32,000 nt of DNA, taken from contig CAZYLT010000002.1 in the NCBI GenBank assembly GCA_964648855.1, forward strand, positions 120,001-152,000, in the 5' to 3' direction. Positions 1 to 32,000 of this stretch are shown piece by piece. Source of the DNA: an uncultured archaeon (GTDB taxonomy: Archaea > Asgardarchaeota > Thorarchaeia > Thorarchaeales > Thorarchaeaceae). The translations under genes were made by a program, and so were the position numbers. Numbering within the stretch: the first letter of the stretch is position 1; every line of letters begins with the position of its first letter. Under the pieces are notes generated by a model. That model had not been told where the DNA came from. It was given only the letters and a program-made list of their open reading frames with translations, and searched no databases.

Positions 1-578
1 TTGTCATCATTCCAATCTTCACAGAAAAGACCGAGAAGAAAGTGATGGATTACTGCCATGACATTGAAAGCAGTCTGAGCGAGGCTGGAATACGAGTTCA
101 TCTTGATGATTGCGATCAAACACCTGGCTGGAAGTACAATTTCTGGGAGATGAAAGGAGTGCCTCTCCGAGTTGAGGCTGGTCCTCGTGACATAAAGGGA
201 GAAAAGGCTGTGGTATTCCGCCGGGATACTATGAAGCGGGAATCCGTTTCAGTGGGAGAATTGTCAGATCGAGTGAAAGAATTGGGTATGGCAATTGATG
301 ATAATCTTCGGAAAATAGCAGAATCGAAATTCGAAGATCTTGTTGTGGACGCGGAGAAAATTGGTCAAGTTAATGACGCTCTGGATCGTGGTAAAATCGC
401 TCGAATCGAGTTTTGCACTACTCAGATGGCCGGTCTTGCTTGTGCTGAGTATATCAAAGACAAAACTGGTGGAGAGATCAGGGGTACTCGAATTGATATT
501 GAAGAAGAGCCTACAGGTGTATGTCTTGTATGTGGTAAGCCTGCGCAAGAGATTGTTTACATAGCCCGATCCTACTAA
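1..578 (+). CDS. proS: Prolyl-tRNA synthetase, archaeal/eukaryotic type, C-terminal part (5' end outside window)
   Basis: Anticodon-binding motif TPGWKYNFWEMKGVPLRVEAGPRD, C-terminal Zn-binding CLVC, and terminal IARSY typical of archaeal/eukaryotic ProRS. Confidence 0.95.
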   Translation, partial: VIIPIFTEKTEKKVMDYCHDIESSLSEAGIRVHLDDCDQTPGWKYNFWEMKGVPLRVEAGPRDIKGEKAVVFRRDTMKRESVSVGELSDRVKELGMAIDDNLRKIAESKFEDLVVDAEKIGQVNDALDRGKIARIEFCTTQMAGLACAEYIKDKTGGEIRGTRIDIEEEPTGVCLVCGKPAQEIVYIARSY

Positions 579-586
579 TCCTATGC

Positions 587-623
587 AAAGGGGCGATTTC
601 AAACACGCCCCTTTTTCTTTTTC
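587..623 (+). terminator. Stem-loop plus T-tract terminator after proS
   Basis: aaaggggcg (587-595) pairs with cgccccttt (606-614) across a 10-nt loop; followed by tttcttttt. Confidence 0.7.
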
Positions 624-683
624 TCATAGACCACCGGTCTTATAGCCAGATTCAGAAATCTAATCTAACTGAGGTACCATACA

Positions 684-1670
684 ATGAAAGTCTTGGTTCC
701 CTATCGAGAGGAAATCGCAGACACCATCCAAGCAATACTTGGGAACGAAGCCCAAGTAGTGAGGTCAGAAAGAACGGTGCAAGACATGCTTGAGAAGGGA
801 TCAGATGCAGTTGCTGTAGCCTCTGGACGAGTTCCCTCTGAGTATATTAGGCGAGCTAAACATCTCAAGATGATTCAGGCGTTTGGCGCTGGAGTGGACA
901 AAATAGACCATGATGCAGTACTTAACAGAGGCGACCTTATAGTCTGCAACAACCATGTGAACGCCGACGAAGTGGCGGAGTACGCTATAATGCTTCTCCT
1001 AGCGGTTGCGAAGCATATCATTCCCAGCCATGAAAAACTACGAGAAGGCGACTGGAGTCTTGGATGGGGAAGCGACCATCCTAACACAGAGATTCGCAAG
1101 AAACGACTCCTCATAATTGGGTTGGGTAGTGTGGGCGCCGCAATTGCAAAACGATTACAAAGGTTCGATCTCAAAATCACTGCTGTCACTAGGACTGGCG
1201 AATCAGACAGCGAGCAGATAGTGGATAAACTCGTATCTGTGGAGGAGATCGAAGGCGTTGTTCGGCAAGCCGACTTTGTCATCCTCTCACTTCCTCTCAC
1301 AGACGATTCAGAAGGTCTGGTTGATGAAGAATTCCTGTCTTGGATGAAGCCGACCTCCATTCTTGTCAATGTGTCTCGTGGGCCAATTATCAAAGAATCA
1401 GCGCTGTATCATGCACTACAGGACAACAAGATTGCAGGTGCTGCAATTGATGTATGGTGGGAATATCCCAAGGAATGGGGTGGCACTAATAAATTGCCCT
1501 CCGAAAACTATCCTTTTCATAACATGGAAAATGTTGTTTTATCGCCTCACAGGGCGGGATATTCTGAACATATACACGAGGAACAACTGAGGTTCGTAGG
1601 AGAGAATATTCTCAGGTTTATTCGGGGAGAAGAACCTGAGAATCAAGTAGACCTGAAACGAGGGTATTAA
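684..1670 (+). CDS. D-isomer-specific 2-hydroxyacid dehydrogenase (SerA/GyaR-like)
   Basis: GAGVDKID, VAEYA, Rossmann GLGSVG, LVNVSRG, AAIDVW and catalytic SPHRAG motifs. Confidence 0.92.
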   Translation: MKVLVPYREEIADTIQAILGNEAQVVRSERTVQDMLEKGSDAVAVASGRVPSEYIRRAKHLKMIQAFGAGVDKIDHDAVLNRGDLIVCNNHVNADEVAEYAIMLLLAVAKHIIPSHEKLREGDWSLGWGSDHPNTEIRKKRLLIIGLGSVGAAIAKRLQRFDLKITAVTRTGESDSEQIVDKLVSVEEIEGVVRQADFVILSLPLTDDSEGLVDEEFLSWMKPTSILVNVSRGPIIKESALYHALQDNKIAGAAIDVWWEYPKEWGGTNKLPSENYPFHNMENVVLSPHRAGYSEHIHEEQLRFVGENILRFIRGEEPENQVDLKRGY

Positions 1671-1797
1671 GCAAAACTTCCTCTCATTTAGAGGGGATTA
1701 TCTACCCCTCCTCCCAATTAGTAATTTGAAAAATCATTAGGCGGGAGCATATTGTTATTCGCTTTGTCCAAGAGTCAAAACTTTAAGGTGGACCACG

Positions 1798-4023
1798 TTG
1801 ACGACAGATAACAGTACAAAGATTGGGGACGGCACAGTGAGCATAGAAACTCTCTCAGATATTCCCGGCGTAGGGTCTAAACTAAGGAAGATCTTGGTTG
1901 ACCACTTTGGAAGCGAGGCAGTCGCTCTCAAAGTGATTCTTGATTTCCGTGTCGATCTTGTCGCATCTGTACCAGGAATAGGCGATAAACAAGCGGTAAA
2001 TATAGTGAAAGCTGTCTATGAGAATCGTTTTGGTGTAAACTCATATGATATCCTCCGTAGCCCCGACATTAGAAAAATATTCGATGATCTGCTTGATATC
2101 ATTCGTGGGTATGCTAATACTACATATGCAAGAGACAAGCTCTTTCTATACTTCCCACTCCCTCCTGAACGAATTGATGAGATTTTGAAACGTCAGAAAA
2201 CATTTGCTGATGCCGCCGATATGGCCAGGAATCTTAATGAAAATCAACGAGAGTTGTTGACCAAGAATCTGAGCAACGTGCGGAGTCTATATTATAAGAT
2301 AAAACCCCGACGCATCGAAGGTCGAGTAGTCATCACCAATGACGAGAAAGTCTTCGACAAGCTAATTCAAGAGGGGATTGACAAGTGGTGCCCAGTCTAT
2401 ATTCTCACTGAAGGAGAAAACGCTGTTGACTATGCTCAGGGGTATGATTTGGTCTTCTACATCGCACCCTATGGTGACTTTGACGAAACCTTAGACATGC
2501 TGGACAACGTTGAAGTATTGGGAAAGGATTGGACATTATCCGATATTCTTCCAGAACAGACTATCAATTTCTATTCGAGAAACTACCGCGTGATTGATGC
2601 GGCTTGCAAACTTGCAGATGCTTTCGAAAATCTACCTCTTAATGATTCTACGCATGATTACACCAAGAATCTAGATTTCAAGAGTCTCACACAGGTAGGG
2701 GACCTGCTGAAGCTAATAGACGAGGATGGAAATGTAGCCGCACAGGTGAACAAGGAACTCGACCGATATAGGCATGCAGTGAAAACATTTCCAACAGCAA
2801 TGGCAGAAACGGAAGCATGGCTCAATGATGAGATCACCTCCCGTATATCAAAGAGTGAAGTGAAGCTCGGAGGCCAGCAAATCATCACAATTCTTCAATC
2901 TGCTGACATGGACGGTGCAGATGGTGGTGCCATGCGAAACATGCTTCCTGCTGAGATTGTTGAAACCTTTTCATCAACAGCCAGAGAGGCAGAGGATAAA
3001 CTCGTTGAGATGCTTGGCTTGACTGCGCGTGAGGCAGATTGGGTCACTGGAATCGTGAGTGAAGACATCTCTTTACCCGTAAAGATGCTCGCACCTCAAA
3101 TCAACGACCTCGAAGATAAGTTACGAAGGCGATTTGCAGATCTCAAATTCACCACTATCAAGAAGGTGGCGGGTCAACTAGATGACCTACAGGGCACTGT
3201 AAACGAAGCAGTCCAGACGCTACTAGAGTTCGACCTATATCTGGCAGTGGGCCTATTTGCAGCAGACTATGATCTTCATACGCCCAATATCTCGATGGAG
3301 TACGAAGGCATCGCGATAGAGAACGCACGAAACACCTTCTTGGTTGAGAGTATGCTGAGGGGAAGGCACGGAAAAGTGCAACCGATAGACTATGAAATTG
3401 GTGTAACTCCTCTTGCACCCAAAGGTACGAACGGAGAAAATTGTGCAATCTTATCTGGAGCTAATAGCGGAGGAAAAACGACGACAATTCAGACGCTAGC
3501 TCAAGTTATTACACTTGCTCAGTCAGGTTTTCCTGTTCCTGCTGAGAAATGCTATGTAAGAGTGTTTGAGGAGCTGTACTTCTTCTACAAGAGCAGAGGA
3601 ATGGTCAGTGCTGGCGCCTTTGAGGCCACATTGAAACAATTTGCTGAAATTGTAGTGTCTGATAAATCGAAATTGGCGCTATTTGATGAGGTAGAAGCGA
3701 TAACTGAGCCAGGCAGTGCCGCTAATGTAATTGCTGGCCTCATAGAGATTCTGCAACGTGATTCATCAAGTGTAACCGTCATCTGTAGCCATCTCGCACA
3801 AGAAATTCAGGAGGCTGCATCCGTTCCAGTCCGAATAGATGGTATCGAAGCCAGAGGTTTGGACGAGAATCTGGAACTCATTGTGGACAGGAGCCCGAGA
3901 TTTGGTGTCTTGGCACGTAGCACTCCCGAACTGATTGTGGAACGGCTCGCTAAACTATCACGAGGAGAAAAGAAGCGAGTGTACGAGAAGATTCTTGAAA
4001 ATCTCATGAGGGATCGGGTGTAG
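1798..4023 (+). CDS. Archaeal MutS5-type protein: N-terminal helix-hairpin-helix pair plus MutS ATPase domain
   Basis: HhH motifs IPGVGSK and VPGIGDK; Walker A SGANSGGKTT; LAQSGFPVPA; SAGAFE; Walker B LFDEVE; ICSH; no mismatch-recognition domain I visible. Confidence 0.85.
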   Translation: MTTDNSTKIGDGTVSIETLSDIPGVGSKLRKILVDHFGSEAVALKVILDFRVDLVASVPGIGDKQAVNIVKAVYENRFGVNSYDILRSPDIRKIFDDLLDIIRGYANTTYARDKLFLYFPLPPERIDEILKRQKTFADAADMARNLNENQRELLTKNLSNVRSLYYKIKPRRIEGRVVITNDEKVFDKLIQEGIDKWCPVYILTEGENAVDYAQGYDLVFYIAPYGDFDETLDMLDNVEVLGKDWTLSDILPEQTINFYSRNYRVIDAACKLADAFENLPLNDSTHDYTKNLDFKSLTQVGDLLKLIDEDGNVAAQVNKELDRYRHAVKTFPTAMAETEAWLNDEITSRISKSEVKLGGQQIITILQSADMDGADGGAMRNMLPAEIVETFSSTAREAEDKLVEMLGLTAREADWVTGIVSEDISLPVKMLAPQINDLEDKLRRRFADLKFTTIKKVAGQLDDLQGTVNEAVQTLLEFDLYLAVGLFAADYDLHTPNISMEYEGIAIENARNTFLVESMLRGRHGKVQPIDYEIGVTPLAPKGTNGENCAILSGANSGGKTTTIQTLAQVITLAQSGFPVPAEKCYVRVFEELYFFYKSRGMVSAGAFEATLKQFAEIVVSDKSKLALFDEVEAITEPGSAANVIAGLIEILQRDSSSVTVICSHLAQEIQEAASVPVRIDGIEARGLDENLELIVDRSPRFGVLARSTPELIVERLAKLSRGEKKRVYEKILENLMRDRV

Positions 4024-4044
4024 GACGAATTAACCAACAATGAA

Positions 4045-4632
4045 ATGGATGCATCTCAAGTGAAGGTACTTGTATTTGGCGATACGCATATGCCTACTCG
4101 CACAAGCTCGATTCCATCTGAGTTTTTTCAGCATATCGCAGCCACCAATTATGACCTTGCGTTGGTGACTGGAGATCTTGTGCGAGAAGCTGACATGAGA
4201 AAGGCTCTTCCCCCTCTGCCGAGAACAGTGATGGTGAGAGGCAATATGGACTATTCTAGCAGCTCTGAAAGCTTTCATCGAGAGCTGTTCCTTGAAGCAT
4301 TGAATATACTACTCATACATGGAACCCAACTGCGTCCACGTGGAAACATAGAACAGCTTTGGGAGATTGCAGACAATATTGGTGCTGACATTGCCATTCA
4401 TGGCCACTCTCACAATGCTGCTATTGACCTCCACAAGTCCAAATTATTTCTTAATCCTGGCACACTCTCTGGTGCTTCAGGTGGTAGTGGAGGACGTACT
4501 GACGCAAGTTTCATGGAGCTCGACCTCAAGAAGAAAGCCGTAGATGTAGTATTATTCAAGACCAATTGGAAAGTCATGAAGCGCTCTTCGCTCTCCTTTG
4601 TGAAGGAAGATGGAATGAAAAAAAGAGAATAG
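4045..4632 (+). CDS. Metallophosphoesterase, YfcE/Vps29 family (Vps29-like)
   Basis: GDTH, TGD, RGNMD, IHG, GHSH and NPG motifs; linker segments resemble eukaryotic Vps29. Confidence 0.9.
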   Translation: MDASQVKVLVFGDTHMPTRTSSIPSEFFQHIAATNYDLALVTGDLVREADMRKALPPLPRTVMVRGNMDYSSSSESFHRELFLEALNILLIHGTQLRPRGNIEQLWEIADNIGADIAIHGHSHNAAIDLHKSKLFLNPGTLSGASGGSGGRTDASFMELDLKKKAVDVVLFKTNWKVMKRSSLSFVKEDGMKKRE

Positions 4633-4644
4633 CCAGACCAAAGA

Positions 4645-5268
4645 TTAGCTGCTCTCTCCCCACGGATCCACACTAAGAAGAAGACGATATAGCTGTCTAA
4701 GTATCGCCGTAGCCTTTGGCATAGCAGCCTTGACAAGCACACTCGAGTTTGGTTTATTGCCGGGTTCCTTGTTTTTTCCTAGAATTGAACTCCTCAAGCC
4801 GGCAAAGACACCTCCTTTCTTTTTTGATGGTACTTCCGTTTCTTCAGCAGCCACCACCATTTCTTCCCTCGGAATAATGTCTCTGGTAAATCTTAGGCGC
4901 TTGAAGAAACTCACGAGGGTTTCTCCAGTCCATCGGCCCTTATGGTCCTCGGATACCTTCGTCGCAACCATCCCAATGGCTTTCTTTCTGAGCTTATCTG
5001 AAACAATATCTTGTACTGTTTCCGCCAGTGAGCGATTCCGAGGGGCAGCTATTCCTATTGAGATCATCAGCATTCTAACACGGTCAAGAAGCATCCCTGC
5101 CCCCGCCTCTTCGCTTGACAGACCCCTCATCTTAGTACGCCAATCGTCATATGCGCTGTTTATTTGAGATAGCTCTTTAGGGTAGTCTATGAAACGGCAA
5201 AGTTCCTCCGGCGGTAATAAGGGACACCAAATCATAGGGGTTCGACTGTCATTAGCTGACGAGGGCAT
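4645..5268 (-). CDS. Hypothetical protein (207 aa, largely helical)
   Basis: Long ORF with protein-like composition, convergent with the phosphoesterase gene; no motif recognised. Confidence 0.7.
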   Translation of the reverse strand: MPSSANDSRTPMIWCPLLPPEELCRFIDYPKELSQINSAYDDWRTKMRGLSSEEAGAGMLLDRVRMLMISIGIAAPRNRSLAETVQDIVSDKLRKKAIGMVATKVSEDHKGRWTGETLVSFFKRLRFTRDIIPREEMVVAAEETEVPSKKKGGVFAGLRSSILGKNKEPGNKPNSSVLVKAAMPKATAILRQLYRLLLSVDPWGESS

Positions 5269-5376
5269 GTACTAATGACAACTCCAGACTTTTTTCAGTG
5301 TTATGAGTCTGTATTGTTATTGTGGCACCACCCTTACTAAGCGATATTTTCTCGGAATGATAACAGAAGTGAATCA

Positions 5377-5760
5377 TCAGCAGCTACCGCATTTACCATT
5401 TTTGATAAGAATACTTCTGCACTCGTCAATTATATCCCCAAATGCCTGGTAGAAGTATTTGGCTGCTTCATCTCTCCCTTTTTCCCCCTTTTCTGTGAGT
5501 GTATAAATAATCTCTCGTCCGACTCGTTTTCCCTTGATGAATCCCCCCTCCCTCAAATCCTTGATTGCTGGATAGATGGTCCCAGGACTGGGTTTAGTCC
5601 CACGGCGTTCTTCAATTTTCTCTGCAATCTGTTGGCCATTCAGAGCTTCCTTTCCAATTTCCCACAGAATTTGGAATGTCAGGAAGCCCCTCATATCGCA
5701 ACAGTCGGGAGGGCAGCATAGTCCCTCATCTGATTCAATCTCAGTTGACATTGGGCACAA
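5377..5760 (-). CDS. PadR-family transcriptional regulator with Cys-rich termini (start may be ATG at 5751)
   Basis: PadR signatures PSPGTIYPAIKDL and YTLTEKG; N-terminal CCPPDCC and C-terminal CGSC. Confidence 0.9.
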   Translation of the reverse strand: MCPMSTEIESDEGLCCPPDCCDMRGFLTFQILWEIGKEALNGQQIAEKIEERRGTKPSPGTIYPAIKDLREGGFIKGKRVGREIIYTLTEKGEKGRDEAAKYFYQAFGDIIDECRSILIKNGKCGSC

Positions 5761-5814
5761 TACTCCGCATGGCCATCATTTAATGTACGTATACCATTCA
5801 ATACCGTTATATAC

Positions 5815-5846
5815 ATATTGGATGCCCGATATATTGGATGCCCGAT
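5815..5846. promoter_or_regulatory. Tandem 16-bp direct repeat (atattggatgcccgat x2), candidate PadR operator
   Basis: Exact repeat at 5815-5830 and 5831-5846; each unit is an imperfect palindrome TAT(T/C)GG-N4-CC(A/G)ATA; lies between a TATA-like ttatata (~5807-5813) and the arsM ATG. Confidence 0.7.
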
Positions 5847-5869
5847 AAAATATTACAAAGTGATGACTC

Positions 5870-6733
5870 ATGTCCAAAAAGAAAAACGTACGGGAAATGA
5901 CTACTGACGAAATCAAACACGAAGTAAGGAAGGCATACTCTATAGTCGCCGGACGTGGCACGCAATCTTCTAGTCCTTGCTGTTCTAGCTCCACTGATTC
6001 TGAAGAGTCAAGTTCCTCACAATCCAGCTGCTGTGACTCTCTGAGAACTAAATCTGGACAGGACTCCAAGGCTGATTGCTGTGGTACATCTACAAGTCCA
6101 CGTGCAGCAGAATACGCCAAATCCATCGGCTATGATTTATCTGAGATTCCAAATGCAGCAAGTGGATCTTTTGCCGGATGTGGAAACCCAGTGGCATTAG
6201 CAGGACTCAAACAGAGTGAAGTTGTGCTTGACCTAGGAAGCGGCGCAGGTTTGGATGCATTTGTTGCAGCAAGGAGAGTTGGAAAGACCGGCCGTGTAAT
6301 TGGCGTGGATATGACTCCTAAAATGCTGGCAACTTCTCGTAGGAGTACTGCTGAGATGGGGCTTACCAATATTGAGTTCAGGGAAGGCGATATCGAGGAC
6401 CTGCCAGTCAGAGACAACTCTGTTGATGTGGTCATTAGCAACTGCGTGATCAACCTTGCACCAGATAAAGCAAAGGTGTTCAAGGAATCTTATCGTGTAC
6501 TTCTTCCCGGTGGTCGACTTATGGTATCCGATATTGTCTTGAACGAAGAGCTTCCCGAGGAAGACCGTAACAATATTGCAAAATACACAGGATGCATTGG
6601 TGGAGCCATCATGGAGGAAGAATACATCCAGCATATTAGAAATGCTGGATTCGAAGAGGTAAGCGTTGTTGAAAAAGAAAAGTGGGGACAAGCTGCCAGT
6701 GTTAGAATCACAGCATACAAGCCTAAGACTTGA
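5870..6733 (+). CDS. arsM: Arsenite S-adenosylmethionine methyltransferase
   Basis: GCGNP, VLDLGSGAGLD, VIGVDMT, ISNCVINL and GCIGGA (ArsM cysteines); Cys-Cys-rich N-terminus. Confidence 0.93.
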   Translation: MSKKKNVREMTTDEIKHEVRKAYSIVAGRGTQSSSPCCSSSTDSEESSSSQSSCCDSLRTKSGQDSKADCCGTSTSPRAAEYAKSIGYDLSEIPNAASGSFAGCGNPVALAGLKQSEVVLDLGSGAGLDAFVAARRVGKTGRVIGVDMTPKMLATSRRSTAEMGLTNIEFREGDIEDLPVRDNSVDVVISNCVINLAPDKAKVFKESYRVLLPGGRLMVSDIVLNEELPEEDRNNIAKYTGCIGGAIMEEEYIQHIRNAGFEEVSVVEKEKWGQAASVRITAYKPKT

Positions 6734-7167
6734 ACGAGATATCAGATAACACCTGTGATTTCTTATATCTCCCTACACGGAATGCAACCGTTCATTGTAA
6801 GTTGGACAATCTTGGACAGAGGAGTGTTGGCCTCCCAGAAACGGCACTGGGTTGTACTCCCTGAAGGTCGTAAGATGACCTCAGAAGCCTATGAAGGAGC
6901 AGAATATTTAAACACCACAACTCAAGCCGCTCACTCTTCAACCAACTATGGGTCACATGTCCAACTTTGTCCAAGTTTTCTAACGCTGTCAGGACCCCCT
7001 ATCTCTGTCCGTTACTCGGTCATGTTATCCCCGGCAAGCTGCGGTCATCGAAAGCAATCTTGGGTTTCTCGGATTGAATTCGACCAAGAAGGTGAGTATT
7101 ATCATCGCAGTCGGATAGATTCTATGATTAAGGGGCGAGCATACACCTCATTCAGCTCGAAGGAAGA

Positions 7168-8283
7168 CTAGCCTCTTACACTCTTTTCAACGGGTGTGTA
7201 TTCAATGTCGAATCCAAAATGTCTGGGGCCAAACAGTGATAATCCCCTCTCACTTCTCCAACGAGTATCGTTGGCTATACCAATCACCTCTACGTGACGG
7301 CCGGGCGGTAGCTGGTCCTCCCAAGGAGTGAGGCCCTCCGCAGTTTCCGCATCCACAACACAGATGAGGTCGGGGGACGTGACAAAGGGCTCTCCATCTA
7401 ACCATGAACAAAGGTACTCGTTTTTGTACCAGACACGCATCTCTGATTTCTGTGTATCACTGGTCGGCGACGTTCCATCTAGGAACAAATCGCCTTCTAC
7501 AAAACCTCCTGCGTCAACTCGCTCGCATTTTTGGATTTCTCCCGAGAAGAGTCGGTATCCCTTCTCACAATCGATTACTGCATCAACTGTGTTGCCTTTT
7601 GATTGCCGCGCATCGTGAACTGCCTTACCAAGGTCAATCGAACGAGAAACAGAACCAGGGATTGCCGCTTGTTTCCATTCTGAACCGGAGGCGGGACACC
7701 TTGCCATACCCACTAGTCCTCCCGATGCCACAGCAACCTGGCGGGCAATCCTCTCAGCCCTTCCATCATTTACCACTTCTTCAAGCATCACAACATCGCC
7801 AAAAGGAGAAACAATTGACATCGGTGTAATGGAGAGACCTGTGAGGTTTGTAGTTGAGCTCTCTATTTCCGGTTTTGCCCTGCCACAACAGTCCCCGTCA
7901 ACAGTGACAAGTCCGAGTTCTGCTGCAACATACATGGGAGCAATACCGTTAGCTGGACCGATTTCAGAAGCAATCAGACCAAAGGGTTCCATGTCGACCG
8001 CCGATATGAGCCGTTTAGCTGCCAGAATCAATGGGTCCTGCTGGATGCGCTTCAAACCGGCAACCGACTGACGCATCTCTTCTGATACTCCTCCCCCAAC
8101 TGCGCCAACAATGAACACCAGTTGGTCTTCAGGAATATCTTCGAGCGAAACAACCTCGAATCCATCCCCCGAACCGTATACACTCTTAATTCTCTCTCGA
8201 GCATTTGCTTCGCTTCCTCCGCCTCCACACCCCAGAATCTTTGACCCGGTGATATAATACTCAAGTTCCTCTCTTGTCAGCAC
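7168..8283 (-). CDS. DUF917 family protein
   Basis: GSKILGCGGGG, EIGPANG, VDGDCCGRAKPE, KNEYL and PDLICVVD motifs. Confidence 0.85.
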   Translation of the reverse strand: MLTREELEYYITGSKILGCGGGGSEANARERIKSVYGSGDGFEVVSLEDIPEDQLVFIVGAVGGGVSEEMRQSVAGLKRIQQDPLILAAKRLISAVDMEPFGLIASEIGPANGIAPMYVAAELGLVTVDGDCCGRAKPEIESSTTNLTGLSITPMSIVSPFGDVVMLEEVVNDGRAERIARQVAVASGGLVGMARCPASGSEWKQAAIPGSVSRSIDLGKAVHDARQSKGNTVDAVIDCEKGYRLFSGEIQKCERVDAGGFVEGDLFLDGTSPTSDTQKSEMRVWYKNEYLCSWLDGEPFVTSPDLICVVDAETAEGLTPWEDQLPPGRHVEVIGIANDTRWRSERGLSLFGPRHFGFDIEYTPVEKSVRG

Positions 8284-8681
8284 CTGTTTTACCCAGTTGC
8301 GGTAGTATGGGCCTGTCTATTTCACGGTTACGCAGTGCTCCCCGAGGGACTAAATATATTTTGCACTCCCGAAGTTACAATTTAGGTCCGCGAAAACCTC
8401 CAGGCATTGATATTATAGCGGTCAAGAATCCTATATTCCTGATTCTTGCCTTCACTGATATTGTCCTGATAGTAATGATGCCCCTCCTCAGGAAAAGCAG
8501 GATTCCTTTCTTCGTGCTATTCTCTTTGCACATCCCTATGGCTTCTGAAGCGGTCTCGTATCGGGTTGCCGTATATTGTCTGTACCACTGGTTCCTCGTG
8601 TCGTATGGCATTGGCGTTTCTATACTGTCAATCCTTCATCTGCCCCTCTTGCTTACGTGGGATCTTCTTAATACCACGGAA

Positions 8682-8699
8682 TCCTAGAGTACTCTAGGA
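8682..8699. repeat. Perfect 18-bp palindrome tcctagagtactctagga
   Basis: Self-reverse-complementary; about 22 bp upstream of the left islet repeat. Confidence 0.85.
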
Positions 8700-8720
8700 A
8701 ACTAGATTTTACTCTCAGCA

Positions 8721-8791
8721 TGCTCTCCTACAGCAATCTTAATATTGCAATGCTTGTGGTTGCAGACTAACGGTGTTGCCGTGGCTCAGTC
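8721..8791 (+). repeat. Degenerate copy of tRNA-Asn promoter plus first 17 nt of the tRNA (left direct repeat)
   Basis: Ungapped alignment to 12331-12401 (offset 3610) with 59/71 identities by manual count, including identical ctctcctacagcaatcttaatattg and gccgtggctcagtc. Confidence 0.9.
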
Positions 8792-9015
8792 GTGATGTGG
8801 GAGCCCCTAAGGCGACCCAAGTGCATGATAAGCTGTTTTCGCAGTTCTGCATCAATATCCGCATCCCGTATCTTTTCCTTGAGTTCCATTCTACTTATGC
8901 TTAGCATCCTTTAACACCAAAGAGTGACAGGGTCCTCCTTTATATAGGACACGAAAACCTCCCGGGTTCCCACCCTGCTATACTGAGGGGGCTATGATAC
9001 CATGAACGTGATTCA

Positions 9016-10008
9016 GTGAGTATGCATTCCCATCCGGATAACGATCCAGTTTCAGATGTGCAAGAGGACGAATTGTTGCAATCCGGTGAGGTTATTAGGG
9101 CAAAATACCCTAATAATCGTGCCGAGATGTTACAAATGACCCAGTTAGATAGGACATATGATCAGATGCTCATAAAAGAGGTCGTCACCCTCGAGGAGGC
9201 AAAAGAGATTATTGAGCGAATCTCGAGTCGTGCAACTTCAAAGAGGCATGTCGTTCAAGACTATCTGACCCCCCTCATTGATAGAGGGAGAATGGAACGG
9301 GTGAGGCGAGGGCTCTACGTCATCGGAGTGCCCGATGAGAGTGGTACTCTAATGTTCCCCACGTCTCAAGGAATGAAGAAACAGAATCCGGACAAGTTCT
9401 TGATAGGCGTCAAAATTCGCGAGAGCGGATTCCTGAGCCATCATACTGCCCTAGAGGTTCATGGGGCCAGCCAGACGTTTGGCTGGGGGACGGTGTATGT
9501 TAGCGTCCCACGAAAGAAGAGGTTCTTGCCCTTTGAATATCGAGGAGTTCATTATACCCCGGTTTCAGCTAAGAATCCTTCATTGGGCGTTTCAAGGGTC
9601 AAGCACCGTGGACAGGCGGTCAGGGTCAGCACACCAGAGCGCACCTTCATAGACTGCTTGGACAGGATCGAACTTGGAGGAGGATGGGAGGAAACCTTGA
9701 AAGGAATCTCTCAACTCAGACTCAGGGACTCCGAGCTGTTCGTCAAGCTGGTTACGGAGCGGAATAACCAAACGCTTGTTCGAAGGGTCGGTCTTGTGTT
9801 CGACCGGCTCAATGAAGCTGTCAGTAATTATATCTACATGCACAACATTGGGTGGGTGCGGAAGGAACTCCAAGGGCTTCTTAAGGGGCAGTCCATGTAC
9901 ATCGATAGAGTACTAAAGGATACGACCAAAGAAGAGATGACGCACAACAGAGAATGGCGTATCTACTATCCTCATAATTTCTGGGATTTATATGAGAGAG
10001 GGGTGTAG
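9016..10008 (+). CDS. abiEi: Type IV TA antitoxin, AbiEi family (true start may be further downstream)
   Basis: wHTH with RVRRGLY, LSHHTALEVHG, STPERTFIDCLDR and RRVG motifs typical of AbiEi; 2-nt gap to the toxin gene. Confidence 0.85.
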   Translation: MSMHSHPDNDPVSDVQEDELLQSGEVIRAKYPNNRAEMLQMTQLDRTYDQMLIKEVVTLEEAKEIIERISSRATSKRHVVQDYLTPLIDRGRMERVRRGLYVIGVPDESGTLMFPTSQGMKKQNPDKFLIGVKIRESGFLSHHTALEVHGASQTFGWGTVYVSVPRKKRFLPFEYRGVHYTPVSAKNPSLGVSRVKHRGQAVRVSTPERTFIDCLDRIELGGGWEETLKGISQLRLRDSELFVKLVTERNNQTLVRRVGLVFDRLNEAVSNYIYMHNIGWVRKELQGLLKGQSMYIDRVLKDTTKEEMTHNREWRIYYPHNFWDLYERGV

Positions 10009-10010
10009 GA

Positions 10011-11096
10011 ATGACAGGGTGGAAGGATCCTGAGCCTATACATGAAGACGTCCGTGATGTCGAGGATGTTTCAGACATGCTGGATGCACGTACTATCGAA
10101 CAAGTGCGCCACCAAGTCAACATACTTGAGGAAATCTATGCGAATGCATTCATGAAGAAGCGTCTAGTGTTAGGTGGGGCAAACGCCCTTCTTTATGTAC
10201 ACTTCGAGTCTGTCCCTCGTATCATCACTCGAGTTCTGACATCCGGGATGCAGATGACAGCTATCCCAAGAGTGACGTCTGATATCGATGGTGACTATCA
10301 TATCCCTCACCAAGGAATCATCTATGAGGATGACCGGAAGGAGTTCGAGTCAAAGCTCCACGATATCCTTGTCAAGCATGGAAACCTACAGATTCGCGAG
10401 AATGATAGATCATTCAACCTTGACATCAAATACCGAGGTGATTACATCCGGGATGGGACCTTCAAGGTCGAAATCAACTTCATGCGCAGAATCCCCGTCC
10501 TTGGATATATAGAGGGAACTTTCAAGGACCCTGTATCTGACAGGACATTTCCCGTCAAGACCTATCCGAAGGAACAAGCATTCGCGAACAAATGGAGGAC
10601 CATGGTCTCGAGGAACAAGTCCTCTGACATCTTTGATGTGTGCCACATCTCCCAAGCCGATTTCAACCGGGAAGAGTTCATGAGGTGCGCTGTACTTGAA
10701 TGCATGCTTGAGTTGCGGCCACAAGGAGAACCAGACCCCACGGGAGGGGACATCCTTCAGAGGGTCCTCGGGCTCGATGTGGACAAGAAGGTCAAGAACA
10801 TGTTCAGCCTCGAATATCGACCCAAGGTCTACAAGGGCTCCTATAGCGTCGATGACCTCAAGTCGATGAGTGAGCCTGTAATTGAGTTCAGCCACGGGAT
10901 TCTTGTGGAAATGACAGATGACGACAAAGCAGCCATAGAGCGGTTCTTCACGGACAGGGATACAGCGATACCCATGCTCATCCGAGAGGTCTTGGAGATG
11001 ATCGACCCTGACCACATATTTAGTCCAATGGTACACGAGCACCCTCAGCTCCACGACCAGCTACAGCGGTTCCGGTCCGATTCTAAGGGCATATAA
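10011..11096 (+). CDS. abiEii: Type IV TA toxin, AbiEii/AbiGii (DUF1814) nucleotidyltransferase
   Basis: LVLGGANAL (GG motif), RVTSDID (RxSxDxD), KVEINF and K..R...DIFD motifs; directly downstream of AbiEi. Confidence 0.85.
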   Translation: MTGWKDPEPIHEDVRDVEDVSDMLDARTIEQVRHQVNILEEIYANAFMKKRLVLGGANALLYVHFESVPRIITRVLTSGMQMTAIPRVTSDIDGDYHIPHQGIIYEDDRKEFESKLHDILVKHGNLQIRENDRSFNLDIKYRGDYIRDGTFKVEINFMRRIPVLGYIEGTFKDPVSDRTFPVKTYPKEQAFANKWRTMVSRNKSSDIFDVCHISQADFNREEFMRCAVLECMLELRPQGEPDPTGGDILQRVLGLDVDKKVKNMFSLEYRPKVYKGSYSVDDLKSMSEPVIEFSHGILVEMTDDDKAAIERFFTDRDTAIPMLIREVLEMIDPDHIFSPMVHEHPQLHDQLQRFRSDSKGI

Positions 11097-11275
11097 ACAA
11101 CTCACCCTTCAGAATATGAAGGACCTTGAGTGAACAAGTATCCACACCTAGGCACATGGAACATCCTTAGTGCTTGCTCCCCTACGACCGAGAGCGTGAA
11201 CTCATACTTCTCTGATACTATCTCTTTCTTCAATAGACCCAGTTCCTAGAGAACTATCTGTAAACGACTGATTGA

Positions 11276-11584
11276 TTGGGAGATGCTGATAGGTATTTTG
11301 AATCTCGGGAGAGAATAGTCGTTTTAGAAGCAAAGCCGTCGAAGAACAATCAATTCTGTACTGATTTCAGCATTCATCAACTCTTACTGCCGTTAATGTT
11401 GGTGGGACGCATCACCAAAAAGCAGAGTAGTGGGATATTTTTGGACTATTCAATTGGCAGAGCTGAGGGACGGGCAGTAGTGAATTACAGAATGTACCAC
11501 TACGACGTTCCGGGCAACGACTCAACAATTGATCCGTATAGCTACAAAACACGGCTATCCAAGCGGTACTCGATTACTATTTAG
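11276..11584 (+). pseudogene. C-terminal remnant of a PD-(D/E)xK restriction-endonuclease-like protein
   Basis: DADRYFES...VLEAK...DFSIHQLLLP pattern (D...ExK followed by Q helix); no N-terminal part or convincing start upstream. Confidence 0.55.
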
Positions 11585-11901
11585 AATGCGTTCGCAAGAG
11601 TAAATGATGGATGGCTGCCTTGCATAAATCCTCATTCCTACCTAAGGGGCACCCTCTTAGTAGAATATAGAATCAGGCTCGAAATAAATAAACTGTTAAG
11701 AAAGTGAGTTCCATTGGGCTATCAGAGATTCTGCAGCATTTCGATTTCATCTAGCCAAAGAATTCAGTATGCGAAAGAAACGAATCACACAACAGAACAA
11801 TACAGAACCAGAATTATTAATCGACTGAAATTCCCGTCACAGAAGGCAGATACTCCTCTCTAAAAGAGGATTACAGTTCTATACTAAATGTTGTTGGCCA
11901 A

Positions 11902-12204
11902 ATGCTGCCAGCAAAGGAACGTGAGCGCTCTGAAGTATCTCGGCAGCAAGAACTAAATCTTCAATGGACTCTTCTTTGGATATCCATTTCGGCAGCAGCT
12001 ATAGTTGGACTAATCGAGGTTATTTTCGAGGCACATTGGCGAAGGATGGACGGAAAACCTGTTCTTAGAGGTCATAGAATGGGTCGATCAACACCGCAGC
12101 CAATTACTGATTCTGGAAAAGATAAGGAAACCATTTCGCCAGAAAAGAAGCAGCTTGGTGGCAAACCAACAAGGCAAAAGAAACAAAAAAATGAAATTAA
12201 CTGA
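11902..12204 (+). CDS. Small protein or fragment with one transmembrane helix
   Basis: Hydrophobic WTLLWISISAAAIVGLIEVIF segment followed by a basic tail; may be a remnant. Confidence 0.35.
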   Translation: MLPAKERERSEVSRQQELNLQWTLLWISISAAAIVGLIEVIFEAHWRRMDGKPVLRGHRMGRSTPQPITDSGKDKETISPEKKQLGGKPTRQKKQKNEIN

Positions 12205-12347
12205 ATATGCATCATTAGTTTCAAGAGCCATTTATGAACTAGCCTCCCTGTGCCTTCATTCTCAAACCAGCAGATAGAGTATGAACTAGACTCTCAAGGC
12301 CAATTCGAGTGCTTTGATTGAGCATCATCATACTCTCCTACAGCAAT

Positions 12348-12355
12348 CTTAATAT
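12348..12355 (+). promoter_or_regulatory. TATA box of tRNA-Asn
   Basis: cttaatat about 30 nt upstream of the tRNA 5' end; the same motif lies upstream of tRNA-Ile2 on the minus strand. Confidence 0.6.
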
Positions 12356-12384
12356 TGGAATACAAAAGGTTCCAGAACAACGGT

Positions 12385-12518
12385 GCCGCCGTGGCTCAGT
12401 CCGGTAGAGCGACAGCCTGTTATGCCTCAAAATCCAATTTTGAGCCGCAGACAGTTGTTGGTCGGAGTGCAATACATTCCGTATTGTGCGGCTAAAGGTT
12501 CAAACCCTCCCGGCGGCG
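12385..12518 (+). tRNA. tRNA-Asn(GTT) with two 30-nt introns (12423-12452 at 37/38; 12466-12495 at about 50/51)
   Basis: Acceptor GCCGCCG/CGGCGGC, D-arm GCTC/GAGC, anticodon stem ACAGC/GTTGT with loop CTGTTA|A, T-arm GG|AGG-TTCAAAC-CCTCC; both introns form BHB-like motifs. Confidence 0.92.
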
Positions 12519-12623
12519 CTTATTTCCAATTTTGAGCCATTATAGCCCCCTTTTGTAAAATTTAAAGCATTATGGGGCGCTTATAGCTTCGCATATGATG
12601 AGACTGCTTTTGTCATCTCTGAG

Positions 12624-13217
12624 TTATTCATCATTCTCACTATCCAATCTCATAAACCGAAGTTCTTTTTCCCATACCCTTCTACTCATTTTTTCCAGTT
12701 TTTTCTTGTATTCCTCGGTCTTTTCATCCTCAGGAACCAAGTAATACCATATTTCGTAACCATCATCTGTTGGGACATATGAAATATCTAGCATATCCGA
12801 TATCCATGGAACCTTATCCACTACGTAGTCTGCATCCTGTAGCTTCTTGATTGCATCCTCTTCTTTCATTGATCCGAGTCTTCCATTCCCCTCTGATTCA
12901 TAAAGCATTTTGAGAAAGGCTTGCTGAACGGAAGAAAGATTCTTGAGCCGCGTTCTCTCCTCTTCGCTTGGAATCTTTAAACACCACATTCGTCTAGAGC
13001 TTGGCAAGTTGTACTCGCCCTCTGGATAGGCTACCACCTTTTCCACAATCCAGTGTTCCAATGAATACTCGATTGCTTCCTTAGCGGAAACCTTTGGCGA
13101 TTCGTCTATGATTTCAAATATTTGGGTCAATCTCTTTTCCACTATGACAAGTGGCATCGGCTCCGGCCCTTTCTCAGTCAATAATCCGATAAGCTGTTCT
13201 ATATATTCATCTCTCAA
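12624..13217 (-). CDS. Hypothetical protein, possibly tandem winged-helix; candidate immunity/regulatory partner
   Basis: TTG start 6 nt after the upstream gene's stop; two helix-rich units each ending in a beta-wing-like W-x-L motif (MWCLK, IWYYL). Confidence 0.75.
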   Translation of the reverse strand: MRDEYIEQLIGLLTEKGPEPMPLVIVEKRLTQIFEIIDESPKVSAKEAIEYSLEHWIVEKVVAYPEGEYNLPSSRRMWCLKIPSEEERTRLKNLSSVQQAFLKMLYESEGNGRLGSMKEEDAIKKLQDADYVVDKVPWISDMLDISYVPTDDGYEIWYYLVPEDEKTEEYKKKLEKMSRRVWEKELRFMRLDSENDE

Positions 13218-13223
13218 AAAACA

Positions 13224-16061
13224 TCATTCCTCCATCCACCATTGTTGTACCCTTATGCCTCTGCCTTCTAATTCCTGTATTGCGTCAAATACATCTTCCG
13301 GATGCTTTGTTAACATCTTTTTCACTATGTTTCTCTTCCTTAGGTCATTTAAGGGTGCCAAAATACCAAGCTTCACCGTTTCATAGATGTCCTTGGGTAC
13401 TGCATACCATGCAACAGACACTCTCCCTGTTCGCTTATGAAACCGAGTTGTATATGGCTTGATATCAATCTCAATGCCAATAGCCTTCAGCATTCTTCTC
13501 CCACTCGTAATCATCCGATTTGGATTCTCCATGATTATCTTCTGCAAGGTTCGTGCGGAATCGGCTGTTATGGGCTCGGAGGATCTCGTAAGATCCTCTA
13601 GGGTTCCAAGTGCTAATGCCCAACAATGTTTCTCAGGATTTCCATGCTCCTTTATCAAATCAATTTCCCGCTGGCTAACCTTGGGAGGTATACCATACTT
13701 CAGAGATTTACTACCTGGATTCAATGCAACTGTATGATTCCAAGTTATACTTGACATATCTACTGTGCCATCTTGTGGTATTAAATCCCCAATAAATGCT
13801 GCAATGATTTCCCATGATCCATCGGTTACAATGGATGGAAGTCCCGAATTCTGCACCACTTTGTCTCCCGGCAGAAGCCCGAGATATTGCAGAGCAATTC
13901 CCAAGGCGGATGGAAAGAAGGTGGCATAATAGTTCTCATCCTCATTATGTTTCGGATTCGGATGAATATCACCAAATTCCTGTAGTCCTTGTATCACAAT
14001 TCGCACGCGTCTTATATCGGGTTCATAATAAGATAACGCCCCCTTCCAATTCATGTTGCAATCACTTACAACAACTGCAATCAATCTGGCAAGAGCGAGC
14101 TTCAGCTTGTGACCTTCCGGAAATCTCGGGTTCTCAACCCCTCCACTCCCACTGTACTTGGTCATCTTCTCTATTAGCCCCTCCAAATCTCTCAGGGGTA
14201 CTCCCATAATGGTGTTGATTAATTCTATATGCTTACCTTCAATCCGTCTAATCTTCTTGCTGATGCATGCTCCTTTGTCAGTCTTCGGAGCCAATTCCCG
14301 CAAGAGTTTCTCAATATGCTTGTCAATTTCTTTGACGCCCCAATCCCCCTCGGGATCTATCAGCCGACGAGCCCTGTTCAAGTATTTGGAAAATGTTGGT
14401 TCATCTCTGAAGTAGTAGTACAGGCTGCCATAGGGAAGGGTGAGGTCCTTGATTTCCATATCCCGCTTCCACAAATAGAACCGCCCGTCAATGAAGGCCA
14501 TGCGCAGTTCAAATCTTGTGTCGGCCTCGTGCGTATCTTCTGAGAGGTCTGCTCTCGCCTCTCTCCACTTCTTCACCAAGTCATCGATGCGCTCCAATCC
14601 ATCCTGTGAGAGGTCCTCAAGCCTCTTCAGGTCCGCGTAGACGATGCTTGACTCCGTATCAGAGAGCCCCTCCTGCAGGGCGTGAACAAGGTGGTCCAGC
14701 GTATCAGTTGACCATTCCCGATGATCCATGCCCTCGAAAATCTCTTCCAGCCTCTCCCGCGAAACCTCCCTGAGGTGATTCGCCTCTGCATCCCCCTCTC
14801 CAATACCTCCCTCATCCACCATGTCCACGAGTTCCTGCAGGCGTTCCTCCCGCATCAGCCGATAGAGACGCTCCAGGAGAGAGGGCGCCTCCCTGTCGTG
14901 CAACCAGAAGGACGCATCCGAAATCGTGTACCCCAGCTCCCGAGCCACCTCCACATGACTCATCTCCTCCAGTTCCTCCTCCGTGTAGCGCTCCCGAACC
15001 CTCCGTTTGAACTCCAGGTACTCACAGGCTATCTCGTACGCAGACTCGAAGTAGGGGTCGTCCCTCACCTCGGGATGGTCCTCGATGGCTCTGTCCAGGT
15101 CCTCTTTTGTCCTGATCTCCTCCCGGATTGCTTCCTCGAGCTCTTCTAGCAGGTCACGGATACGTCTGGTAAGTTCCTCCTCATCCAGCTCCTTCTCGTC
15201 ACTGTTCTCTCCCTCATCGAGTTCTTCCTGTGCAACCTTCTTCTCGCTGACCTCGGTCGGGATTGCTTCAATCTCCTCTCTCTCCCGTTCCGACCCGCCT
15301 GTCTCTTCCTTCATCTCCCGCCTGCCCTCTGAGCTGGGTTCAGGGGTCTCTGCACGGATATCCATCTCCGTCTTGGAGTCTTGTTCCCCTTTCTCGACCT
15401 CTGACTGCTCTGAGTTCTCCGATTCTTCGGTGGTGGATGTGGATTCCTTCTCTTGCCCCTCCCCATCTGGTATCTCATCAGCAATCTCCCTCTGCTGTTC
15501 AACTTCATAGGCTGGCTCCTCGGCTTCAGTGGAACTGTCTTGTGATTCCGTTTCCTCTACTTCGCTTGCTGTCTTCTCTTTCTCGATGTCATCTTGAACT
15601 TCAGGCTTCTCTGTGCTTTCCTCCTCTTCCTGCACAAGTTGTGACTCCTGCTGGGTCACATAGACTGTACCATCACCACTCTCATGATATGATTCTTGAG
15701 CATGCCCCTCATTGACTTCTCCCTTCACGTCTGAGGATTCCTGGTGGCCATCTTCCGCCTCGGGTCTCTCGCGGGGCTTATCGGCCTCCCCTACTTCCTT
15801 CTCAGAACTCTCCGACTTATCTGATGCCTCCCTGATTTCTCTGCGGATTCTCTCTTCATCTCGTAGCTCCCGCATCATCCGCCGGACGCGTCTATGGAAC
15901 TCCTCCTCTTCCAGTTCGGAGAGCATCTCCTCTATGTCCTTCTTCAGTTCCTGAAACCTTGATTCCTCGTGTAGTGCCTCTCTGAGCTCCTCTTCTACGT
16001 CGTCAGTATCTTCTGATTTCTCCCTGTACCCTTCGCGTTCTCTTCCCTCAATCCCCACCAC
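13224..16061 (-). CDS. 945-aa modular protein: acidic coiled/disordered N-terminus, HTH, C-terminal double-LAGLIDADG-like endonuclease domain
   Basis: E/R-rich N-terminal ~320 aa; HTH-like SHVEVARELGYTISDASFWL; motifs LARLIAVVVSDC (Asp codon 14061-14063) and AAFIGDLIPQDG (Asp codon 13770-13772), 97 codons apart; GGAGAGG SD upstream of GTG. Confidence 0.75.
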   Translation of the reverse strand: MVGIEGREREGYREKSEDTDDVEEELREALHEESRFQELKKDIEEMLSELEEEEFHRRVRRMMRELRDEERIRREIREASDKSESSEKEVGEADKPRERPEAEDGHQESSDVKGEVNEGHAQESYHESGDGTVYVTQQESQLVQEEEESTEKPEVQDDIEKEKTASEVEETESQDSSTEAEEPAYEVEQQREIADEIPDGEGQEKESTSTTEESENSEQSEVEKGEQDSKTEMDIRAETPEPSSEGRREMKEETGGSEREREEIEAIPTEVSEKKVAQEELDEGENSDEKELDEEELTRRIRDLLEELEEAIREEIRTKEDLDRAIEDHPEVRDDPYFESAYEIACEYLEFKRRVRERYTEEELEEMSHVEVARELGYTISDASFWLHDREAPSLLERLYRLMREERLQELVDMVDEGGIGEGDAEANHLREVSRERLEEIFEGMDHREWSTDTLDHLVHALQEGLSDTESSIVYADLKRLEDLSQDGLERIDDLVKKWREARADLSEDTHEADTRFELRMAFIDGRFYLWKRDMEIKDLTLPYGSLYYYFRDEPTFSKYLNRARRLIDPEGDWGVKEIDKHIEKLLRELAPKTDKGACISKKIRRIEGKHIELINTIMGVPLRDLEGLIEKMTKYSGSGGVENPRFPEGHKLKLALARLIAVVVSDCNMNWKGALSYYEPDIRRVRIVIQGLQEFGDIHPNPKHNEDENYYATFFPSALGIALQYLGLLPGDKVVQNSGLPSIVTDGSWEIIAAFIGDLIPQDGTVDMSSITWNHTVALNPGSKSLKYGIPPKVSQREIDLIKEHGNPEKHCWALALGTLEDLTRSSEPITADSARTLQKIIMENPNRMITSGRRMLKAIGIEIDIKPYTTRFHKRTGRVSVAWYAVPKDIYETVKLGILAPLNDLRKRNIVKKMLTKHPEDVFDAIQELEGRGIRVQQWWMEE

Positions 16062-16072
16062 GAATTCCTCTC

Positions 16073-19000
16073 CTAAGAAAGCCCATCAATCAAGGAGAGG
16101 AGGATGTGTTTCACCTCGCTCTTCGATTCTGGCACACCATAGGCTTCTCTTGCCAGGGACACGAAGCTGACTGCCTTTTCCAGCCATGATGTTCGCTCGA
16201 TTTTCGCGGTTTCCAATGCCTTGCGGACCAGTGAGACCAAGGCATCCGGCTCCCCTTCCTGTGCCAAGGCGACGCGCACTCGCCAGATATCTTCAAAGCC
16301 ATCAGTACGCAGGATTGTTTCTAATCTCTCGTTCTCAGTTGTGGGCTTGCCAGCAACTCTAGTTTCCACGATGGGTTCAGGCATAGCCTCAGCAGTATCC
16401 TTCATGATTAAACGTTTGAAAATATCATCGGGAAGAGGAGTGAACTCATGCCAATGGGGATGTCTCTCGTAGACGGTCTCCATGGCGTCGTAGACCATTT
16501 TGTTGGTGACGGGTACGCTTGGAGGTTTCTCCACGAAGAAGCGTTCTAGTTTGACGAATCGGCAATTCTTTGCCTGTTTATGGTGCTCTGTAAAGACCAC
16601 TGCCTCACCTTTCTTCATACCTGCAATATGCTCAATCTGGCCGTCGGTCAGTCCCATATGCTTCCCTACAAGGGTTCTCTCATATTCACTATTCAGAGCA
16701 TGACAGATGGTGTTCACTGGTAGTTTCACAGCCTCGCGAACGAGTTCGCCAGGAAGCTGTTCCAGCATGACCAACCCTAATCCTGTGCCTCCAGCCACTC
16801 TGAACATCTCTACAAAAGCCAAGCTGGTCTCATTCTGCATCTGGGGAGCATCAATCTGTTGTGACGAGGAGCTTCTGAGAAGGTTATGTGCCTCTTCAAG
16901 AACTAACAGATGTCTTACCACCTTGGTGGGGTGCGCCTGTTTGTATTCACTGATTCCACAGGCCAAGATCCCTGACAGGAATATCCGGTCTTCTTTCGAG
17001 AGTGCATCCATCTCGACGATAGTTGGTTTCGACAAGAGCTCAGCAAAGGATACGCCCCTGCTCGTGTTGAACATATCTATAATCACTGGATTGGTCAGCA
17101 TGCTCTCAATGCGCGACACTAGCGCCCCATACATATCTGCCTGCAACTCCTCCCCATATGGAGTGCGCTTCCGTACATCCAACACCGCGTCCACGAGGTC
17201 CGTGAGTAGAACTGGCCGTCCCTTTGTTTCATTCTTTGAGTCCCACCCACAGTTCTCATAGGCTGTTCGAATCATCCGCTTCGTATGCATCTCTAGTGTT
17301 CCACCGTTGGGCATGGAGGCTGAGAAGGCGGTGACAATCCGACTGATCCATTTGTTAAGCGGAACCCCGTCTGGCACATTGAATGGATTTATTCGGAAAG
17401 GAGCTACCTTTGGATTTCCTGCAGTGAAAATCCTCAATTCCTTGAAGATCTGCAGAAGCCGCCTCCAGTCCTGAGGCTTGTAGGGAACAAGGACAACGGG
17501 TATGATTCCTAAGTCGATTGCCTGCGCGATGACACTCAACGCGGAACTGGTCTTGCCCGAGCGCGTGTTGCCATAGATTGCCAGGTGCGAATCTAGACCG
17601 TTCGGAGGAAGCCACGAAACAATATCATCGAACTCCTCTCCTCGAACGTCCAGATGTTTCCCAAGATAGATCTTGTTTCCTATGTGATGCCATTCGACAC
17701 CTGTCTTTACTTTGGCAGAATTTCTTGTGTGTGTTTGTTTTGGAGCGGGCCTGAGCTCCTTGGTGGCCTGTGAGAACCTCTCTCTCTTTACTACAGGAAT
17801 CCCTAAATCCACTTCAGGTAGCACAAAGTATGCTGCCACCTCATCAGGAGTCAAGAGGGTGCCCTCCTTGGGCGGTAGCCCCCTCAATACGTTGGCAACT
17901 TCTTTTCGCTTGGTCTTGGCATCCACACTGAACTCGTCTTCTTCACTCAGTGGGCGGGCTCCGCCAAGCAGAGATCCCATTACTCTTCTTGCTCGTTGGT
18001 CCGCGGTTTCAATCTCTCTATCCCAGCAAGTGACGGTGACTGATGTTCGTGCAAGATGTTTATTGGAGAGTCTTTTGATTTCTCGCTCCAACTGCTCAGA
18101 TTCTCTTTTTGCCTCGGCATCGATAATCGTCTTGGACTCTTGACTGCGTCCCGAAAATAGACTGTCCTTTTCCTTGGATATGGTTGTGTGAGACCGTTCC
18201 ACTGCTGATTCATATTCTCTCTTCAGCGAGTCAATCGATCTGTTACTCACTGAGGCAGGGACTGCAAAGATCTGAATGCTACAGTTATCGCTCTTCTTTA
18301 GAAGGCTGACCGCTCCTTCGAGAATACTTGACCGTGGAACCTCTTCATCCAGTGATTGCGGAATGCCCATTGCATTCCACATGGACCCGTTCTTCTCCTC
18401 AGGAAGAACGAAACCTCTGTAGGGATTGTCCACCGTGAAGCCATACTCGGGTAGATTTGCAGTTAGGGTGTTTTCAAGCGTTTCCAGATACTGCTCTGTA
18501 GTTTCAGCATCGTCTGCCCAAGTTAGGAACAGAAGCCTGATGTATTCTCCACGTGCATCATATCGTATCGCCACAGGAATTGAGGACAAAATCATCTGTC
18601 TAACGATATTATGCATAGCCACTGTTCGCTTCTTTCTCTCCACTGGGTCCTGTTCCTTGGCTATCAGAGTATGTGGAACGGCCTCCACTCTCACCGCAGC
18701 CACCAATGGCTCAGTCTTCCTGAAGATGCTGGTGATGGACGGAGGAACTGAAATCCTAGCATTTGAAGAAGTGGAGATAGGAACAGGAAGTGCCCCTTGC
18801 TGCCCTCCTTGACTCTGGAGGTAGAGGTATCCACCAAGGACCCCACATGCTCCCGCTCCGAGGACGAGTGCATTCAGTCCGGTCCCAACGATGGGGATTG
18901 GTATGACAGACAACCAAAAGAGTCCACCAGCAATTATGGCACCAATTCCTACAACGAAGCCTGCTCCCCATGAATACAGCCACGCCCTTACATCCTGAGT

Positions 19001-19195
19001 TCCAATTAGGACCCCTGCGCCATAGAGGAAAGCGAGTCCCCCCAATAACATCGTGAACCCTATCCAATCAACAGGGACGATTCCAACAAGCAAAATCAGA
19101 TACAGCAAACCAAAACTAGGGATTGCTGTCAGAATGAGCATCCCCACTATCCTCATTACCCAGACGACCCATGAATCAGACTTCTCCTCCGTCAT
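16073..19195 (-). CDS. Membrane-anchored HerA/FtsK (DUF87, VirB4/VirD4-like) ATPase
   Basis: About 4 N-terminal TM helices; Walker A HLAIYGNTRSGKTS; FRINPF; Walker B LLVLEEAHNLL; sensor LEQLP; HAL and GEAVV C-terminal motifs. Confidence 0.88.
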   Translation of the reverse strand: MTEEKSDSWVVWVMRIVGMLILTAIPSFGLLYLILLVGIVPVDWIGFTMLLGGLAFLYGAGVLIGTQDVRAWLYSWGAGFVVGIGAIIAGGLFWLSVIPIPIVGTGLNALVLGAGACGVLGGYLYLQSQGGQQGALPVPISTSSNARISVPPSITSIFRKTEPLVAAVRVEAVPHTLIAKEQDPVERKKRTVAMHNIVRQMILSSIPVAIRYDARGEYIRLLFLTWADDAETTEQYLETLENTLTANLPEYGFTVDNPYRGFVLPEEKNGSMWNAMGIPQSLDEEVPRSSILEGAVSLLKKSDNCSIQIFAVPASVSNRSIDSLKREYESAVERSHTTISKEKDSLFSGRSQESKTIIDAEAKRESEQLEREIKRLSNKHLARTSVTVTCWDREIETADQRARRVMGSLLGGARPLSEEDEFSVDAKTKRKEVANVLRGLPPKEGTLLTPDEVAAYFVLPEVDLGIPVVKRERFSQATKELRPAPKQTHTRNSAKVKTGVEWHHIGNKIYLGKHLDVRGEEFDDIVSWLPPNGLDSHLAIYGNTRSGKTSSALSVIAQAIDLGIIPVVLVPYKPQDWRRLLQIFKELRIFTAGNPKVAPFRINPFNVPDGVPLNKWISRIVTAFSASMPNGGTLEMHTKRMIRTAYENCGWDSKNETKGRPVLLTDLVDAVLDVRKRTPYGEELQADMYGALVSRIESMLTNPVIIDMFNTSRGVSFAELLSKPTIVEMDALSKEDRIFLSGILACGISEYKQAHPTKVVRHLLVLEEAHNLLRSSSSQQIDAPQMQNETSLAFVEMFRVAGGTGLGLVMLEQLPGELVREAVKLPVNTICHALNSEYERTLVGKHMGLTDGQIEHIAGMKKGEAVVFTEHHKQAKNCRFVKLERFFVEKPPSVPVTNKMVYDAMETVYERHPHWHEFTPLPDDIFKRLIMKDTAEAMPEPIVETRVAGKPTTENERLETILRTDGFEDIWRVRVALAQEGEPDALVSLVRKALETAKIERTSWLEKAVSFVSLAREAYGVPESKSEVKHILLSLIDGLS

Positions 19196-19548
19196 ATGAC
19201 TACTTCCCTACCTACTGCTATTCTTCGAGTTCACGAAGAAGGCGTGCGGGTGGCGGCATGGTGTGTATGTATGTGATACAATTATACTAAAGTCATGTGC
19301 TGGGTGGAAATTAGTCGTCTTTGAACTCAATTATGAATATAAGACACATAGAAGGTTTTATCGAATTTAAGTAAGTCTAATACGATTCATAAATCCCTTT
19401 ACCCCGCTCATATTGCCTAGATGACGTATTCATCATCGCAACCGGCACAATAACTTCCTACTTTCTTACTTGGAAAACATATTGAAAACCGTTTGCAGGA
19501 TGCTTTATTAATTGCCAAACTTAGAGGGGCATTTGGTGGGGACAAAAG

Positions 19549-19800
19549 ATGAACTCAAATCTTACCAATATTGAAGACATTGGGAAAGCCGTAACGTTAC
19601 TCGGATTAGTTTCACTCATCGGTGCGGCTGTATCATACATACAGATTATGAACTTGGCTCTAACTCTGAAGGACACGGGAGTAGTTACGGACATGACTCC
19701 ATATTTACTACTCACATTGGTACAGCTTGCATTGGTTGTAGTTTATGCTATAGTCATCATGCTAGCATACGGAGTAATGAAGAGAGTCCGAAACCAATAA
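19549..19800 (+). CDS. Small two-TM membrane protein
   Basis: ATG start with upstream GGTGGG; two long hydrophobic segments and a basic C-terminus. Confidence 0.6.
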   Translation: MNSNLTNIEDIGKAVTLLGLVSLIGAAVSYIQIMNLALTLKDTGVVTDMTPYLLLTLVQLALVVVYAIVIMLAYGVMKRVRNQ

Positions 19801-19806
19801 TCAAGA

Positions 19807-20504
19807 TTAGGTACTTCTCGTCAGGATAACTGTGTAATCATATCCTGCGACATGACTGAAGCGCCAATAGTACTCGATATAGTTCGGAAGTCCTGTTGTT
19901 CGATTAACCAGACCATATGTGGAAGAATAGTAAGAACCATGGCCTGATCCCGGCATTCTCCACTCACGATACAAGCTATACTCTCCGGTGAGCGTTTTCG
20001 TCCCATTGTATTCATATTGACTCGGGAACGGCGATTCTTCATTATATACAATCTCCAGTTTCGTATCAAAGAGTGACTCTACGAATGCCCAGTTTCCCAC
20101 TGGAAATATCAAGAATGACACTAAACCCCCAATCGGTACTTGGCTATGTACACCATTATCTGGGCCATCCAGAAAACTCGCATTCGCCTTTCTAGGATTT
20201 GCTATCTCTTCTATGAAGATTCGTGCGGTGATGTTATTCGGAAGGTCTGGTCGCTGACTATATCAATCACAATCTGAGAATTATTTCAAGGAACCCAATC
20301 ATCTACTATATCACCATTGCCACCAGTTTCATGGATTCTGAAGTCATAGATGACAGTAGTATCGGCGATATCCGCCTATTCGAGTTCATGACTCTCTTCC
20401 TTGGTGGGCTCAAGAGGATTATTCACAACGAGAATCGTGATTCCAGATGCTATGATGATAACTGATATGATCACAGCCAGTACATATCTTCCGTGTTTCT
20501 GCAA
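19807..20504 (-). pseudogene. Disrupted gene for a membrane-anchored/secreted protein
   Basis: TTG start at 20504 gives MQKHGRYVLAVIISVIIIASGITILVV (signal anchor); in-frame TAG (20376-20378) and TGA (20286-20288); frameshift near 20250 joins the 19807-20121 frame. Confidence 0.65.
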
Positions 20505-20644
20505 GGCCCTCAATCCACACCAGTAGTGTAGAATATGCATATCAGTCTAATCATCTCCGTGATATTGTGACAAGACGCAGTCAATTGTCCGCTTTCGAAG
20601 ACCCAATATCCTTTTGACGAACCCTCCCCCTCTTTGGTGGTAAG

Positions 20645-21316
20645 ATGGAAATAAGAACAATTGCTCGGAAGGTAGCATACGTGATCTTCTGGTATGTCAT
20701 CTATCTGAACCTCGTATTGTATATCTTTATCCCGAGCATCTTCAGTCAATTGGAGTATTAGCTTCTCATTCTGGTAATGATTGCAACTGGGGCTATCGAC
20801 ACTGTTTTTCGTCAGTTATCTGAGAGGGGAAGTGCACGGGACAAATACACTCTACTTATGCTGGTGTTATTCCTTCTGAACCCTCTCCTTTGGATTCTCG
20901 CTTATTATGAAAAAAACCTCATAATCTCCACATTCATTCCTCTTCTGGATACAAGGATTATCAGCTATCTGGGGCTCATCATCTTCATAACTGGCAGCAT
21001 CATCTCAATAGTGGGACGAATGCAGTTGAGGTCATTTGGAAGCGGCTATATAGTGATTGAGGAGCGTCATGAACTTGTACAGAGTGGCATCTACTCTAAG
21101 ATTAGGCATCCTATCTATCTGGGCGGTCTGATTGGTGTACCTGCCATGCTGCTGGTATTTCGATCTCTGTTAATGCCCATTATAGCACTCTTAATCTACT
21201 TCATAATTCTTCGATGACGAATGGGAAAAGAAGAAGAAATGTTGAAAGATGAATTCGGACCCGAATATGTCGAGTATACGAAACAAACAAGTAGACTTAT
21301 TCCTGGCATATATTAA
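20645..21316 (+). pseudogene. Isoprenylcysteine carboxyl methyltransferase (Ste14/ICMT) family gene with two in-frame stops
   Basis: One frame from ATG 20645 (GGTGG upstream) to TAA 21316 with TAG at 20759-20761 and TGA at 21215-21217; ICMT motifs HELVQSGIYSKIRHPIYLG and, after the TGA, RMGKEEEMLKDEFGPEYVEY..RLIPGIY. Confidence 0.85.
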
Positions 21317-21334
21317 TGAGGAGAGAATTTTGCT

Positions 21335-21784
21335 TTGAACCCTGATATGAGCATCGATAAAATTGAGGATGCAGTCGATGAGTATTCAGATTTACTAAAG
21401 GAAGCTGGCATAGAAGCTAACGATGTCAAACCTCAAGAACTCGTAGACTATTTTTCTGGAACCCCTCCGACAGGGGATACGACAACACTACATGATGTGG
21501 TTTCCCATAAATGGCTATTTTTACATGAGATGGTTGAACTGAAGCACCTCAAACTGAAGGGCCATGAGATTTCGACTTCACTTCTATGGGATGCGCAAGA
21601 AGATGTTCTAGGAGCACACATCGCAGCAACTGCAGTGGAACTGAAACTGGCTCTAAAACACGATAATCGCGAATGGATTAGGAAAAGAGTGAAATCAGTT
21701 TCATCTTGGCTTGAGGATTCTGATTTTCCCGAACGCTTTCGAGAAGCCTGTGAGCATTTGTTGGACCATTACTCAAAAGCATGA
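21335..21784 (+). CDS. Hypothetical protein with HExxE metal-binding-like motif
   Basis: FLHEMVE followed by AH..A...E; GAGGAG SD upstream of TTG. Confidence 0.65.
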   Translation: MNPDMSIDKIEDAVDEYSDLLKEAGIEANDVKPQELVDYFSGTPPTGDTTTLHDVVSHKWLFLHEMVELKHLKLKGHEISTSLLWDAQEDVLGAHIAATAVELKLALKHDNREWIRKRVKSVSSWLEDSDFPERFREACEHLLDHYSKA

Positions 21785-21854
21785 TTTCAAGGCAAGAATC
21801 AGATGAACCTCAGGTTACCACTCTTACCCGTTTATTATGAATGTTCCTTGGCAC

Positions 21855-22649
21855 TCAGCCAAATAAGAATGCAAATACGTTATCCAAAACCATCATGATG
21901 ATGAACCCGCTGAGAAGGCCCCATGTGGCAATCCTTGCATTACCTCCGCTGTGACTCTCCGGTACCATCTCGTCCCCCACTACGAAAATCATGGCTCCTG
22001 CTGCAAATGCAAGTCCATAAGGCAAGAGGAAACGCGAGAAAGTGACAATGGATACCCCAAGTATTCCTCCTATCGGTTCAACGAGTCCTGTGAGGAGCGC
22101 TAGTCCTGCAGCTTTCCTTCTAGAATATCCTTCGCGCACCAGTGGAGCAGCCACAGCCAACCCCTCTGGAATGTTTTGCAAAGCTATTGCCACAGCCACT
22201 GAGGTACCAGTCAGAATATCTCCACCACCAAAGGACACTCCTACTGCTAGCCCCTCGGGAAAATTATGTATGGTTATTGCCATAACAAGGAGCCACACCT
22301 TTGAGAGACTGGTTGGAGGGCCTTCAACGCCCTTCTCGAAGTGTGCATGTGGGATAAACTTGTCTGCGACATGAATGAATACCCCCCCAAGTCCAAATCC
22401 GAATGCCACCACAGTCAGGACCTCGAGCCACGTATCGATCATTTCGAGTGCTGGCACTAGCAAGCTAAACGCTGAAGCTGCTAACATGACTCCGGCTGCG
22501 ATTCCTAGCATGATGTCCAGCGTTCTCCTACTATAATCCCCTCCAAGTAACACTGGTATGGCACCAATTCCGGTCGCGGTCCCTGCAAGAAGACTTGCGA
22601 TAGTTCCTAGAGCAATGGGGTCTGAAAGCAGGAGCTGCATTGCAATCAC
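21855..22649 (-). CDS. zupT: ZIP family zinc/divalent metal transporter (ZupT/GufA)
   Basis: HNFPEGLAVG, QNIPEGLAVA, AAGVML, AAGAM and EMVPE motifs; multi-TM. Confidence 0.92.
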   Translation of the reverse strand: MIAMQLLLSDPIALGTIASLLAGTATGIGAIPVLLGGDYSRRTLDIMLGIAAGVMLAASAFSLLVPALEMIDTWLEVLTVVAFGFGLGGVFIHVADKFIPHAHFEKGVEGPPTSLSKVWLLVMAITIHNFPEGLAVGVSFGGGDILTGTSVAVAIALQNIPEGLAVAAPLVREGYSRRKAAGLALLTGLVEPIGGILGVSIVTFSRFLLPYGLAFAAGAMIFVVGDEMVPESHSGGNARIATWGLLSGFIIMMVLDNVFAFLFG

Positions 22650-22797
22650 AGTACTGCTGATGTATGCTCCTCTACCTTATGACCATTACTAGCCATAACA
22701 AATAGAATCCAAACAAAACAATTGGTGTGGAAGTCAGAACAACAAGTTTCGGGTAGTGCTATTATGTACTGCCAGAAGGATTCATCCGCGTGCTAGA

Positions 22798-23076
22798 TTA
22801 TGCTACTTTCATATGTATGCTCATTAGTGCGCGCACATGATCGAGATTGATGTCCATCTCTTTCATTCTGTCCTTATTGGGAAAGTACAATGGTTGCCTC
22901 ATGTCCCTGAGGTTTGGTACCTTCTTGCAGAGTCTTGTATCTGTGAGCCTTCTAAGTGCATCACCAACTGTCCTCTGTGATAGGTCAACTTCTCCCCGGA
23001 TTTGCTTTGGTGTCATCGGTCCCTTGTCTACCAACTGATTAAGAACTACGAGTGCGCTGCTTGTGAGACCGGTCAT
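22798..23076 (-). CDS. Small winged-helix transcriptional regulator (archaeal MarR/ArsR-like)
   Basis: GPMTPKQI..LSQRTVGDALRRL HTH and wing PNLRDMRQPLY. Confidence 0.82.
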   Translation of the reverse strand: MTGLTSSALVVLNQLVDKGPMTPKQIRGEVDLSQRTVGDALRRLTDTRLCKKVPNLRDMRQPLYFPNKDRMKEMDINLDHVRALMSIHMKVA

Positions 23077-23239
23077 TCTGTGTACACCTTATGTATCGGC
23101 AATGTGAGCGAACAAATATTGCCGCTATAAAGCACGGCAAATCCCTTATTAACTATTTTGCCGCATGCAATTATGAAGTTGTAATTCGAGTTCCAATTAT
23201 CTCGAAAAACTATAACTGGGTCGTGTTTCCCTGACTGAC

Positions 23240-24331
23240 ATGAAGGCACTTGATCAGAAGGACCTGCGCATACTCGAGGCGATAGAACGCATGGGCGGAA
23301 ACGCATCTGCCCCCGAGATAGCTGAGGCTCTAACCCCCACTATTCCAGCGCGAACTATCCGATATCGCCTCTCAAAATTGATGGAACGAGGAATTCTACT
23401 ACCGACGTTCATTCAGACCTGTGAGCGAAAGATTGGTCTTGGACAGCAGATTCTCGTAGTCCAAGAGAATCAGCAGAAAAGCGAACGACTGGAACAGCTC
23501 ATTCGCGACCTACCGCTGTTCTATTGGTACGTGCCAACTCATGGAAAATTCGATGGTCATCTCATTCATAGTGTGTACGATGTAAACGACAGCGCCACCG
23601 TGAACAAGATAGCAGAAAGCATGAAGGACAGCGGATTCATCCATGACTACTATACATTCGATATTCTTGACTATCGCACCAAGAAGGTTGATTTCTCCAA
23701 ATATGACCCAGGTGGTGATTGGTCATGGGATTGGATGAACTGGATCAATACATTGCAGGATGAGCTTCAGGAGCCATCAATATCAGCTCGGGCATGGTGT
23801 GAAGGCAAGAATCCCATCTCCTATGATGCGGTTGATATCAAGCTGGTCCGGGCATTGAAACGAGATGCTGATATGACCATAAGCGATCTCGTCACATTGA
23901 CCGATTGCTCTATTGCTGAGGTTCGAGATCGTATTCAGAGACTTCGTGACAAGGGCGTCATAAAGGGGTATAGACGGGCATACGGGTTCGCTGGAGATTT
24001 ATTGTGGATTTCATGTTTCTTGGATATTCGAGAACATGTTGACAGCATTTTGGAGAAGCTCTTGGAACTACCGTTTCCGGGTGTGCTCCTCCTGAACAGC
24101 CCTTCAAAGTTCTGTCTTCGACTAGGGATGACCACTCCTCACCTCAAACGGTTCTTTCAAGGGTTCAAGCAGATCCGGTCCGACATGAACTCCTACTTCT
24201 TTCAGTTCCATTTACCTGATTTGATTGACTCAGATTTTCAGGATGTGTTTGAATTCTATAATCAAGAAGAGGGTCATTGGGAGATTCCAACTAACAAATA
24301 CGTGGCTATGGTAAAAGACCACCAGGGATGA
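23240..24331 (+). CDS. Tandem (double) Lrp/AsnC-type regulator
   Basis: Two Lrp-like HTH units: LDQKDLRILEAI...RTIRYRLSKLMERGIL and DAVDIKLVRALKRDA...VRDRIQRLRDKGVIKGY. Confidence 0.85.
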   Translation: MKALDQKDLRILEAIERMGGNASAPEIAEALTPTIPARTIRYRLSKLMERGILLPTFIQTCERKIGLGQQILVVQENQQKSERLEQLIRDLPLFYWYVPTHGKFDGHLIHSVYDVNDSATVNKIAESMKDSGFIHDYYTFDILDYRTKKVDFSKYDPGGDWSWDWMNWINTLQDELQEPSISARAWCEGKNPISYDAVDIKLVRALKRDADMTISDLVTLTDCSIAEVRDRIQRLRDKGVIKGYRRAYGFAGDLLWISCFLDIREHVDSILEKLLELPFPGVLLLNSPSKFCLRLGMTTPHLKRFFQGFKQIRSDMNSYFFQFHLPDLIDSDFQDVFEFYNQEEGHWEIPTNKYVAMVKDHQG

Positions 24332-24460
24332 ACTCTTGTTTCTTGAACACGGACCTCCCTCTAGCTAACGTTCTATTATCAATAAAATTAGAACACGTGT
24401 ATCAAACATACAACTCAAACCGGCAAAACCGCTAATGCCCTGGAACACCTCTAGAAGCCG

Positions 24461-24567
24461 TGGTGGGCCCGACGAGAGTTGAACTCGTGACCGCTCCCTC
24501 GCCTGAAGGAAGTCTCCAGACGTACAGGTTATGAGCCTGGTGCTCTACCAAGCTGAGCTACGGGCCC
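24461..24567 (-). tRNA. tRNA-Ile2(CAT) (less likely Met) with a 30-nt non-canonical intron (about 24494-24523); CCA encoded
   Basis: Reverse complement GGGCCCG TA GCTC..GAGC A CCAGG CTCATAA CCTG [intron] CGGTC ACGAG TTCAACT CTCGT CGGGCCC ACCA; GGGCCC acceptor is typical of archaeal Ile tRNAs. Confidence 0.88.
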
Positions 24568-24725
24568 TGGGCTAAGGAAGCCTGAGGAAATGGCTTTAGC
24601 GTGTTGATATTAAGCTTACGTAACGGGTCAAGGTACCTATGGCGCACATCAAGTGAATTGACCATTTTGATGTGCGACCTTAAATTGGGCGACAATGATT
24701 AGAAGAAAAGAACCGAGGCTCGTCA

Positions 24726-25067
24726 ATGATTCTTCTCTTCACTTCAACATATTGCACATGGTGTAATGTTGTCAAGAGGATGATAGTCGAAGACGCACAA
24801 GAGCTGAGCGGTCTGGTTCCGATTCATGAAGTGGACATAGAGAAGCACGAATCCATTGCTAAGGTCTATGGAGTTCTCATGGTTCCGACCTTGGTGTCTG
24901 GTTCCAGTGTCTTATCAGGTCTTCCATCGGACTCAGACCTACACTCATTCATTTTGAAGGCAGCTGCCGGATCTGCTGTCGCCTCTGATGGAATCAAGAT
25001 GCCCAAAATCAGCGGTTTCAAGAAAGAGAAGGCTGAAGAACGGCATAAGATTGAGAAGCATGTATGA
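24726..25067 (+). CDS. Thioredoxin/glutaredoxin-family protein
   Basis: CTWC active site, EVDIE and YGVLMVPTL (cis-Pro) motifs. Confidence 0.85.
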   Translation: MILLFTSTYCTWCNVVKRMIVEDAQELSGLVPIHEVDIEKHESIAKVYGVLMVPTLVSGSSVLSGLPSDSDLHSFILKAAAGSAVASDGIKMPKISGFKKEKAEERHKIEKHV

Positions 25068-25082
25068 AGGCCAGAGGCACAG

Positions 25083-25105
25083 AAGTTATGTTCCTGACAT
25101 AACTT
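25083..25105. promoter_or_regulatory. Perfect 9-bp inverted repeat abutting the tRNA-Glu TATA box
   Basis: aagttatgt-N5-acataactt, overlapping ctttaata about 30 nt upstream of tRNA-Glu. Confidence 0.5.
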
Positions 25106-25137
25106 TAATAACCGTAGATTTTACCCCCACGAAATAA

Positions 25138-25215
25138 GCCCCGATAGTGTAGCCCGGCCCAGCATCTAGGGTTTTCGACCCTATGACCCGGGTTCGAATC
25201 CCGGTCGGGGCACCA
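25138..25215 (+). tRNA. tRNA-Glu(TTC), intronless, CCA encoded
   Basis: GCCCCGA/TCGGGGC acceptor, TAGGG-TTTTCGA-CCCTA anticodon arm, CCGGG-TTCGAAT-CCCGG T-arm, ACCA end. Confidence 0.95.
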
Positions 25216-25226
25216 TTTTTGGATCT

Positions 25227-26084
25227 CTATTCAAGCGACAGGATCATATTGAAGTCAGATGCGTCATATGAGTGGGTTAGGGATCCCGAAGAAATTATGT
25301 CAATGCCTGTTTTAGCGAATTCCTTGGCGTTTGATTCATCTATGCCTCCAGACGCTTCTAGAAGAATTCTACTCCTCAGATTCTTTTTCTTCAAAACTGA
25401 ATGCGCTTCTGCAACCTCTTCAGGAGCGAAATTGTCTAACAGAATAATGTCGGCTCCTGCATGAGCGGCATCCAGTGCCTCATCAAGATTGCGCGCCTCA
25501 CAAGATATCTTCTTTGAAAACGATATAGAACGCTTGGCAGCTTCAATCGCCTTTGTAACTCCGCCAATAGCAGTGATGTGATTGTTCTTTATCAGTACCA
25601 TATCATCCAATGCATATCTGTGTGAATCACCGCCTCCAAGAGTCACTGCTCTTTTTTCAAAATACCTGAATCCTGGTGTTGTCTTTCGAGTTGCTGCTAC
25701 TATAATATCAGGATTCTCCTCTCTTGCCGCTGTCACCATCCTATTCGTCTTAGTAGCAATCCCACTCATTCTCTGAACGATGTTGAGACATACCCGTTCT
25801 ACCATGAGAAGCACTCTTGCTTTTCCTTTGAATTTCATGACAGGGGTTCCAGGATTAACCCAATCTCCCTCAGACTCGAGCAACTCATATTCGAGACCCA
25901 TGAGTGCCGCAATTGCGGCTGCTTCTTCCATACCTGCAAGGACTGATTGACTCTTCGCAAAAATGGTTGCTGATGCCTCTGAAGAGAGCATTCCCATGGC
26001 ATTTGTTGTTATGTCTCCTGATCTTATGTCTTCGTCAAGAAACTCCCGCAATTTTTCGACGATCTTTGATGGTGGTTCTTTCAT
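25227..26084 (-). CDS. nadC: Nicotinate-nucleotide pyrophosphorylase (quinolinate phosphoribosyltransferase)
   Basis: EDIRSGDITT, TRKTTPG, HRYALDD, LIKNNH, ILLDNF and EASGGI motifs; ATG at 26084 preceded by AGAGGTG SD. Confidence 0.95.
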   Translation of the reverse strand: MKEPPSKIVEKLREFLDEDIRSGDITTNAMGMLSSEASATIFAKSQSVLAGMEEAAAIAALMGLEYELLESEGDWVNPGTPVMKFKGKARVLLMVERVCLNIVQRMSGIATKTNRMVTAAREENPDIIVAATRKTTPGFRYFEKRAVTLGGGDSHRYALDDMVLIKNNHITAIGGVTKAIEAAKRSISFSKKISCEARNLDEALDAAHAGADIILLDNFAPEEVAEAHSVLKKKNLRSRILLEASGGIDESNAKEFAKTGIDIISSGSLTHSYDASDFNMILSLE

Positions 26085-26101
26085 CAAAACACCTCTATCT
26101 T

Positions 26102-26731
26102 TTAGCATACGGGCGTATCATGCTCCCGCTTGATAAGCCCCCTCGGACTTTCCTCACCGAATATTTCTGCTTGGAAGGACAGGAATTCTGTAGCAGAATC
26201 CTTCCAGGCATCAGCTGGAAGTCCTGCCTTATTGCAAGTATGTTTCAAGTATTCCTCGACATCCCAATTCCATTCAACTGGGACTTGAGGAAGCAATAAT
26301 CCTCTATGCATTCCCCGTGAAGCAATCAATCCGTCCCGCCCGATTTTAACCTTTGAAAGTAATTCTTGTGGCTCAGAGTAGTCTATTTTCTGAGGGGGTG
26401 TCAATACGCTTAATTCAATCAGAATCTCATCCAATTCATTAGGTCTAACAGGTGGAAATCTTGGATCATTTACTGCTGCGTCCACAGCTGAATTAATTGT
26501 GGCCACTACAAGCGGCTCTGTTGGATAGGGTCGACCTATACAGCCCCTTAGCTGCGACTCTTCCCCACTGATTCGGTTAAGCGTCACAAAGACCCCTGAC
26601 TTGTTCTTCAAGTGGTCTGGAATACCCTTAGGCGGTGCAGGCTTCTCGCTCTTCTTCACATAAAGCTCCACAGTATCTCTCGCCAATTTTACCAACAATT
26701 TACCATCATCATCAGAGTAGACAGGAGACAA
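26102..26731 (-). CDS. AMMECR1 domain protein (TIGR00296-like)
   Basis: GVFVTL, LRGCIG, DPRFPP, GLLLPQV and KAGL motifs. Confidence 0.93.
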   Translation of the reverse strand: MSPVYSDDDGKLLVKLARDTVELYVKKSEKPAPPKGIPDHLKNKSGVFVTLNRISGEESQLRGCIGRPYPTEPLVVATINSAVDAAVNDPRFPPVRPNELDEILIELSVLTPPQKIDYSEPQELLSKVKIGRDGLIASRGMHRGLLLPQVPVEWNWDVEEYLKHTCNKAGLPADAWKDSATEFLSFQAEIFGEESPRGLIKREHDTPVC

Positions 26732-26767
26732 CTTGAATCAACACCTCTAAGATAGAAAGAAACCCTG

Positions 26768-28093
26768 TTATGTGTTTACGGGTCTCGTGACATTCCTTAT
26801 GGGAACTGCTCCAGCAACTCCTGGCTGCACCTCGAACTCGCCATCATTGAATACGACCTCTCCACCGACTATAGTTGTCACTGGCTTGGCTTTTGCCACA
26901 TACCCCTCAAAGGGCGTTCTCTTTGCTTTTGAGTGAAAATTTTCTCCCCTTATAACCCAGTCTTCTCGTGAAAAGATGGCGATATCTGCATCATATCCCT
27001 TGCTGAGAACTCCCTTTCCAGCGATTCGCAAGATACTAGCAGGACCCGAGCAGCCTATTCTGAGAAGCTCAACCCATGAAATATTTCCATTAAATACTTC
27101 CGTAAGCAAAATGGGGGTCAGCGTTTCCAATCCTGGAATTCCTGCTTTGGCATCCTTGAAGCTAGCCTCCTTCTCCGCTGAAGTATGTGGTGCATGATCC
27201 GAAGCTACAATGTCTATCTGACATTTTGAGATAGCCATCTTCAGGGCATTACAATCCTCTTGTGATCGCAATGGTGGCAACATCTTAGCGGTTCCATCTT
27301 CCTTACTGAAGTTGTCACGGGACAGAAAGAGATGATGAGGAGTCGCCTCTGCTGTAAGCAGATCTTCTTGTCTGTTATCACTGATCACTTCAACAGTGGA
27401 AGCGCAACTAACATGGCATACGTGTATCCTGCAATCCAAGTTTCGATTCGCGTCAAGAAACTGCTTTAATGAACGAACTTCGCTCTCACAGCTATGAATC
27501 TCAAAATATTCATCCACTGAGTTTGCCTTGCTCTCAGGTGGCGTCGAGTCTGGATGAAACATTAGGGGTAATCCCCGCTCTTTCGCAACCTTCAAGCACT
27601 CAAGTATTCTCGCCCAATCATACCTGACATCATCTAAAGGATGGTGGGGATATACCTTAAGTCCCAGAACATTTCTGAATAGGGTGTCACTCATCTTCTC
27701 TGGCTTTGCAGGAATGCCCGCGTAGAATCCTATATTCGTATAGCGGTGTTCTCTCGCCTCGTTTATTTTTTGCTGGAGAACTTGCATATCCAAAACCGGA
27801 GGTGATGAATTTGGCATATCTACGACGGTTGTGACACCACCTGCTGCCGCGGCTCTTGTTCCCGTCTCGTAATCTTCCTTCTCGTTCTGTAGAAGACCGC
27901 GTAGGTGCACATGTATGTCAATGAATCCTGGGAGAACATATTGACCACTACAGTCAATGATATGATTGGAATCTGGTTCCTCCCCCTGGCTATAAAGACC
28001 TTCAATCTTGCCTTTTTCGATAGCGATTGACCTTACTAGCTCTTGCCCCGTGCTTACAGTCAATCCGTCCTTCAGAACCAAGTCCACTGACAT
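26768..28093 (-). CDS. pyrC: Dihydroorotase (type I amidohydrolase)
   Basis: PGFIDIHVHLR, DMPNS, CHVS, EATPHHL, PPLR, ASDHAPH and GYDADI motifs. Confidence 0.88.
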   Translation of the reverse strand: MSVDLVLKDGLTVSTGQELVRSIAIEKGKIEGLYSQGEEPDSNHIIDCSGQYVLPGFIDIHVHLRGLLQNEKEDYETGTRAAAAGGVTTVVDMPNSSPPVLDMQVLQQKINEAREHRYTNIGFYAGIPAKPEKMSDTLFRNVLGLKVYPHHPLDDVRYDWARILECLKVAKERGLPLMFHPDSTPPESKANSVDEYFEIHSCESEVRSLKQFLDANRNLDCRIHVCHVSCASTVEVISDNRQEDLLTAEATPHHLFLSRDNFSKEDGTAKMLPPLRSQEDCNALKMAISKCQIDIVASDHAPHTSAEKEASFKDAKAGIPGLETLTPILLTEVFNGNISWVELLRIGCSGPASILRIAGKGVLSKGYDADIAIFSREDWVIRGENFHSKAKRTPFEGYVAKAKPVTTIVGGEVVFNDGEFEVQPGVAGAVPIRNVTRPVNT

Positions 28094-28139
28094 CTAGTAA
28101 TGACGCCCCTGCGACTGAATAGAATAATGTAGTTCTTCC

Positions 28140-28958
28140 TTATTCAGTCTTTTCAGGTAACTGGAATTTATTCGCCGCAAAGATTGCAAAGTCAGTAGTG
28201 CTAATAACTCCAATTAGTAGATTGCCCTCCTCGACCACAGGAAGGGTGTTCAAATTATCTTCTAGCATTCTCTGTGCTACCTGTGAGATTGGTGTGTCAG
28301 GCTCGACTAGAGGTGGTTGCTTGAGCATTGCATCAACCACACGGATTTTTCTTATCTGATTTGCCTTGTGTTTGTCTGGAACCTCTACACTGAATCTTGC
28401 CATTGCTTGGGCGACTAGCTTTTCTGTGAGGAGTCCTAGAACGCGTCTGCCGTCCGTCACTGGCAGACCTGATACTCCCTCATTTAGCATATCAAGTCGT
28501 GCTTTGATGAGTCGATCAACGGGATTGGCAACAAGCAAATTCTCTCTTGTCATTAACTTCTTGACTGGGATTTCTTCGAATTTCTGAATGAGACGGGTGA
28601 TGTCAAATTTCCCTATAACTCCAACCACATCTTCGTTGTCATCTAGGACTGGGCAGCCACTCATACCCCGTTCAACCATCAGCTTGCATACATCGATGAT
28701 ATCATCGTCTGGCTGAACAGTAATGACTGTACTAGTCATAGCGCTTGAAACATGCAGACGTGAAATCGAAATAGCAACAACCTTGCTGACCCCAAGACGG
28801 TCCGCAATATCAGCATACGTAAGAATTCCTGTCAATTTGCCATTCTGTGTGACAACAAGTCTATCTGTGTTATTCTTCTCCAGCATATCCAAAGCATACG
28901 ATAGTCTTTGGTCTTTATCGATTGTAGTTGGTTCAACCATCATTTGACTTACTTGCAT
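28140..28958 (-). CDS. CBS domain protein (four CBS repeats)
   Basis: Repeated CBS motifs (GILTYAD, GCPV..VGVIGKFD, GLPV..LGLLTE, LPVV..IGVISTTD). Confidence 0.9.
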   Translation of the reverse strand: MQVSQMMVEPTTIDKDQRLSYALDMLEKNNTDRLVVTQNGKLTGILTYADIADRLGVSKVVAISISRLHVSSAMTSTVITVQPDDDIIDVCKLMVERGMSGCPVLDDNEDVVGVIGKFDITRLIQKFEEIPVKKLMTRENLLVANPVDRLIKARLDMLNEGVSGLPVTDGRRVLGLLTEKLVAQAMARFSVEVPDKHKANQIRKIRVVDAMLKQPPLVEPDTPISQVAQRMLEDNLNTLPVVEEGNLLIGVISTTDFAIFAANKFQLPEKTE

Positions 28959-29020
28959 CTCTAGACCCTCTTGTTTTCTGAATTCAATATGAAATACAAT
29001 AACCGCTGAATTCTTGCTTT

Positions 29021-29581
29021 TTATCTTCTACATTCACCGCAGAGATATTGGCCATCTTGAAGTGCAAGATCGGTAGAATATTCGCCACAACTGTCGCAAA
29101 TACCTCCCATCTCCATAATCTCATCTTCTTCCTCTGGGGTGATTTGTTCACCGTTTTGGAGTCTAAGTGACTCTACTAGAATATCAATGAGCTCGGGCGA
29201 CCAGCGTAATATATCGCGCGACGTGATTATTCCACCCAAAGAGTCGTTCTTCAGGACTACTACTCTTCTAATGTTACTCTTTGCCATTATCCGCATTGCA
29301 TCTGTAAGACCAGTATCAGGTGTTACGGTAAACAAGGGGGAACTCATAATCTCTCGAGCTCGTGTCTTCTTTGGGTCGCGTTCTTTGGCAATGACGCGTC
29401 TAACGATATCGGCTTCAGTTATGATACCTATCGGCCTTTCGCCCTCGACAACCACAATCGAACCCAAATCCATCTCAGACATAGTCCTAGAAACTTCCAA
29501 AGCTGTTGCATCAGAGGACATAGTAACGACGCTTACAGTCATTACATCTCTGCAAGACATGGAATGAGAAGGTGTTGACAT
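29021..29581 (-). CDS. CBS-pair protein with C-terminal zinc ribbon
   Basis: GIITEADIV and GIITSRDIL CBS motifs; CDSC...CGEC at the C-terminus. Confidence 0.9.
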   Translation of the reverse strand: MSTPSHSMSCRDVMTVSVVTMSSDATALEVSRTMSEMDLGSIVVVEGERPIGIITEADIVRRVIAKERDPKKTRAREIMSSPLFTVTPDTGLTDAMRIMAKSNIRRVVVLKNDSLGGIITSRDILRWSPELIDILVESLRLQNGEQITPEEEDEIMEMGGICDSCGEYSTDLALQDGQYLCGECRR

Positions 29582-29688
29582 TCAAATGACCTCTTTACCA
29601 CTTCAACTGGTACGATTGCATCGAGTTGTACTTGCTTCTTAAATGTGTCTGTACGTTATTCTAACGAAATCTGTCAAAATATACTATT

Positions 29689-31686
29689 TCATTCAATAAT
29701 CTTACCATCTCCAGGCGGAAGGACCCTCATAATATCCTCTTGAGTTATCTGTTTCATTAGATATTGGTCATCTTCAGATACTTGCTTTTCAAGAAGGTAC
29801 TGTATCCTTCCTACAAGATCTCCTTTCTTTACATCTCCTGGTGCAACTTGAACAAAGTAGTCACATTGCGTTTCCACCGCAGAGGGAGGTCCCGACATAG
29901 GCAAAATCCCATCATCATCCATAATCAAACCCACTGCGAGTTCTACAGCAACATTTCTGATGAAGTTTTTATTGCCGTATATCATGACAGCTCCAGAAGG
30001 AAGATATTCCCCCGATGGGGGTGAAAAACTGACCTGCTCCGGGTCAACCCAATATGCATCACCCGAGAGTATTCCCTCTCGCCATGCTCTAGAAAAGGTC
30101 ACTGAAAACTGAGCTGCTTCCTGCAAGGTTTTTTCTGTTGGAGGTTGGTCGGGAACCTTGATGATGGTATACGGAGCACCATGTAAAGAAGCGTGAAGAA
30201 AAACATCATTCGGATTCATATGTCGCTTGGCAAGTTGTTCATTCGTCCGTGAATCTCTTCCACCTAATACAAGATACCCCTCTGAGGACCTAAACCACCT
30301 GAATTTCTCGAACCATTTCCTTTCCCTTACCTTCACTGGGCGTTTCTCTTCAGGCTCTGGTTCGAAGCTTTCCTCAAGATTTCTCAATTTCTCTTTGGTT
30401 TTTTCTATCTGCTTCTTGGCTCCTCTAACCTTGGATTCAGCCTTCTTTGCCTGTTCATAGGCTTTCGAGGCATTATCTTGAGGACTCATTCTGATGTCCA
30501 AGGAAATATCCTCACCATTTATGTTCAGAAGAATTTTCCCCTGTGAAGGAAAGATGGATTCAATCATCTTTGCTGACTCGATTCCCTGTTCCCTGCCCTT
30601 CTGCATTCTCCTCTCAATTTCATCCCATGGAATCCCATCATCACGTGCCTGAGATATAGTTCTGAGTATCTCTTGAATATGTGGGAAGTTCGCGTAGATC
30701 AGTTCTCCAAGTCTGCGCATGGTTTCAGATTTTTCATCAAGCTGTTCCATAGCTTCCTCTTGTTTCGAAATAATCTTCTGAAGCCTCTTTTTTTCTTGGT
30801 GAAAAGCATCCTCTTCCTCTGCACGTTCTTCTTCCCCAATGTTCACACCATAAAACTCGTCTATTGCTCTACTGTAGGTTTCAAATTCTTGGTGTTCAAG
30901 TTCAGCATAGATACGGAATTCAAAGGGTACATAGGAGATACCCTCCCCCTCATCATCCAGAATAATCCGTGATTCTTTTACTCCATTTTCTATTTTTTCA
31001 ACAAATTCAGCAATTGCTTGATCCAGATGGTTCAAATCATCCTCATTTAGCTCGGAGGCTTTTGTTGTACCTTCGATATTCGCCAGTTCACATATTTCTT
31101 CACAGCTTAAGGAATCGAGATTGAGCCCGTAAATCAAGGTGCGAACAATATTTTTCTCTGAATCATCTACAAGTTCCTTCGCAGAAACGCGATTCTGAGA
31201 TAGAATATCTCTTCCTCGTAGAGGTGGAAATTCGTATTTTGCCTTTGGAACTAGGTCACGATGTCGCATCTTCTTGTATTGTTTCGCAACGAAGATGATG
31301 TCGTCAGGATCAAGTAGGATGAGGTTTCCATTTCCAAAGAGTTCTGCAACAAGTTTGTATGAATTCTCCTCATCTCCCACCTCGATTATCACGATTCTGT
31401 CCAAATCATACTGCTCAACTGAGGAAATGACTCTGTCTCGTAGATACTTCCTCAGCACAGAACAGAATTTGGGTGGAAATCTTGGAGCAACACGTCGATA
31501 GTCAGTAAGATGAATTCTCCTACTCGGTTCAATCAAAAGCTGGGTGGTGCCAATTCCGGGTTTGTAAAGTTTCAGAACGAAAACATCTCCGTATTGGTAC
31601 ACGTTTTTGACAAAAGCTCCTTCTGCAACTTCTTTAATCTCAGGCAGTATAAGTCGAATGTCCACGTTGCTCATTGTGTCCTTCAT
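29689..31686 (-). CDS. rqcH: Ribosome quality-control protein RqcH/Rqc2 (NFACT family)
   Basis: MSNVDI, LRKYL, DRIV, ELFGNGNLIL, WFEKFRWF, GGRD..TNE and SGEYL motifs; ATG 31686 lies 26 nt from a TATA box. Confidence 0.93.
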   Translation of the reverse strand: MKDTMSNVDIRLILPEIKEVAEGAFVKNVYQYGDVFVLKLYKPGIGTTQLLIEPSRRIHLTDYRRVAPRFPPKFCSVLRKYLRDRVISSVEQYDLDRIVIIEVGDEENSYKLVAELFGNGNLILLDPDDIIFVAKQYKKMRHRDLVPKAKYEFPPLRGRDILSQNRVSAKELVDDSEKNIVRTLIYGLNLDSLSCEEICELANIEGTTKASELNEDDLNHLDQAIAEFVEKIENGVKESRIILDDEGEGISYVPFEFRIYAELEHQEFETYSRAIDEFYGVNIGEEERAEEEDAFHQEKKRLQKIISKQEEAMEQLDEKSETMRRLGELIYANFPHIQEILRTISQARDDGIPWDEIERRMQKGREQGIESAKMIESIFPSQGKILLNINGEDISLDIRMSPQDNASKAYEQAKKAESKVRGAKKQIEKTKEKLRNLEESFEPEPEEKRPVKVRERKWFEKFRWFRSSEGYLVLGGRDSRTNEQLAKRHMNPNDVFLHASLHGAPYTIIKVPDQPPTEKTLQEAAQFSVTFSRAWREGILSGDAYWVDPEQVSFSPPSGEYLPSGAVMIYGNKNFIRNVAVELAVGLIMDDDGILPMSGPPSAVETQCDYFVQVAPGDVKKGDLVGRIQYLLEKQVSEDDQYLMKQITQEDIMRVLPPGDGKIIE

Positions 31687-31711
31687 GCTATCTCTTTCAA
31701 TCAACCGAGCG

Positions 31712-31719
31712 TTTTATAA
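31712..31719. promoter_or_regulatory. Likely shared TATA box of divergent rqcH and EMC6-like genes
   Basis: ttttataa reads as a TATA box on both strands, in the 72-nt intergenic gap. Confidence 0.55.
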
Positions 31720-31758
31720 CATGTCGATTGCCGATGAGCGATGTCTAGGTGATAGATA

Positions 31759-32000
31759 ATGCAAGCTGTCCAGAATATCTTTCAACGAATTTTCGGCAGA
31801 TGGTCGGATGACCCTAATGACCAACAATACTATGTCAAGATGACATTTGCATTGATTAGCGCTATTGTTTGCGCCGCTGGTGGACAAGCCTTTGCAGGCA
31901 CCCGTGGCTTGGTGATTGGACTTCTTATATATGCCATAAGCCTCTATGTAGTTGTCTATCTCGTTGGAATCGATCCCGAGGACCTTGGAGGGCGTCAAAA
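31759..32000 (+). CDS. EMC6/RAB5IF(OPTI)-like membrane protein, N-terminal part (not in the ORF track; runs off window)
   Basis: AGGTGA SD then open frame MQAVQNIFQRIFGRWSDDPNDQQYYVKMTFALISAIVCAAGGQAFAGTRGLVIGLLIYAISLYVVVYLVGIDPEDLGGRQ, with two TM helices and an IDxExxGG motif. Confidence 0.75.
   Translation, partial: MQAVQNIFQRIFGRWSDDPNDQQYYVKMTFALISAIVCAAGGQAFAGTRGLVIGLLIYAISLYVVVYLVGIDPEDLGGRQ

Follow-up and report, generated by a model that had tools for sequence, protein, structure and literature searches.

A candidate three-gene conflict module in Thorarchaeota combining a HerA/FtsK-superfamily ATPase, a LAGLIDADG nuclease and its predicted inhibitor

Relation to described systems

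Type VII secretion (EssC/YukA) has a membrane-anchored motor of the FtsK/HerA superfamily, its LXG/EsaD-type toxins join a conserved N-terminal part to an exchangeable C-terminal nuclease, and a cognate immunity gene lies directly downstream (e.g. YeeF-YezG), with orphan immunity genes besides. Counterparts of these features are seen or predicted at the three-gene locus described here, and pairs of Endonuclea_NS_2 and YezG-like genes adjoin bacterial relatives of its ATPase. Unlike EssC, however, the ATPase has one ATPase domain instead of three, about four transmembrane (TM) helices and no Pfam FHA match, and no Pfam WXG100 or LXG domain was called among the ORFs scanned. The effector also differs in its poly-acidic N-terminus and in carrying a LAGLIDADG warhead, its predicted inhibitor is built of tandem winged helices, and the host is an archaeon.

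HerA-family ATPases are known to pair with nucleases or NADases, as in NurA-HerA, which serves end resection, and in Sir2-HerA and DUF4297-HerA, which act in defence. As in those assemblies, the gene for a HerA-family ATPase, expected to be hexameric, adjoins that of its expected partner nuclease, with a patchy distribution tied to defence islands. Unlike them, the locus gives only partial matches to PADLOC HerA models, its effector is not NurA, Sir2 or DUF4297, and it adds a membrane anchor, a dedicated predicted protein inhibitor and cassette exchange. The N-terminal TM block, long linker and C-terminal FtsK/HerA-type motor also form the layout of FtsK, SpoIIIE, Streptomyces TraB and VirD4/TraD, but we see no sign of gamma-domain, KOPS or clt logic here and, in contrast to type IV coupling proteins, the partner is a nuclease with a predicted inhibitor, with no T4SS or relaxase gene among the ORFs scanned.

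The nuclease domain resembles I-DmoI, I-Tsp061I and the intein-borne PI-PfuI and PI-SceI (Z 14-16.7, rmsd 2.4-3.0 Å) and, like monomeric double-motif homing endonucleases, has two LAGLIDADG helices with acidic ends, followed by a beta-saddle. Unlike these enzymes, it lies outside any intron or intein (a reading of the sequence without database searches, hereafter the sequence-only reading, had seen no intein ends), is preceded by about 650 residues (acidic region, HTH and middle domain), and belongs to a putative operon with an ATPase and a predicted protein inhibitor. We know of no protein inhibitor of the LAGLIDADG homing endonuclease family. WhiA likewise combines a LAGLIDADG scaffold and an HTH in a single cellular, non-intron protein (Z 13-14), but it is a conserved single-copy regulator, whereas the present protein retains the catalytic Asp residues, carries its HTH N-terminal to the LAGLIDADG domain and belongs to a lineage-restricted, multi-copy family.

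The locus and its three proteins

The window is a 32,000-nt stretch of a contig from an uncultured Thorarchaeaceae archaeon. On its minus strand, to which all module coordinates below refer, three ORFs occupy 16073-19195, 13224-16061 and 12624-13217 with intergenic gaps of 11 and 6 nt, confirming the co-oriented arrangement reported earlier. Upstream lies a candidate operon promoter/leader (19221..19291), proposed from the sequence and roughly kept in a same-genus genome, which contains a TATA-like TTTAGTATAA (19281-19291) and an inverted repeat, TTCTTCG-N6-CGAAGAA (19221-19240). The upstream edge of the module is marked by a 34-nt element (19431..19464, not assigned to a strand) that is found a second time elsewhere in the genome and has rearrangement junctions at its edges. 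At the other end is an intron-bearing tRNA-Asn(GTT) on the plus strand (12385..12518), found by Rfam (RF00005, 34.3 bits) and missed by ARAGORN. Because this tRNA is located past the 3' end of gene 3, with its own 3' end pointing toward that of the module, it is not upstream of the operon, and the previous description of the genes as immediately downstream of tRNA-Asn holds in plus-strand coordinates only. A related module (L016) abuts a tRNA-Ala with the same geometry. AbiEi/AbiEii genes are found nearby (9016-11096). Among the neighbouring ORFs scanned there was no NurA, Mre11, Sir2, relaxase or T4SS gene, as had been noted from the sequence, and also no integrase, pilus, VirB4 or replication gene; nor did these ORFs and the module proteins show a signal peptide, a known trafficking domain or any further component of a secretion system.

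Gene 1 (16073..19195) encodes a 1040-aa HerA/FtsK-superfamily (DUF87-type) ATPase. A hydrophobic block at residues ~7-120 (18836..19177; Kyte-Doolittle windows >1.6) fits the four or so N-terminal TM helices already proposed, and motif searches place the Walker A sequence GNTRSGKT at residues 542-549 (17549..17572) and the Walker B sequence LLVLEEAH at residues 763-770 (16886..16909). Pfam DUF87 misses this protein (P0001) itself; its homologues match DUF87, HerA_C, TrwB and FtsK, and NCBIfam gives partial matches to HerA, CedD (E 1.5e-7) and the TraD coupling protein (E 1.7e-5), the last at the Walker A region. PADLOC matches to HerA and mad8 are also partial, with a stronger one in a bacterial relative (mad8, E 1e-22). 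We recovered 3675 homologues at E<=1e-3 among 1.84 billion cluster representatives, and the atlas neighbours of the protein are without exception DUF87/HerA clusters. It is thus strongly supported as a P-loop pump of this superfamily, anchored here through about four TM helices. The anchor block occurs in 12 of 17 archaeal homologues; in the other 5, and likewise in 5 of 8 bacterial relatives checked, no TM-like segment is seen, so a membrane channel cannot be the universal core function.

The 945-aa putative effector encoded by gene 2 (13224..16061, GTG start) begins with an acidic low-complexity region at residues 1-~330 (15072..16061), with a net charge of -13 to -30 per 100 aa. The long acidic stretch seen in the initial reading is evident from the 30% Glu over residues 1-300, and acidic N-termini are found in 12 of 15 gene 2 proteins linked to an ATPase versus 1 of 6 unlinked paralogues. 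A helical/beta middle region with an HTH, conserved in the family (alignment A1), follows at residues ~331-640 (14142..15071), with secondary structure read from the predicted model. The HTH named in the sequence-only reading is retained as a weak signal, matching MerR_1, HigA and MBF1 only weakly. Residues 650-945 (13227..14114) comprise a double-LAGLIDADG endonuclease domain and a C-terminal extension. Pfam LAGLIDADG models fail to reach the protein (P0002), yet structure prediction (pLDDT 87.7) and Foldseek, in which LAGLIDADG proteins made up all of the best 50 matches listed, confirm the fold that had been suspected, as do VIA-align comparisons with the TliVMA intein endonuclease (Z 16.7), I-Tsp061I (Z 15.2) and I-DmoI (Z 14.1, rmsd 2.4 Å over 167/183 residues). 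In the model, Asp667 (14061..14063) closes the first LAGLIDADG helix (LARLIAVVVSD) and Asp764 (13770..13772) the second (AAFIGDLIPQD). Asp667 is kept in every aligned LAGLIDADG-type homologue, the second-helix D465/G466 (numbering in which Asp764 is D465) is nearly invariant in alignment A1, and stand-alone paralogues have D or E at the Asp764 position. With both catalytic Asp residues in place, the modelled domain is apparently an active endonuclease. High sequence specificity is the norm for LAGLIDADG and NUMOD3-HNH enzymes but not for typical toxins.

The 197-aa product of gene 3 (12624..13217, TTG start) has tandem winged-helix domains and a long C-terminal helix (model pLDDT 85; winged-helix matches at residues 1-85 and 87-166) and falls outside known immunity families. 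When modelled with the nuclease domain, using shallow custom alignments of 17 and 12 rows, it gave an ipSAE of 0.88 in 3 of 3 runs against 0.01 for the best control, with contact agreement of at least 94% and partner pLDDT of at least 87; that level is attained by 58 of 80 solved complexes and by 2 of 110 mismatched pairs. The pairing of the two proteins raised earlier is therefore predicted by complex modelling. The predicted interface (residues 368, 370, 372, 376, 378, 380 and 465-478, in the D465 numbering) corresponds to the strands after each catalytic Asp, and in the model gene 3 lies across the DNA-binding beta-saddle of the nuclease, touching both of these residues. Such a contact would keep the nuclease off DNA, and gene 3 is accordingly predicted to act like an immunity or antitoxin protein.

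Linkage, cassette exchange and bacterial relatives

The ATPase gene is followed by gene 2 in all 17 related loci examined, which span at least 10 genera of a single family, and this recurrence argues against chance adjacency. Gene 3 comes next in 7, so that the linkage expected for all three genes holds throughout for the first two and in those 7 loci only for the third. About half of the 14 archaeal loci with a full-length gene 2 and its downstream side read are missing gene 3, and several of these (L015, L016, L017, L024 and L031) carry no small co-oriented gene downstream of gene 2. Module genes in related loci overlap or are closely spaced, in an operon-like manner. The module is patchy, multi-copy, lineage-restricted and fast-evolving; at the same chromosomal site, the ATPases are 36% identical and the flanking genes 65-78%. 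PLD/DrmC-like nucleases adjoin two of the loci (L011 and L013) and CBASS a third (L033), and stand-alone copies of the HTH-LAGLIDADG core, with neither ATPase nor gene 3, are scattered in these genomes.

The nuclease changes between closely related ATPases. A single ATPase clade with 100/100 support has as partners a NUMOD3+HNH protein (L031), a canonical LAGLIDADG protein (L020) and an A1-type LAGLIDADG protein (L017), and the ATPase of a locus with an HNH-like partner (L024) is sister to that of a locus with a LAGLIDADG partner (L025). One genome (G002) encodes two gene 2 paralogues, adjoining ATPases 79% identical to each other, that share 45% identity over 564 N-terminal residues and have unrelated C-termini. 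These paralogues display the conserved N-terminus and variable C-terminus that the sequence-only reading had anticipated. The GC3 of gene 2 breaks at about codon 600, and orphan cassettes start past this break, at P0002 residues 618 and 710. Two loci (L026 and L027) contain pairs of a truncated nuclease and gene 3 with no ATPase, gene 3 also occurs in tandem or fused arrays, and its copies outnumber those of gene 2 in some genomes. A same-genus contig (G001:C44) has lost the ATPase and the bulk of gene 2 by deletion and keeps gene 3. That the nuclease and gene 3 form an exchangeable cassette on a more conserved ATPase and acidic N-terminal part is strongly supported.

In all five bacterial loci examined (from Bacillota, Synergistota and Desulfovibrionaceae), the related ATPase is followed by a WHH, LHH or Endonuclea_NS_2 nuclease and then by a SUKH, YezG-like or DUF6985 protein. 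WHH, LHH, EndoNS_2/YezG and SUKH are families of secreted toxins and their immunity proteins (PMC3482391). Dynamin-family GTPases, with a LeoBC-like match (E 3.6e-15), precede these ATPases.

Export, defence and other explanations

Linkage, cassette swaps, predicted inhibition and bacterial toxin pairs together support motor, effector and immunity as the architecture of the module. Our favoured explanation, to which we assign a probability of roughly 0.4, is a Thorarchaeota conflict module in which a motor exports a nuclease effector against competitors and a cognate inhibitor protects the producer. The hexameric motor would engage gene 2 at the poly-acidic N-terminus, a stretch that resembles a polyanion such as DNA, and ATP hydrolysis would strip the nuclease from gene 3 and move it across the membrane, with the TM ring of the motor itself as the channel (a role proposed for SpoIIIE). 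The exported nuclease could then attack the DNA of competitors without a matching gene 3, and orphan gene 3 copies may protect against the nucleases of neighbours. Of the secretion/contact-toxin module first suggested for this locus, the architecture is retained; export itself is putative. Points against our favoured explanation are the ATPases with no TM-like segment (5 of 17 archaeal and 5 of 8 bacterial ones), the lack of further secretion components among the ORFs scanned, the several loci without gene 3, the stand-alone HTH-LAGLIDADG copies that have no inhibitor, the usual sequence specificity of these nuclease types, and the defence genes among the neighbours.

A close rival that fits almost as well, although we consider it somewhat less probable, is intracellular defence against viruses or plasmids. 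The HerA/FtsK-type motor, located here at the membrane, would sense or grip foreign DNA and either free the nuclease from gene 3 at the expense of ATP or feed DNA to it as HerA does for NurA, ending in breakdown of the invader or in abortive infection, with gene 3 as a safety catch rather than immunity against neighbours. The known HerA pairings, the PADLOC HerA and mad8 matches, the TM-less ATPases and the LeoBC-like GTPases of the bacterial loci all favour this, as do the patchy, multi-copy, fast-evolving distribution and the suitability of HTH and NUMOD3 arrays for intracellular DNA recognition. Defence islands are the home of intracellular immune systems, and the AbiEi/AbiEii, PLD/DrmC-like and CBASS neighbours provide such a context. 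However, orphan cassettes of nuclease fragment and gene 3, together with arrays and an excess of gene 3, typify exported polymorphic toxins rather than immune systems, the long recognition site of a homing-type nuclease would make it a poor general restriction enzyme, and the toxin and immunity families of the bacterial relatives are those of secreted toxins (PMC3482391).

The remaining explanations appear improbable. If the LAGLIDADG or HNH enzyme cut or nicked a defined site and an FtsK/TraB-like membrane pump moved the DNA, gene 2 would replace the relaxase of a minimal conjugation or uptake device, consistent with the FtsK, SpoIIIE and TraB layout of four TM helices, linker and motor, the partial CedD and TraD matches, the fact that homing-type nucleases carrying HTH or NUMOD3 arrays are site-specific, and the tRNA 3' ends abutted in two unrelated loci. 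LAGLIDADG enzymes, to our knowledge, form no covalent DNA adducts, which counts against this idea along with the lack of pilus, VirB4, relaxase, replication and integrase genes among the ORFs scanned, and it leaves unexplained the inhibitor and its orphan arrays, the poly-acidic N-terminus, and the non-specific colicin-type DNases with immunity proteins of the bacterial relatives. Slightly less probable again is that gene 2 is a free-standing homing endonuclease gene beside an unrelated ATPase, uncoupled from it, with gene 3 a transcription factor. Phage homing endonuclease genes do lodge beside conserved genes, LAGLIDADG and NUMOD3+HNH proteins share one slot, HTH-LAGLIDADG paralogues also stand alone at scattered sites in these genomes, and the fold of gene 3 is a generic DNA-binding one. 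Such genes are usually sporadic, though, and this slot is filled in 17 of 17 loci with operon-like spacing by a protein 3-5x the size of a homing endonuclease, whose acidic leader tracks ATPase linkage; moreover, the predicted binding site of gene 3 is the DNA cleft of the nuclease, and non-homing toxins fill the bacterial slot. We give least weight to gene 2 as a domesticated, non-cutting LAGLIDADG+HTH regulator like WhiA with gene 3 as co-regulator, despite WhiA structures among the fold matches and the HTH within the protein. WhiA has lost its catalytic residues, whereas both acidic residues are kept in all aligned homologues here, the family has a patchy, multi-copy and lineage-restricted distribution, and the substitution of HNH nucleases for the LAGLIDADG domain in sister loci speaks for cutting as the function under selection.

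We found no prior description of the module. Whether its nuclease is exported, as we favour, or acts inside the cell, the module looks like an undescribed archaeal conflict system of the toxin/immunity style.

Operon layout and distribution

The module occupies the minus strand of the window (G000:C2:120001-152000) in a 3.1-Mb source genome assembled in 62 contigs, where the ATPase gene (P0001; 16073-19195, 1040 aa), gene 2 for the acidic effector (P0002; 13224-16061, 945 aa) and gene 3 for the predicted inhibitor (P0003; 12624-13217, 197 aa) follow one another with gaps of 11 nt (gene 1 to gene 2) and 6 nt (gene 2 to gene 3). The ATPase is 87% identical to that of its nearest named relative, a Candidatus Thorarchaeota MAG. 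The sequence-only reading had placed the operon directly downstream of a tRNA-Asn gene; the adjacency holds, but the direction does not, as the intron-bearing tRNA-Asn(GTT) gene (12385-12518, plus strand; found by Rfam, missed by ARAGORN) lies 105 nt past the gene 3 stop codon in convergent orientation, with its 3' end towards the 3' end of the operon. A 14-nt string, TCCAATTTTGAGCC, occurs exactly twice at this tRNA gene, in the intron (12433-12446) and 6 nt past the 3' end (12525-12538), and a second intron-bearing tRNA gene that Rfam finds and ARAGORN misses is located at 24464-24567. We considered direct repeats of 14-23 nt around the module as att sites and rejected them, their number (17 families per 9 kb) being at chance level.

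Ordinary cellular genes surround the module, together with a toxin-antitoxin/abortive-infection pair across the tRNA gene (9016-11096), consisting of an AbiEi-like protein of 330 aa and an AbiEii nucleotidyltransferase of 361 aa, which is missing from the syntenic region of a same-genus genome. As had been read from the sequence, no NurA/Mre11, Sir2, relaxase or type IV secretion gene was present among the scanned neighbouring ORFs of the window, nor was an integrase gene, and a PHROGs search returned nothing informative and hence no sign of a virus. In the ATPase leader we noted a TATA-like element, TTTAGTATAA, some 85 nt ahead of the ATG (19281-19291) and a perfect 7-bp inverted repeat, TTCTTCG-N6-CGAAGAA (19221-19240), both of which recur, roughly conserved, in the same-genus genome; this region may be an operator for the helix-turn-helix or winged-helix proteins of the module. 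Four microbial-mat DNA runs, all from one study, contain the stretch, with no RNA run among those listed, and comparison with their contigs gave only strain SNPs and a paralogous copy of a 34-nt element.

When 41 related genomes were searched in six frames, the module families turned up mostly in f1, one family of the phylum. Gene 2 was detected in 15, the ATPase in 14 and gene 3 in 11 of 24 f1 genomes, and several copies per genome are common. All 17 ATPase loci examined have a co-oriented gene 2 homologue directly after the ATPase, frequently with an overlap of a few bases; gene 3 comes next in seven of them and about half of the loci are without it, and no extra gene family recurs in conserved fashion. 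The proposed linkage of the three genes thus extends to other genomes, fully for the first two and partly for the third. On a wider count gene 3 was found in 24 of 59 f1 genomes and, among 191 genomes representing 27 further families of the phylum, in none. In the source genome (G000), a same-genus MAG (G001) and a further genome (G007) the module occupies one chromosomal place, between MutS-like/phosphoesterase genes and a ZIP transporter gene. For G000 and G007, identity is 65-78% in the flanking proteins but only 36% in the ATPases, which means rapid evolution or else replacement at a hot spot. At another locus the 3' end of a tRNA-Ala gene adjoins a related module, in the same geometry as at the tRNA-Asn gene of the window.

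The ATPase, the nuclease and its predicted inhibitor

P0001 combines an N-terminal hydrophobic block (residues 7-120, about four TM helices) with the core features of a P-loop ATPase: Walker A GNTRSGKT at 542 and Walker B LLVLEEAH at 763, under the patterns GxxxxGK[ST] and hhhh[DE]E. The protein itself falls under the Pfam thresholds for DUF87/HerA, FtsK_SpoIIIE and TrwB, has only partial, sub-threshold NCBIfam matches (CedD 1.5e-7, TraD 1.7e-5, HerA 2.6e-5), and gave nothing useful when residues 480-1040 were searched against PDB sequences. Exhaustive phmmer searching recovered 3675 relatives, with DUF87/HerA_C and sometimes FtsK or TrwB signatures; homologues at E 1e-35 to 1e-77 pass DUF87, and the Atlas neighbours are DUF87/HerA clusters without exception. 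We accept P0001 as a member of the FtsK/HerA superfamily on the basis of its motifs and transitive homology; it belongs to no named subfamily.

In P0002, an N-terminus of about 330 residues that is 30% Glu precedes a helix-turn-helix-containing region, a beta-rich region and the C-terminal domain in which the sequence-only reading saw a double-LAGLIDADG-like fold. Structure comparison bears this out. The AlphaFold (AF2) model of residues 300-945 has a mean pLDDT of 87.7, exceeding 90 over the C-terminal half, and the best 50 Foldseek matches listed for the domain are LAGLIDADG proteins only. VIA-align scored the domain at Z 16.7 against the TliVMA intein endonuclease, Z 15.2 against I-Tsp061I (183/204 residues) and Z 14.1 against I-DmoI (rmsd 2.4 A, 167/183 residues). 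Two modelled alpha-beta-beta-alpha-beta-beta-alpha half-domains form a beta-saddle, and D667 and D764 are the terminal residues of the LAGLIDADG helices (351-368 and 451-465 in model numbering, where 368 is Asp667 and 465 is Asp764). The acidic residues are retained in every aligned homologue, down to 20-30% identity. Pfam LAGLIDADG_1/2/3 do not match P0002 at E<=1, while two distant family members (L020 and L025), with textbook motifs such as FVQGLADGDGYA, pass LAGLIDADG_3 at 31.5 and 33.2 bits (cut-off 22.5), so that P0002 is a divergent member by fold and transitive homology. Apart from weak helix-turn-helix matches, a profile of the gene 2 alignment gave nothing useful against PDB sequences. 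A word-indexed homologue search with residues 380-945 was blank, which reflects a limit of sensitivity rather than orphan status because the six-frame whole-genome searches found many relatives.

Neither a signal peptide nor a known trafficking domain was found in P0002 by Pfam or NCBIfam. The acidic leader tracks linkage to the ATPase, being present in 12 of 15 linked gene 2 homologues and 1 of 6 unlinked ones, which suggests that the leader serves a DNA-type pore as a polyanionic handle. Ahead of the acidic region we noted a loose N-terminal motif, approximately EGG-x-R-x-RR-EY-D/E (read from window 15990-16061 and loci L009-L031), which occurs with any type of C-terminal nuclease and may serve the ATPase as a docking signal. 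Stand-alone paralogues of 574-1034 aa, with the helix-turn-helix, middle and LAGLIDADG parts and without ATPase or gene 3, occur at six loci (L054-L059, on G020:C22, G018:C29, G007:C118, G002:C4, G006:C6 and G022:C109); five of the six lack the acidic N-terminus, and the catalytic D and D/E are retained. These may be free-standing homing endonucleases and the source pool of the nuclease ends of the module.

The model of P0003 (pLDDT 85) contains winged-helix domains at 1-85 and 87-166 and a long C-terminal helix at 168-196. Fold searches returned only generic winged-helix matches (Z up to 8.6, Foldseek E no lower than 3.8e-3, Atlas TM < 0.5), from which no specific family can be named. When P0003 was modelled with P0002 residues 599-945, a complex was predicted in three runs at ipSAE 0.88, the best control reaching 0.01, with contact agreement of at least 94% and partner pLDDT of at least 87; 58 of 80 solved complexes and 2 of 110 mismatched pairs reach the same mark, counts that apply only roughly here, our own alignments having been used. 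The predicted partnership of the gene 2 C-terminus with gene 3 is thus in line with what had been proposed. In the model, helix 173-196 and hairpin 143-156 of P0003 touch nuclease positions 368, 370, 372, 376, 378, 380 and 465-478, which comprise both catalytic Asp residues and alternate residues of the strands after them, on the concave, DNA-binding saddle of LAGLIDADG enzymes. This supports a role for gene 3 in blocking access of the nuclease to DNA, as far as a predicted complex can. Co-divergence of gene 3 and the nuclease (Mantel r = 0.82, p ~6e-4) was considered as evidence of co-evolution and discounted, because linked genes inherited together should correlate anyway.

Exchange of the nuclease part and bacterial relatives

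The proposal that gene 2 joins a conserved N-terminus to a variable C-terminus is upheld by the ATPase tree, on which nuclease types are interleaved. The ATPase at L031, followed by a protein with eight NUMOD3 repeats and an HNH domain, is sister to that of L020, with its canonical LAGLIDADG partner (support 100/99), and the next branch (support 100/100) is L017, with a LAGLIDADG partner of the same type as P0002. Likewise L024 is sister to L025, whose partner is a LAGLIDADG protein; the L024 partner has sigma-70-r4-type helix-turn-helices and HNH-like motifs, a call made only from CxxC...H motifs and weak similarity to the HNH part of L031, and its C-terminus matched nothing among PDB sequences. 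Two gene 2 paralogues within one genome (G002; L009 and L020) are 45% identical over residues 1-564 and unrelated in their C-terminal parts, their ATPases being 79% identical over the comparable stretch. An early reading of our own, in which the N-terminus was variable and the C-terminus conserved, so that no polymorphic toxin was present, was ruled out by this tree and this pair. In this the family resembles polymorphic toxins, whose C-terminal toxin domains are exchanged behind an N-terminal part that is conserved.

Cassettes of a toxin C-terminus and its putative immunity gene also occur as orphans, as do surplus copies of the latter. GC3 of the P0002 gene drops at about codon 600, from 0.6-0.77 to 0.37-0.45, and orphan cassettes without an ATPase, each a truncated nuclease gene with an intact gene 3, start past this break (at the equivalent of P0002 residue 618 in L027 and residue 710 in L026). 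Gene 3 also stands alone on another contig of the source genome (G000:C33) and occurs in tandem in G021:C225 (2-1718) and G006:C10. We further observed three gene 3 repeats fused in one 673-aa frame (G059:C107:8086-10035) and four dispersed copies on one contig (G234:C2).

In the same-genus MAG, contig G001:C44 carries at 8700-8760 a clean 5.9-kb deletion corresponding to window 13566-19441, with CGGC microhomology, by which the ATPase and most of gene 2 are gone and gene 3 is kept at 90% identity. Contig C56 of that genome has the ATPase and the gene 2 N-terminus and lacks window 19465-21298. Such differences suggest population-level structural variants. Both junctions fall at the edges of the 34-nt element (19431-19464, some 240 nt ahead of the ATPase start), which may be a module boundary or recombination site. 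Its second copy (G000:C2:240748-240775) lies some 280 nt ahead of a 98-aa ORF resembling the TM N-terminus of the ATPase, with a tRNA-gene-like stretch, recognised by eye, alongside.

Beyond archaea, ATPases of about 1000-1200 aa from Lachnospiraceae, Synergistota, Desulfovibrionaceae and Actinomycetota share 23-29% identity with the ATPase domain of P0001. At the five loci examined from Bacillota, Synergistota and Desulfovibrionaceae, the ATPase is preceded by one or two dynamin-family GTPases and followed by a small nuclease toxin (Colicin-DNase/WHH, LHH or Endonuclea_NS_2) and then by SUKH, YezG-like or DUF6985, so that the same three-part logic exists outside archaea with known families in the LAGLIDADG and gene 3 slots. 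The full operon type (L033, L035, L036, L038, L041) comprises beta-helix proteins, the GTPase(s), a DUF87/HerA-like ATPase, the nuclease and the SUKH/YezG/DUF6985 protein, and one example (L033) adjoins a CBASS-like DncV gene plus an E1/E2 pair. We did not find this dynamin-DUF87 ATPase-nuclease-immunity type described in the literature, and the comparison shows an unrecognised link between it and the archaeal module. A metagenomic relative (L042, 5659-7680) has after its ATPase a 673-aa protein, acidic over its whole length, with a net charge of about -22 per 100 aa, the C-terminus of which bears a weak, sub-threshold likeness to an anthrax lethal factor-type domain (ATLF, E 1.3e-4).

Possible export or defence, and significance

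The closest known systems in working are the T7SS EssC/LXG-nuclease/immunity locus and the HerA-nuclease defence pair, and the module fails both definitions. EssC/YukA has three tandem FtsK/HerA domains and two TM helices, whereas P0001 has one identified Walker A/B set, family matches at about 519-875 only, some four TM helices and no FHA domain, with no WXG100 protein among the scanned ORFs (Pfam). Against the PADLOC models for Sir2-HerA, DUF4297-HerA and MADS mad8, P0001 matches only partially (20-28 bits); P0002 and P0003 match no PADLOC family, and the module has none of the Sir2, DUF4297 or NurA partners of HerA pairs. We found no paper that connects ATPases of the HerA/FtsK type with LAGLIDADG or homing endonucleases in archaea, Asgard included, within a coverage that did not extend to an mBio survey of polymorphic toxins in archaea (2019) or to the FtsK-HerA paper of 2004. 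We rate the module as a putative ATPase-coupled toxin-immunity conflict module whose new parts are the LAGLIDADG effector, the predicted winged-helix inhibitor and the acidic leader. Genetic coupling of a pump-type ATPase to an exchangeable nuclease effector with a cognate partner over its active face is supported in silico.

The action of the motor is inferred. Our main reading, to which we give a probability of roughly 40%, is that it would move the nuclease effector out of the cell. The FtsK/HerA superfamily powers T4SS and T7SS, which favours export, as do the four-TM block in 12 of 17 archaeal motors and the way the acidic leader goes with linkage to the ATPase. Export is also favoured by the cassette exchange, orphan cassettes and immunity arrays of the module, these being the signature of exported polymorphic toxins (PMC3482391). 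A close rival, itself somewhat doubtful, is intracellular defence: a TM-like segment is missing in 5 of the 17 archaeal motors and 5 of 8 bacterial relatives checked, the inhibitor gene is missing at several loci, defence genes lie nearby, and the pairing of HerA with a nuclease is a familiar theme in immunity and repair. Other explanations are less likely. DNA transfer would have the motor act as in type IV coupling or conjugation, from which the module differs in that relaxase, VirB4 and pilus genes are absent among the neighbouring ORFs of the window. A hitch-hiking homing endonuclease is at odds with the filling of the slot in all 17 loci, such genes being usually sporadic. The LAGLIDADG domain of P0002 sits outside any intron or intein. 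A WhiA-like regulator could be imagined from the fold and the helix-turn-helix region, but P0002, in contrast to WhiA, keeps the catalytic residues.

Export in its fullest form would be a minimal archaeal protein-export weapon, which we put forward tentatively. One SpoIIIE/FtsK-like protein would serve as both motor and membrane channel, the poly-glutamate, DNA-mimicking leader would be threaded through it and the homing-endonuclease warhead delivered into rival cells, a winged-helix 'cap' protein would confer immunity, and ancestry would be shared with the uncharacterised dynamin, HerA, toxin and immunity system of Bacillota and other bacteria.

Asgard archaea are the closest prokaryotic relatives of eukaryotes, and to our knowledge little is known of how they fight competitors or parasites. 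We know of no earlier protein inhibitor of a LAGLIDADG enzyme; gene 3, in that role, could offer a means of switching off engineered meganucleases. In archaea, polymorphic toxin systems of the classical kind, like the immunity families that go with them, are reported to be rare or lacking (PMC3482391). The module would be the first case of a LAGLIDADG homing-endonuclease fold serving as an exchangeable effector, and it is linked to a widespread bacterial operon type of dynamin-like GTPase, DUF87 ATPase, nuclease toxin and immunity protein. If the motor grips the poly-acidic leader, it would show the conversion of a DNA pump into a protein pump. For Thorarchaeota the module would provide a lineage-specific, multi-copy conflict system; if the weapon proposal is true, it would also be a novel route of secretion and, for Asgard archaea, the first dedicated polymorphic-toxin system.
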